From assembly GCA_000182565.2 (NCBI GenBank), contig KQ257465.1: a DNA stretch of 64,000 bases; one strand, written 5' to 3'. The notes under the pieces were generated by a model that was not told the origin of the DNA, made no database searches, and saw only the letters and a list, made by a program, of their open reading frames with translations. This document shows, one piece after another, positions 1 through 64,000 of the stretch (within the stretch, counting starts at the first letter, position 1; each line of letters starts with the position of its first letter). This DNA comes from Spizellomyces punctatus DAOM BR117 (Eukaryota). The position numbers and the translations under genes were made by a program.

Positions 1-25
1 CATAAAACTCGATACTCTTTCTAGT

Positions 26-1468
26 CTACCCATGCCATCCGCCTTGAAACAGTACATCCTGCAGAGGCGAAATCTCTCCCAAACCCCTTTGTCCATCGTC
101 GACTTCAGCCACGATATTGCCAACACCATACTCTTCCTCATCCTCATCACCCTCTGCATCCTCTTCAATGTCGGGACCAGGCGGTAACGATCGTGTCGCT
201 TCTTGTAATTGTTGTTGTTGTTGTTGTTGTTGTTGTTTGTCAGACAAGCTCGCAGCGACATCCTCGGGATGCGTAAACGTCTTTTTATGGTACCGCAATC
301 CAGCAGCGGTAGAGTACTGCTTTGAGCATTTCGGACAAGGATAGAAATCGGGCTTGACTCGCGCAACGCGCACAGGTGGTTGGCGAGGAATGTGCGACAT
401 TTTGTGAAAGTGACGGAGATGGTACCGCAGCCCTGCTCCCGTTCCATACGTTTTGGGACAATCCGGGACAAAGCAGCGGTACACGCGCGGCTGCGTCGGT
501 ACATTCCCATTTTGATGAGATTGTCGCGAGGGAGGCACGGGGGACGTGGGGATGGAGGGTGCAGGCGACGACCAAGTGCTCGAAGGAGTGACGGTGCCGG
601 ACGGAAGTCCATAGTCAATGTGGGGCGACGACGACGAGGACGGATGGTCCGCAGCAGCAGAGTGCCCATCGTCATACGCCATAGGATCCTCATATTTGAG
701 CGAATACGTTTCGGAAGCGGCGGTGCTGCAGTCTGATGGGGAGGTGGGGGGAGCCAGAGGGGGCGGGATGCGCGAGTGATGCAGCTCGCCGCCGCTGGTA
801 GGAGCGGAAAAGGGGGGAGTGGGGAGCGAGGACTGGACAGTGGGGGCTTTGGGGGACCATTGCTGCTGCGGAGTAATGTGAGTTTGATGAGAGGGGGGAT
901 GATAGTCTATATCGGCAGGCACAGAAGAATGCTGAGAGTGATAGCTGCTTGCCGAGAGAATGTCTTCAAAGGTGGAAAAGACGGGAGTGGGGAGGGACGG
1001 CAGACCAGTGCCGGTTGGGGAAGGGTGGAACATGGAGACATTTGATTGATGCTGTTGATGATTGTTATTGTTGTAATGCTGCTGTTGTTGATGATGATGC
1101 AGTTGTGGATGCTGAAAATGTGGGTCTGTGACGAGGTTGGGAAGCGAGACGTGGGCCGACATTTGCATTGGCATGTGGCCGGCCATTTGAATGTGGGGAA
1201 GGGCATACCCGTTCCAAGGCATGTGCGATGGCACGACAAAGCCGTGTTGTTGTTGCTGTGGTAGCTGTGGTTGTTGTTGCTGATGTGGTTGCTGTGTCAA
1301 ATGATGCTGATGATGAACGGGAGAAGACGGAACGGGATACTGAGGCGATAGGTGGTCAGATGGCGAGTAAGGGTAGGCAGAACGGGGCATGGAGAGCATG
1401 GGATCCGACTGACTGCGCTGAACGGGATGACCGTGTTGGCGATGGCGAGTGTACTGGTCCATTGTCAT
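26..1468 (-). CDS. C2H2 zinc-finger transcription factor with Q/H/P-rich N-terminus (Sfp1/JAZF1-like finger pair)
   Basis: Two fingers, YRCFVPDCPKTYGTGAGLRYHLRHFH and YPCPKCSKQYSTAAGLRYHKKTFTH. Likely start is MTMDQ at 1468; the in-frame sequence upstream is low-complexity and probably UTR/intron. Confidence 0.85.
   Translation of the reverse strand: MTMDQYTRHRQHGHPVQRSQSDPMLSMPRSAYPYSPSDHLSPQYPVPSSPVHHQHHLTQQPHQQQQPQLPQQQQHGFVVPSHMPWNGYALPHIQMAGHMPMQMSAHVSLPNLVTDPHFQHPQLHHHQQQQHYNNNNHQQHQSNVSMFHPSPTGTGLPSLPTPVFSTFEDILSASSYHSQHSSVPADIDYHPPSHQTHITPQQQWSPKAPTVQSSLPTPPFSAPTSGGELHHSRIPPPLAPPTSPSDCSTAASETYSLKYEDPMAYDDGHSAAADHPSSSSSPHIDYGLPSGTVTPSSTWSSPAPSIPTSPVPPSRQSHQNGNVPTQPRVYRCFVPDCPKTYGTGAGLRYHLRHFHKMSHIPRQPPVRVARVKPDFYPCPKCSKQYSTAAGLRYHKKTFTHPEDVAASLSDKQQQQQQQQQLQEATRSLPPGPDIEEDAEGDEDEEEYGVGNIVAEVDDGQRGLGEISPLQDVLFQGGWHG
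208..237. repeat. (TTG)n/(CAA)n microsatellite encoding polyQ
   Basis: ttgttgttg... run inside the zinc-finger gene. Confidence 0.9.
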
Positions 1469-1744
1469 GTGTATGCCGCAGCAGACCACCACGGATGCTC
1501 CACCGTCAAAAGTAGTAGGGAGTGCTGGTGGTGGTAATTTCCTTGTCGTCGTCGTCGTCGTTGTCGTCGTTGTTGTTCCAGCAATAGTTGTAATGGGAGT
1601 GGGCGTTGATTGCTGACTGCCATTTGCAAACCCCAACAACAACAATGAGCATCTACTATGAACAATAATGTCCCCAAAATACAATAAAAATAAAAGTAAA
1701 AGAAATACTCACAGTGAGCCCATGGGATAATAACAAAATGTAAG

Positions 1745-2420
1745 AGAGAGTGTGTGTGTGGGAAAAAAAATAAAAATAAAAGAGAAAGCGCGCGCGCAAA
1801 CAACCAAGAAAAAAAAAAGGAGGAGAGCCAGGAAGCAAGCAAGGAAGGAAGGAAGGAGAGAGACAAGAAGAAGAAGAAGAACAAGAGAGAAGAGAGAAGA
1901 AGAAAGAAAAAGAGAGAGAGAGCGTGGGAAAGTACTCCCTTTTCACTACAAAAGAAAGACACTACATCTACACTCATCATGTCTATATATAGTATAATTA
2001 TATTATGTGGCGTTATTCCCTACTATATATAGAAATGTGTAATGCATTCCAATGAATATAGAGAGCCGATAGAATATGAATTGATTGGTGGCATTTCCAT
2101 CGATGAATGACCATGGAGTTGAAATGGACATGGGAATAAGAGAGAGAGAGTAATTGGAGAGAGAGGGATGGACCATTTAGAGTGAGAAAAGAGAGAGTGA
2201 GAAAAGAGAGAGAGAGATCTCTAATAAAAGTGAATAGTTATTAGTTGTTATTAGTCTCTCTCTCTCTCTCTCTTGCTATTAGTCACTTTCATAGCACACA
2301 AACTGCATTTCTCTCTTATTCTTGCGAGTCTCGAATGGAGGGGGTCTTTTTTACACAGAGAAAAGGGGACTCTTTTAGCAGTCGATTGCTACCCTTGTAT
2401 TCTCTCTCTCTCTCTCTTTC
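1745..2420. repeat. GA/AAG/CT-rich low-complexity tracts in a divergent intergenic region
   Basis: (GA)n, (AAG)n and (GAAG)n on + at 1745-2220; (CT)n at about 2255-2272 and 2401-2416. Confidence 0.85.
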
Positions 2421-2652
2421 CCTTAAAAGAACCTTATGACCGTGCCACATGAACAGTGCCACTCTCATTATGACTATTTGGTTTATATGGGATCTTACAC
2501 ACATTCACCCGCTGTCTATGCCACTTGCACACATTCAACCGCTTTCCTTCCTTCCATAGGGATGCATTGAACAAAAGGCAAGGAGGAGAGAGGGAGAGAA
2601 AACTGCTCTTTCACACACGGTCCATAACAAACAGGCAGAGTTTTTAAAGCAA

Positions 2653-3288
2653 ATGGACATGCACTCTTCCTCCTCCTCCTCATCGTCTTCCTCCTCATCG
2701 GCAACGGCCTTGACACCCACGCGTCGGCAAATGGGTGTTCTCCGCATTGACACAGACAGTCAACAACGCTCAGGTCGCTCAACATTCTCTCCTATTGAAC
2801 AAGTATCAAGCGCACTCACCATGGACGACACGGAACGCAGAGATCCACTCGCCTTTTTAGACACGCTCCAATCCTACCTCATTTCTCCCATCCCACGCTC
2901 CCAAAAACACTGCACAGAATCCGCTCTTCTCGTCAAAACATGGATAGACTCTCTTTCCTCTATTGACCACCACCACCAGCAACAGCAACAAACCTCTCCA
3001 GCATGGTCTAGTAGAATGAGCGGATCGAGCACAGGCAGTCCAACTCAACAGTCAAACCTCCTAGATCTCCTCGACGCGAAAATTGCCGAACTCAATGCCG
3101 ACATTGAAACCTTTCATATTCCCCGCTCGGCCTCTGTCTCATCCTCCTTATCCTCGCATTCCTCGTGTTCGTCTTTATCATCTTCGCGTCTCGAATCGAT
3201 TCCTGAGCACCCTCAACGAGACATTCAGAAACTGAAAGAGTTGGATCGCTTGAATAGGCGGGATGGCAGAAAACCCCTCCTTGCTTGA
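2653..3288 (+). CDS. Hypothetical Ser-rich protein (211 aa) with short coiled coil
   Basis: Single ATG-started ORF; amphipathic segment LLDLLDAKIAELNADIE; no family recognised. Confidence 0.6.
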   Translation: MDMHSSSSSSSSSSSSATALTPTRRQMGVLRIDTDSQQRSGRSTFSPIEQVSSALTMDDTERRDPLAFLDTLQSYLISPIPRSQKHCTESALLVKTWIDSLSSIDHHHQQQQQTSPAWSSRMSGSSTGSPTQQSNLLDLLDAKIAELNADIETFHIPRSASVSSSLSSHSSCSSLSSSRLESIPEHPQRDIQKLKELDRLNRRDGRKPLLA

Positions 3289-3915
3289 AATAGTGCCCAT
3301 TTTTTTTGACGAGCAAACATTGATATACACGCACACACACACGCACACACACACGCACGAGTCCCTCACAATCACCGCCATTCATCTCGCCATTCTTGAA
3401 CCAAAATAGACCTCTTGTTGATGATGATCATATCCACTCGTTTCTCTTGTACATTGTTTTTCTTGTTCTATTTAAAGAAAAAACCTCTTATCTCTTGTCT
3501 AGTTTTATAGTCTAGTGTGTTGTTTTTGCTAGCATTGGATGTAGTCAACTTTTTTCCCATACACACACACACAAGTTACTATTATATCCTTAATAGAGAT
3601 GCCACTTTTGCAGACTTGCGTCAAATTCTTTTCCTTTGAAAATGGAGGATTAATGTCCATGTAGGGAAGCAGTCAAGACACTGACACTGGCTATTACCGG
3701 CAAAATGCCAACCAAAATTCATCCAATATAAAACCCTATATACACGAACGCAAATCTACAACTCATGTTCTGTATCCCATATGAAAGCAAGATACATAAG
3801 CAACCGGGGGGCATCAACCTACAACAACCTCTCACCTCATCCTATACACACAATCCTACACATACAATTAGCAAGCGCATTACACAACGTCGTCTACCAT
3901 CTCATATCACCCTCC

Positions 3916-5504
3916 CTACAACATCATCATTTGATACCTCTTTCCAAATTCAACCACCTTGTCACTCACAAACACACTCTTCCCCCCAAACGCCTTGACA
4001 CGTAACCCCTCCAACCCTTTAACCCTCGACAGAGCGGTATAAGCCTGCCCAGACGCAAAAGCCGCCTCCAAATCCACTTCAACCCGATCCAACGTCATTC
4101 CCTGACTTTTATGCACCGTCAATGCCCACGCCAATTTCAGCGGTATTTGTCTCCGAACCAAGATCCCACGACCCGGTCCAAGCGACATTTCAAACCGATG
4201 GAACCCAACACAAAAGATTTTTCGATCTGCAGCGAATTGGACAAGGGGGAGGGATACGTGGGTACCGAGGACGGGATCTAACGCTGTCTTGTAGCCCACA
4301 ACATGTCCTCTTGCGCCATTGACGAGACCTTGATCGACAGACATGTTTCGGAGGAGGACGACTTGGGCACCCGGTTTAAGATGCAAGGTCCTAGGAGCCG
4401 CAAAGGCATTAAAATGCAAATCAATGACTTCTTGAAATTCCGGTACAAGTCTCATGGTATCTCGTCCCGCTTCAAAACTATCATTGGCCGTAAAGGTCGT
4501 CATGGCTTCTGGTAACCGATGCAACGCCAAATGATTATACTGTTGCGCGACCCGATTGTACCCTGTAATCAACGTCGGTTCCAGTACATCCTCATCTTCC
4601 CATGTCCGCCCAACACACCCTTGTAAAGCCTTTTGAACAAACTCATCATAAACCCCCCGCCGAACTCTGCTCAAGACTTCCACAAACACTTGATCCGTCT
4701 GCCTAAATATTTGCGACAACTCCACCATTCGCATCCCGCGTTTCACCAAAGCATGCCACGCCCGTGACTCAAACACGTATCTAGCCTCGCTACCCACACA
4801 TACTGGCGGCAATTGCCAAAAATCCCCACAAAGCACCACCTGCATCCCACCAAATGGCTTGTCATACACTTTTCGAATCACCCGTGACACATGGTCGAGC
4901 ATGTCAAATAAGAGTGGATCCACCATACTCGCTTCATCAATCACGAGGATATCGGTTTCTTCGTAGGGTTTGCGTCGGAGAGTGGAGCGCTGCACATGGT
5001 GGGTTAGACTCGTTATACTTGATGTCGTTGAACCAATGTGTGACATGAATGAGTGGAGTGTTTGTCCGTTCAACTAGAATACAATATTTTCAATATTTCC
5101 ATTTCTTGTACATTGTGACCTTTGGACACACTTACATTCGCAGCAGCAATCCCCGTCGGACTCTACAAACCCAAAAAATCAATAAAACACGCACCAAAAC
5201 AAACAACACAATTCATTTTCCTCACCGTAACAGCAACCCGCTTCCCACCCTCTCGTACCCTCCCAACAAACTCATTCAAAACAGCCGTCTTACCCGTCCC
5301 CGCCTTCCCCGTAAAAAACACATTAGCTCCACTCGACAAGAGTTGAACCAGTTTTTCTTGGGAGGCTGATAGACGGGGTGTTGTTGTTGGGGTTAGGTAG
5401 GGGGTTTCGGTGTCGGCGAGGGCGAGGACGGTGGAGAGGTGCCGGAGGGAATGTCGGAGGGAATGGTGGAGGGGTCGTCGGCGATAGAGGATACAAAGGG
5501 GCAT
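3916..5504 (-). CDS. PIF1: PIF1-family 5'-3' DNA helicase, probable mitochondrial presequence (3 exons)
   Basis: FFTGKAGTGKT, SPTGIAAAN/LNGQTLHSF, IDEASM, PFGGMQVVLCGDFWQLPPV, QIPLKLAWALTVHKSQGMTL, GQAYTALSR; Arg/His-rich N-terminus. Confidence 0.93.
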
Positions 5505-5934
5505 CTAGGTAAATGTCAAAATGTGCGAGTTGGGTTTTTGCGAGTACTTGCGCGTATATCAGTTTGACATGTGTCCAAGCCACGTACGCGTCCGAACATT
5601 TTGTGAGTCAACCGATCATTCGCTTCCCATTAATTTATGTTTTGCAAAAAAAAAAAAGGTATTAAAGCTACCTAGATGGATAGCGTGAGGTGAAAAGACT
5701 GAATGTGGGTGAAATAGAGATGCTTAATGGGTGAGATGTTGAAATGTTGGAGTAGTGGTACCAATCCATACGACAAACAGCCTTTTGTGTATCTTGGAAG
5801 ACATTTTGATGGATAACCAAGAGACAGCATAACGCAAGTCAAACTTCTGCCCATTTTTAAAAACTCAATGATATACATTAAAACACATTCACAAAAACAT
5901 CACAAAAAAAACCTTCCAAAATGTATTCACATGA

Positions 5935-7725
5935 CTACCCCAACCTCGGCACAGCCTTAATAACACCCGTCCGATTCAACCTATCCAACAACACAAACAA
6001 CTTTTCCGCTTCCCGTTCCCTCTCTTCCTCACTCATAGCCTTCCACTCTTCATCCGCCTTCTGCGCACTGAATTCACCTGTAATGGGGTCAATATCTTCT
6101 GTTGGTGCTGGTCCACCACTAGGAAGGAGACCACGGTTATAGAGAAAGCCCGCGGCGGGGCCGTATCCAATGTAGGAGACGAGGGTTTCGGCTTTATCAA
6201 GACAATTAAAAGAATGTGGGTTGGGAATGGAAATAAAGAGATACGTACGTGATTCATTGGAGAGTATAAAAAAGAGTTCAGAGACGGCTTGTCGGAGGTT
6301 TGGATATGTGATGGATGTCATGTACCGTATTAATCGAGCCGTCAATGTCGTCCCTTTATCCAACGGCTGACTTCGATCTCTATAAACCAAGAAGCATTAG
6401 GACATACCTAAAACACACACATATTGTAACGCTACTCACATATCATTTGGCATGATCCAGTCTCTCATGACAGCTCTCGCATGCACATCCCCTCTAGCAA
6501 CTCCCACCAAAACCAACACCAAAGGCGAACACGATTCATCCAATAACACGCCACCTACGCGTACCTCCTCCTCGGCATCCTCGCCATGAACACCTACAGT
6601 CTCTTCCAAGATATCCACAAACTTTCGCAAGAGTGTGTAATCGTCATTCGGAAACCAAATGTCGTGGTGTGTAGGGAAATGCAATAACGTGTGAATGGCG
6701 TGTGAGATGGGTGGTGAGAGTGGCGGTGTTGGAAGGGGGTATGATCGGAGGAGATCCAAAATGGGTGGCACGAGTCTGTTTTGGTTTCTTGAGATGAAAT
6801 GTTACAACCTTTTTCAGCATATAATAAACGCACCCTGTACAATCAGTCTCTTCATCCGAAATATTAAAAACAAGCTTTAAAATCTCGTTCAACACCATCA
6901 ATTCCATCCCCTCCACAGGTGCTTTGACGAGTCTCTCGAGTCTCTGTTTCCAATTAGTCCCAATTCGCAAAAAAATATAAAAGCGTTTGTTGTTTACCTC
7001 GGTCAATATACCAACAATCCCGTTCTTTAGTACCGTCTGCACAACTTGACGTTCAACAGTCGCCAAAAACAGAATCCGAAATATGAGAAACGTGGGTTCA
7101 GATGCTAAACCCCCATCCTACACACACCCATTAAACTTCATTCATCCAAAAACCAAAAAATCGAAACACAACATACCTTTATAATCTCTACACACTTTTC
7201 CACACCACCTAGTTCCCATACTACACCCCTCGCAGCAGGATAATGCAACAAGACATTACAAAGACATTTAAGTCCCTCTGTTGTGTGTGGCGTCGGTTGA
7301 TACGCATTTGACCCGAGTCCCGCATGCAATACCAACAATTTTGTGCCCTATGTATTTAAATTAGATACGATACGTATATTGGGCACGACCGATACGTACC
7401 TCAACGGAATAGAGTGCATCGCATCCAACGGATTCACGTAGTAGGATACGCAACACGCTTAATACGTGGGTAAAGACTAGTGGACATGTCAATCCATGTT
7501 TTAACGTTATATAGTTGGTGGTGATTGTATTTTACCATCTTGGCTCCATGTGCCGCTCTCGTCGCGTAGACCTTGAACGATACGATCAACGTAAGCGGTT
7601 TTCTCAGCGACGGTGATTGCGGGTGTGAAGCATGTGGTCTGGGCGTGGGTTTTGAGAAAGGTTTGGAGGGTAGAGAGAAGGGTTGGGTCTGTGAAGGATG
7701 ATGGGAGGGGAGGGAGGGACGTCAT
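5935..7725 (-). CDS. RIC8: Ric8/synembryn G-alpha GEF and chaperone (multi-exon)
   Basis: EGLKCLCN, YIGYGPAAGFL, IDPITG, MSEEEREREAEKLFVLLDRLNRTGVIK. Confidence 0.9.
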
Positions 7726-7793
7726 GTTTTGAATCTGTGGGATGGTCAGTGTGGTGGTTGATGCAAGCAAAAGTGTTCCAACGCGTGAGCAGT

Positions 7794-7802
7794 GTCACGT
7801 GA
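7794..7802. promoter_or_regulatory. Extended E-box GTCACGTGA in the RIC8 / b5-ACAD divergent promoter
   Basis: About 70 bp upstream of the RIC8 ATG; similar motifs at 17759, 21691, 39223, 44046 and 47593. Confidence 0.45.
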
Positions 7803-8345
7803 GTATGCTTGGTAAGCAGCTGCGATCAACTTTGGGTGGAATGACACGAGTCTGCAGTTGTGCAGTGTTTGTCCAGGGAAGGGAACCTCCGGAGGGACTT
7901 AATCAAAGGAACAAAGGATCAAGGGACGGCAAGGTCGGGGCGAGACGTTCAGGAAGAAGGGAACGAAACCACAAGGGTAATGCCAGACGCACGCCGAGAC
8001 GCTGCCTGGCCAGTCAACAGTCAGCCCTTGAAAACAAAAAAAAAAAACTGCATTCGTCACAGTGCACCCACCAAAACTCGAACTTGTCAATTGTTCAAAA
8101 GTCGCACACGTGTCATCACACGACAGCCCAATTTGATACAACTTTCACATGTCTAGATCTTCAAAAAGGTCACGTTCTCCTTGGTGTAACATGATTCCAA
8201 ATATAGCATAATTGGCAGTTATTGAGCGTATTTAATGGGTCTGGTGGAGGAGAAGGGTTGGATTTCCCCCCACCTTGGTTTTGTGTACGCCTTGCTCATC
8301 GCCATCTTGGTTCTCGCCCCCGTCCATCTGCACATTTGCAAAGCT

Positions 8346-10436
8346 ATGCCGTCCTTTACTACTGAGCAGGTTGCCTCCCACAACACTGAAAAGGACATTT
8401 GGGTACTGCACACCATCCGCTACACTTGAGCGCGCTGACTTGAAGCTAAACACATACCTCTAGATCATTGTCCACGGAAAAGTGTACGATGTGACATCCT
8501 TTCTAAACGACCACCCAGGAGGCAAAAAGATTTTGCTAAAGGTGGCCGGAACGGATGCGTCCAAGCAGTTTGACAACTTTCACAACAAGTCTGTTTTGGA
8601 CAAGTATGGACCTAAATTGTACAAGGGCGATATTGGAGGTGCTGTTGAGGAGGTCAAGGGCGAGGCTGAGAGTGTAGAGTTGACTGGGTTGGAGGAGGGT
8701 GAGGCCTTTGGTGATTTGATTCCTTTTGGCGATCCTTACTGGTACCAGGTAAATTGAATGTAGGAATGTGCATCGTTCGTATTGGGATATTGATGTTTTT
8801 TGTCGTTTAGGACTGGTATTCTCCTTACTACAATGAAAGTCACCGTCGTCTACGTGCGACTGTGCGCGCCTTTGTGGAAAAGGAGATTATGCCTTTCTGC
8901 CATGAATGGGATGAGGCAAAACAGATTCCCAAGGAACTGTTTATCAAGGCTGCTAACGCGGGCATCCTTGGCGCCATTGTCGGACACCCATGGCCTACAA
9001 AGTACGTTGAGAGAGGTCCCATTGCTGGTATCAAACCTGAAGGTGAGCCAATAAAAGGAGAATTTGACGCGCAATCTCCGCTGACTCGACATGACAGACT
9101 TTGACGCGTTCCACGAGTTTATTGTTTGTGATGAGCTTTCCCGCTGTGGATCTGGAGGTGTCCTTTGGGGTTTGATTGGTGGTTTGGGTATCGGACTCCC
9201 ACCCGTCATCCAATTCGGAACGGACTACCTCAAGGACAAGGTTGTCAAGGATTGCCTTGCTGGGCGCAAGAACATTTGCTTGGCCATTACCGAACCCGCT
9301 GCTGGGTCTGATGTGGCTAATTTGACCACTACCGCAAAGAAGACTGCTGATGGAAAGCACTACATTGTAAGTGCGACGCAAAGGTGGTTTCAACCCAATG
9401 CCGCCGCTAATGTATCGTCATTTTGTTGACAGCTCAATGGTGAGAAAAAATGGATCACCAACGGTGTCTTTGCAGACTACTTTACTGTTGCTTGGTAAGT
9501 TGCATCAAATACAGCCAACACCGCAGCTGTCTCGACCACTATCTCTAACCAGGATGCCCCTATTATTAGCCGTACTGGCGGTCCGGGAATGAATGGCGTG
9601 TCTCTGCTGCTCGTAGAGCGTGACATGCCAGGTGTGACTACCCGTCACATGCCATGCATGGGTGTCTGGGCGTCCGGAACGACCTATATCACCTTTGAAG
9701 ATGTCAAGGTTCCCGTGGAGAACTTGATTGGCCGGGAGAACAAGGGATTCAAGGTAAGCCCTGAGATCTCAACGTTCAATGGGAGCCGGACCACCAACAT
9801 GAAAACATTGCTAGTGCATCATGTTCAACTTTAATCACGAGCGTATGGGTATTTGCATCCAAGCCAACCGGTTCGCCCGTGTCTGCGTTGAAGAGTCCAT
9901 GCGTTACGCGTAAGTGCGCAAATGATATTAGATTCAATGTCTGATCTTATTTGACACTTTTGTCATTCCTCCAGTCACAAACGCAAGACCTTTGGCAAAA
10001 AGCTCATTGACCACCCCGTCATCCGTAATAAGCTGGGTCACATGGTCCGCAAGGTCGAAGCGACCCACGCGTGGATGGAATCCTTGATCTTCCAAACAAC
10101 GACCATGCCCCAAGAGCTTCAGATGCTCAAACTCGGAGGACCGATTGCATTGCTCAAAGTCCAAGCTACCCAGACTATGGAATACTGTGCTCGTGAAGCT
10201 GCCCAAATCTTTGGTGGGTTGTCGTATAGCCGTGGTGGACAGGGAGAGAAAGTGGAACGGTTGTACCGTGAAGTCCGGGGTAAGTCACTCGAGTTGACAT
10301 TAAAGTGAATCCATTGTTTGATGCGTTGTTATTTTCTTTAGCGTATGCCATTCCTGGTGGGTCTGAGGAAATTATGATTGACTTGGGTATTCGACAGTCG
10401 GTCAAAGTTGCCCAATTGAGTGGTGCCAAGTTGTAG
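8346..10436 (+). CDS. Cytochrome b5-like domain fused to acyl-CoA dehydrogenase, C-terminal PTS1 (AKL)
   Basis: b5 motifs VYDVTSFLNDHPGG and GTDASKQF; ACAD motifs CLAITEPAAGSD, NGEKKWITNG, QIFGG, AIPGGSEEIM; ends ...SGAKL-TAG. An in-frame upstream ATG lies at 8235. Confidence 0.92.
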
Positions 10437-10869
10437 ATGGGATTACTACTCTATTTACATTGTGTGCAAGGTTTGGAAATATATAAGAGGGCCACGTCCC
10501 CAAATCACGTTAGATAACATTAGTGCAGTTTGGTTTTTGGAGTGTAGCTGGGGCGGGTTGTTGATTGGGATGTCGAGGTTATGGTGAGCTGCGTTTATAA
10601 CATTGCACACGCCACTTCCAGTTGTGGATGGTGTTTGCCATGCCTTGTGGTTTTGGTGCAGTAAATTGCATCCATGAGACTTGAGTTCTATCGTCACGTT
10701 AGGGCCCTGGCACTTGGCACTTGCTAATCTTGTACCTGCTTTGGCGACGCCATCAACACCAATCTCTCCACTAACAGGACCAAACACACAGAGACACAAA
10801 AAAAAAATGCAACAATAGAAGAAATATTATCTAGCGGCAGTAATATAAAATATTCATAAAACCCCCTCA

Positions 10870-11973
10870 TCAATTCACTCGCTCCAACCACTTTCCAGCC
10901 CCCCACGTAACCCACCAAGCACACTCCAAAACCCCCCACCCAACAACGCACTCCCCAACCAAACTCACAATCCCCCTCCTCCACCCCACAAACCCCAAAA
11001 AAACTTCAACAGGCCAACAACACAAACTCGTTAACAACCCTGCCCCAATCCTCCCCACCGCAGACCGCCAATACCGTCTCAACACTGTCCTTCGTAATTG
11101 TAACACAACTTCTTTGGCGTCATCACCATAGTACATGGCATCTGACATCCATGACTGCGTTGGTTTATCTAGGTGGATTGTATCCGGGTGGGTGGGCGTT
11201 GGTGGTGTGAGACGGGTTTGAAAGTAGCTTTGAAGGGTTTGTCTCAATATGTGGAGTATGAGGGATGGGAAGAGCGTCGTGTGGGTGTATGGATTGAGGG
11301 GATATGTCAACATATAGGAAATACTACAACAAATACCAGTTAGTATCCAATACACGATTTTATTTAAAGTTTTTTGCGTACCATGTATTCAACTTTTCTA
11401 GCAAACCAGACTGTTTCAGAGTAGGAAATCGGGGGAGGAGGTACGTTTCTTGGACAAGTTCAAGTAGGTATTCGGTTAGGAGAAGGGATGTTTGGTGGGT
11501 TGTTGCTTTTGGGAGGGATGTAAATCCTATACGGGACGTGGGATTATATCTTGCCACAGAAAAGGGGTAGGAGAGCATGTAGTTTGACGTTAGGGCTGTC
11601 AGGAAAGGATGGGGTTATAAACAAAATGTCAAGCATGGTAAACGAAAAAAACCGTGAACGTACTTAGACAATTCAATGTCATCCCCAACCTATTCTCCAA
11701 AGCCTCCCTCCTCAACATTCCCCGTCGAACATCAACAACATGTCCCTCCACCGACGACAAAATCTCATCCTGAGCCCTCGTTAACCGGCCGGATAGTACA
11801 TTCCGTTTCCGTCCCATTCGACGAAAATCCTCTCGTTGTGTCTCCATTGATGTACTGTTTTCGGCTGCTGGTGCAATATACGTTGTTGCGACTTGGTGGC
11901 AGACTGTTCCGCCGAGGGTGTGCATGGCTGTTGGGGGAATGCCGAGGACAAGTGTCCAGGTTGATAAGCCCAT
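10870..11973 (-). CDS. Degenerate mitochondrial-carrier-like outer membrane protein (SLC25A46/Ugo1-like), 3 exons
   Basis: Spliced model has three Pro-kinked helices (YMLSYPFSVARY, YMLTYPL, LCCWPVEVFL) plus LFPSLILH and GWRRGIVSLV segments; introns are GTACGT..CAG and GTACGC..TAG. Confidence 0.5.
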
Positions 11974-12519
11974 AATGATTTTTTGGTGAGAGGTTTGTAT
12001 GAGGTTTGTTGGTGTAGGTAATGAGGTAGTTGGTGAGGAGGAGTTTTTTGTAAGAGATTGTGGTGGGGATGAGGTACGAGGTTCAAAATAAAGAAACTAG
12101 ATGGCTTTTTTGATGCGAGTAGCGGGTTTGGTGTTATCAAGATGACAAAGAGGATAACAACAAAAACACAAGAGGAAGACTAAATAATCGTCCCCAACAA
12201 AAGATTGACAGGGTTGAGAAGGAGGGGGTGGGAGCTTTCTACCCGGGCTTAAAAACGTTGTCGTTTTCCTCCTTGGCCCAATGGCAGCTCCATGCAAAAA
12301 GCAATGGCTCGGCACCTCCAACGTCCGCTCAGCTTTCTTGGAGCAATGGGTCATCATGATGACAATTGAAACGCTGTCAGGATGTGACTCATTTGCTATG
12401 GCAACATGTGAACCGCAGTCACATGATAAATTGTGCTTAGTAGTGCTGCGCACGGGTTTTGTAGCCCTTGCAAATACGGTTCTTGTCGTTTAGCTTTGCT
12501 CTTGCGTTGTTTTTGCCTC

Positions 12520-14651
12520 ATGTCATTGAAGAACCGTGCCGGCGGTGCTGTCAGCCCGGCGATGGATGTAAATGGGTCACCAACATCTGCTGAGATACCC
12601 CTACTACCTAGAACTGGACGGCCGAGTCGCGGGCGTACTGAAAAGACGGAAAAGAGCCAACCGCGCTGGTTGACACTAGAGTTTTTATTGTATTATGTGG
12701 TGATTGCGGTGGGGTTACCGGCATTGTTTATCTGTGCATGGGGATTTAGCAGTGGTAGGTGGGGCATAAAAGGCGTTATGGTTTCTGGACATGAATTTGA
12801 ATTTAAACGCGTTATGTCGTAACTTTAGCAAACCACATCAATTACTACCAATATTCACGAAAACTTGGCAAAGGCTGGTTACTCGGTCGCAGAGTCGATA
12901 ATAGCGATGCTCAGTATGCATCTTTCCGCAACAATATTCCCCTCCTTTCCTACGTCCTTGTAGGCCACATTCTCCTGTCAAACGTCGTTCAACGTCAAAT
13001 CCCTTCCCTCCGACCGCTATTCTCCCTCATCTTTTCCCTCATCTTCCTATCTGTCATTCATGGTAGTTCGGTCATCAAAATCCTAGTCCTTGCAGCTGTC
13101 AACTACGCGGTGGCGAAATATGTGGGAGGTCGATTGGGAGTGGCATTATCGTGGATATGGAGTTTAGGGGTGTTGTTTGCAAATAATGCGTATGATGGGT
13201 ATAAATTTGCGAGTTTAAGTCAGGATTTGGCGTGGTTGGTGAGTTTTGTCTGGCTGTTCTCGCTGATTTGGTGCAATTGCTGCCGAGGGTGACTCTAATT
13301 TCTCGGTTAAGGACAAGTACAAAGGGATCAACATGCGATGGTGGATCACGTTCAATTTCACAACTTTGAGAATGATATCGTTTGCTATGGACTATTACTG
13401 GCAGACGAACGGAGGACGTGATAAGAGCAAATACGAAGTATGCAAACAAGTAGGGATATCCAGTCGCGCTGCGGAGTGGTACTAATGACAGTCAAGCAGA
13501 CACACCGGCAAACCTGCAGCGAATGTTCCTCTGCCACCCATCCCGGTGAACAATGCTCCAAATCCCGCATCGAAACTCCTCTCTCAGCGTCATCCTACAA
13601 CCTCCTCAACTACTACACCTACCTTCTCTACGTTCCCCTCTATCTCGCCGGTCCCATCATCACATTCAACGACTTTACAGCCCAACTTCGACATCCACCC
13701 AAATCGATAACAATGAAAAGCACGCTTTTGTATGCTGTTAGATGGATTTTGGTTGTCTTGTGCATGGAGTGGATTCTACACACGATTTATGTGGTCGCCA
13801 TCAAGGACACCAAGGCGTGGGGTGGGTTTACGCCCTTTCAGATGAGCATGGTGGGCTATTTCAATCTCAAATTGATTTGGTTAAAGGTGGGTACCATATT
13901 TTAGAGTTTGGTGTGTGGGAGTTTGCTCACTGTTTTTATGTACGACAGTTGCTGATTATTTGGAGATACTTTCGATTATGGGTATGTCATTTAGCTCGAG
14001 CTTTGGTAGGCGTTAGATGGGACAACTAATTACTTGCAAACAGGCCATGGCTGACCGTATTGAGACAACGGAAAATATGACACGGTGCATGAGTGACAAT
14101 TACTCTGCGATTGAGTTTTGGCGGTCTTGGCATCGATCCTTTAATCGGTGGCTTGTCCGGTAAGCGCATGCATTGCCAGATTTTGGGGTCCAAGCACAGT
14201 GCTAATACCATTTTGGGACAGTTATGTTTATATTCCCTTGGGCGGCCAACGCTACTATGCCCTCAACATCTTCCCCACCTTCACCTTTGTGGCGGTCTGG
14301 CACGACATTTCACTCAAACTCTTGACTTGGGGTTGGCTCGTCGCCATCTTTATCCTCCCCGAACTCGCTCTCCGCAAATCCTTTGCCACACCGCAATTCA
14401 GAGCAAAACTCGGCGGCTGGTACCGCATGCTCAAAGGCATTGCAGCCGTCTTGAACATTTGGCTGATGATGATTGCGAATCTGGTCGGCTTTGCTGTGGG
14501 AGTAGATGGCGTACGCGAAATGATGCGTCAAATTATTTTTGGAGAGGGTGGGACTGTGTTTTTGGTGTGCTCTTTTGTAGCTGTTTTTGCTGCTGTACAA
14601 CTTATGTTTGAGTTGAGGGAGGAGGAGAAGAGACGGGGGTGGAAGAAGTAA
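12520..14651 (+). CDS. GUP1: GUP1/HHAT-like membrane-bound O-acyltransferase
   Basis: [72 protein letters not shown]. Confidence 0.92.
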
Positions 14652-15189
14652 GAGAGAGATCTTGGGTCTGGCAGATACCCCCCCCCCCATAGATAGGTCT
14701 TTGTATGTGTATGCAAATTACCACACAAGTACAATATCTATATTCATGCTCAGAGGACTAGAGTGATTTAGAATACGAACCATGGTTTTCCACCGCCTGG
14801 TCATCATACCTGCGGATCTGTACCAGCGATCTGGAACCCCTGTCACATTACAAGCTTTTTGACAATTTTCAAGTTGCAGGGTTATTCCAGGCTTTTGAAG
14901 ATTACGTCTTGAGGATTTGAAGCCACGATCATTTTTCGAATTACTTTGCAGCGGAGATCAGATCGCGCTTAACGTCAGCAGCGCGTCCCAACTGTCGGAT
15001 TTTTTCAGGATGCGAGCTTTTGTTTTCAAACAATAGGTTGTTTTTCCCATGATTGCGCATCCGTAAACAATCCGTCTAGATCATACGCCTCACACAAGTG
15101 TTGGCGTGGTGGGTGTTGGATCGTTTTGCAAGGCGGGTTTGTAGCATTCCAGTACGCAAAGCACCTTACATTGCATCAAAAAAAAAACA

Positions 15190-15810
15190 ATGTCAGACGG
15201 ATCACGCAATCCATATCCACAGCGACCAAAACTTCCCAACCTCAATGTCAGCTCAACACCCTCCAGCGTGCCAACCACGCCCACCTATACTATCCAAACC
15301 GACAAACCCACCCCACTCGTTGATTCCGCTATAGATCCGTATACCCCACGCACGGCCCAATCGTTCAGTTTCCCCCTCCCAGATACACCAAGTACAAAAC
15401 GCAGTTCAGTACAATACAGCTACGGTAACTCCCGTCGTCACACTCTGTTGGCTCGTGTACGTCCCCAAGCGACTCCCACCCCGCATTCGCAAACCATACT
15501 CGAGTTTCCCACACATCATGACAGACAAACCCTACACACTCTCCTCACAAAACTACCGACCCTTCATCGTGTATCCGATACATCCTATAAAGCAACATAC
15601 ACTCCGCCGCCTTTATGTGAATCACCACTTTCCGCACGTACACCAGAGGAGGCAATGGATATGGTCGTCGCAGGGTTTGGCGCAGAGGAGGGATACGGAT
15701 TTGTAGTGGATCTTGCTACCGAAGGGACGGTGCGATGTGTGGAGGAAGGGGTTTGGGCTGTGCCCTTTGAAGACGGTGTTAAAAGTGTACTGGGAAATGT
15801 CGTAGAGTGA
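15190..15810 (+). CDS. Hypothetical protein (206 aa), S/T-P-rich N-terminus
   Basis: Single ORF with A-rich start context (aaaacaATG); same C-to-G skew as neighbouring genes. Confidence 0.65.
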   Translation: MSDGSRNPYPQRPKLPNLNVSSTPSSVPTTPTYTIQTDKPTPLVDSAIDPYTPRTAQSFSFPLPDTPSTKRSSVQYSYGNSRRHTLLARVRPQATPTPHSQTILEFPTHHDRQTLHTLLTKLPTLHRVSDTSYKATYTPPPLCESPLSARTPEEAMDMVVAGFGAEEGYGFVVDLATEGTVRCVEEGVWAVPFEDGVKSVLGNVVE

Positions 15811-16748
15811 AAATAGAAGGGATGTCAAGGATGCGTTTGTGTTTAATTATTTGTATTTTTTACAATACATCTTTGGTAGAGGAGTGTATATCCCTTATTT
15901 TTGTTACATACCCTATCCTTTCAACCAGAATTCCAACAGAAGACGTTCCTGTGAACTTATGCCGCATTGATTACAGGAATTCTCTCAAACAACATCCTTT
16001 AGGCGCAAATATATATATATATGTACAAGGCTTGCTGTCTAGTGTGAGGTCTGATGTTGACTGGATGGTCGACTCACGTTCAAAGCCCTGTGTATTGCTG
16101 ATGACAATACATTGCCATGGTATATTAGCTAATAATGCAATCCTCACCAATTATCTGCATCGGATGGATAATACTTGGGTAAAAGTGGGCTGTGTTGTAT
16201 GCATGTTCAGGTTCTCTGGGATCCAGAAGGCTGTGATACCTTGTTCTCAAGTTAGAATTTGGGTAACCTAATATGGGTAACCTGTCAGGACTTTTTGAAC
16301 CCGTCCACACACATGGAATACAGCATGACTGTTCAATACTAAAAATCTTATCTGTTCTTACTCTCTTTTGAGTCTCTCCGTTCCTGTGATACATGCGTTT
16401 CTCTATATAGCTTGTATAGATTACAAATGACGATGTTATCCCAGTTCTAGATATCATATTGAGGCGTGGAAACACACCAGAATATCAGTTGAGATATATC
16501 TGTTGATACGTGAGGGCAAGATAGACTTGTCATAAATCCACACTGATTTATCAACACCTATCTGCAATTGGAGTCCGCAGGGAGAGCAGGTACACACTGC
16601 CGGCTGCCTCGAGACTCGCCATAATATGCAAGGACGAGTCTAGCAATCATTTCACACCAATGGCCGGTTATGGCGCGCTAGGTCACAATTTGTTGAAATC
16701 TCGTCTTGTATCGCTTGTGGAGCACCACTCGAGGATGGTAGGTCCCGA

Positions 16749-17672
16749 TCAGCCCACTCTTTCAGACGCATTACATGTACTGCACAAAATAACCAGTCCA
16801 GTATCATTGTCGAAGGTAAAGTCAGGCGTGCCAGGACAGAGTTGCCTGAGCAGAGGGCCTATGATGAGAGCCAGGTGATTTGTCACAATACAGGAAATTG
16901 GACTTACTCGTGATTGGAGGAAAGTTGTCGTATTTGGCGTTTAAGAGTCTCCACTGAGAACGGAGATCCAGTGCGAGGATCTACTCGCAGGTTACAGGAA
17001 GAGCAGACTATTTGGTTTCCGGCTATAGTCATCACTCCCTGCCGGCAGACAATGCACGTATCTGAAGAATCTGGGGCCCCATAACCTGGTATATCATCAT
17101 CCATCATAATCATATCAATGTCTTCCTCTTGATTTAACGAGCTCTCGTACACCGCAAGGATCTGATCATCCCACGTCTCAGGTCCCTCCTCATACCCTGC
17201 CGTCTCAAGTGCTAGTTCCCGCAAGATCTCTTCCTCGAAAACCAAAGGAATAGATCCTTGTGCATTAGCTTCTGTTCGAAACTGTTGCCACTGACTGGAA
17301 ATGAAAGAACGGGCCCACTGAAAAAGGGCGAAGAATGGTATCTCAAGCAGATATCGTTTGAATGTTCAGAGGTGCAGTTTCTACCTGTTGCTCAACAATT
17401 TCATCCCAGTTCTCATTCACCTGGACCTTTGGACCATCTTTCAGTGGACTACTGGCAATATTCCCAAACCTCCTCCGCCGAACTTCTGCATCGCGAGACT
17501 CTTTTACTCTGCTTAAACATTGGAGCCTGAAACGTTCACGCCATGTCGGTGTACTAGGTGATGAGGGGGATCCAGTGCGTTCGGACCGTTCAGACGGTGA
17601 GAGAGGGGAGGATATATGTGGTGCGTAGGGTCGCTTGACAGGTGTTCTTGCCGGACATTGCGTATGTGCCAT
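16749..17672 (-). CDS. RPAIN: RPA-interacting protein (RIP/RPAIN)
   Basis: N-terminal PTWRERFRLQCLSRVKESR; C-terminal zinc finger CIVC..CSSC..HEQLC..CSTC after splicing; TGA stop at 16749. Confidence 0.8.
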
Positions 17673-17891
17673 TGGGTCTAGTCGCAATTAGTGAATGAAG
17701 TGGGGCGAAATCCTTTCCTTGTCCGAAATCACGTTACTGTACTGTACGTAAGCAATAGGTCACGTGGCTTTTGGAATTGCCAAGAGGCCGTCTTACTATT
17801 GGAATATTTATTTTCTAAAACACAATTCTACAAAATAATAGTAATCAAAAGAATGGTCATCTTAAGCAATCAATGGACGCTTAATATGCAG

Positions 17892-19338
17892 TTATTTGCC
17901 GGGTGGTGATAGGCCTATCCAAGCCGGGGGAATTTTTAACTGTTCGCAGAGCGCACGACCAAAGAGCTTGTTATCGTGAACCAGGAGGAACGGCTGAATG
18001 ACGGCACCCACTATAACCATCGTGTGGCCAAAAAAATCCATAACGTACGGGCAAGCCTTTCCAGATATTGCCTCTGAAATGTCGAACATTATGATTATTC
18101 CACTGCGGATTCCAAACGGTACAACTAGTCTTACCGTATGCAAACATTGTTGCATGAATGCACCATCCAAACATGAACAGCCCGACAATACGGACGGAAC
18201 GCCGAAGAACTTCTCTCTCCAAGCGCTGGGTTTTTTGCTTTCTTGTCATGCTTTTCTTTGTAAAGGACACCCGTTTGCTGCGAGCACCTTGGCTATTCTC
18301 CTCTGCCTGGTCATCAAGGTCCCCGTTTCCAAAAAAACTCAATGAGAATTTGATATTCTCCCTAAGTCGCGCCCAAAATCCCCCACCACCGTCCGCCGCA
18401 GGCACCATTTGTTCATGTTGCGATTGATCAATCGTACTGTTTCCATTTGAAGACATCATCAGTTCAGTCTTAATCATTCCGCTCAGCTCATTAACTTGTG
18501 ATCGAACGACTAGGAAAGTTTTCCCGTAGAATACAACCGTCAGCACCATTGTCGAACTCAACATGATGATGCAGAAAATGGTATGAGCTAGAGCCAGGGG
18601 TTCGCGGGTATACCATGCCCCAGAGCAAGCGATCTGGGCTGGCCGCAAGACGAATCGTCCAGTAAGCCAAGGGTATGTCCCGATGAACAAACCAGGTACC
18701 CATGTCATCATTGCCATTACGATCATGATCGGGACGGTCACTTGTCTTTGCTATAAAAATAGATTTTCAGGAATTTGATCGCAAGACCCCAATCCCCATT
18801 ATTTTGCCAGCAACTAACCTTAACAATGACCAGATATCTCTCGATGCTGATAGTGAAAGTTGACATCCCCGCCTCAGATCCAAACCCCAACCCACTCCAC
18901 CCTTCGAACGCGCAAAAGTTGGCCGAGGCAAACTCCCCGTGTATCGAATTGTAGATGGTTATGGGCGCAGAAAATCTTAAAACAGCGACAATATTGAAAT
19001 AGCCAGGAAATAAGATAATAGCCAGGGATACAGAGCATAATTTTGGTACTCACCCGCCAAAAAGCATGTTCGCAATAACCATCCCGAAAATAACCACCAT
19101 GTTTGAAGGCGTCCATAGTCGGCGATCGCGACAAAACACATACAGTATGACAAAGTTGAAAAGGAAACAAAGTGCTAACAAAATCCCAACCTTTCAGTTT
19201 CGAGACGAAGGCAAATGAGTCACAACTACCGACCCCACACAAAATACTTTTTTACTATTCTCTTACAAGCATGCTAAGAATTTGCGTCGATCTCGACGTA
19301 GGCACAGGAAAGTCCTGGCTTTCAATTCCGGTGTACAT
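17892..19338 (-). CDS. Rhodopsin-class (opsin-like) GPCR, 5 exons, about 387 aa, lacking the Schiff-base lysine
   Basis: Exons 19338-19267, 19190-19054, 18975-18819, 18750-18135 and 18073-17892 join in frame. Motifs: FNFVILYVF..RLWTPSN, CAFEG..SIERYLVIVK, EREVLRR..FMFGW, QPFLL..NKLF. Confidence 0.88.
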
Positions 19339-19977
19339 CTTTGATATCAGAAAAATGTAGTTGGATTTGGATATGCCGTGGGGACAGAACGGGTCAGACA
19401 CAGACTCTTTAAAATGTTCCTCATGTCTATTATAAACCACCCAGGATTAAGTTGGCTTTGTCAATGGTTACTATTCTGTGAGGGTAACCGATCCTCGGAC
19501 AATAGGGAACCGAAATCAGGACTCGTGGCATCTGCAAGCAAAAAAGGAGCATGTGGGCAAATGTTGACTCTAAAATTTCCGTTTACGGAAGATGCGTGAA
19601 ATATTTATGAGGGTTATCCCTTGGATGCGAATGAGATCCTAGCCAAATATTCCTCTATTTAGAATAAGGTGCAGGTTAAATACACTAAGGCAAACCTTAT
19701 ACAAAGGTTTATCCTTAAGAGTATTTATCCCTTAACCCACCTATCCAGTGGTGCATGTGATCCCAGCAACTCCCGCCCAAGGCATACGACCCTGTTGCTC
19801 TCTCCGGGGTTTCAGGCACTGCGATGGAATCCAACTTTCGATAACATTCATAATCTTTGTTGAAACCACTTCCCTTGTGGTAACTAGTTCACATGCAAAG
19901 GATAGGGGTATATTCAACAAGGATCAAAAACAGCATTTGGCCGTATTGTGTATATAACAAAAGAAACAATCTTCCAT

Positions 19978-21222
19978 TTACTTCATTGATAGCACATGCC
20001 TCACGTCGTCGACATATCGCAAGGCATCCAAAAAAAGTAGCATATCCAGCAACGCTTCGTCCCGCGGGTCGCTTATCCAGCCCTCTATTGGTATTCCATT
20101 GTCTGGAAAGAGTCACAACAGCGGACGAGATCAGGAGCGAGATCAATAGCATGTGCATAACGTCGTACGAGATCTCACCTTCATTGTCTTGGTAGGATAT
20201 CGGAGAATTATCCACTAAACAAACCTGCGACAAGTCGGGTTCGACGATTGCGAGGTTCTTAATGTAAGTTCCATTGGAGTGTCGGCAGGCCTTGACCCCG
20301 TAGACAAGTCAGCTAGGAATGAAAGGACTATGCCAAAGCATTCGATACTCACCTGTCTGAAAAGACGCTGGGAGACCATATTCCGCCGTGGGTCTAACCA
20401 GTCAATAACCGGATCGGCATATTCGGGCATCGACGCCGTAAATATAACGACATTATACCATTCGCTGACCTTGGAAATGGAGCACAAGATTATGAAGATC
20501 AGTAATTGCTCAATAGAATGAGAGCCGTATCAGTACATAAAAGCCACCTTCTGGAGAAAAAAATCGCAAAACGGTCTCTTGAATACATAATATAAACACA
20601 CATGACGGTCAACCGTGACCTCGACTACGTGATCATAGTTGCGTGAGTGTCGAGATGTCGAGTGAATAAGAGTCTCGTCCAGATCTAGCACTAGAGTTTT
20701 CTTTCTACAAGGTATGGAGGGAGTTCTGCGAAGGGTATTTTGTGTAGCAGACCTCTTCACTGGTGGCGTTTTAGACGCTCGAGGTCCACGTAAATGTCCT
20801 AGTTGACGAGGATGTTGGACATCGCTGGCATTGGAGTCCGAGTCGGTAATTGAGTCTGATTCGGACGAGGAGGAAGATGAAGAGGATACGCCACTTCCTG
20901 AGGAACCACTTCCCTGCTTTTCCTTCAGACGCCGAGACCTTCTCGGTGAAGGGCTCCCTGTCGCCAGCTTTCCTTTTGACACTTTCCCCCCACGGCGTTT
21001 CGCACTAGCAGCCTCACTCGTACTCCCAAGTCGCACCCTCCCAGCTTGCAAGCGCTGCCTCCAACTTGAAACTGGCAACAAACCGATGAAAATCCTCAAT
21101 ATCCATTGTATACTCCATGTGAGATATGACCAAAGGGTTTCCGCTGCTTGGGTTAGGATTGGCTCCGTAGCATCCTCGCTCGGAACAAGTGACACACCAG
21201 CTTTGACCATGGTATAGCTCAT
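19978..21222 (-). CDS. NEM1: NEM1/CTDNEP1 (Dullard) HAD-family protein phosphatase
   Basis: [55 protein letters not shown]-terminal hydrophobic segment; start codon uncertain. Confidence 0.88.
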
Positions 21223-21690
21223 GGCAGAGTGCAGAGGGGAAAGGTTTGGAGCCCAAAGGTGGTGGACTTCTATCGTACTGCGCAAAGCCACTCTAGTCAG
21301 TGTAAGGTTCGGGAAGCATAGAGGAATATGCAGCTAACAGCATTAACTGAACAATTCCCACCTACGTTCTTAAACCAATTTTAGAACATTGTGTGATCCG
21401 GCGGGGAGATGGGAACACTGTGTATGGAGAGTAATAATATTGAGCAGGTGCGAACCAGCGGACGAGTCACTGGCCACGTACGCCTCCCTCTTGAGGCTAG
21501 TATGAGGCTCAGGACTCGGATGTCGTATATCCAAAAGTTAACGTAAAGTGTTATGCTGCTCGCAGACCTACGGTTCAAAAGGTCATCCTCCTTTTCATAG
21601 ACTTTTTCAATGATCCGGACTCAAACTCTTCTTTAATGTTAATGTTTTGAATAGTCTCTGGTCGCTGCTGTCGAAGAGCTTGGGGATATA

Positions 21691-21712
21691 CACGTGACAT
21701 GCGTGACATGAC
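21691..21712. promoter_or_regulatory. CACGTGAC plus repeated (G/A)TGACA half-sites upstream of the PPR gene
   Basis: cacgtgacatgcgtgacatgac, 60-80 bp upstream of the ATG. Confidence 0.4.
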
Positions 21713-21771
21713 ATCCAATGCAACTCTTTGAGATGCAACTGAACTTGTGCTAACTTAAGAGAATCGAACTC

Positions 21772-24010
21772 ATGCCGCCAACAGCATTTCGAGTGTGCAG
21801 AACGTGCGCTCTACAGCATTATGGTCAAAGCCGGACATTCTTCTCCTTCGCAAAGGTCTTCCGCTCCTCAACACCACCTCCTGCTAAAGATAGTCCAAAT
21901 GTTCCGGTCCCGCATACGCCTTTCACCAGGCTACAAAATGAAGACGAACAAGAGCTGTACGATGATCTAACGGACAGGTTTTTGGAAAAGCTGAGGATGA
22001 CGGACAATGCCGAGGAAGCATGGGAAGACTACTCAAAACTGGTTGAAAGCACATTGGAGAAGGTCAGCTATGGTTCTCTTAATGTCTTCATGCGGAGGGC
22101 GATCTCCAGGGCGGCACTGTCTCACCTCACAAATCTAGTTCAACCTCTCGATCCTCTCTCACCACCGGCTCTTCAAAATGCTGCAGCTAACACCTGCGCC
22201 TAGGAGTGATTCTAAAGCACACGTCATGTCAAGCATCGTCAAAAAGCTGGCGTGGTCTGCCAAGTCAGAGGAGTATGAGCGGTTGATTCAAATTCATGAC
22301 AAGCAGGTACATTGAATAGTGCATTCAACTGTTCTAATCCCAAGAATCGAAAGTGACAAACACTACAATCTGTAGAATGATGTATCGAAAATCATCTCTC
22401 TGATAAATGAGATGCGACGAAATGGTATTCGTCCTACCATTCGTGCGTACAATCACCTCATTCGGGTTTACATTCGTAACAACAACTTGAAGGCTGCTAT
22501 GAGCATTTTTGAAAAACTTCGAAATACGAGCGAAACGGATGAATCCGCAGATCCGCATCTGAAACCCGACGTATATACTTACTCCTCGCTTATTCGTGGA
22601 CATTTGGAAAACTCAAATCATTCCGCCGCGGATCGATTATTTGGAGAAATGCGAGCATTGGGTATCGGCCCTAACCTTGCCCTATTCAATGCGCTGATGT
22701 TGAGTTATCTTCGGCGAGGGCGAAACGGAGCGGCTCTACGTCTCTTTGATGAGCTACGCAAAACAGAAAGCTTGGCACCTAACATTGTCAGCTATCGATT
22801 GCGCGTTGCAGCGTACGTGAATAGTGGAAATACGGTCGCGGCTCGCAGGGTGTTAGATGAGATGATATCGGGCAAAGATCCCCTTGTGCCTCTGCCAGAC
22901 TATGCGATATGGAAGATGGTGATTAAGGCGTACGCAGGCACTGAGAATTTGGCGATGGCCTTGGAACTGTTACAATTAATGCAGGAGAGATCTAGAAGAT
23001 TGTCCAATGAGGAAGACACAACTGTGGTAGCACCGAACGCCAGTATATTCTCAACAGTAATTGCTCTATGCTGCCGACAAGGCGAGATTGCAGACGCACA
23101 AAGGTTGTACGATGACATGCTACGCGAAGGAATGCGACCAACGCCCGCGATATGGAACACCATGATCGCCGCACTTGCTAGACACGGAGACGCGGTGTCA
23201 GCTAGGCGACTGTACAGCGCAGCACGGGAGAGCCAGGCGACCCTGAACGTTGATACTCTGGCAGAGCTTGTTCGAGCTTACCTCGCTAAAGGGCAATACA
23301 GTGCGGCAATAGAGATTGGGGTAGATGTAACCAAATTGGACGCGGCGGTGACAGCGGAAGCGATATCTCTTATTACCGAAAAGGTAGTTTGTCCTGTCGT
23401 GGAGGCACTGAGTTCTGATGGTCGTCATCTCGACCAAGCAACTACGCTGGTGCATGCTGTGATACGACAAGCGCAACACTATGGAGCACCATTGCCTTCA
23501 TTGTCCCGACTGTATTGTGCTTTGATGGACGGGTATGCAAAAGGTCCGAAAGGGTGGGAAAGGACTATCTTTTTGTTTCGTGAATACTTGGGACGCGGTG
23601 GTGAGAGAGAAGGGCCAATTTCTGATCTATTGATCAGACTGGCCAGTAAATTGCTGGCCCACCCTGCGAAGATCATTTTGGAAATGGTGGCGTCGAAGGA
23701 ATTATGCCCGACTGTATCTGGATGGATTCAGACTGTCGACGCGCTGTTGGATAGTGAGCGACAAGACGAACTCAGGGCATTGTTAAGTGGATTGAAAGGA
23801 CGGGATGAGGCGACGGCGAGATTGGGTTACGTAGTACTAGACATGGTTCTGGATAGGATTGATACCAGACACGATCAAACGGTTGCGAATACAGTTGACG
23901 GCGATGAAACGAAGAAGGAACACATGTATGCGTCCCCTGGGTTGGGGGAGGAGGAGATTGAGCAGATTTTGGCGCTTATCGCGAGACGATTAGCTCCTAC
24001 TAGTTGTTAA
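21772..24010 (+). CDS. Pentatricopeptide-repeat protein, probably mitochondrial
   Basis: Repeated 35-aa motifs (PTIRAYNHLI, PDVYTYSSLI, PNLALFNALM, PTPAIWNTMI); presequence-like N-terminus. Confidence 0.88.
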
Positions 24011-24077
24011 AACCAATGTAATGTACACTTCATGTCGAACATATTTACACTTAAAGTAGGACGATGGCTCTCTAAAG

Positions 24078-24701
24078 TCAGCATGCTTCGTTACCGAGCA
24101 TTTCAAATTCCGACGAAGCGACCAGGTCTCCACGTCTTCAGTATGGTCATTAGTATACCAACCACGGAATCCATGCGTATCGAAAGGGCTTACCGCTGCT
24201 GTCGCCAGTATTCCACAACCAATTGTCCAGTTCCCATCCCCAAAACAACGGCAACAAACAGCTGGACACTGAACGACATTACCACCAACATTGTGAGGTA
24301 CTTGCATATGATATTGGCCACGTAAATCATTGATCGACATATGATAAACTTCCACGGTGAGACAGCGTGGTTCTTCCTGTATAATGTCTGATGCGATCCC
24401 GTAAAGTACTCATACGCGTAGGATGTTAAGCGCTCTGTCCAGCAGAGGAGAATAGTAAAGGATAGGGCAAAGAACAAGGTTGACGTCTGTCAGAAGTCGT
24501 CAGTGACAACTGGTGTGCGCTAGCGACGTCAAGTTCGCCATACCGAGCTTGATATGGTCAAGTTCTTGAAGAGCACTTGAACACCTGTCAAGTCTGAAAA
24601 GGGCCGATAACAGGGTTACTGAAATGTTACTAGTAAAATCGATCAGCGGGATTCCTCGAACCTGTAATAAAGTACGGCTGCCACCACATTTTCGAGTCCA
24701 T
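24078..24701 (-). CDS. Ctr-family copper transporter
   Basis: MxxxM-x12-GxxxG motif (MLVVM..GMGTG); three TM segments; spliced C-terminus ends in Cys; terminal exons inferred. Confidence 0.75.
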
Positions 24702-25018
24702 GGTTGAGTAATGTGGAGTGTTCAAGCCGTGGCAAGCAGCCGATCGGGCACTGAGGTAAGTACGTGATACAAGGTTGCACAACGCGTTACCATCTCAACC
24801 ATGACAGTGCCAAACTGGTAGCGAGATCTCCACTGTCTTCTGCAAGTTATCATACCAGCACCAAATGCCGCCATGACAGTACCACTCACGTAAGTCATGT
24901 TTCTGTTTCCGTCCCACATTCCAGCATACGACAGGAGTTCCGCTCCATGGCCATGCAGACCATCCTCTCACCATCCTTCCATGCAGCGACCGGGCGACCT
25001 TGTCAACCTGGCTGAAAA

Positions 25019-28000
25019 ATGAGCTTTCCCCAAACTCTCGAACTTTGTTGGAAAGCGAAGGATTTTGGACCCCTAGCGTTGATCTCAGCCAGATTTTTGA
25101 CTATCTCTCAAGAAGGCAGTCCGATCTATACTCCGCCGATTCGACTAGGCGACTGGCCCACGCGGAGGTTAGTAAATGATTGGTATTGGCAGGCTTTGAC
25201 AGAGGGTGAAAAGTCGGATAGTTGACTATGAGATTTGAGAACATCTGGTTTCTCTACGACACCGATAGTTGATAGTCACGTGATCATACTTGTCCTGACT
25301 CTTTCCCAGTTGAGCTGGGCTGCTCTAGGATGGGCTGATGCGGACAAACAAGACCTTTCCGTGGATATCAGAGAGTATCTTGAATCCTTGATATCAAGGC
25401 TCATCGAGGAAAGGCTAGATATTGAGGTGGATGACAACATTTTATGCGCGGTGTTTGGCACAGTGGGGCGGGCAGTACCCTTCATCAATCCGACACATCA
25501 TCAAGAGAAAATGGAAAAATGGTTCTCTCGCTTAGCCAACTGCGTGATGATGAAATCTTCGCAATCTTATTCACTGAACGTTATTTTAGCGATGCTTAAG
25601 GTATGTGATAAATAAATATTTTTGGGTACGGCTGCGTTCAACGTCATCGTGATTGACATCTCCCACCCATTCGCCTATGGAGTGTGTAGAGGTTATTTTG
25701 AGCTATATCGCTCGCATTGAACACAATTCATCATCGATGACACGATCCTTGACGACCATATGGGAGGTGATGAGTCGCCTTCGTCACAGCCAACCTTGGC
25801 AAATTCGTTCGATACTGGTACAATTGTTGGGCCCATATTGGAGACTAGAAGTACTGGCGGCGAACAATGAGGGGAAAGAGAAAGGTACGGTTTTCGGTTC
25901 CGGATGTCTCTTTAATGTGTGAACTAAGGAACTTGCAGATATTTATCAAATGTGGATGGACCTTATGCAAGATGGGGATGAAAACGTCCGTCTCGCTGTT
26001 CTAACAATGGTAGAGCAGCTTTGGAATGTGAGTAAACGGGTCGAACACCATTTGCGACTGTCGGTACCCTCTGACACGTCATTGATACAGATAGACAAGA
26101 AGCGCAATCGTGACGAAAAATGGATGGATTTGATCTTTATTCCATCAGACAACGGTTTGTTGTTACGCCACGCTGCGAAAATGGTAGTAGTCGCTTGCCA
26201 CGACCGCGGCTTTGACCTTTTCTTGTACATAAATCAGGTGAGTAGCAATTGAAATGTCATCGAGTTTTCATCCTTAGCAAAGATAGCGTGCTGATATCAG
26301 CTTTCAGTATATATCCACACTTGAAGATTTCTCAGAGAGTGAACTGCAGGTCCGGACCCACCCAAGGGATATTGCAAAGCTTCGAGCGATCGTCACGCAT
26401 TCGAATCTTCTGAAATCAGAGAGTTGGGCAGTGCGCCTTTTACGATTGACAGCAAAGCTCTTTGCAATTCGAAAATCGCACCCCGACCTACGGCCGTCAA
26501 TTAAGTACGACGTATTACTTTGCAAGGGGGACAGAATTCGAAGGGAAGCTTACATCGCACCATAACAGACAACTTGCATACGATGTCGCCATGGTCCTTC
26601 CACGTCAAATCCTCAATTATATTCAGTGGTCCATGCTGAGAGACGACGAAGACGACGACTCGCTGGTGAATATTCTAACCCACTTGCCCGAATTATACCG
26701 CGCTTTACTAATGCGACTCATGTAGGTCATGGAGCTGTTCACCCAGTTGCATAGTCTGCGTGTACCTGCGCAGATCGGGCAACAGCTCCTGTGCACCGTC
26801 GACATACCGACAGATAACCCTCGATCCATGTCGACGGATCAGCTGTTGGCAAATCTAGCACACATGTTGGCAGTCCCACCTCTTTTTGCCAATAATATGG
26901 ATGACGGTAAGTACAGTTCACTTTCATGTTCCTTAACACTGTCTTAGATAATCCTTTCAATGCTGTATAGATCCCAGTACGGAGACCTTGACGATGGCAG
27001 ACAAGTTTCGACGCCGATCACAGCTGTTCTTTGAATTCATCCATGTTGTCATTAGTGGCCTCACTGCTGAAGATCAGGATGCAGAGGTAGGTTGGGAGAT
27101 ATCTCAAGCATGGTACCTATATCGCGTCATTTATGCTTCTGTCGTCAGCGTTTAAGTGATAAAACCATGTACCACCTCCTTGTAAGCTGCGCTACATTTC
27201 TTGGGGATGAACGAAAACGTTGGTGCGATGAGGCATCACATCGAGCGGCCGAAGGTCAGTAGCTAATGCTTTGTTGCCGCTAAAACAGACACTGAAGTGC
27301 AGCGACGTTGACAGCGACGCTTTCATGTCTGCTTTCTTATGCGAAAAAGACCGACTCTAGAATTCAGCGCATTCCACATTTGGTCAATCGTTACTCTGAA
27401 CGGATCCTGGAAGAACATATCAAACCGTACTTTAGGCATGCAAAGGTGGATGATACTGGTCATCGGGTAATAGTCAAAAAAGGAACCCGGCAACCGGAGG
27501 ACGAGTTAGGACGATACTATGATCAGCAGCCTTGGAAAGTGGAAAAGGTGGAGTGCGTAGAAATCTTGTCGTGGACAATATTGCAGTTGGAGGTAATACC
27601 AAATTCTTCATTCCATGTTTCGTTTTATAGCCGACTTACGCGCAGCCGCTTTTTAGCATGGGCAATTCGGCCCTCTGCAGCACCATATATTTCCTGCATT
27701 GTTGCAGTTACTTGATGACTACGATCCGATCTATAAGGCGATCGGTGTTCGGCTGATCCAACACGCTATTGTTGAGAATTCGACGCCGATGGATATACGG
27801 CGAACCGGACTTGGGGACGTATTTTTTGAGGTAACTTGGCGATTGACCAGTTTCGCTAGTATAAACAGGATGCTAATAAACCGATCTGGATAATGCGAGC
27901 AGTCGCTGCTTCCATGTTTGACATATCATAGCGATCAGCCCCTTCTCTTCGCCGCTATTACATGTATTGTCGATATCATTCCTGTGATTGAAGTGAAAGA

Positions 28001-28819
28001 TTCTGAGGTGTACCATGACAAGTTGGGAAAATTGGTGGAAGACGGCATATTGCGGAACCTGACCTTTGCTATCGGAGGTAATTTTATGGTTATACGTGTA
28101 AGTATCCTCCGATCCATTTGATAAGGTTCCCACAGCACTGATTCTTGTCATTATGCGGGTAGGCACTAATTCGTACGATCCCGAAACTCGTTAGCTTGTT
28201 GGACGTTGTAGGCATAAGATTCCTGCAGGTGGGTTCTGCGTGGTCGCGTATTTGGTCTGGGTAAATCTGACAGCGTCATTCCCAGCCGCTGCTTGGTATC
28301 TCATGTGAGATCTTGGAACTACATCAGCACGATGTAACAACCCAACTCGCCGCTTGTGATGCCATCATGGCTTTAATGCGACAGTATTGGCCGCGGTTAG
28401 TAAGATTTCGTTCTAAGCTTGTCGCAGTAGCTTATGATTTAATGAGGCCCTACCCAACAGAATTCATGCGTATCGTGGCTTGATCTTGAAATCAGCTGCA
28501 CATGCGTGGCGAGGCATTATGCGCGGAGAAAAAGGCCGAAATGATGTGGAAAACCAAGGTATTATGGAACCCAGCGGTCTTCTGCAGGATACGCTGACTC
28601 AATTGCTGTCGTTAGATCTGCGTGAAGCTCTGAAAGGGATATGCACGCTTTTAAGAGAGATTTGCCGGGAGTTGGTAGAGGTACGTCGTCCTAGTGCCTG
28701 TTTTCCCTTCTCGCGCATCCCTCTAACATCTTTTTTACTTGATTTTCTTCCTTCAGGCTGACTTCAAATTGTTATTGCATATGGATCGCGAAATGTATGG
28801 AAGCTTGGTTGGGCATTAA
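25019..28819 (+). CDS. TTI2: Tti2-domain protein (TTT complex) with long helical N-terminal extension, many exons
   Basis: C-terminal LLDDYDPIYKAIGV, RRTGLGDVFFE, WPRIHAYRGLILK; upstream exons can be spliced in frame to it. Confidence 0.7.
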
Positions 28820-28864
28820 GGTTGTTCTTGTATAGTATGGTTCCTTTCATTCTTTTGGTCCTGC

Positions 28865-29066
28865 ACTGATGATTGTAAATATATTAAATATCATTCCAAC
28901 CTTGAGAATTTGGACTTGCATTGTTTGACCATGTATGTAGAAGCGAGGCGGCCGATGTGTCAAGTACTGATGATTGTAAATATATTAAATATCATTCCAA
29001 CCCTAAGAATTTGGACTTACATTGTTTGAGTATGTATGAAGAAGCGAGGCGGCCAACGTGTCAAGT
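28865..29066. repeat. Tandem duplication, 2 x 101 bp (8 mismatches)
   Basis: 28865-28965 and 28966-29066 both read actgatgattgtaaatatattaaatatcattccaacc...gaagcgaggcggcc..gtgtcaagt. Confidence 0.95.
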
Positions 29067-29308
29067 TCGTTTACGTCATGTCTAAATTGCAACTTGCGAT
29101 CACATGGAAGTTCAAGCCTGCCATTGTAAAGGCACTTTTACCAGTCTTTCAGTACCACGCTTGGTTCATCCAAGAATATATATGACGGGAGCGGGGGCAG
29201 GAAGAAGATAGGAGTTGCAACGATGACATAGGCCACTGTCGACTTCCACTGGAGTGAGGTATGTCTATTCGGTTATAGGTTCATTTCACTATGCTATATT
29301 ACCCTAAC

Positions 29309-31756
29309 CTACTCAAAGGCAGTCTCTAATTTACCGAACATTAATGCAACCTCTTCGAGGCTCATAGTACCAAGATTTGTCCCATCCCGCCTTCGTACAG
29401 TAACCTGTTTCGATGCCCTTTCCCTTTCTCCGGCCACCAACATGAAATTATATTGCGCCTTTTGTGCCTCCCGAATTCGCTTTGCAAGCGAATGATCTGT
29501 TTCGTCCACGTCCACGTACCAAAACCGTTTATTACCGGCAGATATGTCAACACCACGTCCGCTCAACTCTTGACAAACACTTCGCGCGTAATCCTGGTAC
29601 TCCATTCCAACAGGAATGACAATCGCTTGTCGAGGACTTAACCAAAACGGCCATTTCCCGGCATAATGCTCAATCAAAATTGCCATCATACGTTCTATAC
29701 TTCCCAGAATAGCGCGATGCACGATGACAGGGGGATGAAACCCCCCGTCCTCTGCCTGGTACTTCAACCCAAACCGCTGCGGTAATTGGAAGTCAAGTTG
29801 AATGGTAGCGGTTTGATGAGCACGGCCCATGGCGTCGTTCACCATTATGTCGATCTTAGGCCCGTAAAACGCTCCGTCCCCCTCCTTTATCGTCCAGTCG
29901 CGTCCAGTGGCATTGAGAGCAGTCCGCAATTGATTCTCTGCATCCTCCCATTGGGAAATAGTGCCAATGTAATTTTGGGCGGGTCGTGTGGAAAGTGTTA
30001 ATTCGTAGGAAGGGAAATTGAAAATTTTGTATACGCGATCAATGAACTGAAGAGTGGATATGATTTCGGAGGTTATTTGGGCCGGAGTGCAAAATATGTG
30101 TGCATCATCTTGGTGAAATTTGCGCACACGCGTTAGACCAGTCAAAGCTCCCGAAGCTTCGTTTCTACGACAACCAAAGCATTAAGCACCAGCTATGATC
30201 TTTCACTTCTACACATCGTTCAGAAACTTACCTATGCAGGGGGCTGAATTCCGCTAGTCTCACCGGCAACTCGCGATACGATTTGGCCGTGTTGGCAAAG
30301 AGCAAACAATGTCCCGGGCAGTTCATCGGCTTTAGTCCGTGGATTTCTTCGTGCTCTCCCTCGGTTTGACCGTCCCCACATGTATGGCCCCCACCAACCA
30401 CAAACATATCCTCCTTATAATTCTCCCAATGCCCAGACGTAACCCACAAGTCTTTGTTGAACAGTAACGGTGTCACAACTTCTTCATAGCCAAATCGTCT
30501 GTATTCGCCTCTTAGGAAATCCATAAGCCGCTGTACTATTCTTGTACCGTGCGGTAACATGAAAGGAGATCCAGGTGCTAGAGAATTTACACTGAATAAG
30601 CCTTGCTTCTTCGCTATGAGACGATGATCCCGCTTCGCTGCATCCTCCTGGGCTATTTGCCATGCCCGAAGCTTCTCAACATTCGAAAAGGCAATTCCGT
30701 AGATGCGAGAAAGAGGTTGATGTTTCGATCCCTGTGATGCATCCCACTGTGCACCGCCTGTTCGCAAAAGTTTATGTGCACGTAAATAGCCGGTATGTGG
30801 GACATGAGGACCGCGACATAGATCAATGAAGTCGCCACAGCGATATAAGGTTACCGACTCAGTCGGTGGGATACGGGAAAGGAATTGAAGCTTGAAAGGA
30901 TTGTATCGAAACATGTGTTCCGCAACAGATCGCGAAACGACCAGCCGCTGAAACGGTGCTTTTTTCTTGGCGAATGCTTTCATTGTTATTTCCAAATCTC
31001 GTACATCTGCGTCGGTGACGTTATACAGTTGTCCATCAGGCTGCACAAGTTGAGGAATTTCATCCATGCCCGTGTCCTCGCCGCTCAACCCTCTTCTTAC
31101 CAAACCATCATAGTAAAATCCTCCAGATTTCAACGAGGGACCATCGCATAACAACAATTCGTCTCCAAACTGTTTCTCCAGAGCCCATCCCAATAAGTGT
31201 GCCGAAGAATGCCATAATGTCGTATGGGCTAACTCAGAGTCGGAATGTGTAGGAATTAATTGGAGTGTACAGCTTGCTTCGATGGGGCGGCTGAGGTCCC
31301 ATGGATGAGCCTTATTGAGCACTGCCAGAAGGTGAGAGTCGGACGCATAGCCTACGTCTGAAACAGCTAATATAGTTGAAATCAGTTGAGACTTAGGCAT
31401 TCGTGGGAGGAAGCGATCCTAGCGCAAGTTTGACCACCTTTCAGAACATCCAGCGGTGTCAGCACACCAGCGATTCCTGTAACCATCTTTTTTCCCTCAA
31501 CGTGCACTTCAATATCAACAGACTTCTCCGTGAACTTGTCCTTTCGGACTTCCTCGTCCCAAATGGCGAGTCGCTGCTGTACATAACTGCTTGCCAAACC
31601 TAAGTAGTCGAAGTTGCAGGTATTACGTTATCGAGACCAGTGTTCGAATGGGAGCATTTACGCACGTAGCAGAGGATAAACTCTAACGGGAAGATTGCTA
31701 TGACTGACTGGTCTACGCAGGCCAAAGCCTAGACGTGTAACAGTAAGCCGTTTCAT
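29309..31756 (-). CDS. TARS2: Mitochondrial threonyl-tRNA synthetase
   Basis: Presequence MKRLTVTRLGFGLRR; HSSAHLLG, DLCRGPH, KPMNCPGHC, GAFYGPKID, TIQLDFQLP, HRAILGS, WPFWLSPRQ. Confidence 0.93.
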
Positions 31757-31892
31757 TTGCAGGTTGCAGATCCATGCCTGTAAATTGCGGGAGGATGGGC
31801 ATCCTACATCTTGTTGCCATGGTTGTGTCTCATGTAAGCGACTCCGCCTGTATTACCCTACCACCAATAAACAATTCAATTCCATCAGCCTT

Positions 31893-34154
31893 TTAAATTG
31901 TTGAGTCGAACCCCTCAGGGTCTTTGGCCGCATCTTTTACTCCACCAGTACCGTGCAACGAAGGTAGTCCTCCCGCGCGGTCCTTTGCAGCATCTCTTTC
32001 CAATATCTTCTTTGTTTTTCGCGTGTATTGTCTCACGGCGGAATCTTGAGCTATTCCCGCAGCTTGATATGCGTGATCACGCTCATGCTCCTCATAGCCG
32101 CGCGGCTCCTGATTATCGATAGCTGCTTCATCCACGACCACATAGCGGATGTTCGTACCAGGATATTCATAGAGTGCATGCTGTAATATATTTTCCTAAC
32201 GTACAGCAAACGATTAGCATGAGATTGATTTTTGAGATAAAGCATCGAAAGTTTTCGCCAGTACCATGATCCTTCGGAGCCCTCTAGCACCAGTCTTTTT
32301 TGTCACGGCTATCTCGGCAATCTTGTGCAGCGCTTTTGAATGGAACAAGAGTTCCATCTACAGCACAAGGCCACTTTAAAATCATCTAGAAAAAAAATGT
32401 CGTTTCCCATACTGGAACTCACGTTGCTGCATCGGAAGATCCCCTGAAATTGTCTGGTCAAAGCATTCTTTGGTTCAACCAAGATGCGCACCAGCTCTTC
32501 AGCACCGAGAGGATTAGCGCTCGCCATTACAGGGAGTCTACCTGCATAATTGTTAATAATAGATCCCGACTTCAATCAGGACAATGACAACGCATTTTCC
32601 ATACCAACGAACTCTGGTATGAAACCATACTTGATTAAATCCTCTGGTTCGGCGTACTGTAAGGCATTTAATACCACGGGACTAGACTCCTCCTTCCCCA
32701 CATGCGCTCCAAAGCCGATCGACTACGCGGAGAAGAGAAGTTGTCATGTAAGCGTGGCATCCCCCAGATGGTAACCTCACTCCACCTACCCCCTTTGCTC
32801 CCACCCTATCCTGTACAATCTTATCCAAACCGACAAACGCGCCGGAACAGACGAACAAAATATTTGAGGTATCGATCGAGTACACCTCCCCTCCTTGCGC
32901 TGTATTTCGCTTCGCACTACTGGCTCCCGGCTTCACAGTTACATTCACAACCGTCCCCTCTAACATTCGGAGTAGCCCTTGTTGAACACCCTCGCCTGAT
33001 ACGTCCCTTTGATTTGGATTCGCTGAATCTGTTCGTCTGGCAATCTTGCTATATCCCGAAGAAACATGAAATCAGGAACTGGCGGTGTGGGTTTCGGCAC
33101 ATCCAGAAGAACATACTCTATCTCATCAATGAAGACAATTCCTCGCTGTGCTCTAGCCACATCAAAGTCCGCGTTTTGCAATAACCTGTATATGCACACT
33201 TCCACATCTTCTCCTACATAGCCCGACTGCGTAAACGGGGTCGCATCGTTCATAGAAAATGGAACGTCAAGGACTTTGGCAATGGTACGAGCGATGAGGG
33301 TTTTCCCTGTACATGTCAGGTTAATACCAAAGAAAAACCTGCAGCGCTGTTTTGATAAACATACCTGACCCAGTTGGCCCAATAAGCAACACATTGCTCT
33401 TGTCGATCAAGACGCGTTCGTCCGGGTCGGATATCATTCGCTTGATCTGTTTTGGATTTGGGTTGAACCGTGCTTCTGAAGCTGGTACATTAGTCACAGT
33501 TGGACTCTCTGAGGAGTAGATATGCGTCTACTCCAATCACTGTTACCCACCTTCTCGTGGATCTTCGGATTGTGGTTGGACCATATTCGTCCGAACTCGA
33601 GCATGATGATTGTAAATAGCCACGGCAAGTGTTCGTTTCAGCTTATCTTGACCAATGACATAGTCGTCGAGATATCTTCGTATCTATGAAGAAGTAGAAA
33701 AGCTCAATCTCAATGTCCTCAACGCATCTTACAAGCTGTCCAAGTGTACCTCCATTGGGGTTGGAATAGCGGACTCTCCGCTGGCGTGTCCCTGCTCCGT
33801 ATCCTCTTCCACCAACATCTGCGCCTGGGCCCCACTTAGTTGACTTCTAATACTATAAGAGGACCTTGGTGCATGCGCCTGCAACAGCGGATCGACTTCT
33901 GCGGTCACTGGCCGCGCTGGTCTGATTCGCGCTTCAAGCCTTCCCGAGCGTCCTGAAAGGGGCAGCTCCTGCATGTGGCGACCTGATGGTACTGGCTCCC
34001 CTCTCTCACCTCCGCATGCATTACCATCTGTCCCCGACACATTGGATAATCTTCTTTGCCACCCTCCTCTGGCTATATTAAAGGATTGGCGACGCATGGC
34101 TCCCGTGGGGTTTACAGCAACCGCTGCGTGACGAGGGATTGAGGAAACACGCAT
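31893..34154 (-). CDS. CLPX: Mitochondrial ClpX AAA+ unfoldase
   Basis: [44 protein letters not shown] loop, GARGLR. Confidence 0.92.
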
Positions 34155-34548
34155 GGTGCCAAACGTCCAATAGAAGGGAACAGGTTGTCAGCAGGCCGAG
34201 CTTTCAGAACTTTCAGAAAGTGGTCTTGTCTTTTTCGAAAGAGACTGCAGCTCCAAACGTGAACAATACGGCTGGGTTCTGTAAAAAACCCTGGTCTTGG
34301 AGAGCTTTTTCCAAAGAATAAGGTAGGAAGGCCCGGCGGGTACCGATGCTGAAGATGAGTAGAGTAGGGCTGGGAGTGCGTCGCAAGAGTTCAACAAACA
34401 GAGTGCAATAAAATGAGTCGGCTGGCGGTTTGCTACCATCAATTCATCACGCAATTGCAATCCCTTGATGCGTGACTAAGTCCATGACTCAACTTGGCAC
34501 AAACTCATGCACAAGTTGAACTTTCGTACAGCGAGACGCCCGACCAAG

Positions 34549-37301
34549 ATGCCCGTCCAGTTGTCCCCTCAGCACCAGGAAATCTATTTGCAGTATCTAA
34601 GTGCAAAGGAAAAGCAGAGTCCTTCCGAAGTGCCATTCAAGTATCTATATGAAGCCCGTAAACATTTGGTTCGTGCATCGCTCCCAAGTCCACCATGACA
34701 ATGGAGCAGTAAAGCTGACGGTCAAAAGGGGGCTATAGTACAAGCTGAAAAATGAGCTGGAAAAGGAAGAAGAGTCTGGATCCAATTACTCAAAGGAACA
34801 GCAGGTAATCGGCTTGACACCGGAGTAAAAATAGATAAACCTGACGCTATCTCCCTATTACAGCGTCTATTACTCGCTGTCTTTGACTACCTATTGGGCA
34901 TAAACCACATAGATAGCGAGGAGCTATCCCCGGGTGAAAAGGCACTCACAGCTAGGTAAGCAGTTAAACGCGTGAAAGAATGCAATATACACTATCGGCC
35001 TCATCCATAATACACAAATCTTAGCTTGGAGGTTCTTAGACCACATGCTGTCCAACCTCTATACTGTTCAATAGTCTTAAACACACTCAATCAGCTGGGA
35101 ATTCTCTGGGCAAATTGGTCGTGAGTCTTCCTTCGAAATCCATGGACAACCAAGCACACCCAGTGACATCGTTCTTAGGGATGCACGTCGTGCGGCAACT
35201 TTCTTGGAAAAAGCGGAAGAATTGTATCACGCTTATGCAAAGGCTGTTAAAGAGCCCCCAGTACCAAAGTAAGGCGCGAAGCTGCTGTTATGCGACCGCT
35301 GCAGGAATTTATATTTGATAGTCCATTCGATGTAGCGATCACTCTCACTCCAACAGAGTGCTGGGATGAACTTGACAATCTGCACACGCACAGTTTATAC
35401 TATTTGGCGCAGGTTTATGGATCTCTGGGTCTGAAGGATAAGGCAAGAATGTGCAGTCATGAGTACCTAATGGCGCACTCGCTAACTGCGCTTTGGTTGC
35501 AGTCTGCCGAGTACTGTCGGATGACGTTGATGCGGCAGCTTGGACGCAAAGACCTGAATCAATTGGTTGGTAGAAAACACGAATCTACCAGGAATTGTTC
35601 GCAGGCACTTACTTGACACACTCCAGACTTGGGCATTGGACTGCATGACATTGTCTCAATATTATACATCAATTGGTGCCTTCCCTTTTGCTCATCATTG
35701 CTTGAGTAAGTATCTGTCGAGACACACTAGTCTCACCTATAAGAGCCTACTGAATCCCATATCTCTTGTGAAGCGGCTGCTGAATCTATGCTTTGGAGCA
35801 TGAGTGGCGATGGTGTGTCGCTTGATTCGACGGAACAAGCAAGATCTTTCCAGCGAGCAAAGGCAGATTTATCGTAAGAACTAGAAGGGACGTGTTTGAC
35901 GCATACCGTCTCAGTAACCTTGTTTTGCGGCATTAGATGGATATGGGGAAAGTTCTACCTCAATGCCTTGGAGGTGTCGGCGTAAGTTCTTGGGATTCCG
36001 CTGAGAGTAGATCGATTTCAGCTGAGAAACAGCCCACCGCTGCTTTTTATCAGCGAACGTCACGTTGAATCTGACACCACAATTGAATCCTCGCTCTCGT
36101 AAGTGACTGCTTGTATCGCTCGGTTGACTGTCTTGCTGATCTGGTTGCCAGTATGAGCTTATGTGGCATGCCCCTTTTCGACATCCAGCGGCCTGCCACG
36201 CAACCAGTACGACCGGTAGTTCCATCCGCTTTTGCACAAAGTTATACCGAAGCACAGCCATTGTTTCTTGAAGGTTTGCGCTGTCTTGAAGAGGCGAAAA
36301 AGTTCTTCGTTATCGATGGGTTTGTGACGGATCATGTGGGAATAGTGAAGGTACATTCCTTCCTTAACAGAGAGTGCCCTTTAGATTAATCCTAAAACCC
36401 TACAGGACATGTCTCAACTGTACAAGCACCTTGGCGCTTTCGAGTCAGATCCTGTACGCCGAAGGTACACACATGCATCGCTCCCCTTCTCTTAACTCGT
36501 CTGATGTATTGGCACAGCGCACTCACCCAGCGCTGTGCCCTGCTGCTTACACCCCTTCTGGAGTCGTTGAATCCCGCTCATTTTCTGGACCTTGTGCAAA
36601 GCGTTACCTACGAGCTTAGCACGACATACGAAGCGCTAGTGGACAGCCGACTTGCTGTATTTGAGAATGTAGCTGAAGGATTACCGTACAAGGAGCGAAT
36701 CGAGAAAGCGATAGATATCAATAAGTTGTGAGTATTCATTTTCAAAATGTGAAAGGACTTATTGACTCGCCTTCGGGCCTTGCTCACCGATGAATCAGAA
36801 TTGAGAAAACCATACAGTACTCCACGGCTTTCATCACTCTATATGCGGATCCACAAACTAAACTTCTACCAGAACCTTTTGACGATGCAGACGATGCGGT
36901 ATGTAGTCTACTTCCTCACGACATTGGTCTGTCGTTTTCTAGAGATCATTTGTATTATTACAGCGTGCTGTTATGACCGCGACATGGCGCATGGCACGGC
37001 TCTGGGCGCGTAAGATCCCGGTTCCGGAAAGCGAAGCGGAAGCTGATGAAAATCATCTGAGGGGTCTTAAAGCTACATATCTCAGGAACAGGTAAGTGTT
37101 CCTGGGCTGTATCTTCGTGGACTTACGGGGTAAATGACTGTCTCTGTTCACGTTTACAACAGCTTGGTCGCATACACCCAAATCACAGCGTACTATACAC
37201 AGTTTGGCATATCTGGGTTTGAAGACGAGATGGAAGTCATTAAAGCCATGTGTGACTTGCTACCGCGGCACATCTCTGAGGTTGAAAAGCCAGTGTCATG
37301 A
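34549..37301 (+). CDS. KIFBP: Kinesin-binding protein (KBP/KIAA1279 family), many exons
   Basis: PFKYLYEAR, DSEELSPGE, LNQLGILW, HTHSLYYLAQVY..SAEYC..TL.RQL, DGFVTDHV, MCDLLP. Confidence 0.85.
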
Positions 37302-37852
37302 TATTCAAGAGCTTTCGTACTTGTGGTCTCTCGTCTGCTGAAGGGAAAACCGAAACCCCCGCCTTCGTAGGTAGGCACCTAACCGGTTAGAACATACGAA
37401 AATCTTCTGGGCAAATATGGAAGGAACTATCGAAGTGATTGGGACTGGTGGCGCCGCTTCTTTGGGGCGGGACTATAGATAGTAGGCTTAACTGCATGAT
37501 CTGAACACACAGCGGACACAACGGACAAAAAATAGAATGCCATGAGAATCTCTGCCAGGCATACTTTTCTTATACAATCTGGAAAGACGGATAAACAGAA
37601 GGGGCAGTCGCCATACAAATAACACCTTGCAACCTTCAATTTCTTTTACAGATATTCCATTCCAATCCCATGACTCAAACGTTCGCTGGCTAGGGAGTTA
37701 CCTCCATGTAATTGTCTTCTCACTCCACCACTCCGATTTATCAAGAAATAGACCGCAAAATGACGATAGACATGGTAATGCAGCCGCCAAATTGTTTCTC
37801 CCTTTCGATTCCTCTGCCTGGTTTACTTCTTTCAGATACTGAAAACAATTGT

Positions 37853-38511
37853 TCACGATTCCATTGGGGTGCCCTCGCTGTCCTGAGCCATATATTCGTC
37901 CAGTTCGTTATCGAGCTTGCTTGCAGCATATTTGGTATCCTTCATCATAAAGCTTTCGAGATCTCTGTCGAGAGCTTCTTTAGACGGCGGGGCACCACCT
38001 CGACCTCCACGACCGCGTCCACCACGAAATCCACCTCGACCACTACGAAAAGTGTTTCTTGCCGCAAAACCTCGTCCAAAACTCCCTCGACCACGGAAAG
38101 CGCTTCCTCCCCTTGCAAATCCTCGGCTGATTTTGGCGACGCCTCCACGGGCCACATGTCCATTCAGGCCGCCGCGCGCACCACGAAATGCACTAGCGTT
38201 AACAACGCCGCGATTCGCCATTGGTTTACCTCGGCCCAAACGATTGGCCATTACGGTAGCTTGACGGCTGCCGGCCTGTCGAGAGGCCACGCGAGCGATT
38301 TCAATTTGCCTGAATCTTCATAAAACATATAAAATAAGGAACCGGTGAGTATAACTATGAAGTTGAAACAAAGGAAAGGGGACAGGGTAACAAACCTATC
38401 GGAAAGTGAACTGTTCGCTTGCGTACCAGTTGAACCGTTGGTACCCTTAGTAACCACTACACGACGAGCAGGAGCGCCGTTGGCAGCATTTCCGTTCGCT
38501 GGTTTCGTCAT
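37853..38511 (-). CDS. CHTOP: CHTOP/Friend-of-PRMT1-like RGG protein
   Basis: N-terminal SLSDRF, central RGG tract, duplicated C-terminal KEALDRDLESFM / LDNELDEYM. Confidence 0.8.
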
Positions 38512-39327
38512 GATGAGAATAGGAAGCCGTTGGTCAACTAGAAAGAGAAACGCACAGCCAAAGATGTGCCATAATATCAGCATAGGAAATGCAACTACAT
38601 CAGGCCAGCGGAGGAGGTTAAGGAGACGGTCGATAACCACCAAAGTCAGAGGCATGTGTTCTTGCTGTCTCCTAACAATTTTCTTCTGGTAGCACACTGG
38701 CGATTCGGAGGTTTGCAAAAAGTCGCACCGATCGGCACAAGGTGAAAGTTCCCTCGACGCTCGCTTGGCTATACCTCGCTTGGCCATCGCTCGCCATGAT
38801 ATCCAACCACGCTTTTCCCACGACAAACGCAAGATCCACAACGATCTCTGGCAGCGTTAAAGGAGCCTTCACCACCCCATCGTCGCTGAACTTAACGCCT
38901 CTGACCAAGCTACTCGAACCCTCTCCCCAACCTTCTCCACAGGCAAAAAGTGGCACTCGGAAACAGCGAGCTCGTACATTTCTAAGACGGCCAAAATATC
39001 CAGTTGTTGAACGCAATAGGCGATCGAGACTCGTCTCTGGTCTGGTGCTTCCGACGGGCTTCAAATCCGAGCGTCCACCGTACACCTTCGCAATGTATAT
39101 TCAAGCTGAGAAGATGCAATCAGACAATCGGCCTTGTGAAATTTCAGTTGGTAGAGATCCTCGCGATGTGGTTTGAGTTAAGCAGGTGAAGTCAAACTGT
39201 CCAAACTGCGCGCTTTGATACCTCACGTGATAGTAGTGGCACAGCACCTTTCGGAATTTGGTTGAGGCCGATCTTAATAGGCATTAGGTCATGTTCGTCC
39301 ATCTGGCCCATCGTTTGCAAAAGAACT

Positions 39328-41739
39328 ATGTCGACAAAGAAGGGGGGAGATATTTTAAGTATGTTTAGAAGACCTTGTCATATTTCTCCAAGAGTTTGCT
39401 GACGTTGTCCTGTTAGGCTTGCTTCTCGCTTCACGACAGGTTTTCTGGAGCATCCTTGACCAGCAAAGCGGCAGCCTGAAGCATTACACGCGAACCTCTA
39501 GTATTCCCCGTGCAGCTGCCCGAGTTCTAAATAGAACCCGACATGCTGAAGCTCCAGCCCAGGAGTCAAGTGTCGCTAGTCATACAATCTCTCAGAGGTG
39601 GTTTCACCCTATATGTCTCCCCTATGGCCAAACTAACCATCCCCCGTCTCCCTAGTCCCCGGACTATAGATCCTGTGCACACGCAACCGTATGTAGAGAG
39701 TGCAAAAGAACATCCTCATGCATCAAAATCTGCTCCCCCACCCCCATTTTCATCTGAGGTATTATCCCATATATCACTTGACCTGCTTGAATTAATGATA
39801 GCACTCTAACCTTGTACAAAGCTCAATAATGGCGGACGGTTACCATTGCCTTCTGGAGCATCACACCTTCCAGACCCGCCAATAGATCCGCCGTCATCTA
39901 TTCCGCCTGATTCTCAAATGACTCGTGCAGCACGAACCGGGCATTTGGGTGCGAGCTTTTCAGCAACATCACGTGAACCTGTCTCGGAAAATACTGCGGA
40001 ACAGTCGGCGGATAACCGATCGCGGGTGAGCAGTTCGTAAATCTTACTTAAACAATTCCGCTGGCAACAAGCTTACTGAATATACCTCGGCCAAAGCCGG
40101 CAGCTTTTAAGCAATCCAGGGTCCCTTCATCACGAGTGGGCCGACTGTGGCACTATGGAAGTGAGTCAGAATGATACCTGAAATCTCGCATATTCCCGAG
40201 CTGATTATCAACCATCCTTCAGGTCTTGCAGCGGGCGTGGGTGTGGGTGCGGTGGGTGAAGCAGTCCGCCGAGCGGCGGGCTTTTCGGATGGGAATGGTA
40301 GCTACTACTGTCGCTATGCGAGATGGTTCCTTTTATTTACAGTCATTATTTTGAAGGTGGAAGTGTGGTTCTCAGTCCTGGAAATATCGAGAGAATTGTT
40401 AGCAAGCTGACGCGAATGCGAGGCGCCGCACTGAAACTCGGCCAGATGCTAAGTATACAAGGTATGGGGATATAGCCAGTACAGTAATTCATGTGGTGCT
40501 GATATCCTCGAATACTGTACGAATAGACAATTCCATGCTCCCTAAAGAGCTGGAGAACATCCTCCTACGTGTCCAGAACACTGCGAATTACATGCCTGAC
40601 TCACAGCTGCAGGTAAAACACCTTTTGACAATCATTCTCAACTCTGGCAGAGACCAATTCTTTAATTTCCAGACCACACTAAGCAGGGAGCTTGGACCGG
40701 ATTGGCGTTCAAAGTTTGGTGACTTTGAGCTCATGCCCATCGCTGCGGCGTCCATTGGGCAAGTTCATCGTGCTACGTTATTGGACGGTCAACCTGTGGC
40801 CGTTAAAGTGCAGTATCCTGGTGTAGCCGACAGTATCGACAGTGACCTGGACAACTTGCGCGCTCTCATACTGTTCAGCAATTTTCTGCCAAAAGGATTG
40901 TACCTCGATAACACTATCCGAGTTGCACGAAAAGAGCTGGCATGGGAATGCGATTATAAGCGAGAGGCGGAGGCCATGGAGAAATTTCGAGATCTAATCA
41001 AAGGCTTACGAGGCTTCAACGTCCCAAAAGTAATATCCAATCTCACGACCCCTCAAGTCTTGACAACGGAATTTGTCGAAGGGCTTCCCGTAGGGTCCTT
41101 CTCAAATCTTCCGCAGAGGATTCGCGACAGCATCGGTGAACGAATACTCCGTCTTTGTCTACGCGAACTATTTGAGTTCCGCTTCATGCAAACTGACCCT
41201 AACTGGTCCAACTTCTTGTATGATCCGCGCACGGATATGATACATTTGCTGGATTTTGGGGCGGCGAGAGAGTTTGATGCGAATTTCACCCAGAAATACA
41301 TGAATGTTTTGTATGCAGCTTCTGAAGGGGACCGAGAAGGGTGTGCATATTGGTCCAAAGTATTAGGGTTTTTGACTGGAATGGAGAGTCAGGTAAGCTT
41401 ATCCAGTACATGTTAATTCAATCTTTCTGAATCCTAACCGGTCCGCTGACGCAGGCTATGACGAATGCCCATGTTAACTCTATCCTCATGCTGGCGGAAC
41501 CGTTTTCAAAGTTTGGTCCTGCCGTCTATGATTTCGGAAAACAGGATGTGACCAACCGCGTCCGCGCGGAGATTCCGTTGATGCTCAGAGAGAGACTGAC
41601 TCCACCACCTGACGAGACGTATTCATTGCATAGGAAGCTATCGGGGGCCTTCTTGCTGTGCACAAAACTGAGATCCAGAATTAGGTGTAGAGAAATCTTT
41701 GAGGGATTTAGGGAGCGATATGTCTTTGATTTGGCATAA
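39328..41739 (+). CDS. COQ8: COQ8/ABC1 atypical kinase
   Basis: [65 protein letters not shown]. Confidence 0.95.
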
Positions 41740-41848
41740 AGTCAATAGTGTGAACCATTTAAGACGATTAGAACTAGTACTACTACGAAAATAGATTAGA
41801 TTAGTATGTACAAAGGGCCCAAGCAAAATCTACAATTCAAGGTATCAT

Positions 41849-43996
41849 TTATCGGATCTTTTGTGGCATTTTGACCACCCGATTTCGAGATACAGGCTCC
41901 CTAATCTGTAATTCAGGCTCACTGTCTGAATCCGCCTTCGCAGCCCTGCGGGGAAATTTCTTTTGAGTTAGCTTTTCGAAAATGCTGGAATCGGGTTCGC
42001 TATCGGACTCTGCCGCTTTCTCAAAACGGTCGTCCGCTACGTCCAATTCCGAATCGCTATCGATGACATAAAAGTGATCGGCCTCGTCCCGGAGGTGCAG
42101 TTTTCCTTGACCCTTTTTTCGTTTTTGCCCCTGAGTCGACTTTTGGCTGTCGACATTGTCTCCTCTTTTCCTCTTTTGCCCCAGCGCGGGAGACCCTGAG
42201 ACGTTTGCTCGTGTGACGTACTCTTTTAGATTATCTCGAATCTCATCATACTGCTCCTGGACAGCTTCTCGATGCTCCATCACTTCCTTTCTAACTGTAA
42301 GTATACTGCCGAGCAGAGTGGGCACATTCACATGGCGTCCTGCGTGTAATCGTTCGTATCCGGCACCTATCATGCCCTGGAGGAGTCTGGACGCACGCAT
42401 GAATTCGTAACGAATCGCCGGCCAGGCACGAGTTGCTCCGGCGATTTCATTTGCTGCGGTGACAAGCGTTAGATGGCCAATGACGCGTATTCGCGAAGGC
42501 ATGGTGGTGACTTACTCGGATCTTGTGGGTCCAGGATACATAGCGCCGTTGGCCGTGGGGGCCCACGCTGCAGCGGACAGGTTCTTGGGTTCTGGTAGAT
42601 TTCCTATAATTGGATGCGCTCCCTGATGTTAGATCAACTAAAACTCGGGAGAGATCCAGCAAACAACCGACCTTGCGATAGTACCAAGCCCGTTCGAGAT
42701 TCACCCCAATACCAACGTCCTCGTAGTTGAACTGTGAACCGTATAATTCCAGCATGTCCAGTAACAGCACTCCCAGGTTATCTTTGGCTCTTATCTGGCC
42801 AGTTTGTAGTTTTGGATGAAGCTAAACACAAAACAACATTCCATAACTCAGCGAATAGGCGCCAACGGCTAAGGATACGATTCATCAGTACCTTTAGAAA
42901 CGCGGTTATAAGGGTCATTAGTGCGTAGCTGCCCAATCCTCCTGTGAACACCTCATTCAAGTGCCTTTGCAAAAGAAACTGCTTCATGATGAGGAGTAGT
43001 GGTCGAAGACCTTCCCCGGAAAGCGGGTCGTCAATGAACTTCTTCACAATATCCGCAGCATGCACTCCAGTTTCGACATTGAAACTGATATCGGCTGGGA
43101 ACTTCGTCAGCGCATCTACAATTTTGATGATTGGCACCTAACACCATGCTTGATGAGATTCTCGGATCTGTCGCTGGCTTTGAGGGGAACTGCCCACCTT
43201 CGCATTTCTAATTACTTCAATTTTTGATGCAATACCAGCACGCTTTACCGCTGTCTCCAGTTGGTGTAAACAAATCGGCGGATATGCACTTCTTTCGAGA
43301 ATGACTACGTCAACGTCACTAGTGCACGCCATATTAAATAACGGTTTGTGATGTGAAACATCGCCGGCTACGTGGCAATCCTTACCTCGAAGGAAGATAA
43401 AGTTTTGTTTCGAAGCTGCCGAATACGTGAACCTCTGCTCGCGGCCATACCGACTGCACAACATGTGTGATTCTGTCGACCGTCAATTGACGCATGCTAT
43501 GTTCGGCTTCTGTCGGGATGAGAAAAGAGATATAGTCGTCGATTTCTTCATGCAACCTTTTTCAACGCGATTGAGCGGAATTCGAGGTGCGAATGAAAGT
43601 GAGAAACTGGCCCATGGAAAGTACCTCTATAAGATACACCTACATCTTCAACAGGTTTTTCGAATAAACTCTTCCTTTAGGCTGCCATGGAGGGGTCGGT
43701 AGCGGAGTCAAAATATCCAAGCTTTTAGGCTTCAGCTGGTCTTGCCGTTTCCCGCGAGGATCAGAATTCGGAGCAAAAGCTCCACCTTGCCCACCTCGGC
43801 GAGCAGGTGCGGAGTCCGGTCTTACGTTCGATTTGGTGCGACCGGCTGGAGTTTTGGGTGCTTGAGCTTGAGCTTGGGCTTCTGACGTGGGGCCAGGACC
43901 ATCCAGCTGATCCACATATTGATCATCGTCCAAGTCTAAAGGTATATAGTCGTCTTGCTCCGCAGCAACATCTGGCGTCGAGGTGATCTCACCCAT
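41849..43996 (-). CDS. TRF4: TRF4/5-type non-canonical poly(A) polymerase (TRAMP)
   Basis: FGSFETKLYLPSSDVDVV, AKVPIIK, DISFN, LNEVFTGGLGSY, IQDPQD, PTLLGSIL. Confidence 0.92.
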
Positions 43997-44113
43997 ATCT
44001 ATCGAACCAAGTAGGAAATGTCTCCTGCTTTCTGTCGGATGAGTACACGTGCTAATGCTTAGCTCAATTATGAGCGATCGTGGAGAACAACTTGTGAAGT
44101 TTTCCTGTTGGCG

Positions 44114-44944
44114 ATGGATTCCTCTCTCTCAAGACGACTAGGATTTCTGCATGACGCTGCTCATTCCCTTTTCGCGACATGCCCATCACTCTCCCGCTTC
44201 TACCTTTCAAAATTCCAAGACGTCTGTGCTGATCAGAAGGTGCCCATTGTAGAAAGAGTCTCCAAAAGGTTTTGTTCGAGGTGTGGGAGCTTATTTGTAC
44301 CGGGGCAAAACGTAAGGGTAAGGGTCACTGGAGATGGCAATGGAGAGAAACACAAGAAGAAGAAACGAAAGACGGGCAACCGCTCATCGGCGCCAACTAG
44401 GCAGGAAACGTTGAGTCATGCCTGCCATGTCTCCCACCCGGGAAACCGGACGAGAATTATAATCAATCATGTGAAGAATTCAGAGTCAATGATGGGGCGA
44501 GTGACATCGGGGGTGCTTCCTTTGCAGATACCAGCGCCAATTTCTGGGAAGAGATTAAGACTTGTAGCGGAGAGTCACCAGTCAAATGCGACCCTTATGA
44601 ATCAAGTGGCATATCTCTGCGTTATATGCGGGGCAGAAACTCGCTTTCCAGGGACATCTATCGAGCATGTGAGGCAGTTTGATGCTGCAAAAAACAGCCT
44701 CAATGCCGCTGTCAAAGTTCCAATCCTACCCTCTGGAGCCAAAGCCACTCCTGCGTCAGAATGTTCACAAGCAACGACAGGGAATCTCTCCAATGTCTTG
44801 GAATCTTCCCCATGTGGAGTCAAGAAGAAAAAGAAAGAAAAGCGCAAAAATGACTTACGGACGCTCCTGGCAGCTAGTAAAAAGGATGATGCTCAGAGAA
44901 CAGGAGACAGCCTAAATTTGACCGATTTTCTGTCGAGTTTGTAG
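44114..44944 (+). CDS. Rpr2/Rpp21/Snm1-family RNase P/MRP subunit
   Basis: RLGFLHDAAH, KRFCSRCGSLFVPG, YLCVICG; Lys-rich tail ending LTDFLSSL. Confidence 0.75.
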   Translation: MDSSLSRRLGFLHDAAHSLFATCPSLSRFYLSKFQDVCADQKVPIVERVSKRFCSRCGSLFVPGQNVRVRVTGDGNGEKHKKKKRKTGNRSSAPTRQETLSHACHVSHPGNRTRIIINHVKNSESMMGRVTSGVLPLQIPAPISGKRLRLVAESHQSNATLMNQVAYLCVICGAETRFPGTSIEHVRQFDAAKNSLNAAVKVPILPSGAKATPASECSQATTGNLSNVLESSPCGVKKKKKEKRKNDLRTLLAASKKDDAQRTGDSLNLTDFLSSL

Positions 44945-45028
44945 CATTTGGTAGAGCTATACACTCTGTATTCTAAACTAGTAGATCGCATTATCATATC
45001 CTTCTATTGAACTGCAGTAGTGGAAGTT

Positions 45029-45909
45029 TCATGTTTCTACTTTAGGGGTACCGCCTACGTACTTGGTATGGCTGAAATACACTCCCTTCAATAACCAAAT
45101 CCGAAACAGACAATGTGGATGTTAAAGCCCACCTTCCTGTGGCCAGCAATTTATCTCCAGCTTTCACCTCGACGGTAGTGTATGCCAAGGTTTTCCCTTT
45201 CTTATTGCATGTGGAATGAATCCTAGGGTCCAAAAGGTCATCGATGATTCACTACTTGCATACTCGCAGAGCAGATACATACTGGAGCTTGTCGCCGATT
45301 TTACCGCCTTAGGTGCACTTCCGCATTATTGGCCCATATTTTGTAGACAATTCGATTCTACTAACTCACCATTAAGAAACGAGACAGATATGTCTGTGCT
45401 AACCTGCACAGAGATTAAGGAGCAAGCTCACGGTACGAATACATCAAGTCGACAGATACCCCAGTATACGTGTTATTTGCTTTAGCAGCTACGGCAAGTG
45501 ATCCTCCAATATCGACCAAGGTACATATTGTACTAATGGATGTTAATTCCAAGGGCCAAGCACAACAATATAACGTAACACAGTTACCCTCCGTGTAAAC
45601 CTTGAAGGCGGTTCAAATGGTAGTCCTCCACAGTCAGCTGCCCCAAAAATATTTCAACGATGGGTTGCCATCGCTGTCAGTTGCTCTTAGCAAATAAAGC
45701 GAACCTCGCACAAAACTGTTCCCTTATGATGGCAAGCTTCCACTACGCGCAACTGTAGATGTATTGAGGATAAGGCCGATGAGGCTTGCTTCCTCCCGTC
45801 CAACCCATCTTACCTTGCTTAAAATACGGCTGTCAAGGCCACCAGCCCCAACAATTGAACTCCATGTTTTCCTAACGACTTCCAACGCGGACGTTGCGGG
45901 GCGATGCAT
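45029..45909 (-). CDS. Hotdog-fold acyl-CoA thioesterase (ACOT13/PaaI-like), many short exons
   Basis: HLNRLQGLHGG, LVDIGGSLA, GVSTDISVSFL, KGKTLAYT, ATGSHTKYV. Confidence 0.85.
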
Positions 45910-46116
45910 GACAAACCGTGAGTCGGGTATGGGTTCAAGATGGATAACCGATCGATTGGTCAACGCGAGGCACAGTCATCCTAAGTTACCGACCTCGCAG
46001 ACAATGTGTGGCAAATTATCATGCTACGAGATTGCAGTAGATGCTTCGCGTATTATACTTTTCCCTGGCTCTAATAACAGTGCAGCAACAAAATCATGCA
46101 AGATCTATCTATCTAT

Positions 46117-47382
46117 TTACACCTTAAGCTTTTCCGACAGAGTAGCCGTCAACCTTGACACCTCGTCGTCACCCTCAGCCTCGCTTGGTACCTTCTCCTC
46201 CTCCTCCTCCTCTGCTTCTTCCTCCTCTTCCTCCTCCTCCCACTCCATCTCATCTAGCTCATCTAATGCTTCCTCATGACCATGGCCCAACAATACTCGC
46301 TTAATGTCCCGAACAGCATCACCTTCCGGATCAAAAGCATTACCGTTCAATTCAATCGCAACGAGGTTTTTCTTGTTCAGGAGCATGCCAGCAACATATC
46401 CTGCACCCTCCGAATCCATCTCGTTGAATGCTAGGTGCAGTCGCTCAAGGTTAAGGTGTCCGGGGGTTAAGGCTTTCAATACTGCGAGACTGCCCGATGC
46501 ACTGAGGAGACAATCACCGACGTGCAATATTCTCAATTTTTCCCACGTCGGGAGCACCTTGGCGAGTGATCGGGATCCTACGTCGGTAAAGGTGTTGTCC
46601 TGAAGATCAAGGTGCTCCAGATTCTTGCAAGCCGCCAGGGCTTCCATCAAAACCTGAATGCCTTCTGGCCGGATACTGTTCTGTGGCATGCGGATCTCGC
46701 GCAGACTCTCACCGTGAGCCTCAAACGCCTTGCAGAGATGTTGTATTCCTTTGCTTTCCATTCGATTCCTCCCTGCAACAACAACTCGCAAAGCAGGCTT
46801 GCGCTCTTCCGCCTTATTCTTTTCTGCCGCAGTAACAAGGGCCTCCGCAACCAATCTTGCCCCTTCAATTCCAAGTCCATTGTTGTTTAAACGTAGGACT
46901 TGAATGTTTCGGTTATTGATCAAAAGTCTTTGCAGCGGCTCTGCCCCAGCCGGCCCAAAAGCGTTATCAGAGAGGTCGAGTTCAACAAGGTTGACCTTAT
47001 CCTCAAGTGCTTCTGCAAGGGCTTCTAGTACCAATGGAATTTCATTTCGCAGTCGTCCCGTAAACATGTCGCTGAGGCTCGCTATCTATAAAACGCAATC
47101 CAGGTATTTAGTGTATTAGAGTAACGATTGCATCCTTTCACCGACAAACATGGACCTTACCCGAAGAGAATGCTGATCTTTCAATGCATGCGCGATTGCC
47201 CGTCCTGCTTCCACACCAAAAGTGTTTCCGCTCAATCGGATTTCGGTGAGACCTTTCGTTGCAATAATCTCATCTACGTATTGCTTGACATCCTCCGCTG
47301 TATTCAATTTGAGGGTCTTCCCCTCTAAAGAGTAAACCACGGCGTCGGAGGTGTTAGATCCGTCGGTTGTAACTGTCGACAT
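46117..47382 (-). CDS. RNA1: Ran GTPase-activating protein
   Basis: LSGNTFGVEA, DMFTGRL, LSDNAFGP, LNNNGLG, GRNRME, LQDNTF; acidic tail. Confidence 0.95.
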
Positions 47383-47903
47383 TATGTTAATAGCTATGAC
47401 GCTAGTTCAGGTGTTGATACCACGTCAAAGAGTGTCGCAAGCTGGATACACAGATTCAGCCTACTTCGTCAGTCCAGAAGCCTTTATTTAACTTGTAGCA
47501 GTCTTTAGGATCCCTACCTCTCTACACGATCCAAAGAGGTATGCAGTCCTCCCACCACACTGCAAGAGCGAGTTGCAGAGCGATCAAATAAGCACGTGAC
47601 TTGTCATGCGAATCCATTTGGAATTCCAATCAATTCAAATGTAAAGAACCACATTAGACTGCGGAAACAAACAAAAACACCTTATCGGATGTGTGCTAAC
47701 GCGGCTGAAACTGGTTGCGGCTTGTAAGGTGGCAAACACCCGCGGGCACGGACACTCGCCGCACTCCGTCATTGGCATTTGAGTACTACAAGCATCTTAC
47801 CACATCTCTAATCCGCTCCATTCACGAGTCTTGACACTGACCCATTCAGAGGACACCGTCCAAGTCACAACAAACTAAAGCAGCTTCTACATATACCGCA
47901 AAA

Positions 47904-49017
47904 ATGGCATCGAAGGGGGCTCATAAGCGCCTGACGAAGGAATATATTGCAATTACAAAAAACCCTCCCGATTACATTGTTGCAAAGCCTTTGGAGTCGA
48001 ACATTTTAGAATGGTAAGCTTCCACATCACACAGGCCTAGTGGACGGTTTCCGGTTGCCCAGTTGTACAGAGGTTCAGGTCTCTTTTAGTGCGTAATTTG
48101 ACAGCTTCATGTGTGTTTCCCAGGCACTACGTGATTCGAGGCCCACCGGACTCCCCCTACGAAGGAGGCGAATATCATGGAAAAGTAATATTCCCCGCCG
48201 ACTATCCATACAAACCTCCCGCCATCAAGATGCTCACACCGAACGGCCGTTTTCAAACGGATTACAGGCTCTGCCTGAGTATGAGCGATTACCATCGTAA
48301 GTGCGGCCTCGCTTGGGTCGGCGACTGTGCGCATAGGTTGAAAAAGGATCTCATATTGCCCTTTCGTCACGCTAGCCGGTACTTGGAATCCAGCTTGGTC
48401 TGTTGCAACAATATTGACAGGATTGTTGAGTTTCATGGTTGGTGATTGTCAGTCGAGATTGTGGATTCAAGTACAGCTCACAAGTGCCTGTAATTAGCTG
48501 GAGGATGCACCAACCACTGGCAGTATCAAATCAACCTTGGAAGAAAAGCGGCTCTATGCAAGAAAATCTCATCAGTGGAATTTGAATAATGGGAAATTCA
48601 AAGGTGCGTCAGCATCGACATCAATGTTGTCACTGCCAAGTACCTGACAGGTGAGGTTTTGCAGAGATATTCCCCGACCTTTGCACCCCTGAGCTGGCCC
48701 CGCTCCCCAACGCGCCGATAGCGAAACCCCCTTTGAAACCCGCCCTCAAATCCGCCGCCCACCCCGCTGTCCCAAACCCATCAGACCTCCATCGCCGTAC
48801 AACCACATCGACATCCTCTCCATCTGTTTCAACGTCAGCAGCAACTCAGGCAACAAACCGCCACGCCGTAGGAGCGAATGAAGCAGGAGTGGTAGTCGCA
48901 AATGTATGGCAGAATGTGAGGTCAAACATATGGAGAGTGCTACTATTGGTGGTCTTCTTGTATTTGGTAGTGCTGAAGGTTGTGGATAGGGTCGCCGAAG
49001 ATTCTGATGAGATGTGA
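47904..49017 (+). CDS. UBC6: ER ubiquitin-conjugating enzyme Ubc6/UBE2J2
   Basis: KRLTKEY, WHYVIRGP, YPYKPP, TPNGRF, RLCLSMSDYHP, WNPAWSV; C-terminal TM anchor. Confidence 0.95.
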
Positions 49018-49177
49018 GAATTCAATTTCAGCATATCGATGTGACTTCTATGAACGTGTGTGAAGTCGTATAAGAGAGTTTGTTCGGTCCGTTTGCAGGC
49101 GCCCTAACGTAACTGAGAAACCACTCGGGAATGACTCTATGTGAGGGATGGATTGATCACGTCTTATTTACAACCTC

Positions 49178-50582
49178 TTAAAAGTTAAGAACAAGATAAA
49201 GATGTGATAGGTTTACTGTTTGCCGACATAGCGGACATTCTGCCTAATATGGAGAGCATGTCTCAGCATCCGCCTGTCTTCAAAATCAATGGTCACTTAC
49301 CTTATTTCGGCACCACTCGGCAATGCAATTCCAGCAAAACAAATGACCACATGGTGTCGCGGTCGTATGTCGTCTTGGGCTTAGACACAGCATACATTTT
49401 TGCCTTTCTTGCTGCTCTGGGGTTAGGCCTAGCGCAACTGATTGCGCCAAATCTTGGTCGCTGTAGAGGACGAACCTTAGTACATCCCAGCCCACAATGT
49501 ACGAACCGGGTGATGTTACTTACTCATTGTAGTCCCCTTCGGGTTCATCCTGCCCTTTATCTGCCAGTCTCTGGCGCTGATGAATATATCCTTGCACCAG
49601 CATCTGTACAACGATGAGCATGCCAAGGACCTCATAGCTTATTTGCTTTTCGCCGCTGCGGAGTTGCCGCATGAAAATCTAGGTTGAAATCAAGTTGTAG
49701 GTCCTGCAGGAAATGGAAATAAAAAAGCACCACATACGTATCGAATGCCCAGTATCCGTTTCGATACGTGATAGTATGCACCGTAAAAGTAAAATAGTGC
49801 AAGGTGTAAAGGACGCAGCTTTTGTAGTGTTGGGAGATGGGTGGACAGCAATTGGATAACTTTTTCTTGAGTTGGATTCATGGCTGTTATGCCACATATG
49901 TGAGATGTTGGCTGTGAGTACCATAATTGAGGATAGTATATATACCAGATGATGGTCGCCGTGAAAGACCCTTGATGTGAGCGATGAGGCGTGTGAATAT
50001 ATAGGGAGTCAGCACATGGAAGAGTACCAAAGCATTGCGGGACTAATGTGGAATGAGAGTAATTAAGGTTGCAAAACTGTGATCGATCGCAAGGGAAAGG
50101 GTTGGTCTTACCATCGCAGAAGGTGGTGTGATGGTTGAGGATCGGACTTGCATTATATCACAGTATTCTTCCCCAAGTGTTCGCGAACCTTTAGAACAGA
50201 GACACACACAACAATGAACATGCCTGAGTGAGATGCATATTCTGTCGAGTAAACCTACCAGCAGCGGTTGTTAAACCGTAATACGTCAAGTCCGAAAACA
50301 AGTTGACTTTGTCCTGATACTTCAGATGTACTCTCGTTCCTATTACACTCAAACAACGGCTGTCAGCACCTTCAACCTGCTGATGTCATGCTCATAAGGT
50401 TGCTCACCGAAAAATGAGCGAAAGACGCTTGAGAACTGATCTTGAAGAAACTTTTGGTAGTAGACATCTTTTTGGTTGGCACGAATAACATCAGGTTGAG
50501 ATCCGTATGGAAATGTGAGCGAGGTTGCTTGCGGTGACCCCGCAGGTTGTGGTGTGGTCAATGCAGTCGGAGATTGCGACAT
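49178..50582 (-). CDS. PEX10: Peroxisomal RING E3 ligase Pex10
   Basis: [63 protein letters not shown]. Confidence 0.93.
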
Positions 50583-50708
50583 TGTAGTTCCATGTTATGG
50601 GCGAGTCAAGACAGAGCTCTGTTGAAGTGAGTCAGCGCAAAGCTCTGGTCACGGTATTTAGCCCTATCCGTCCGCGTCAACTTCAAAGCTCTCTGTTCTG
50701 CGACCATA

Positions 50709-52345
50709 ATGGCAAAGGGCTGGGCATGGTGGGGGCGACTAATTGTAATAGGGGTGACCCTGCTAATCGTATTTGTCCTTGTAACAACTCAGGTAAACAC
50801 TCCACTTGTCAGGTTCATTAAATCCACTTTATCGCTGTCGTAGGTCGCTTACAGTTTCCACCAGGTGTTTATATTTTGGCCTTGGCTATCGTTTCACCCC
50901 GAACGGAACCTCTATCTCTGGCTAGGGCCATTTAATGTTGGTGTCCTATCGATCTTCGTCAATTACTATCTAGGCGTAGTCACAGACCCAGGTCGTGTAC
51001 CAGCAAGTTACGACCCGCTCAAAGAGCACGACCGGGGGGAGAAGGAGGAAAGTGGAAAAGCAAGGAGACGAGGAAGACGACCAAAAAATTCTATCCCGGA
51101 TAGGGCCGTGAAGGCTAAACCGGCAAAGCCGAGATGGTGTAAGACATGTATGGTGTATAAACCACCACGGAGCCATCATTGCAGTGTATGTAATCGTTGT
51201 GTATTGAAGATGGATCATCACTGTGAGTATCCGCATGGTCTTATTACGATATTTAACATGCGATCAATGACCAACCTTCTCCAACTTCTGAAACTGCAGG
51301 CCCATGGTTAAACAATTGCATTGGCCACGCGAATCAAGCACATTTCCTTCGCTTTGTGCTTTCCGTAACATTTTCTGCTCTTTCGTGCCTCAGTCTCATG
51401 GCACTTCGTATTTGGGACTTGATTCATTATCAAAACCAAATGGAAACGGCGTACAGCACATTTCATGACAATCGTCCCAGTGCGTATTTTTACACTCCGC
51501 CACCGGAAGGTCCCGAAATTGTGTTTCTGATCATCAACCTGTTGATTCTCTTCCTTCTTCTGCTAACTGTCGGCCTACTGAGTCTGTGGCAACTCTATTA
51601 TGCATGGCAGAATGTCACAACAATTGAGAGTTTCGAAAACGCCAAAATTGAAGAACTAGTCCGCCGGGGCAAAATTGCCAGCGAAGATGTATCCGCCTAT
51701 CCATACGACTTGGGGGGATATCGCAATCTTCAGTCAGTACTGGGCAAACGGTGGTGGCTATGGTGGGTACCGCAGCGGACACCAGGGGACGGAATTCATC
51801 ACGAAGTGAACAGCACCGCACTACGGCGTGTTGCTGAGGGACATCCCATACAGTGGCCTCCAAGAGCGTATTTCGCTTACAAGAAATATCCACACGGGAA
51901 ACCTCGAAAGGGTTCTCAGGAGGATAGAATCGAAAACAGTGTATTTGGAAGCAGCCCGCGAGTTAGGCGGGGAAGTGAAGGGTACGTGGTTCGTGAATGG
52001 ACACCTGAGGAACGGAAGAGAATGGTTGAAATCGCAATGCATCGTGCCACCGTGGACGAGAATAAATTGAAGCCGCTTGTTGATCTTGGAAATACTCCTT
52101 TACCGCCTGTTGTATCCAAAGACGCCGACTCGGCATCAGAGTCAAGCGATTGGACGGCAAGTAGTTATGATGAATCTAGTGAAGAGGAGGACCAAGCATC
52201 TACGGAAGATAGCGACGATGAGGTTCTCGGGCTGCGGCAGCGGAAATATCAGGATCGGGAGGGAAAAGTCATCGTCGAACCGTTAGACTATGTGGATGAT
52301 GGGGCGGTTGAGGTTGGGTGTACAGGAAGTGTGCAGAAACGTTAA
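50709..52345 (+). CDS. PFA4: DHHC palmitoyltransferase (Pfa4-like)
   Basis: TDPGRVP, WCKTC..KPPRSHHCSVC..MDHHCPW, NVTTIE, YPYDLG. Confidence 0.9.
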
Positions 52346-52594
52346 GTATCGAAGGAAACGTAGGAAAAGACTTTGAGGGTTATCTAGTCATGTAGAAGGG
52401 TTGAAGAGAGTTCCATAGAGGTTGCATCGACACGTTCTCAAATATGAACATGCTGAGTATCACGTAAATAGGACTTCCACCAGTTTCACACAGTACTGTC
52501 AGTTCCAAATGATACCAATGTCCTGGTCAGTTGAGTGATGTACTTCGACTCTAAAACTGCTGCCTATTCATGCAAAAAGTCGTTTTTATTCAAT

Positions 52595-53725
52595 CTATAA
52601 TTTGCTCTTTGGAGCTTTGGCGGCATCGTTCTCATCAATGTAAAGCACCATTTCGAATTCCTAGTCCAAATCAAACGTGTAGGTCAATAGATGCTCACAT
52701 AGATTAGGGGGAGGCGCTTTCACACCTTATGAGCAAATCCGCACTTTTGGTAAAACGGGATGTTCTTGTCGCTACAATCCACTGTGGAGAATGCATTAGT
52801 GGCCTAGTGCTAAAAGCAGCTGCGAGACCCTTCTACCCACGGATGACTAGAAAGGAAGTATAGAATGGAAGTTAGCATCGTAGATGCGAGAGTAGAATGA
52901 TATTGCATCGACATACTTTTGTAACAGCCGGTCATTTTCCCAATGTGCTTTAGTGTTTCAATAACGCTTTTATGATTTCGTTAGAATGTTTATGTTAGAA
53001 GAAATGAAGCTAAATACTTACAGCTTTCCAAGATTCAACCCACGGTACTCTTTGTGCGTCACGATATCTGAGGAACAGAAATCCTTTAAAAATCATTCCA
53101 TGTCCTGGATTCCCTCCATTTTCCATCTCAAACCTTCGATGTGTCCGACCTGGCACATTCAAAGAGTCAGTGGTATTCAATCATCCTCGGCAATAACTGC
53201 TTCTTACAAGCCCATTGTGGTGCACAAATTTCCGTTCCACAAGAATCGTTCCAGCCCCCACAATGATCTGCTTCTTGGCATCTTCGATGACAATGGTAAA
53301 GTACCTGCCACACGGGAATGAGAAGTTCAGCTAACCGTCTTTGCACATAACGGAGACTTTCATTTGAACGCCGTACTCGTGATTATGTGCTTTAAGATAT
53401 GCGTATCGCTCTGAAAAAAGTCGAAAGCGTCAGTTCATGCGCGTTGGGGTTCGGCACGGAAAATGACGCGCAATTGAGACGCACCCATAAAGTCGCCCTT
53501 TGACATGTTTCCAACGGTAGTGAGTTGTGACAGAACATCCAAGAACCCTGAATTATTGAAAAAACAGACCAGTTAAACATGGGACAAACAACGTCATCTG
53601 CCTCTCAAAGCCTCACCTTTCTCGTAGTCACCCGCTTCAAGGGGTCGAACGACAAAGCCCTCTTTCAATTGTCTCTGGACATCTTGAGAGATGTATACGG
53701 GGTTAAATAGTGGCTGTTGTGTCAT
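52595..53725 (-). CDS. GNA1: Glucosamine-6-phosphate N-acetyltransferase, C-terminal SKL
   Basis: RPLEAGDYEKGFLDVLSQLTTVG, ERKFVH, GHIEDIV, YRGLNLGK, GCYKIILDC, FYQKCGF; last exon EFEMVLYIDENDAAKAPKSKL*. Confidence 0.92.
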
Positions 53726-53988
53726 TGGCGCTTGAGTATCGGAAATCGCGATCGCAAGATTTGGGATTGATGCAAGCAACTCAATTCACACTCGCCCTTC
53801 GAGGCGTCGTTAACGACGCTCGTACCAAAACCCAGGCGTTCCAAGCAATGTCTTGTTAATTTCCTATCTATAACCTAAAATGGTAATCCTACCCCACTCG
53901 TGTTTTATGGGTCGATCTATCTGACCTCACAGTCTTTTATCACGAGAAGGCTCATCGTAAAGTTCCTCCCAGCCGTCGCCGTTATAAT

Positions 53989-55623
<1,635 letters not shown>

Positions 55624-55745
55624 CCAGCCCATTGAACCGGAACTAAGGGCCAAGACTGTCAAACCACACTACCCTTGTATACAATATATATAAACAAATG
55701 CCGGTTCCTTCAAGCCTTCATTTCTTGAAGCAGAAATTGGATCTT

Positions 55746-56942
55746 TCAAGTGGTGTCGTCGATGTCCTCATCATCGTCATCTAGTAACCCTATGCCAGCA
55801 ACCGCACATGCAACTTTCGCGGCCAGTGCTCTACGCTCTGCATCTGGTAGTGCTTGGCCATACTCTGCAGAGACGTGGATGTTAGTTTCACATCTAGTAA
55901 GATGAACCACATGATATGACATTTACAGACCTCGGAAGCCTTGCAGAGTTTTTAGCGCATGTTCAAACCCATCATCGTCAGAATCGTCTTCAGGTGCGTT
56001 AGTTTCCAGTTTTCGAAATATCATAGCTCGCGTTTGAGAAATGTCTAAGATCGATGGCATCTCTTCTAGTGAAAGATCTGCAAACCCTAAGACTGACGCA
56101 TTAAAAAAAATGCAAATCCACGTGAGTATACTTCCTAAATACACACTTGTCTGGTCGTCATCCACGAGCCCAACTTCAGTCTTTTCTTGTATTTTTTCAC
56201 GATCATGTACGGCACGCTTTCGTACCATCCCATCCCACATGTTACTCTCCAACGCCTCAATTATGCGTTCAAATCCCACGCGGTCTTCAAATGCATCGAT
56301 CGAGGAAGGTGTGCCTTCAAGTTGGTGTAGGTCAACAAATTCTATACCATTTTCGATGCAGAATTCTTTATGGGAGTCAAGATGAGAAAGTGTGGTTGCT
56401 GTTGAACCCTGGATCACGTTGGCAATGCAGAGAGCGACGCTAGGCGTGTTTTCTGCCAGGAACGGTGTCCACACTCGTAAAGGCTCAAACGTGTCAGGCT
56501 AAATACGCGACGTATTAAGCAACTTCCGCTTTCTATATCCATCATTGCAATAGTTCGTTGCTGCGCTCTCACCTTTTGCCGATCGTATACGAATATAAAC
56601 CCATCGATAGCGTGTGCCACAACCGACCATTCCGCTGATTTTGGCTCTTCCTCTTTCGCGGTTGATATAGAGTCAACCCAGAATACCACTTCGGCGGTAT
56701 AGTACTTTGTATCAAGTGTCATGGGTATACAAAGGGGCGGTACAGTAGTTTGTGGTCCCGCTCCCAGTCGTTCTGTCCGATCATTGTGTCCCAGGATTTC
56801 TGAGGAGAATGATTTCAGTGCAATGTGGATATTTATATTGCTGCAGTTGCTGTATAAGATTACTTTTGACGAGGTCCAACTTTCCCACTCCGGGATGTCC
56901 AATGACGAGGATCTTGTTTTTGAGAGAAGGTTCCGACTCCAT
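55746..56942 (-). CDS. AAGAB: Adaptin-binding protein p34 (AAGAB/Irc6 family)
   Basis: G-protein-like N-terminus ILVIGHPGVGK, DTKYYTAEV, CIENGIEFV, RIIEALESNMW, LPDAERRALAAKVA. Confidence 0.82.
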
Positions 56943-57416
56943 ACTCGGTTGTTGGAGCGTCTGGGCGATGCGCCATGGTGCTGTCTGGGATGGAATGGGA
57001 GGCTTAGCGGCGCGCTTGATGAATTGAACCAAATATTTTTGCTTTGGTAAGGCAATGGGTGACAATATGGCCTGTCCCTTATGGTCCACAAACCCAAAAT
57101 AAGCACAGTTTGATGGAGCTGCTGACTCTACAGCTCATGAATAGGGATCTGGAAAGCTGCATTGATCATCATCAGTCGCTTGCCCTTCGCTGGGAACAAT
57201 ACAGCCGGTCGCTGAGTAATTTGGTACCCTAGTGTTTGCGTAAATATTTTCAGATAACTCTAACTCATGCGCGATAGAGGTCATCCTTGGCTAGTTGAGC
57301 TATTTTTGGTTATGCTCGCAGCTGTCGGGGAAGTTGTCCCCCATTGATCAGCTTTACAAATAAAAATAGGAGCAGGCAATTTGTAACCTCCATTATTTTC
57401 GCACACATTTACGACC

Positions 57417-59505
57417 ATGCCCGTTGTGCTCCTGACGACGCTTCTTCCACCGAATACTTACTATGGAGAAGAGGACAAACGGTGGACTTATGTTCAAGTA
57501 TACCAGGCAGTTGACCTTGTGTGGGCGGTATGGATCTTTAACTCCGTGTTCGGCAAGCTTATGCAGCGTAAGAGTACTCAAATCGTAGTAAACCGTTGTG
57601 CTTGTTTTCAACTTTGTGTTGTACTTTAGACTGGATTCAGTCTGGTCTGAATCGGCGCAACTTCAGCGACTTTGTGCTCACGCTGCTGACCATAGCATCT
57701 GTTGTGCATATGGCTGCAAGAATAGTTATGGCAATTATCGTAGTTCCATGGCTAGTTCCACTGCAGCTGTTTTTGGATCGATTCTTTGTTCTCATGGTGG
57801 TTAGTATTATGTGCCTTGATCATTGCAACCAGCCCGAGTCTCATCTTTCAATTCGGTAGATCACTGCGTACGCGGCAATATCACGGAGCTTGATTTTGGC
57901 CAGTAACACAGATGCAGCCGCTAGTACCTCCAAAGTGGATGTCTTCAAGGTGCTGTCGGTTGTTACGACGGGCCCAATTCTCCTCGCGATGATTGCACAA
58001 GTTGTAGTCGCCGCACGAGCCCCTCACAGAAATTGGGAGTTAGAGGTCCTAGTCTGTGCAGCGATCGCTATGGCATTCGTAATCGAAGCCTTCATCTTGA
58101 ACTTAGCGCGCAGTCGTGTTCAATCACGATTAAACAAAGTCAAAGCCTTCCTGTCCCCTATGCAAGCCCGACGTGAGAAACGAATGCTTAGGAAGCTGAA
58201 CTATTTGACTATGTTCACGATTTTTGGCGTGTTTCTCATGGGCGGATACGCGGTTCACCTCTGGGTATTGCATAAAGTCAACTTGGATGACCCAGCGAGC
58301 GGAAACGTCGAGGTACGGGACTCTGCCATCGTCATGGCTATGGGTTTCTTGGAACTTTTGTTTGCTGGTGTTTCTGCTGCTACCGCAGCAGATTTGTTTG
58401 ATGTCACGGAGCTCAAGCCTAGCTCGCCATTCTACAAGCTTGTCACCGCCACAGCGAGTCGTGCAGGAGTTCTGGTCAGTCATCAAGGAACTATCAAAGG
58501 ATCACAGGAGCAGAAAGAATCCCGACCGAGCTCCTCGGTAAGGGGAGCACAGTTGGAAGCCGCGCCAGCGTCGCAAGCATCACAATTATCGCAAGTATCT
58601 GCAGCAAATGAGCAGCGCGAACTTGATCTGGAAAGAGAATGGAGGACTGGTCTTCTACAAACGGCCGAGGATCAAGCCTTGTGGTGGAAGAAATTGAATA
58701 CTCTAACCTGGAAGGAATTCACAACCTTCCCGAACCCGATATCTGAGGCAGAAATTCGAATTTGGATCTTTATCATGGCATTCATATGCGCTTTAAGTCC
58801 TGTGCTGGATATTTTTGCGGGAAGTCCCGTTTTCTATTGGTTCATATTGTACGAGTTGATCGTCAGAACATTGTTTGGAATACGACTAGGTATGTGCAGC
58901 AGTGGAAATAGGCCCGAGTATCGCCAGAAATTTATCTGACGTGTGATTTCTTAAGACCCTATTGCCTACCTCGCGATGTTCGTCATTAAGCCTTATGGTG
59001 AGTTAAAACTGATGTGCGTTCCACACTTATATCAGCGGATTCACGTTATCTTTATTTCAAGTCGTTGATCGATGGGAACTAATCGAGGATTTAATGGTAC
59101 GGGAAGAGATAAACTGGACAACAACCAGAAGACTGATCTTCCTTCTTGCAACAGGTTGCCGGCCCGCCACGAAGGCAAGCGATGATTAATCCTATTCCTC
59201 CTACCTTGATGGCCACCATCGCCTGGCACTGTGGCTGGCCATACGGGGCTCGGTGGATTGGTGGTCTGCTGGCGGCTACGTGTTTCGCACAGGCTTTCTA
59301 TGATGTGTGCCTTGGATGTGCAGTCTTCTGGATCATGATCAAGCTTAAGATTGCTCCACGAGAGCAGTGCGAGGTGTGCACGGTCACGCTGGGAGCATCT
59401 GGAGAGCAATACTGCCTATCGCGTCCAAAGAAAACGAACATGACTGAGTCTGTCATCGCCCAAAAATCAGTTGTCAGTCACAGACCAACAGAGTTGGTTG
59501 ACTGA
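57417..59505 (+). CDS. 7TM receptor-like domain fused to C-terminal DUF4395-like membrane domain (6 exons, about 592 aa)
   Basis: Exons 57417-57567, 57630-57799, 57860-58889, 58956-58997, 59062-59096 and 59155-59505 join in frame. C-terminal FPNP..E..R, AGPPRRQA, CLGC, CEVC. Confidence 0.75.
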
Positions 59506-59751
59506 TGGCAGATACCTATACACGCAATACCCTTCAATAGATTAGTTTGTGGTTTGCGCTTGTCATCAGTTATAGTTAGTCTCAAGTTTAACATGGTGAA
59601 CCTGAATCAATCCTCATTTGCTCGGTCGTGTGGGCGAAACGGGCGGGGTTATTAACCTCGCTACGTCACCAATTTTTTAGCCTGTGGCACAGCATTATCT
59701 TGATATTCAAGTTCCGCTGTCTCTACCCTAGTTGCATCGTCTTGTCCAGCG

Positions 59752-61576
59752 ATGAATTCCCTAATAGCTACTTCCATCTTCATCTTGGCTGTGTCAAGCG
59801 TGCTAAGTCATGCAAGAGCAGCGCAGCTGCCTCTTTTGAACGCAGTTGTGGAAGGTAACGACAAACGGTTTGGACGATTCCTTCATATTACGGACATGCA
59901 CTTGGACCCGTAGGTACACACATTGTCACTATCGGAAAGAATTCGTCCATAAATTCCCTTCTACTGTAGCTACTACGAAGAAGGTGCACCGATAGCGACA
60001 AGTTGCCACGGAATAGCGGATGTTCTGATCGCACGGAAGAAACGACCACAAACCGACGCAACAGCAGGGAAATATGGGACTCCTGGAAGTGGCTGTGATT
60101 CCCCTCTATTACTCATCAATGAGACAATGAGATTCATTGCGGGAATATTGAACGCTGGGGACAAGTTGGATTTTGTTGTGTGGACTGGAGATTCTGCCAG
60201 GTAATCACGTGATCTAGTCGACTCCATTTCTCACCTCTCACCTTCGTCCTATTCATGAATATGAATAGGCACGATAGCGACTCGCGCATTGTACGAACGG
60301 AAGGAGAGATACAGGCGCTGAACGCTTTGGCGGTGGAGTTCCTGTTAGGAGCATTTCCGTCAGGGGGCGAGAAAGGGTCAATCCCGATCGTCCCGAACAT
60401 TGGCAATAACGATATTTGGCCACACAACGACCTGATATACACACCATCTATTCCGAACCCGACGTTAGACTTTTATGCTACATTATGGAAACCATTCATA
60501 CCCGCTGATCAGACTGAAGAGTTCCGGCGACATGGAAGCTTTGCTGTCGAGGTCGTTCCAAATGTTGTTGTTGCCTCAATCAATACCATGTACCTCAGTG
60601 ATGGGAACAAGCAAGTTGATGACTGTAGGGCATCTAAAGATGATCCGCTGGCTGCTGGAGATGATGTTCTTCAATGGCTTGCAAATGTGCTGAATGGAGC
60701 GCGCCAGGGCGGAAAGGCAGTGTATATTGCCGGCCATGTACCACCCACCCCAATCAACTTTTATCCGAACTGCTACGAAAGCTTTTCCAAACTCATGATA
60801 GATTATACAGACGTTGTTGCTGGCCAGTTTTACGGTCATATGAACATTGGTAAGCGCGGGAGCCAGCATTCTTGAAAGCAAATGTGTGCGCTAACTCCCA
60901 ATTCATGTGGATAGATCACTTCTTTTTCCCCACTCCAGCGAACGCTGTTGGTGAGGACTCAACATCGACTACCGAACAAGGGGCCATAGCGGAATCTCTG
61001 CGGGCGTATATGCCTTATTTTTCGGCTAGCTCTCTTGCCCCATTGACAGAGCCCCTTCCACCACATGCCGGAGGTACTGTAGGTACAACTATACCTAGCT
61101 GGCTCAATCTCTACTGCCATTACCTCATCAGACATTATACCGAACTGGTACATCAAGTCAAGAAGAATCCAGACCTGCGGGTACCACAGCCTGTCTTCGT
61201 GTCTCCCTCAGTGGTTCCGTCCTTCAATCCTTCCTTAAGAGTATTCGAATACCGGAAGAGCATGGGTGATGTTCAGTCTACTGTAGGCCATCTGATCGGG
61301 TACACCCAGTACTTTGCCGACATTGAGAAATGGAACAAGCGGAGCAAAATTGGGGATATGACTGTTCAAAAGGACGAATTCCCAGGATATATTTACGAGA
61401 CAGAGTATCGTCCAGGATCCTTGTATGGTTTAGAGAAATTTGATGCTGAAGAATGGTTACGATTCGGCGGACGGATGGCAGGAATTGGAGCAGACAAAAA
61501 TACAGCTGCCCAATTAAGGGAATTATATCTCGCTAATTTGGTAGTTAGACTGAAGGGGTTGAAGGTGCCGGTTTGA
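59752..61576 (+). CDS. PPN1: Endopolyphosphatase (Ppn1), metallophosphoesterase
   Basis: N-terminal signal/anchor; FLHITDMHLD, GCDSP, WTGDSARHD, NIGNND, GHVPP, YGHMNIDHF, SPSVVP. Confidence 0.9.
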
Positions 61577-61809
61577 GGTTGCATGTGCCTGGCGTGAGAC
61601 CGTTTGGCCAAGATAAACAGCAAGGTAGCTTTCGTCGCGGCCATGTATGTATCATTATGTATCATTCCTTTGCGTGTTCAGAATCATGGATAGCATATGT
61701 AAACAAGTTGAATAATATTGGGTTGCACGTAATGTTACGGCTCCTCATTAATGTTGATCATATTGCCGTTGATATATGTTTAAATGCAAATCTAACTAGA
61801 TATGTGAAT

Positions 61810-62982
61810 TTATGATACAAAGGGTCTCCCAGTTGGTGGCGGCGTTGGGAAATGCCGATACCAACAGCACAAAATGGCGTACAAACCAAAAAAGGTTGTC
61901 ATTATTCCAATGATCATCATACAGACTGTCCCAACTTCAGTCTGCAACAACTGCTGCAATCCATCGGACATTGCATCTCCGCTTTGTTGCACAGGATGAC
62001 TTAGGGCTTTGAACATCAGAACACCAACGAACAAAAAAATCCCTGCTCTGCCGGCATATCCGACATGGCCCGTGACCAGTATCACCCATTTTTCGTACTT
62101 GGTTTTGCATTTCTCCCAATTGATCTCATAGTGCCATTTTTTAGTTAATGCGTTCTGGAGCTGAATCGCACAAGCGATCGAGAAAGCTATTCCCATGAGG
62201 ACCAACGCTGTTCGGCCAAGGGCACTGTCCCTCCAACAGTTTGGGTAACAACTTGGAGCAGAGTCACGATATCGCTGCAGAAGAACTTGCAGTAGGTACC
62301 CGGAATATCCTACATACACGCATCCTGACACAAACGGGGCCAGCCGAAAAGAAAAGAAGTTTTTAAACTTGGAGTAGTTCGCATCGCGGCCTTGGTACGT
62401 TGCGCATTCCCAGAAGCGCCAGATCGAGTAGCACCAGAGTGCTAATGGAAAAGATGAGATATGAGAGCTCTCAATGAGCAATGTGCGAAAGGTGAAGTGC
62501 TGAGGCATCCAACCGTACTTACCTATGAGGAGGATGAACAAGAAACTAGATCCGGCTGGGAAGGTACCAATGAGAATGAATGCACCCTAATAGGTGAACC
62601 AACTTGAGCCCATTATTTATCCTGTCAATTTGGCCTCTTATGCACGTACCTTTGGGCTTTCCCCATAGTCCTCATCGTTATGCAGCCTACTTGCACTTGC
62701 ACATGTCATTCCACCAATGAACCCGTAAACAATGCCTTTGGCGGCAAAACCGAGCGTGCCCACAAAAGTCTCGAGCCGTATCCATCGCGGACTGACTCCA
62801 TGTGGATGCCGTAGACGGTAAACGCAATAGCAACGAAGAGGACACCAGCGATAGATGCTGCAACGACTTCGGTCTTTGTCTGAAGGCGACGTTGACGGTT
62901 CAACATCGATCGTTATACTGGAGGAAGATGAGGTGGGGACAGGTGTGGGTTCTGGGGTTGCTGGATAACTCTCTTTGCTCAT
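61810..62982 (-). CDS. DUF1206-like integral membrane protein (3 exons)
   Basis: Repeated GFAAKGIVYGFIG / GYAGRAGIFLFVG units followed by L...G..hydrophobic helices, YSIWRF and FFGLY. Confidence 0.7.
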
Positions 62983-63589
62983 TTTTTTTGGCTATTATGG
63001 TGGCGGTTTATCTACAAAATAAAGTTTTAGCGTCGAGGAAAGGTTTGACAAACTATCAAAATACTAAGTGTGAAGAAACGCAGACGCTGACATCACAGGA
63101 ACCGGCTATGTGAGTACGTAAGCAATTCCAACCTTTATGGGGAATTTTGGATTAACCTTACATGAGGGTTAACTTTTACACTATGCCCATCCGCCGGGCT
63201 TTCGAGGTCCTTCCTACGTATATGATTTGCGGTGCTGAGCAGTATGAGAAATCTTAGGGGAGGAGATTTCCAATCCTCAAAGGGAGGGGGAACGTTACTT
63301 GATGACATGACAGCTCGCACGAAGAGAATAATAGAGAATAATAACGAACCAATCTACTTGCAAACAAAGCAGCATACGGCAATGGTCGCTTTATCGATTG
63401 CAGTGCAACGCTTTGAGCTCGTTCAGGTCTGCTTTCAAGTAGTGTCATGGCAAGTGATGGATTGTCCAACTATGCCTCAATTGCTTAGTCGCACTCTTTC
63501 CGGTTGTAATGCGATTTTGATTTTTGTTGGCGGGTCCAAGAAAACCAACCATCTAGCTCCGACCCTTGTTCTGCCAACAACCTTTGACC

Positions 63590-64000
63590 ATGATCTCGTC
63601 ATTAGTCTGGGTGCGAAAAGGTGCTGCACAGCAAATTCCGGACCGGTACCGTCTTACAGACGAAGAGTTCTCAAGTCTAGCGGACAGGATCGGCGCCCAA
63701 TTGGAAGATGCACGTGAAGGATTGGAGGACGCCAAAAATGTGGATGTGACTATGGACGACGATATTCCAGATCAGCAGAAAGTTCAGACCGCTGGAAATG
63801 AAATGGATGAGGAATTGGCAGAATATAACCTAGACACATACGACGATGATTCGGAACCTGAAGAAGAAAATTCGACAGCCATACCTCTCTTCAGTAAAAT
63901 TCAAGGGTTAACGTACCACGGCAGCAATGACGAGGACCCATATGTCACAGTGAAAGATCAAGAAGATGAGAATGAAGAACTTCGTGAGATGGAGATCATG
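63590..64000 (+). CDS. PWP1: Pwp1 WD40 ribosome-biogenesis factor, N-terminal part (truncated by window edge)
   Basis: MISSLVWVRKG..PDRYRLTDEE, ELAEYNLDTYDDD, YHGSNDEDPYVT. Confidence 0.88.
   Translation, partial: MISSLVWVRKGAAQQIPDRYRLTDEEFSSLADRIGAQLEDAREGLEDAKNVDVTMDDDIPDQQKVQTAGNEMDEELAEYNLDTYDDDSEPEEENSTAIPLFSKIQGLTYHGSNDEDPYVTVKDQEDENEELREMEIM

What the first reader, a model, noticed from the sequence alone, without database searches (positions are those of the whole stretch)
17950..18920. Rewired opsin pocket: E113 kept, K296 to Ile, E181 to Arg, NPxxY to QPFLL
Seen by manual alignment (bovine numbering): Glu at 113 (the vertebrate counterion site), extra Glu123, Arg181, the C110-C187 pair intact, His at about 292, Ile at 296, and Asn replacing the TM2 Asp83. 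Inference: it cannot form the canonical retinal Schiff base; an internal E113-R181 salt bridge or a charged small-molecule ligand is plausible. It would then be a chemoreceptor on an opsin scaffold, with an altered activation switch.
Basis: partly seen in the sequence, partly recalled or inferred. Interest (0 to 1): 0.7.

Follow-up and report, generated by a model that had tools for sequence, protein, structure and literature searches.

The report
Chytrid opsin-like receptor without retinal lysine
A soil chytrid fungus carries an expressed, animal-style G-protein-coupled receptor that looks most like opsins but, like its fungal relatives, lacks the lysine that binds retinal, so it is an ordinary member of a known fungal receptor family and not a rewired light sensor.

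Summary
Window 17892-19338 (minus strand) holds a 5-exon, 387-aa class A GPCR, SPPG_07527 of Spizellomyces punctatus.

The reading "rewired opsin" is only partly supported. Its relatives are chytrid and blastoclad rhodopsin-family GPCRs. Only 1 of 80 aligned homologues has Lys at 296, and that one is an unnamed metagenome protein. None of the 12 published fungal members has it. Arg/Gln/Lys at 181, a missing Pro6.50 and NPxx-not-Tyr are common across the family. So Lys was not visibly lost here, and no Lys-bearing ancestor is in evidence. Opsins are the best solved matches, but aminergic and prostanoid receptors follow closely.

The gene is spliced and expressed and conserved in a sister species. 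It is most likely a ligand-sensing GPCR.

Two side results:
- The public model lacks TM1.
- The published "Lys-bearing" paralogue SPPG_00350 owes its Lys to an added base and a read-through intron.

An earlier scan note (e1-7220881) reached the same verdict on another paralogue.

The parts
17892..19338 (-). Whole coding region of the GPCR gene (SPPG_07527), five exons, 387 aa
   Evidence: Gene model. It is 100% identical to the annotated protein P0001 over 333 aa.
19267..19338 (-). Exon 1: Met1-Leu24, N-terminal tail with a D-F-P-V-P motif. Not in the public model.
   Evidence: The first 54 residues align without gaps to the paralogue P0003 (23/54 identical) and to P0004 (22/54). No RNA junction reads cover it.
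19054..19190 (-). Exon 2: TM1 (Asn1.50 at 19157-19155), ICL1 and TM2. Asn stands at the Asp2.50/D83 position (19070-19068).
   Evidence: HMMER aligns this Asn to D83. The public model starts at an internal Met in this exon.
18819..18975 (-). Exon 3: end of TM2, ECL1 and TM3, with Cys110, Glu113, Glu123 and E-R-Y
   Evidence: Pfam 7tm_1 at E 0.0024 on this exon alone.
18135..18750 (-). Exon 4: ICL2, TM4, the ECL2 hairpin (Arg181, Cys187), TM5, a long ICL3 of about 100 aa, and TM6 (G-W-C-I-H: no Pro6.50, His268)
   Evidence: ICL3 carries 23 of the 35 differences from the sister-species orthologue.
18074..18134 (-). Intron 4 (61 bp, GT..AG), confirmed by RNA reads
   Evidence: In one search the joint 18073->18135 skips 61 bases (CT..AC on the + strand), seen in 3 reads with 3 starts. 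Eight loose-end reads at 18074 begin with letters that match 18136-18147.
17892..18073 (-). Exon 5: ECL3 (the only extracellular Lys, 18059-18057), TM7 (His292, Ile296, QPFLL), helix 8 (N-K-L-F), C-tail and stop
   Evidence: RNA depth is 11-25 over this exon.
17764..17891 (-). 3' untranslated region
   Evidence: RNA depth is 14-26 here and falls to about 1 below 17764.

Best explanation
The locus encodes SPPG_07527, a seven-helix class A (rhodopsin-family) G-protein-coupled receptor. It belongs to the receptor family specific to zoosporic fungi (chytrids and blastoclads). Within that family it sits in a Spizellomycetales subclade with its paralogue SPPG_07634.

It is not a retinal pigment. Position 296 is Ile, and the family as sampled has no Schiff-base Lys.

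Inferred mechanism:
- A small polar or charged ligand binds in the pocket under the ECL2 hairpin. Going by the alignment to rhodopsin, the pocket is lined by Glu113, Arg181, His268 and His292.
- Binding moves TM6.
- The conserved E-R-Y, Tyr5.58 and the long basic ICL3 pass the signal to a heterotrimeric G protein.

The usual sodium/water switch residues are replaced (Asp2.50 to Asn, Pro6.50 to Ile, NPxxY to QPFLL). Activation must therefore rely on a variant switch. Much of that variant is already typical of the fungal family.

Shown here: gene structure, expression and splicing of the last intron, family membership, the residues at each site, and conservation in a sister species. Inferred only: that it binds a ligand, which ligand, and G-protein coupling.
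For: Identity:
- Exon 4 is 100% identical to NCBI 'uncharacterized protein SPPG_07527 [Spizellomyces punctatus DAOM BR117]', which has PF00001 on record.

Relatives:
- In 1.84 billion representatives only 87 proteins reach E<=1e-3. The best are P0002 (E 2.6e-155), P0003 (7e-43), P0004 and P0005.
- Of 20 hits looked up, 10 carry an organism name, and all 10 are zoosporic fungi: Spizellomyces, Powellomyces, Phlyctochytrium, Gaertneriomyces, Sorochytrium, Chytriomyces and Kappamyces.
- P0003 is SPPG_07634, which is listed among the fungal Rhodopsin family in Table S1 of Krishnan 2012.
- The subclade P0001-P0005 has FastTree support 0.995.

No Lys:
- Ile aligns to K296 in HMMER's alignment.
- Lys stands in that column in 1 of 80 homologues and in 0 of 12 Dataset S1 sequences.

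Fold:
- AlphaFold2 gives pLDDT 87.9 with an ECL2 beta hairpin.
- All 1000 re-aligned PDB chains are class-A-like, at Z 20-23.5 for the rows shown.

Functional constraint:
- The orthologue is 87% identical. Differences are 5 of 92 in ICL2-TM5, 23 of 88 in ICL3 and 7 of 89 in TM6-tail.
- R181, H268, H292, I296 and QPFLL are unchanged.

Expression:
- 162 RNA reads were laid and intron 4 is spliced as predicted.

Context against a retinal role:
- Galindo 2022 (passages read) found only one of three carotenoid-pathway enzymes in Spizellomycetales.
Against: - No ligand, G-protein coupling or localisation is shown by anything here.
- Three canonical class A microswitch residues are missing together (D2.50, P6.50 and N7.49/Y7.53). 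The receptor could therefore be constitutively active, could signal in another way, or could be inert.
- Opsins are consistently the top solved matches (19 of 21 PDB sequence hits; squid rhodopsin leads by 11 to 21 bits). A specific kinship with opsins is not excluded.
- Exons 1-3 have no junction reads. TM1 rests on homology only.
- The pocket assignment of residues follows rhodopsin numbering, not measured coordinates.
Confidence: 0.65

Rival explanations
1. It is a true opsin relative that senses light or a retinoid without a covalent bond. Retinal or another chromophore sits non-covalently in the pocket, and Glu113, Arg181 and His292 replace the Schiff-base/counterion pair.
For: - Vertebrate opsins are the best PDB sequence matches. 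In one search, 19 of 21 hits are named rhodopsin or cone opsin, with a best E of 4.8e-7, against 0.0045 for the first non-opsin receptor.
- In structure-based alignment, identity is highest with bovine rhodopsin: 21-23%, against 10-16% for most other receptors.
- The Glu113 site and an opsin-like ECL2 hairpin are present.
- Lys-less opsin clades are known in animals (Guhmann 2022, abstract and passages read).
Against: - No Lys at 296 in this protein or in 79 of 80 homologues.
- Spizellomycetales lack two of the three carotenoid-synthesis enzymes.
- Likeness to opsins is a trait of the whole family, not of this gene. The paralogue P0003 and the 69-sequence profile also put opsins first, with aminergic receptors within a few bits.
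- Fold searches do not separate opsins from EP4, NK1R or 5-HT receptors.
Confidence: 0.07
2. It is a ligand-independent or decaying receptor. Loss of Asp2.50, Pro6.50 and NPxxY has left it constitutively active, a scaffold, or on the way to becoming a pseudogene.
For: - Three microswitch motifs are changed together.
- Gln at 7.49 occurs in only 2 of 80 homologues, this protein and its orthologue.
- RNA depth over the body of the gene is low, 0 to 2.7 over 18084-19043.
Against: - The reading frame is intact across five exons with canonical splice sites.
- The orthologue is 87% identical. Only 12 of 181 positions differ outside ICL3, against 23 of 88 inside it.
- E-R-Y, Trp6.48 and the disulfide Cys pair are kept.
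- The last intron is spliced in RNA. The library is 3'-biased, so low depth over the gene body says little.
Confidence: 0.12
3. It is a proton or metal-ion sensor. The cluster His268, His292, Glu113 and Glu123 in the pocket titrates or chelates, as His clusters do in animal proton-sensing GPCRs. That comparison is recalled, not tested here.
For: - Two His and two Glu stand at pocket positions by rhodopsin numbering.
- His292 is kept in all 4 subclade members that have a TM7. His268 is kept in P0001, P0002 and P0005.
Against: - The idea rests purely on residue types at aligned positions.
- Side-chain geometry was not available.
- The family varies widely at these columns: His at 292 in 7 of 80 and at 268 in 3 of 80.
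Confidence: 0.08

Closest known systems
SPPG_07634 (P0003) and the fungal Rhodopsin-family GPCRs of Krishnan et al. 2012 (PMC3251606)
   Same: - It is the closest paralogue: 33% identity, E 7e-43, in a clade with support 0.995.
- Shared features: E-R-Y, Cys110/Cys187, Arg181, His292, no Lys296, no Pro6.50, a long ICL3, and the F-P-x-P ... L-Y-V-F-x-R-x-x-x-L-W N-terminal pattern.
- Krishnan (passages and Table S1 read) reports that the fungal members form their own cluster apart from the 13 human subgroups.
   Different: - SPPG_07527 is not in their Table S1 or Dataset S1.
- It has Glu rather than Gln at 113, Asn rather than Asp at 2.50, and QPFLL rather than N-M-L-I-M.
[quoted passage not shown] 2017 (PMC5410147)
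   Same: It comes from the same genome and the same fungal family (P0019, E 1e-9, 24% identity). It shares E-R-Y and the Cys pair, and opsins are also its top PDB hits (paper section 8).
   Different: - It sits in a different subclade.
- It keeps Asp2.50 and N-P-V-L-F, and has Asp113 and Gln181.
- The paper's Lys320 exists only in their edited model. The unedited 363-aa model has Ile at that position.
Vertebrate rhodopsin and cone opsins (e.g. PDB 1F88, 9IBW)
   Same: - They are the best solved sequence matches.
- Shared features: the G-G-F and H-G-x-F motifs of TM2/ECL1, C-x-x-E-G in TM3, E-R-Y, the ECL2 hairpin with the conserved Cys, and N-K-x-F in helix 8 (alignment).
- The fold matches at Z 21-23.5.
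   Different: - There is no Lys296, and Arg replaces Glu181.
- Asp83, Pro267, Asn302 and Tyr306 are absent.
- ICL3 is about 100 aa long.
- It has a fungal gene structure and fungal relatives.
Lys-less opsin relatives of animals: gluopsins (Glu296), nemopsins (Arg296), placopsins (Guhmann et al. 2022, PMC9368030)
   Same: These are class A receptors close to opsins that lack the retinal Lys and are discussed as possible chemoreceptors. Some have a derived NPxxY (abstract and passages).
   Different: - Those clades are animal. Gluopsins and nemopsins are nested inside Lys-bearing opsins, so their Lys was lost secondarily. Here no Lys-bearing relative is in evidence.
- That paper has no occurrence of 'fungi' or 'chytrid'.

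Membership tests
Animal (type 2) opsins | Schiff-base Lys in TM7 (bovine K296, 7.43) | tested here: not met
   Ile aligns to K296 (HMMER alignment; family column; codon 18014-18012). The only extracellular-side Lys is in the ECL3 loop.
Animal (type 2) opsins | Acidic counterion at 113 or 181 | tested here: met
   Glu at 113 and Arg at 181. Without a Schiff base this residue has nothing to counter. Position 113 is a variable polar column in the fungal family, with Glu in 6 of 80.
Animal (type 2) opsins | Placement inside the opsin clade against non-opsin class A outgroups | tested here: inconclusive
   No animal GPCR set could be brought into a tree. All named near relatives are fungal. Opsins lead the PDB rankings, but aminergic receptors, GPR84 and prostanoid receptors are interleaved.
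Animal (type 2) opsins | Forms a retinal pigment or gives a light response | not testable with these tools
   This needs expression and spectroscopy.
Class A / rhodopsin-family GPCR (Pfam PF00001) | Match to the 7tm_1 profile | tested here: met
   PF00001.27 is on record for P0001. Single exons give E 5.5e-6 and 0.0024. The exon-4 fragment alone scores 26.5 bits, under the 30.5-bit cutoff. 832 to 949 PDB class A sequences match the family profiles.
Class A / rhodopsin-family GPCR (Pfam PF00001) | Seven transmembrane helices plus helix 8 | tested here: met
   The AlphaFold2 model of P0001 shows TM2-TM7 and helix 8. TM1 comes from my exons 1-2 (hydrophobic stretch at residues 15-47, Asn1.50) and is supported by homology only.
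Class A / rhodopsin-family GPCR (Pfam PF00001) | E/DRY, the TM3-ECL2 disulfide Cys pair, Trp6.48 | tested here: met
   E-R-Y, C110, C187 and W265 are present.
Class A / rhodopsin-family GPCR (Pfam PF00001) | Asp2.50, Pro6.50, NPxxY | tested here: not met
   Asn, Ile and QPFLL stand at these positions. These are common but not obligatory class A features. Within the fungal family Pro6.50 is present in 39 of 80 and Tyr7.53 in 14 of 80.
Fungal (chytrid/blastoclad) Rhodopsin-family GPCRs, Krishnan 2012 | Clusters with the fungal members rather than with animal subgroups | tested here: met
   The top hits are fungal. It forms a clade with SPPG_07634, a listed member, at support 0.995. Animal sequences were not in my tree, so separation from animal groups rests on the paper.
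Fungal (chytrid/blastoclad) Rhodopsin-family GPCRs, Krishnan 2012 | Motifs named in the paper: Asp in TM2, D/ERY, NP in TM7, Cys in ECL1 and ECL2 | tested here: inconclusive
   E-R-Y and both Cys are present. The TM2 Asp is Asn and NP is QP. The paralogue SPPG_07634, a listed member, also lacks the Pro of NP, so these motifs are not strict.

The most novel reading that the evidence does not exclude
The zoosporic-fungal receptors may be the nearest surviving outgroup of animal opsins and may preserve the pre-retinal, chemoreceptor state of the opsin pocket. SPPG_07527 has a Glu at the vertebrate counterion site, vertebrate-like TM2-ECL2 motifs and an ECL2 hairpin lid. On this reading it would show that this pocket architecture existed before the Schiff-base Lys was acquired. 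With the only claimed Lys-bearing fungal member removed as a gene-model artefact, the origin of the retinal Lys would then lie on the animal stem.
Probability: 0.1. Interest if true: 0.65.

Novelty: new member of a known kind. Interest (0 to 1): 0.3.

Why it matters
The gene itself adds one more, rather derived, member to a receptor family of zoosporic fungi that has been known since 2012. No ligand is known for any member. A polar pocket with Glu, Arg and two His is a reasonable starting point for de-orphanising one of them.

Three practical points follow.

1. The public gene model lacks TM1 and should be extended by 54 residues.
2. Neither this gene nor any sampled relative supports type 2 opsin photoreception in Spizellomyces.
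3. The one published fungal 'type 2 opsin with a conserved lysine' appears to get that lysine from an added base plus a retained intron. That model, SPPG_00350T0L, was later used as the search seed for 'green-light type II rhodopsin' across fungi (Galindo 2022, methods passage). The inference that the fungal ancestor had a type II retinal opsin therefore needs re-examination.

Tried and rejected
- Whole-genome search for paralogues: no genome is held for this window. I used protein libraries and the papers' supplements instead.
- Run index: no RNA holder listed.
- Contigs of runs X1-X3 are colinear with the genome, introns included, and their kind is unknown. They say nothing on splicing.
- Junction reads for introns 1-3: none. 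Depth is 0 over 18660-19043.
- Looking for this gene in Krishnan 2012: it is absent from Table S1 and Dataset S1. The full-text search for SPPG_07527 found 0 papers.
- The search 'chytrid / class A GPCR / zoospore' gave nothing relevant among the 10 papers listed.
- Covariation of acidic 113 with basic 181: none.
- ESM Atlas: only generic 7tm_1 neighbours. The structure neighbours are EP4, CCK, melanopsin-like and opsin-3-like.
- Foldseek and VIA-align cannot separate opsins from other class A receptors.
- Mapping TM5 pocket residues onto rhodopsin: dropped. Counting from Cys187 and counting from Tyr223 disagree by three residues, and HMMER's alignment there is gapped.
- Pseudogene: rejected.
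- Animal contamination or recent transfer: rejected. The introns are short and fungal in size (61-78 bp, like the 56-125 bp introns of SPPG_00350). The protein's contig is 579 kb. There is an orthologue in a second Spizellomyces, and there are paralogues in other Spizellomycetales.
- PDB search with exon 4 alone: a single weak hit (SWS1 opsin, E 0.047). It was superseded.
Full report
WHAT IS THERE

The window is eukaryotic DNA with about 47% G+C. Three-frame translation of the minus strand around the finding shows GPCR-like pieces in different frames, separated by short gaps. Joining them at GT..AG sites gives a five-exon gene: 19338-19267, 19190-19054, 18975-18819, 18750-18135 and 18073-17892. 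The introns are 76, 78, 68 and 61 bp, and the product is 387 aa.

The largest exon is 100% identical to NCBI 'uncharacterized protein SPPG_07527' of Spizellomyces punctatus DAOM BR117. That record (P0001) is 333 aa, has PF00001 on record and lies on a 579-kb contig. Spizellomyces sp. 'palustris' has an orthologue, P0002.

P0001 starts at an internal Met in TM2. My model adds 54 residues. They align without gaps to the N-termini of the closest relatives (23/54 identical to P0003, 22/54 to P0004) and include Asn1.50 and the L-Y-V-F-x-R-x-x-x-L-W motif. The public model is therefore missing TM1. This rests on homology, because the RNA reads do not cover it.

EXPRESSION

No run is indexed as an RNA holder. 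Laying the raw reads of one RNA run, of which about 6 in 100 were read, placed 162 reads on the stretch.
- Depth is 11-26 over 17764-18083. The library is 3'-biased.
- The joint 18073->18135 (61 bases skipped, GT..AG on the minus strand) appears in 3 reads with 3 starts.
- Eight further reads hang over 18074 with letters that match the end of exon 4.

Intron 4 and transcription of the minus strand are thus confirmed. Introns 1-3 are not covered.

It aligns C-A-F-E-G to C110-N-L-E113-G and E-R-Y to 134-136. It puts Arg on E181 and Cys on C187, His on A292, Ile on K296, and Q-P-F-L-L on N302-Y306. It also puts Asn on D83, with a two-residue gap after it. Glu123 sits one residue after bovine E122.

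Two further points. CWxP reads G-W-C-I, so there is no Pro6.50, and position 268 is His.

IS THERE A LYSINE ANYWHERE USEFUL?

The 387-aa protein has 13 Lys. Twelve are cytoplasmic: one in ICL2, one at the cytoplasmic end of TM5, seven in ICL3, one in helix 8 and two in the tail. One (residue 333) is in ECL3. In the AlphaFold2 model (pLDDT 87.9, pTM 0.82) this residue lies in the loop 278-282 of P0001, between TM6 and TM7, and 15 residues before position 296. Nothing places a Lys at pocket depth.

WHAT FAMILY IS IT?

A HMMER scan of 1.84 billion representatives gave only 87 proteins at E<=1e-3. Of 20 looked up, 10 carry organism names, and all 10 are zoosporic fungi.
- The best hit outside the orthologue is P0003 = SPPG_07634 (33% identity, E 7e-43).
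- It is followed by proteins of Powellomyces hirtus and Phlyctochytrium arcticum.

SPPG_07634 is one of the eight S. punctatus 'Rhodopsin family' sequences of Krishnan et al. 2012 (Table S1). By that paper's trees, the fungal sequences form a fungal cluster apart from 13 human subgroups and from Trichoplax (passages). SPPG_07527 itself is not in their table or their FASTA file, and the full-text search found no paper that names it.

In my FastTree of 79 homologues, P0001-P0005 form a clade with support 0.995, and P0001+P0002+P0005 group at 0.849. One row of the 80-sequence alignment was dropped for low occupancy. That alignment took 80 of the 91 held proteins. I had left out 8 that were shorter than 260 or longer than 640 aa, and 3 duplicates.

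THE 'REWIRED' SITES SEEN AGAINST THE FAMILY (n = 80)

| Site | Residues in the column |
|---|---|
| 296 | L11 I9 S9 F9 A8 Y7 V5 T4 and others; Lys once |
| 181 | Q30 R14 S7 T7 E7 K2; Arg in all five members of the subclade |
| 113 | N13 Q12 S10 H8 D8 E6 Y4; Glu in P0001 and P0005, Gln in P0003 and P0004 |
| 2.50 | D64 N7; lost in P0001 (Asn) and P0005 (Gln) |
| 6.50 | Pro in only 39 |
| 7.49 | N61; Gln only in P0001 and P0002 |
| 7.53 | L21 Y14 V14 |

The single Lys at 296 is in P0085. This is an unnamed metagenome protein with Tyr at 113 and N-P-I-I-Y, so it is probably a real opsin of some animal. His292 is shared by the four subclade members that have a TM7.

Reading the 12 fungal Rhodopsin-family sequences in Krishnan's Dataset S1 and counting six residues back from the N/D of the TM7 NP-type motif gives S, S, S, Y, V, Y, C, Y, Y, H, V, A. 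None is Lys.

So Ile296, Arg181, the missing Pro6.50 and the missing Tyr7.53 are family or subclade traits. Specific to this lineage are Glu113 together with the loss of Asp2.50, and Gln7.49. Acidic 113 and basic 181 do not go together across the family (3 of 14 against 12 of 61, Fisher p = 1). That comparison is not corrected for relatedness.

HOW OPSIN-LIKE IS IT?

With P0001 alone, 19 of 21 PDB sequence hits are named rhodopsin or cone opsin (best E 4.8e-7). One hit is a 'nascent chain' entry, and the first other receptor is NPFF2 at E 0.0045. The same holds for the rest of the family:
- For the paralogue P0003, the top 17 hits are opsins (41.8-38.2 bits), followed by 5-HT2B at 37.8.
- For the eight-sequence subclade profile, squid rhodopsin scores 102.8 bits, GPR84 91.8, MW opsin 89.7 and 5-HT1A 87.7.
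- For the 69-sequence family profile, squid rhodopsin scores 195.7, kumopsin 176, the alpha-2A adrenoceptor 174 and bovine rhodopsin 171.
- Ahrendt et al. report the same for SPPG_00350 (section 8).

By fold the picture is flatter.
- Foldseek ranks opsins first, but EP4, DP1 and A2A are interleaved.
- VIA-align gives Z 23.5 for squid rhodopsin, 22.9 for EP4, 22.7 for spider rhodopsin, and 21.9 for both NK1R and bovine rhodopsin.
- The ESM Atlas neighbours are generic 7tm_1 clusters.

I conclude that 'opsin-like' is a fair description of the best match for the whole fungal family. It is not evidence that this gene descends from a Lys-bearing opsin.

THE LYS-BEARING PARALOGUE

The literature offers SPPG_00350, which was modelled as a retinal-binding opsin with 'conserved lysine' K320 and 326-NPVLF-330 (Ahrendt 2017). 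The paper's archive (supplement 7) shows how that model was made.
- Its model SPPG_00350T0L needs one base added to the genome.
- It then reads straight through 65 bases that begin GTAAGT and end ACAG.
- Lys320 is encoded just before that AG.

The archive also holds the 363-aa JGI model. That model aligns to the unedited locus, and P0019, the NCBI protein of the same length, reads L-L-D-C-L-A-F-L-G-A-I-V-N-S-A-F-N-P-V-L-F in TM7. This reading is obtained only by splicing out those 65 bases. It fits the family's TM7 column for column and has Ile six residues before the Asn.

My inference is that the published lysine is a gene-model artefact and that S. punctatus has no known Lys-bearing class A receptor. 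I could not test this with RNA, because the locus is outside the window.

CONTEXT AGAINST A RETINAL ROLE

Galindo et al. 2022 (passages) found that Spizellomyces has lost the CyclOp system and that Spizellomycetales keep only one of three carotenoid-pathway enzymes. They used SPPG_00350T0L as the seed for 'type II rhodopsin' searches.

CONSTRAINT

P0001 and P0002 differ at 35 aligned positions plus one gap over 269 residues: 5 of 92 from ICL2 to TM5, 23 of 88 in ICL3, and 7 of 89 from TM6 to the tail. R181, G-W-C-I-H, H292, I296 and Q-P-F-L-L are unchanged. The unusual residues are therefore maintained, not decaying.

MECHANISM (inferred)

The protein is a ligand-sensing class A receptor whose pocket, by rhodopsin numbering, carries Glu113, Arg181, His268 and His292 (with Glu123 nearby) under an ECL2 hairpin. 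It would signal through E-R-Y, Tyr5.58 and a long basic ICL3 to a G protein. The activation core has neither the Asp2.50/Asn7.49 site nor Tyr7.53. I put about 0.95 on the family assignment and about 0.6 on the chemoreceptor mechanism. The rivals are a non-covalent retinoid or light sensor (0.07), a ligand-independent or degenerating receptor (0.12), and a proton or metal sensor (0.08).

NOVELTY

This is a new, derived member of a known kind. Neighbouring genes are unrelated: an RPA-interacting protein downstream and a NIF-type phosphatase upstream.

Noticed in passing
outside the window: SPPG_00350 locus (protein P0019; paper supplement seen): The published 'conserved lysine' K320 of the chytrid type 2 opsin model SPPG_00350T0L is encoded inside a 65-base GTAAGT...ACAG stretch. 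That stretch is read through only after one base is added to the genome. The unedited 363-aa model splices it out, has a family-typical TM7 and has Ile at the Lys position.
   Followed up: partly
window 19054-19338 (-): The public protein model for SPPG_07527 (333 aa) starts at an internal Met in TM2 and lacks TM1. An upstream exon and the first part of exon 2 add 54 residues that align without gaps to the paralogues' N-termini.
   Followed up: yes
proteins P0085 and P0071 (unnamed metagenome contigs of about 2.9 kb): Two sister proteins lie at the edge of the hit list (E 3e-4 to 8e-4). P0085 has Lys at 296, Tyr at 113 and N-P-I-I-Y, so it looks like a true opsin. Its sister P0071 has Ile at 296. 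Their origin is unknown.
   Followed up: no
proteins P0007 (817 aa, Sorochytrium), P0011 (625 aa), P0012 (533 aa, Chytriomyces): These records hold two class A receptor units in tandem in one predicted protein. P0007 has C-N-I-E-G-F-F and C-D-I-E-G-F-F, each followed by E-R-Y. They are either real double receptors or merged neighbouring genes.
   Followed up: no
proteins P0016 and P0091 (Kappamyces sp.): NCBI names these chytrid proteins 'Melanopsin', although the aligned position 296 is Thr (P0016). The name looks like a best-hit transfer and is no evidence of an opsin.
   Followed up: partly
window 16907-17687 (-) and 20218-20487 (-): The flanking genes are unrelated to the receptor. An RPA-interacting protein lies in two ORFs (RPA_interact_N at E 5.6e-7, RPA_interact_C at E 7.4e-5). 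A NIF/FCP1-like phosphatase fragment scores E 2.7e-12.
   Followed up: partly
window 17792: One contig of run X3 has an extra T behind 17792, in the 3' UTR, at depth 2.4. The RNA reads do not show it (0 of 13). It is probably an assembly error.
   Followed up: no

What the first reader, a model, noticed from the sequence alone, without database searches (positions are those of the whole stretch)
17892..19338. Animal-type opsin-like GPCR in a fungus, hidden across five exons
Seen (the ORF track shows only fragments): TM1-2 LFNFVILYVFCRDRRLWTPSNMVVIFGMVIANMLFGGF; TM3 IYNSIHGEFASANFCAFEGWSGLGFGSEAGMSTFTISIERYLVIVK; EL2 GRFVLRPAQIACSGAWY; TM6 EREVLRRSVRIVGLFMFGW; helix 8 NKLF. These track bovine rhodopsin closely (INFLTLYV..KLRTPLN; LYTSLHGYF..CNLEG..AIERY; EKEVTR; NKQF), with TM3 ungapped from C110 to Y136. 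Known: rhodopsin-class GPCRs are rare in fungi and reported mainly from zoosporic lineages. Relevant to the origin of animal opsins and to zoospore taxis.
Basis: partly seen in the sequence, partly recalled or inferred. Interest (0 to 1): 0.8.

Follow-up and report, generated by a model that had tools for sequence, protein, structure and literature searches.

The report
Lysine-less opsin-like receptor in a chytrid
This is a real five-exon gene of the chytrid fungus Spizellomyces punctatus for a rhodopsin-family receptor that resembles animal opsins but lacks the lysine that holds retinal, so it is one more member of a receptor group already described in zoosporic fungi, not a light-sensing opsin.

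Summary
On the minus strand, 17892-19338, five exons with four GT..AG introns (76, 78, 68, 61 nt) give a 387-aa seven-helix protein. It is Spizellomyces punctatus SPPG_07527. GenBank's 333-aa model starts inside exon 2 and lacks helix 1. The added 54 residues match the N-termini of paralogues, and RNA reads confirm intron 4.

It is a class A GPCR (Pfam 7tm_1, 63.3 bits against a cut-off of 30.5). It belongs to the zoosporic-fungal clade reported in 2012 and sits next to SPPG_07634.

Among solved structures its best sequence matches are almost all animal opsins. The same is true of its paralogue and of profiles of the fungal family, but by small margins.

The position of the retinal lysine (7.43) is Ile348, and no lysine lies in helix 7. 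Asp2.50 is Asn and NPxxY is QPFLL. It is therefore opsin-resembling but not an opsin by definition. The ligand is unknown.

In passing: the "conserved lysine" of the published chytrid opsin SPPG_00350 appears to come from translating a 65-nt intron.

The parts
19267..19338 (-). Exon 1 (72 nt): ATG at 19338-19336, residues 1-24. Holds the N-terminal tail with the 'DFPVP' motif and the start of helix 1. Missing from the GenBank model.
   Evidence: splice model; this is the first ATG after an in-frame stop in ORF 19255-19446. N-terminal alignment to P0003, P0004 and P0005.
19191..19266 (-). Intron 1, 76 nt, GT..AG, phase 0
   Evidence: Supported only by homology of the joined product. No RNA reads cover it.
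19054..19190 (-). Exon 2 (137 nt): helix 1 (Asn36 = 1.50), loop ICL1, helix 2 (Asn65 at 2.50). GenBank's start codon (Met55) lies at 19100-19098 inside this exon.
   Evidence: hydropathy peaks at residues 24-42 and 55-73.
18976..19053 (-). Intron 2, 78 nt, GT..AG, phase 2
   Evidence: The junction is the same as in database protein P0001.
18819..18975 (-). Exon 3 (157 nt): ECL1 and helix 3, with Cys91 (3.25), Glu94 (3.28) and Glu115-Arg116-Tyr117
   Evidence: ungapped alignment to rhodopsin from Cys110 to Tyr136.
18751..18818 (-). Intron 3, 68 nt, GT..AG, phase 0
   Evidence: The junction is the same as in P0001.
18135..18750 (-). Exon 4 (616 nt): helix 4 (Trp139), ECL2 hairpin with Cys164, helix 5, a long ICL3 of about 85 residues, and helix 6 (Glu300 = 6.30, Trp318 = 6.48)
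18074..18134 (-). Intron 4, 61 nt, GT..AG, phase 1. Confirmed by RNA.
   Evidence: joint 18073->18135 skips 61 nt with CT..AC on the + strand, seen in 3 reads at 3 starts, plus 8 loose-end reads at 18074.
17892..18073 (-). Exon 5 (182 nt including TAA at 17894-17892): ECL3, helix 7 (Gln354-Pro355-Phe-Leu-Leu358 in place of NPxxY) and helix 8 (Asn-Lys-Leu-Phe)
18012..18014 (-). Codon ATA = Ile348, the position (7.43) where opsins carry the retinal Schiff-base lysine
   Evidence: HMMER alignment places bovine Lys296 opposite this Ile..
17761..17891 (-). Likely 3' untranslated region
   Evidence: RNA depth is 12-26 over 17761-17943 and falls to about 1 below 17761. All of these reads are first-mate-on-minus.

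Best explanation
The locus is the gene SPPG_07527 of the chytrid Spizellomyces punctatus. It is transcribed from the minus strand and spliced from five exons into a 387-residue seven-helix receptor of the rhodopsin family (class A GPCR). It belongs to the receptor clade that is confined mainly to zoosporic fungi. Within that clade it falls in a small subfamily with SPPG_07634 and proteins of Powellomyces and Phlyctochytrium.

Shown: the gene structure, expression of its 3' part, the 7tm_1 membership, the fungal relatives, and the absence of the retinal lysine.

Inferred: it works as a ligand-activated G-protein-coupled receptor, not a retinal Schiff-base photoreceptor. It keeps the parts that class A receptors use to hold and release the inactive state and to meet the G protein: Arg116 in Glu-Arg-Tyr, Glu300 at 6.30 (the ionic-lock partner, as in rhodopsin), Trp318 at 6.48, the Cys91-Cys164 pair, an ECL2 hairpin and helix 8. 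It has changed the sodium and water-network residues (Asp2.50 to Asn65, Asn7.49 to Gln354). This suggests altered, possibly sodium-insensitive, activation. The ligand is unknown. I guess a small hydrophobic or amphipathic molecule that enters a pocket lined by Glu94 (3.28), Arg158 (ECL2) and His321 (6.51).
For: Gene model.

Identity with SPPG_07527: P0001 is 99% identical over the exon-4 query, and 100% identical as first sequence of A1.

Splicing and expression. 162 RNA reads were laid from about 6% of run X7, and the intron 4 joint was seen.

N-terminal extension.

Family: Pfam 7tm_1 at 63.3 bits against a cut-off of 30.5.

Fold: AlphaFold2 model of P0001 with mean pLDDT 88.2 and pTM 0.82, showing six helices, helix 8 and an ECL2 hairpin. 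Helix 1 is supported by hydropathy.

Relatives: 87 proteins at E<=0.001 in 1.84 billion. 17 of the 30 looked up carry organism names, and 16 of those are zoosporic fungi.

Tree: the window protein joins its S. 'palustris' orthologue (SH-aLRT 98) inside a 6-row clade (98) with SPPG_07634, Powellomyces, Phlyctochytrium and P0036.

No Schiff-base lysine: Ile348 lies opposite bovine Lys296. In the 77-row family alignment the column holds Lys in 1 of 77 rows, and that row (P0085) is a true opsin-like protein from a metagenome.

Selective constraint: against the S. 'palustris' orthologue, 172 of 184 aligned positions outside ICL3 are identical, compared with 61 of 84 in ICL3.
Against: No ligand, G-protein coupling or cellular role was tested.

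Three class A microswitch motifs are altered: Asn at 2.50, Ile at 6.50 and QPFLL at 7.49-7.53. The protein could therefore signal unconventionally or not at all.

Introns 1-3 and the 5' end have no RNA support in the reads sampled.

The full 387-residue protein could not be given to Pfam, PDB or AlphaFold. Those results rest on the 333-residue database form, which lacks helix 1.

The consistent ranking of opsins first leaves room for a closer tie to opsins than 'generic class A' implies.
Confidence: 0.7

Rival explanations
1. It is a genuine relative of animal opsins that still senses light. Retinal would be bound non-covalently or through a non-canonical residue, and the fungal clade would be the sister lineage of animal opsins.
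For: Opsins are the top PDB sequence matches in every search. For this protein: 32.5 and about 29 bits, against 19.5 for the best non-opsin. For SPPG_07634: 41.8 against 37.8. For the 6-sequence subfamily profile: 95.4 against 86.0. For the 77-sequence family profile: squid rhodopsin 207.5, spider 190.3 and bovine 177.0, against alpha-2A adrenergic receptor 175.6. Foldseek's first 7 rows are rhodopsins. 5 of 10 structure rows in the Atlas are opsins. Glu94 lies opposite the bovine counterion Glu113, and helix 8 reads Asn-Lys-Leu-Phe opposite bovine Asn310-Phe313.
Against: No lysine at 7.43 or anywhere in helix 7. The ECL2 counterion position (bovine Glu181) is Arg158. Glu at 3.28 is not conserved in the subfamily: it is Gln, Gln, Glu and His in P0003-P0006. 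Score margins over amine receptors are small for the paralogue and for the subfamily profile. Foldseek E-values of opsins, adenosine A2A and prostanoid receptors lie within one order of magnitude. My tree did not join the clade to the one true opsin present (P0085), and the backbone is unresolved. Krishnan et al. 2012 report that fungal members cluster apart from all 13 human subgroups (passages read).
Confidence: 0.12
2. It is a decaying or non-signalling paralogue of SPPG_07634 that has lost the activation switches and no longer works as a receptor.
For: Asp2.50 is Asn65, Asn7.49 is Gln354 and Tyr6.51 of the family is His321. The paralogues P0003, P0004 and P0006 keep Asp at 2.50, and 60 of 77 family rows keep Asn at 7.49. 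Its 7tm_1 score (63.3 bits) is lower than those of SPPG_07634 (90.3) and SPPG_00350 (103.5). RNA depth over most of the gene is low.
Against: The frame is intact across five exons with canonical splice sites. The message is spliced and polyadenylation-end-biased. The orthologue in S. 'palustris' keeps the same unusual residues. Substitutions concentrate in ICL3: 23 of 35 differences fall in 84 of 268 aligned positions. ECL2 is 20 of 20 identical and helix 5 is 32 of 32.
Confidence: 0.1
3. The five-exon reading is an artefact of joining chance open frames.
For: Single exon translations score below Pfam's cut-off: 18.5 and 27.4 bits against 30.5. Exon 1 and intron 1 lack RNA evidence.
Against: The database protein shares three of the four junctions. 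RNA confirms one junction. The joined product scores 63.3 bits even without helix 1. Every part aligns co-linearly with homologues from other chytrids.
Confidence: 0.01

Closest known systems
SPPG_07634 of S. punctatus and its relatives in Powellomyces hirtus and Phlyctochytrium arcticum. These belong to the zoosporic-fungal 'Rhodopsin family' GPCRs of Krishnan et al. 2012 (PMC3251606).
   Same: Same contig record length (579,104). 33% identity at E 7e-43. Same N-terminal 'FP.P' motif, 'LYVF.R..LW..SN' after helix 1, 'ERY..IVKQ', ECL2 cysteine, long ICL3 and 'DN..F' helix 8. They form one clade with SH-aLRT 98.
   Different: SPPG_07527 is not among the eight S. punctatus sequences in that paper's Dataset S1. 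I read part 1 of 22, which holds all 12 rhodopsin-family entries, and a term search over the whole file found no '07527'. It has Asn instead of Asp at 2.50, and Gln-Pro instead of Asn-Met or Asn-Pro at 7.49-7.50. It also has a stronger match to vertebrate opsins in TM2-ECL2.
SPPG_00350, the published 'type 2 opsin-like GPCR' of S. punctatus (Ahrendt et al. 2017, PMC5410147). It was used as the query in Galindo et al. 2022 (PMC9616733).
   Same: Same species and same fungal class A family: P0019, E 1e-9, 24% identity. Same Cys91 / Glu-Arg-Tyr 115-117 numbering. For both, bovine rhodopsin is the top PDB match.
   Different: It is a different locus on a different contig and lies outside the SPPG_07527 subfamily in the tree. 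The paper states that SPPG_00350 has the retinal lysine (K320), whereas SPPG_07527 has Ile. However, in the NCBI model of SPPG_00350 (P0019) the same position is also Ile. K320 exists only in the authors' edited model, which reads through a 65-nt GTAAGT..AACAG stretch after one added base.
Bovine rhodopsin and vertebrate cone opsins (PDB 1F88, 1U19, 9IBW and others)
   Same: Best solved-structure matches by sequence. Shared features: 'FGGF' in helix 2, 'HG.F' in ECL1, Cys-x-x-Glu-Gly at the start of helix 3, 'IERY.V..K', the 'R(F/Y)....Q..C...YT' hairpin in ECL2, Glu at 6.30, Trp at 6.48 and 'NK.F' in helix 8. The class A fold has an ECL2 hairpin.
   Different: Lys296 is Ile348. Glu181 is Arg158. 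Asp83 is Asn65. Pro267 is Ile320 and Tyr268 is His321. Asn302 is Gln354 and Tyr306 is Leu358. ICL3 is about 85 residues long. The N-terminus is very short, with about 23 residues before helix 1. Overall identity is only 14-19% in structural alignments.
Lysine-less opsin-like receptors of animals, such as the placozoan 'placopsins'. This is recalled from the literature; no paper was read and no sequence compared here.
   Same: The concept is the same: class A receptors that resemble opsins but lack the Schiff-base lysine. P0071, a lysine-less sister of the true opsin-like P0085, is an example seen here.
   Different: Those proteins group with opsins in published trees (recalled). For the fungal clade no such grouping was shown here.

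Membership tests
Class A / rhodopsin-family GPCR (Pfam PF00001 7tm_1) | Profile score above Pfam's gathering cut-off | tested here: met
   P0001 (residues 55-387 of the model) scores 63.3 bits, E 3.1e-17, against a cut-off of 30.5. It covers profile positions 23-258 of 260.
Class A / rhodopsin-family GPCR (Pfam PF00001 7tm_1) | Seven transmembrane helices plus helix 8 | tested here: met
   The AlphaFold2 model of P0001 shows helices 2-7 and helix 8, with pLDDT 88.2. Helix 1 is a hydropathy peak at model residues 24-42 and aligns with helix 1 of the paralogues. The full-length protein itself was not folded.
Class A / rhodopsin-family GPCR (Pfam PF00001 7tm_1) | E/DRY at the end of helix 3, and the Cys3.25-ECL2 cysteine pair | tested here: met
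   Glu115-Arg116-Tyr117, Cys91 and Cys164 lie opposite bovine ERY, Cys110 and Cys187.
Class A / rhodopsin-family GPCR (Pfam PF00001 7tm_1) | Asp2.50, CWxP in helix 6 and NPxxY in helix 7 (typical but not obligatory motifs) | tested here: not met
   Asn65 at 2.50. Gly-Trp-Cys-Ile at 6.47-6.50: Trp is kept and Pro is absent, as in the fungal family consensus W-x-x-Y. Gln-Pro-Phe-Leu-Leu at 7.49-7.53.
Animal (type II) opsins | Lysine at 7.43 (bovine Lys296) forming the retinal Schiff base | tested here: not met
   Ile348 lies opposite Lys296 in the HMMER alignment. It is seven residues before Pro355 (7.50). No Lys occurs in helix 7, and the nearest is Lys331 in ECL3.
Animal (type II) opsins | Acidic counterion at 3.28 (Glu113) or in ECL2 (Glu181) | tested here: inconclusive
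   Glu94 lies opposite Glu113, but Arg158 lies opposite Glu181. Glu at 3.28 is present in 2 of the 5 subfamily rows that cover helix 3 (P0001 and P0005; P0002 lacks it). Without the lysine the residue has no counterion role to play.
Animal (type II) opsins | Monophyly with opsins to the exclusion of other class A receptors | tested here: inconclusive
   Opsins rank first in four PDB sequence searches and in Foldseek. No tree with sampled animal receptor families could be built, because no named animal sequences could be obtained. The 82-row tree does not join the clade to the one opsin-like row.
Animal (type II) opsins | Binds retinal and responds to light | not testable with these tools
   Needs expression, reconstitution with retinal isomers and spectroscopy.
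Zoosporic-fungal rhodopsin-family GPCR clade (Krishnan et al. 2012) | Nearest relatives are chytrid and blastoclad receptors | tested here: met
   the top hits are P0002-P0012. Of the 30 looked up, 17 carry organism names: 16 zoosporic fungi and 1 coral. The clade with SPPG_07634 has support 98.
Zoosporic-fungal rhodopsin-family GPCR clade (Krishnan et al. 2012) | The paper's motifs: Asp in helix 2, ERY, NP followed by xxX (not Tyr), cysteines in ECL1 and ECL2 | tested here: inconclusive
   ERY and both cysteines are present. Leu at 7.53 fits 'NPxxX'. But Asp2.50 is Asn and Asn7.49 is Gln.

The most novel reading that the evidence does not exclude
The zoosporic-fungal class A clade, of which SPPG_07527 is the member most like vertebrate opsins in TM2-ECL2 (including Glu at 3.28), is the sister lineage of animal opsins, and none of its members carries the retinal lysine. 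The opsin scaffold would then predate animals, and the Schiff-base lysine would be an animal innovation. The one published lysine-bearing fungal type II opsin would be a gene-model artefact.
Probability: 0.15. Interest if true: 0.7.

Novelty: new member of a known kind. Interest (0 to 1): 0.35.

Why it matters
Rhodopsin-family GPCRs in chytrids were described in 2012, and an 'opsin-like' one in 2017, so the class is not new.

Three things are added here.

1. A ninth or tenth S. punctatus member appears in neither published list. Its GenBank model lacks helix 1, and a corrected 387-residue model is given.

2. An unbiased search shows that this protein, its paralogue and the whole fungal family score best against animal opsins among all solved receptors. 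This keeps the question of a pre-animal origin of the opsin scaffold open and testable.

3. Neither this protein nor the spliced form of SPPG_00350 has the retinal lysine. [quoted passage not shown]

For zoospore biology, this is a candidate chemoreceptor in a genetically tractable chytrid.

Tried and rejected
- Own-genome scan for PF00001: no genome is held for this window. Paralogues were found through protein searches instead.
- Indexed sequencing runs: no RNA holder is listed. The unindexed RNA run X7 was laid instead. Runs X1-X3 gave only unspliced, DNA-like contigs, which say nothing about splicing.
- Profile search of the 5.8-billion-protein collection with alignment A1 returned only 5 proteins. 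It did not supply named animal receptors, so no tree with opsins, melatonin, amine and peptide receptors could be built.
- The 82-row tree left the backbone unresolved: 34 of 79 inner branches are open. The few animal rows (coral P0058, barnacle P0091, opsin-like P0085 and P0071) sit on long branches. It says nothing firm about opsin kinship.
- Rows left out of that tree: P0001 (replaced by the full model), cluster duplicates P0089, P0090 and P0092-P0101, and every protein under 250 aa.
- The full spliced protein was not submitted to Pfam, PDB, AlphaFold or the Atlas, because a joined sequence may not be typed. P0001, which lacks helix 1, stood in.
- Reads on the minus strand at 19347-19407 could be the receptor's 5' UTR or the 3' end of the upstream NIF-phosphatase gene. 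They were not used as evidence.
- Literature: 'SPPG_07527' found in 0 papers. 'SPPG_00350 / chytropsin / chytriopsin / chytrid opsin' found only the two known papers. A search on Spizellomyces, GPCR, zoospore and chemotaxis (at least 3 of the 4 terms) listed 12 of 35 papers, none of them a functional study of a chytrid GPCR by title or abstract start.
- Paper reading closed, so the supplements of Galindo et al. 2022 (Table S3) were not seen. They may list SPPG_07527 among their hits.
- Table S1 (.xls) of Krishnan et al. 2012 was not seen. Its FASTA Dataset S1 was.
Full report
**What is there.** The finding lies on the minus strand. Reading the minus strand and joining at canonical sites gives five exons: 19267-19338, 19054-19190, 18819-18975, 18135-18750 and 17892-18073. 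The introns are 76, 78, 68 and 61 nt, and all are GT..AG. The coding sequence is 1164 nt and encodes 387 residues plus TAA. A nearer acceptor for intron 4, which would give a 32-nt intron, runs into a stop in my own reading, so the 61-nt intron is the one that keeps the frame. The ATG at 19338 is the first in its frame after a stop (ORF 19255-19446).

**Whose gene it is.** The exon-4 frame finds SPPG_07527 of Spizellomyces punctatus DAOM BR117 (P0001, 333 aa, 99% identical). It also finds an 84-87% identical protein of Spizellomyces sp. 'palustris' (P0002). P0001 equals my model from residue 55 to the end, so the database model shares introns 2-4. However, it starts at the ATG at 19100 inside exon 2 and has no helix 1. 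The 54 extra residues are supported by homology. They align from the very N-terminus with Powellomyces hirtus P0004 (42% over 50 aa, residues 5-54 of both) and with SPPG_07634 (44%). Both alignments include the 'FP.P' motif and the 'LYVF.R..LW..SN' stretch.

**RNA evidence.** One RNA run (X7, raw reads, about 6% read) gave 162 reads. These were strongly biased to the 3' end, with depth 12-26 over 17761-18065. The run shows the joint 18073->18135 (61 nt skipped, CT..AC on the plus strand) in 3 reads at 3 start positions. Eight further loose-end reads at 18074 have an overhang that matches exon 4. Introns 1-3 had no coverage. Runs X1-X3 hold unspliced contigs only.

**Family.** Single exon frames fall short of Pfam's cut-off. 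P0001 scores 63.3 bits on 7tm_1 against a cut-off of 30.5. AlphaFold2 with a 77-row family alignment gives a confident class A fold: pLDDT 88.2, pTM 0.82, an ECL2 hairpin and helix 8.

An exhaustive HMMER search of 1.84 billion representatives finds only 87 proteins at E<=0.001. I looked up 30 of them, and 17 carry organism names. Sixteen are zoosporic fungi: Spizellomyces, Powellomyces, Phlyctochytrium, Gaertneriomyces, Sorochytrium, Boothiomyces, Chytriomyces, Kappamyces, Allomyces and Clydaea. One is a coral. Some carry automatic names such as 'Melanopsin' or 'Opsin-5'.

In an 82-row tree the window protein joins its S. 'palustris' orthologue (SH-aLRT 98). Together they sit in a 6-row clade (98) with SPPG_07634, Powellomyces, Phlyctochytrium and an unnamed P0036. 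SPPG_00350 lies outside this clade, and the backbone is unresolved. The window holds no second family member.

Neighbouring genes are unrelated: a NIF-type phosphatase, a PPR protein, an MBOAT and an RPA-interacting protein.

**How opsin-like it is.** A phmmer search of all PDB chains with P0001 gives 27 sequences at E<=1.
- 19 are named rhodopsin or cone opsin. SWS1 opsin scores 32.5 bits (E 4.8e-7) and bovine rhodopsin about 29 bits.
- 1 is an unnamed nascent chain.
- The rest start at 19.5 bits (NPFF2 receptor).

The preference for opsins is a property of the family, but the margins vary:

| Query | Best opsin score (bits) | Best non-opsin score (bits) |
|---|---|---|
| SPPG_07634 | top 17 rows are opsins, 41.8-38.2 | 5-HT2B, 37.8 |
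| 6-row subfamily profile | 95.4 (squid), 88.7 (bovine) | alpha-1A adrenergic, 86.0 |
| 77-row family profile | 207.5, 196.1, 191.0 (squid), 190.3 (spider), 177.0 (bovine) | alpha-2A adrenergic, 175.6 |

Foldseek puts rhodopsins in its first 7 rows, but adenosine and prostanoid receptors lie within the same order of E-value. The Atlas lists opsins in 5 of 10 structure rows, beside EP4 and cholecystokinin receptors. So 'tracks rhodopsin' is a fair description. 'Is specifically related to opsins' is not shown.

**Why it is not an opsin.** The HMMER alignment places the following residues opposite bovine rhodopsin positions:

| Bovine rhodopsin | SPPG_07527 |
|---|---|
| Lys296 | Ile348 |
| Asn302-Pro303 | Gln354-Pro355 |
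| Tyr306 | Leu358 |
| Glu181 | Arg158 |
| Asp83 | Asn65 |
| Pro267-Tyr268 | Ile320-His321 |
| Glu113 | Glu94 |
| Glu247 | Glu300 |
| Trp265 | Trp318 |
| Asn310-Phe313 | Asn-Lys-Leu-Phe |

Helix 7 contains no lysine. In the 77-row family alignment the 7.43 column holds Lys once. That row, P0085, comes from a metagenome and is a true opsin-like protein: squid rhodopsin scores 106 bits against 56 bits for the best non-opsin, and its Lys aligns to the squid Schiff-base Lys.

**Whether it is functional.** The orthologue keeps the unusual residues. Outside ICL3, 172 of 184 aligned positions are identical, against 61 of 84 in ICL3. ECL2 is 20 of 20 identical and helix 5 is 32 of 32. Together with the spliced message, this argues for a working protein. 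I infer a ligand-activated, G-protein-coupled receptor with an altered sodium/water network. The ligand is unknown.

**What is already known.** Krishnan et al. 2012 listed eight S. punctatus rhodopsin-family receptors: SPPG_00617, 03814, 08085, 07634, 02244, 07927, 01340 and 02538. I read Dataset S1 part 1, and '07527' is absent from the whole file. Ahrendt et al. 2017 modelled SPPG_00350 as an opsin because it 'possessed a conserved lysine' (passages). Galindo et al. 2022 used it to infer a type II rhodopsin in the fungal ancestor (passages). No paper holds 'SPPG_07527'.

**Side finding on SPPG_00350.** The 2017 supplement shows that the authors' edited locus differs from the original by one inserted base just 5' of helix 7. 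Their protein then reads through a 65-nt GTAAGT..AACAG stretch. That adds 22 residues, and K320 lies in the last of them. The NCBI model (P0019) splices this stretch out and reads '...GAIVNSAFNPVLF', which is co-linear with the family. Its residue seven positions before Pro7.50 is Ile. The published lysine is therefore probably intron-derived. I could not test this with RNA.

**Verdict.** This is a new, mis-annotated member of a known fungal receptor family. It resembles opsins but lacks the lysine.

Noticed in passing
Not in the window: SPPG_00350 locus of S. punctatus (P0019; supplement file 4 of PMC5410147): The published chytrid 'opsin' model SPPG_00350T0L was made by inserting one base just 5' of helix 7. 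It then reads through a 65-nt GTAAGT..AACAG stretch, adding 22 residues that contain the claimed retinal lysine K320. The NCBI model splices this stretch out, is co-linear with the family, and has Ile at 7.43.
   Followed up: partly
window 19098-19100 (-) against 19336-19338 (-): The GenBank/RefSeq model of SPPG_07527 starts at Met55 inside exon 2, so it encodes a six-helix protein. The S. 'palustris' orthologue model (P0002, 268 aa) is truncated even further and starts within helix 3.
   Followed up: yes
Proteins P0085 and P0071 (metagenome contigs of about 2.9 kb): These form a tight pair. P0085 is a true opsin-like protein with the Schiff-base lysine (squid rhodopsin 106 bits). Its sister P0071 has no lysine at 7.43. 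Both have Asn at 2.50, like SPPG_07527, and both are among the 87 significant hits to SPPG_07527. The organism is unknown.
   Followed up: partly
Proteins P0016, P0022, P0093, P0082, P0025: NCBI records give members of this fungal family automatic names: 'Melanopsin' (Kappamyces), 'Opsin-5' (Allomyces), 'Trace amine-associated receptor 8' (Gaertneriomyces) and 'G-protein coupled receptor 63' (Sorochytrium). One is even named 'DEAD-box ATP-dependent RNA helicase 3, chloroplastic' (Clydaea). These names are best-hit transfers, not findings.
   Followed up: no
window 19286-19346 (+) and 19347-19407 (-): A few RNA reads lie antisense to exon 1 (mean depth 3.1). A few sense reads lie just upstream of the start codon (mean depth 2.7). 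The latter could be the receptor's 5' UTR or the 3' end of the upstream NIF-phosphatase gene.
   Followed up: no
window 19889-21333 (-), 22376-24010 (+), 13425-13904 (+), 16904-17365 (-): The neighbouring open frames match NIF (CTD-like phosphatase), PPR repeats, MBOAT acyltransferase and RPA_interact_C. They have no evident functional link to the receptor.
   Followed up: partly
window 17792: One contig of run X3 carries an extra T behind 17792, in the presumed 3' UTR. Depth is 2.4, so this is likely an assembly error.
   Followed up: no

What the first reader, a model, noticed from the sequence alone, without database searches (positions are those of the whole stretch)
57417..59505. Novel fusion: GPCR-like 7TM domain joined to a bacterial-type DUF4395 CxxC membrane module
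Seen: seven hydrophobic segments, with a basic TM5-6 loop (SRLNKVK..ARREKRMLRKL) resembling a G-protein-coupling loop. A Ser/Gln linker follows, then FTTFPNPISEAEIR..RTLFGIRLDP..VAGPPRRQA..DVCLGC..PREQCEVC. The domain junction lies inside one uninterrupted exon (57860-58889), so the fusion does not depend on my splicing. From recall, the C-terminus matches DUF4395, a mostly bacterial family often found near sulfur/redox genes. Inference: a receptor coupled to a thiol-redox or metal-binding module, comparable in logic to other fungal and oomycete 7TM-enzyme fusions. I know of no description of this architecture.
Basis: partly seen in the sequence, partly recalled or inferred. Interest (0 to 1): 0.8.

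Follow-up and report, generated by a model that had tools for sequence, protein, structure and literature searches.

The report
Chytrid 7TM protein fused to DUF4395
A soil chytrid fungus makes a membrane protein that joins a receptor-shaped seven-helix domain to a bacterial-type four-helix module carrying paired cysteines, a combination not described in the papers searched and likely to link membrane sensing to thiol or sulfur chemistry.

Summary
Window 57417-59505 (+) is a six-exon gene whose spliced product is letter for letter SPPG_07546 of Spizellomyces punctatus (592 aa). It is transcribed and polyadenylated. Residues 21-286 form seven predicted helices. Their modelled fold matches only 7TM proteins (GPCRs, Ste2, TMEM87A, microbial rhodopsins; Z 13-15.5), but no Pfam or PDB sequence family matches. 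Residues about 396-556 are DUF4395 (37.3 bits, cut-off 24.5). They belong to a bacterial subtype with the same FPNPxxE, GPPxR and CxGC motifs and a second CxxC exactly 20 residues later. The fusion lies inside one exon. It recurs as two paralogues in Spizellomyces and Gaertneriomyces and was found nowhere else. New here: in bacteria DUF4395 is fused to thioredoxin-like domains (10 of 60). It also sits beside membrane-anchored thioredoxins (9 of 54 loci) or rhodaneses (7 of 54). I read the C-terminal half as a cytosol-facing thiol/sulfur relay tethered to an orphan 7TM sensor. G-protein coupling is untested. Verdict: real, undescribed in the papers searched, lineage-restricted, mechanism inferred.

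The parts
57417..57567 (+). Exon 1 (codons 1-50 plus 1 base): acidic N-terminus and helix 1 of the 7TM domain
   Evidence: An RNA contig of run X1 is spliced 57567>57630.
57630..57799 (+). Exon 2 (codons 51-107): helices 2 and 3 (first part)
   Evidence: RNA contigs of X1 and X2 are spliced at 57798/57799 > 57859/57860.
57860..58889 (+). Exon 3 (codons 108-450): helices 3 (end) to 7, linker, and the first two DUF4395 helices. The domain junction lies inside this exon.
   Evidence: Open frame 57860-58939; translation P0001. RNA contigs cover 57859-58170 and 58206-58685 without a joint.
58956..58997 (+). Exon 4 (42 nt), DUF4395 central region
   Evidence: GT..AG introns and identity of the spliced product to P0005. 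Colinear with paralogues and bacterial DUF4395. No RNA joint seen.
59062..59096 (+).
   Evidence: Encodes VDRWELIEDLM, conserved in P0008 and P0007.
59155..59505 (+). Exon 6: VAGPPRR motif, last two DUF4395 helices, both cysteine pairs, low-confidence tail, stop
   Evidence: Raw RNA reads of X12 pile up at 59163-59648.
57477..58396 (+). 7TM domain, residues 21-286 (spans introns 1 and 2)
   Evidence: Seven helices in both AlphaFold models; block-mean pLDDT 67-89 in the second model. All of the top 50 structural matches are 7TM proteins. K/R count is 13 in the three predicted cytosolic loops against 1 in the N-terminus plus outer loops.
58106..58201 (+). Basic loop between helices 5 and 6, residues 190-221
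   Evidence: 11 K/R of 32 residues. K219 is invariant in 7 of 7 family sequences, and R218-K219-L220-N221 in the 4 sequences of A2.
58397..58567 (+). Low-complexity Ser/Gln/Ala linker, residues 287-343, preceded by a conserved S-P-F motif and a short helix 297-308
   Evidence: pLDDT below 50 at 314-338; poorly conserved.
58568..58723 (+). Conserved long helix before DUF4395, residues 344-395 (EW..QTAE.QA.WWK...T.KEF). Absent from bacterial DUF4395.
   Evidence: Helix 344-384 in the model. Many invariant columns across the chytrid family. No counterpart in the bacterial rows.
58724..59394 (+). DUF4395 module, residues about 396-556 (Pfam envelope 413-537); spans introns 3-5
   Evidence: PF14340 at 37.3 bits against a 24.5 cut-off. 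BLASTP to all 14 bacterial type-A sequences gives E 1.5e-16 to 4e-6 over about 160 residues. Block-mean pLDDT 83-96 over residues 391-540.
59308..59319 (+). C528-L-G-C531, the family's CxGC, at the start of short helix 529-539 in the last membrane helix
   Evidence: CxGC is present in 60 of 60 bacterial DUF4395 ORFs. C528, G530 and C531 are nearly invariant in A4. Positions.
59368..59379 (+). C548-E-V-C551, second cysteine pair, 20 residues after the first
   Evidence: The same 20-residue spacing occurs in 14 of 14 bacterial type-A ORFs. Present in P0005, P0008, P0011, P0007, P0012 and P0013.
59616..59616 (+). Approximate poly(A) addition site
   Evidence: 12 raw reads of X12 continue as a run of A after 59616. 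Depth falls after 59648.

Best explanation
SPPG_07546 is a real, expressed protein with 11 membrane helices. It is restricted, as far as searched, to the chytrid order Spizellomycetales.

Architecture (shown). The N-terminal half (residues 21-286) is an orphan seven-helix domain. Its predicted fold and N-out/C-in topology match the GPCR/rhodopsin class. A cytosolic linker follows: a disordered Ser/Gln stretch and then a conserved long helix. The linker tethers it to a bacterial-type 'type A' DUF4395 module.

DUF4395 mechanism (inferred). DUF4395 is a four-helix membrane module with an invariant CxGC near the cytosolic end of its last helix. I infer that this pair does thiol-disulfide exchange, or carries persulfide/sulfane sulfur, at the inner face of the membrane. 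It works with a second CxxC, which evolution supplies in one of three ways: a tail 20 residues downstream (type A and the chytrid protein), a fused thioredoxin-like domain, or a separate membrane-anchored thioredoxin encoded next door.

Role of the fusion (inferred, least secure). In the chytrid protein the state of the 7TM domain and the state of the cysteine relay are coupled within one polypeptide. Either a ligand sensed by the 7TM domain gates the thiol chemistry, or the redox/sulfur state tunes the 7TM domain.

In short, the architecture, conservation, expression, subtype assignment and bacterial gene linkage are shown. The chemistry, the coupling and any receptor function are inferred.
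For: Gene and expression.
- The spliced product equals P0005.
- Introns 1 and 2 are spliced in RNA contigs. A 3' read pile and a poly(A) tail are seen.

The fusion is real and conserved.
- The junction lies inside exon 3.
- A full-length paralogue, SPPG_04841, is 46% identical over 571 residues.
- Orthologues of both paralogues occur in Spizellomyces 'palustris' and Gaertneriomyces.

7TM domain.
- Seven helices are predicted in both models.
- In the VIA wide search 50 of 50 top rows are 7TM proteins: Z 13.2-15.5, 209-270 residues aligned, rmsd 3.7-5.3. The first, low-confidence model gave the same picture.
- K/R count is 13 inside against 1 outside.

DUF4395 module.
- Pfam 37.3 bits against a 24.5 cut-off.
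- The top 14 BLASTP hits among 60 bacterial ORFs are exactly the 14 type-A ORFs.
- Motifs are colinear.
- The clade of type A plus chytrids has 96/95 support.

Thiol/sulfur link in bacteria.
- CxGC occurs in 60 of 60 ORFs. Mean cysteines per ORF are 2.4 (plain), 4.4 (type A) and 5.5 (Trx-fused), so nearly all cysteines sit in CxxC motifs.
- 10 of 60 ORFs carry a C-terminal thioredoxin-like domain. PF00085 scores 26.4 bits against a 23.5 cut-off in L147; the two others scanned score below cut-off.
- 7 of those 10 carry a third CxxC.
- Among 108 flanking ORFs of 54 loci the commonest families are Thioredoxin (8), Thioredoxin_2 (8) and Rhodanese (7).
- In detail, 9 loci have a thioredoxin-family neighbour and 7 have a tandem-rhodanese gene directly downstream. 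Two loci read thioredoxin > DUF4395 > rhodanese on one strand.

Cytosolic facing.
- The bacterial central loop averages 5.65 K/R and the post-helix-4 stretch 3.14, against 0.14 and 0.05 in the two short loops.
- The neighbouring thioredoxins have an N-terminal hydrophobic helix followed by an Arg-rich stretch in 6 of 6 Chloroflexota-sample neighbours read; L206's thioredoxin domain is preceded by the same arrangement.
Against: - No experiment bears on any DUF4395 protein. The two papers that name it mention it once each.
- Four cysteines as CxxC-16-CxxC in a reducing cytosol is also the classic pattern of a Zn or Fe-S site.
- The 14 type-A bacterial loci, which are the closest relatives, show no recurrent thioredoxin or rhodanese neighbour. 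The gene-linkage argument therefore comes from the other subtypes.
- Several thioredoxin matches are below Pfam's cut-off.
- Flanking ORFs were called by a crude length and GC3 rule.
- The 7TM fold rests on a model built from five family sequences in that region. Foldseek found nothing at E <= 0.001. The search tool itself warns that helical bundles commonly reach Z about 14.
- The DUF4395 domain could not be searched against structures on its own.
- Nothing shows that the two halves talk to each other.
- The chytrid branch in the tree is very long (2.31) and its composition deviates, so its exact sister is unsure.
Confidence: 0.5

Rival explanations
1. The four cysteines (CLGC plus CEVC) bind a metal: structural Zn, an Fe-S cluster, or a thiophilic ion such as Cu(I) that is sensed or handed on. 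On this reading DUF4395 is a metal-binding or metal-relay membrane module rather than a disulfide exchanger.
For: The CxxC-16-CxxC spacing is fixed at 20 residues from first Cys to first Cys in 14 of 14 type-A ORFs and in the chytrid proteins. Both pairs sit at helix starts in the model. Both are predicted to face the reducing cytosol. One type-A locus has a YbjQ 'putative heavy-metal-binding' neighbour.
Against: 36 of 60 bacterial members have only the two cysteines of CxGC, too few for a mononuclear site unless the protein dimerises. Where a second pair is added in trans or by fusion, it is a thioredoxin fold, the standard disulfide-exchange fold. Rhodanese neighbours point to sulfur transfer. 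The YbjQ neighbour is 1 of 14.
Confidence: 0.25
2. A conventional G-protein-coupled receptor of the 'GPCR-bigram' kind. The 7TM domain binds an external ligand and signals through heterotrimeric G proteins via the basic loop. DUF4395 is an effector or regulatory appendage.
For: 7TM fold matches to G-protein-bound receptors including Ste2 (Z 15.0) and many class A receptors. N-out/C-in topology and a long basic loop with an invariant K219 (R218-N221 invariant in the 4 sequences of A2). Oomycete GPCR-bigrams join a 7TM domain to a C-terminal catalytic domain (PMC6033456, passages read).
Against: No GPCR Pfam family is hit by any of the 7 members; the best is Sre at E 0.028 in one member. A profile search of PDB sequences gave no hits. 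The class A hallmarks as I recall them (DRY, CWxP, NPxxY) are not visible in helices 3, 6 and 7 as read. Microbial rhodopsins, TMEM87A and designed bundles score the same as GPCRs. A basic inner loop is expected of any membrane protein.
Confidence: 0.12
3. The 7TM half is not a sensor. The 11 helices form one enzyme or transporter, with the 7TM half holding a lipid, quinone or substrate that the DUF4395 cysteines act on. This would resemble DsbB or VKOR, which pass electrons to a membrane quinone.
For: Polar and charged residues inside helices are invariant: Q154, N188, E272 and D285. Helix 7 is the best conserved stretch. Non-receptor 7TM proteins such as TMEM87A match as well as receptors do. 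pTM is 0.69 for the whole chain.
Against: About 100 residues of linker, partly disordered, separate the halves. Bacterial DUF4395 works without any such partner: the 60 ORFs are 138-265 aa. Only one His (H77) is conserved in the four sequences that cover helix 2, so a bis-haem site is unlikely.
Confidence: 0.1
4. Gene-model artefact: two neighbouring genes wrongly joined by annotation.
For: No RNA joint was seen for introns 3-5. No single RNA contig spans the whole gene.
Against: The junction lies in one open exon with no stop. RNA contigs cross from helix 6 to residue 382 (58206-58685). The same architecture occurs in a 46%-identical paralogue and in other genera.
Confidence: 0.02

Closest known systems
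Bacterial 'type A' DUF4395 proteins (PF14340), about 165-190 aa, seen here in the Actinomycetota and Chloroflexota samples
   Same: Colinear over about 160 residues at 24-31% identity, with the motifs FPNP(V/I)xE, (A/P)GPP(K/R)R and CxGC, and a tail CxxC exactly 20 residues later. One clade with 96/95 support.
   Different: The bacterial proteins stand alone. The chytrid domain follows a 7TM domain and a conserved 50-residue helix, has Q or L where 90% or more of the rows of A4 have F (position 484), and sits on a very long branch.
Oomycete GPCR-bigrams (7TM plus C-terminal catalytic domain: PIPK, adenylyl cyclase, PDE and others; PMC6033456, passages read). Also, from recall only, rhodopsin-guanylyl cyclase of Blastocladiomycota.
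   Same: The same logic: an N-terminal 7TM domain joined in one polypeptide to a C-terminal module that could be an output.
   Different: In those proteins the appended domains are soluble enzymes of known activity. Here the appended domain is itself a four-helix membrane module of unknown activity and bacterial type. The review text holds no occurrence of 'redox', 'thioredoxin' or 'chytrid'.
VKOR-thioredoxin fusions and the DsbB-DsbA pair (established knowledge, recalled)
   Same: A four-helix membrane protein with a CxxC that exchanges disulfides with a thioredoxin-fold partner, which may be fused or separate. DUF4395 shows both arrangements.
   Different: No sequence match was found, and no structural comparison of the DUF4395 module alone was possible. 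The DUF4395 cysteines and partners are predicted to face the cytosol, the opposite side from VKOR and DsbB. No quinone link is known.
THH1/TOM1-3 (PF06454), GPR137_N (PF27607) and PRRT3 (PF25987) 7TM families
   Same: Language-model features of residues 1-300 place these eukaryotic 7TM clusters among the nearest named neighbours, scores 0.91-0.93. This is a lead only.
   Different: No HMM match to any of them. The top three neighbours are unnamed clusters.
Chytrid gustatory-receptor-like 7TM ion channel SpunGRL1 (XP_016607089.1; PMC7746228, passages read)
   Same: Another unusual 7TM protein of the same species.
   Different: A different protein: this one is XP_016605196.1. No insect OR/GR channel appears in the 50 structural rows. 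The topology predicted here is N-out, whereas that family is N-in (recalled).

Membership tests
DUF4395 (Pfam PF14340) | Score above the curated gathering cut-off of the family HMM | tested here: met
   P0005 residues 413-537, profile positions 9-128 of 130, 37.3 bits against 24.5, E 4.1e-9. P0007 scores 29.4 bits. 4 of 7 family sequences match; the other three are truncated or mis-modelled.
DUF4395 (Pfam PF14340) | CxGC in the last membrane helix | tested here: met
   C528-L-G-C531. Present in 60 of 60 bacterial ORFs. Nearly invariant columns in A4.
DUF4395 (Pfam PF14340) | Central-loop P-x-(R/K)-F motif | tested here: inconclusive
   P481 is kept. The nearly invariant F (position 484) is Q in P0005 and P0007 and L in P0008.
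DUF4395 type A subfamily (defined here) | N-terminal FPNP(V/I)xE, (A/P)GPP(K/R)R, and a tail CxxC 20 residues after CxGC | tested here: met
   All three are present. The top 14 of 60 BLASTP hits are the 14 type-A ORFs. Clade support 96/95.
G-protein-coupled receptors (any Pfam GPCR family) | Sequence match to a GPCR family model | tested here: not met
   No GPCR family for P0005. The best among 7 members is Sre at E 0.028 in one member. A profile search against PDB sequences gave 0 hits.
G-protein-coupled receptors (fold) | Seven-helix bundle of GPCR topology, N-terminus outside | tested here: inconclusive
   50 of 50 top VIA rows are 7TM proteins, Z 13.2-15.5. However, microbial rhodopsins and designed bundles tie with GPCRs, Foldseek's best E is 0.011, and the tool notes that helical models often reach Z 14. 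K/R count is 13 inside against 1 outside.
G-protein-coupled receptors (function) | Activates a heterotrimeric G protein | not testable with these tools
   Needs biochemistry. The basic loop 190-221 alone is not diagnostic.
Class A (rhodopsin-like) GPCRs | DRY at the end of helix 3, CWxP in helix 6, NPxxY in helix 7 (motifs recalled) | tested here: not met
   Read from the sequence: helix 3 ends ...AAISRSLIL, and helix 7 is VRDSAIVMAMGFLELLFAGVSAATAADL. None of the motifs is present.
Microbial (type 1) rhodopsins | Retinal-binding lysine in helix 7 | tested here: not met
   No K in residues 259-286.
VKOR / DsbB membrane thiol oxidoreductases | Sequence or structural membership; quinone-coupled CxxC facing the outer side | tested here: inconclusive
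   No Pfam or PDB-sequence match to either family. The DUF4395 fold could not be searched on its own. The predicted facing is cytosolic. The resemblance is functional analogy only.

The most novel reading that the evidence does not exclude
A receptor whose direct output is chemistry on cysteines. Ligand binding to an orphan 7TM domain would gate a membrane-embedded thiol-disulfide or persulfide relay, captured from bacteria by gene transfer. This would give a chytrid a G-protein-independent route from an external cue to cytosolic redox or sulfur signalling. The same work would give the first function for the widespread bacterial family DUF4395, as the membrane partner of anchored thioredoxins and rhodaneses.
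Probability: 0.2. Interest if true: 0.8.

Novelty: new variant of a known kind. Interest (0 to 1): 0.55.

Why it matters
Fusions of a 7TM domain to an output domain are rare natural experiments. They show what a receptor-shaped domain can control without G proteins. The known cases append soluble enzymes; this one appends a second membrane module of bacterial type.

The fusion also gives a handle on two unknowns at once. One is an orphan 7TM family found only in Spizellomycetales. The other is DUF4395, which no paper in the library characterises yet which is common in some bacterial phyla: 71 of 201 sampled genomes of the Actinomycetota sample and 47 of 121 of the Chloroflexota sample.

The bacterial comparison made here turns 'domain of unknown function' into a testable claim of thiol or sulfur relay at the inner face of the membrane. 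The evidence is an invariant CxGC, with a partner CxxC supplied by a tail, a fused thioredoxin or a neighbouring anchored thioredoxin, and rhodanese next door.

From recall, Spizellomyces punctatus can be genetically transformed, so the chytrid protein is open to experiment.

Tried and rejected
- Complex prediction, 7TM half (1-310) against DUF4395 half (385-560): 'no answer', score 0.00 in two runs. My alignments were not used and the controls were not run. This counts neither for nor against contact.
- The search for related loci with A2 in genome contigs: 66 pattern matches, none confirmed.
- The search for homologous proteins, DUF4395 region, shorter proteins: none at E <= 0.01 among 28 candidates. 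The method needs shared 5-residue words, so it says nothing about stand-alone eukaryotic DUF4395.
- Foldseek against PDB: no match at E <= 0.001.
- Profile searches of PDB sequences: A3 gave 0 hits. A4 hit only thioredoxins, through the fused-domain columns. The only matches on membrane-domain columns were a designed ion channel (E 0.059) and a 49-residue mycobacterial membrane protein (E 0.7), neither significant.
- NCBIfam on the exon products: nothing meaningful.
- First AlphaFold run with 4 sequences: mean pLDDT 44, used only as a cross-check.
- Neighbours of the 14 type-A bacterial loci: RNase_T, GNAT, Peptidase_A4, VanW, YbjQ, Cob_adeno_trans, Ad_Cy_reg and three without a family. No recurrent partner.
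- Whole-genome search of the window's own genome: none is held.
- Pfam on fragments of the two flanking window genes: no family.
- Rejected: microbial rhodopsin (no lysine in helix 7).
- Rejected: identity with the chytrid GRL channel (different accession).
- Rejected: bis-haem electron carrier (only H77 conserved).
- Not seen: supplementary files of papers were closed. Supplementary gene lists of fungal GPCR surveys (for example PMC3251606, seen in the search listing only) might list this gene.
Full report
WHAT IS THERE. Reading 56800-60200 and its open frames gives a + strand gene. Its exons are 57417-57567, 57630-57799, 57860-58889, 58956-58997, 59062-59096 and 59155-59505. Joined inside a script, they make 1779 nt with one terminal stop. 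All five introns are GT..AG and 58-66 nt long. The product is identical to P0005. P0005 is the 592-aa protein SPPG_07546 (XP_016605196.1) of the chytrid Spizellomyces punctatus DAOM BR117. Exon 3 alone runs from residue 108 to residue 450, that is from helix 3 through helix 7 and the linker into the DUF4395 module. The fusion therefore needs no splice.

EXPRESSION. One RNA contig of run X1 is spliced exactly at 57567>57630 and 57798/9>57859/60, and run X2 shares the second joint. RNA contigs cover 57412-58170 and 58206-58685. Raw reads of X12, which carries the same species label, pile up at 59163-59648, and 12 reads continue as poly(A) after 59616. No joint was seen for introns 3-5. Those introns rest on frame, GT..AG ends and colinearity with relatives. 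Two X2 contigs run unspliced into introns 1 and 2.

C-TERMINAL HALF. Pfam places PF14340 (DUF4395) at residues 413-537, with 37.3 bits against a cut-off of 24.5 and E 4.1e-9. Exon 6 alone scores 21.2 bits. To see what kind of DUF4395 this is, I obtained bacterial genome handles and searched samples of three phyla. I name the phyla from the record titles of the seed loci.
- Actinomycetota sample: 71 of 201 genomes. This includes five genomes flagged unpublished; without them it is 66 of 196.
- Bacillota sample: 7 of 151.
- Chloroflexota sample: 47 of 121.
- Ten single genomes searched as handles: 1 of 10.
- Named controls: 3 of 14.

From 60 loci I extracted the ORFs; two loci from unpublished genomes were left out. 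All 60 have CxGC in the last helix. Fourteen ('type A') also have FPNPVxE, GPPKRF and a second CxxC exactly 20 residues later. Ten carry a C-terminal extension, and 36 have neither. The chytrid domain's 14 best BLASTP hits are exactly the 14 type-A ORFs (E 1.5e-16 to 4e-6, 24-31% identity over about 160 residues), and the next hit is at 1e-4. The motifs line up. CLGC at 528 and CEVC at 548 keep the 20-residue spacing. In a maximum-likelihood tree of 63 rows, type A plus chytrids form one clade (96/95). The chytrids (100/100) sit beside a row from the Chloroflexota sample. That placement is unsure, because their branch is 2.31 long and their composition deviates. Language-model neighbours of residues 385-592 are bacterial DUF4395 clusters at 0.88.

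WHAT DUF4395 IS LINKED TO. The extensions are thioredoxin-like. PF00085 scores 26.4 bits against 23.5 in L147; L138 scores 22.6 and L136 scores 22.3 for Thioredoxin_2, both below cut-off. A profile of A4 hits solved thioredoxins through those columns. On its membrane-domain columns it matches only a designed ion channel (E 0.059) and a 49-residue mycobacterial membrane protein (E 0.7), neither significant. Seven of the ten fused forms carry a third CxxC upstream. Mean cysteine counts of 2.4, 4.4 and 5.5 show that nearly every cysteine belongs to a CxxC.

For 54 loci I scanned the two flanking ORFs, 108 in all; six loci at contig ends or near-duplicates were left out. The commonest families were Thioredoxin (8), Thioredoxin_2 (8) and Rhodanese (7), followed by acyl-CoA dehydrogenase (4). 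In detail:
- A tandem-rhodanese gene of about 277 aa lies directly downstream on the same strand in 7 loci. These are the 7 rows of one actinobacterial clade.
- A thioredoxin-family gene lies next door in 9 loci.
- Two loci read thioredoxin > DUF4395 > rhodanese.
- Two loci have a JAB-domain neighbour.

The six neighbouring thioredoxins read from the Chloroflexota sample start with a hydrophobic helix followed by an Arg-rich stretch, and L206's thioredoxin domain is preceded by the same arrangement. In the bacterial family K/R residues concentrate in the central loop (mean 5.65) and after the last helix (3.14), against 0.14 and 0.05 in the short loops. By the positive-inside rule the CxGC, the tail CxxC, the fused domains and the anchored thioredoxins all face the cytosol.

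The 14 type-A loci show no recurrent partner. I read this as the tail CxxC standing in for the partner. That is inference.

N-TERMINAL HALF. No Pfam, NCBIfam or PDB sequence match exists. A full HMMER scan of 1.84 billion representatives with residues 108-304 found 5 proteins, all of this family. A word-indexed search with exon 3 found 3. A search with the DUF4395 region among proteins of 325-1036 aa found 4, again only this family.

Members are two paralogues in S. punctatus (46% identical over 571 residues), orthologues of each in S. 'palustris', two genes in Gaertneriomyces sp. JEL0708, one in G. semiglobifer, and two unnamed fragments. Every member with a complete model has both halves.

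With 62 rows, of which 57 are bacterial DUF4395, the second reached 76.9 and pTM 0.69. Block means (10 residues) are 67-89 across the 7TM region and 83-96 over residues 391-540 of DUF4395. Seven helices are predicted in both models.

An all-against-all structural search gave 50 of 50 top rows as 7TM proteins: class A receptors, Ste2 (Z 15.0), TAS2R14, TMEM87A (14.4), designed GPCR-like bundles (15.1, rmsd 3.7 over 215 residues) and microbial rhodopsins (KR2 15.1). The ranges are Z 13.2-15.5, 209-270 residues aligned and 6-13% identity. The weak first model agreed. Against this, Foldseek's best E was 0.011, and the tool warns that helical models often reach Z 14.

Topology is N-out/C-in, with 13 K/R inside against 1 outside. 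There is no lysine in helix 7, so this is not a retinal protein. Language-model neighbours include THH1/TOM1, GPR137 and PRRT3 clusters; this is a lead only. Invariant polar residues in the helices (Q154, N188, E272, D285) and a very conserved helix 7 suggest a functional core.

HOW IT LIKELY WORKS. Shown: one polypeptide with a 7TM domain, a cytosolic linker containing a conserved 344-384 helix that bacteria lack, and a type-A DUF4395 with two cytosol-facing cysteine pairs at helix starts. Inferred: DUF4395 exchanges disulfides or carries sulfane sulfur with a partner CxxC, and the fusion couples that chemistry to the state of the 7TM domain. The main rival is a metal site formed by the four cysteines. 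G-protein coupling is possible but unsupported. A test of contact between the halves gave no verdict.

KNOWN OR NEW.
- 'DUF4395' occurs once each in two papers (listing and abstracts seen).
- The locus tags and IPR025508 occur in none. PF14340 occurs once each in two unrelated papers.
- The GPCR-bigram review lists kinase, cyclase, phosphatase and similar partners and never mentions redox, thioredoxin or chytrids (passages read).
- The chytrid GRL channel is a different gene.

The protein itself is public but annotated only by its C-terminal domain. I file it as a new variant of the 7TM-plus-output-domain kind. A useful by-product is the first testable function for DUF4395.

Noticed in passing
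bacterial loci L198-L237 (e.g. L200:2829-4799, L201:2598-4576): In two genomes of the Actinomycetota sample, three genes on one strand read thioredoxin (139-140 aa) > DUF4395 > tandem rhodanese (277 aa). Rhodanese follows DUF4395 in 7 loci. From recall this resembles the mycobacterial thiX-cysA2 neighbourhood.
   Followed up: partly
bacterial loci L138, L143, L147, L148, L174, L175, L178: The approximately 233-aa DUF4395-thioredoxin fusions carry a third CxxC at the end of the second helix, so three CxxC motifs sit on the predicted cytosolic face. This looks like a disulfide cascade.
   Followed up: partly
bacterial loci L225:4040-4477 and L228:3019-3435: A prokaryotic JAB-domain gene lies next to DUF4395 in two genomes of the Chloroflexota sample. 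From recall, JAB proteins process sulfur-carrier proteins.
   Followed up: no
window 57412-57631 and 57770-57849: Two RNA contigs of run X2 run unspliced through intron 1 and into intron 2, beside spliced contigs. They could be retained introns, pre-mRNA or DNA carry-over.
   Followed up: no
window 57914, 57961, 58596, 59356, 59463: RNA contigs from root-metagenome runs X1-X3 differ from the window at single bases. This suggests a close strain rather than the sequenced isolate.
   Followed up: no
P0009 (Gaertneriomyces HDU85_001857), residues after about 455: The deposited model loses similarity right after ...LFGVRI, where the other genes have an intron. It probably reads through an intron, so its DUF4395 half looks truncated.
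   Followed up: no
window 56414-57134, minus strand: Open frames upstream on the other strand include a P-loop-like GHPGVGK stretch. The fragments gave no Pfam family.
   Followed up: partly
window 59752-60204, plus strand: A downstream gene starts with a signal-peptide-like segment followed by FLHITDMHLDP, which I recall as metallophosphoesterase-like. The fragments gave no Pfam family.
   Followed up: partly
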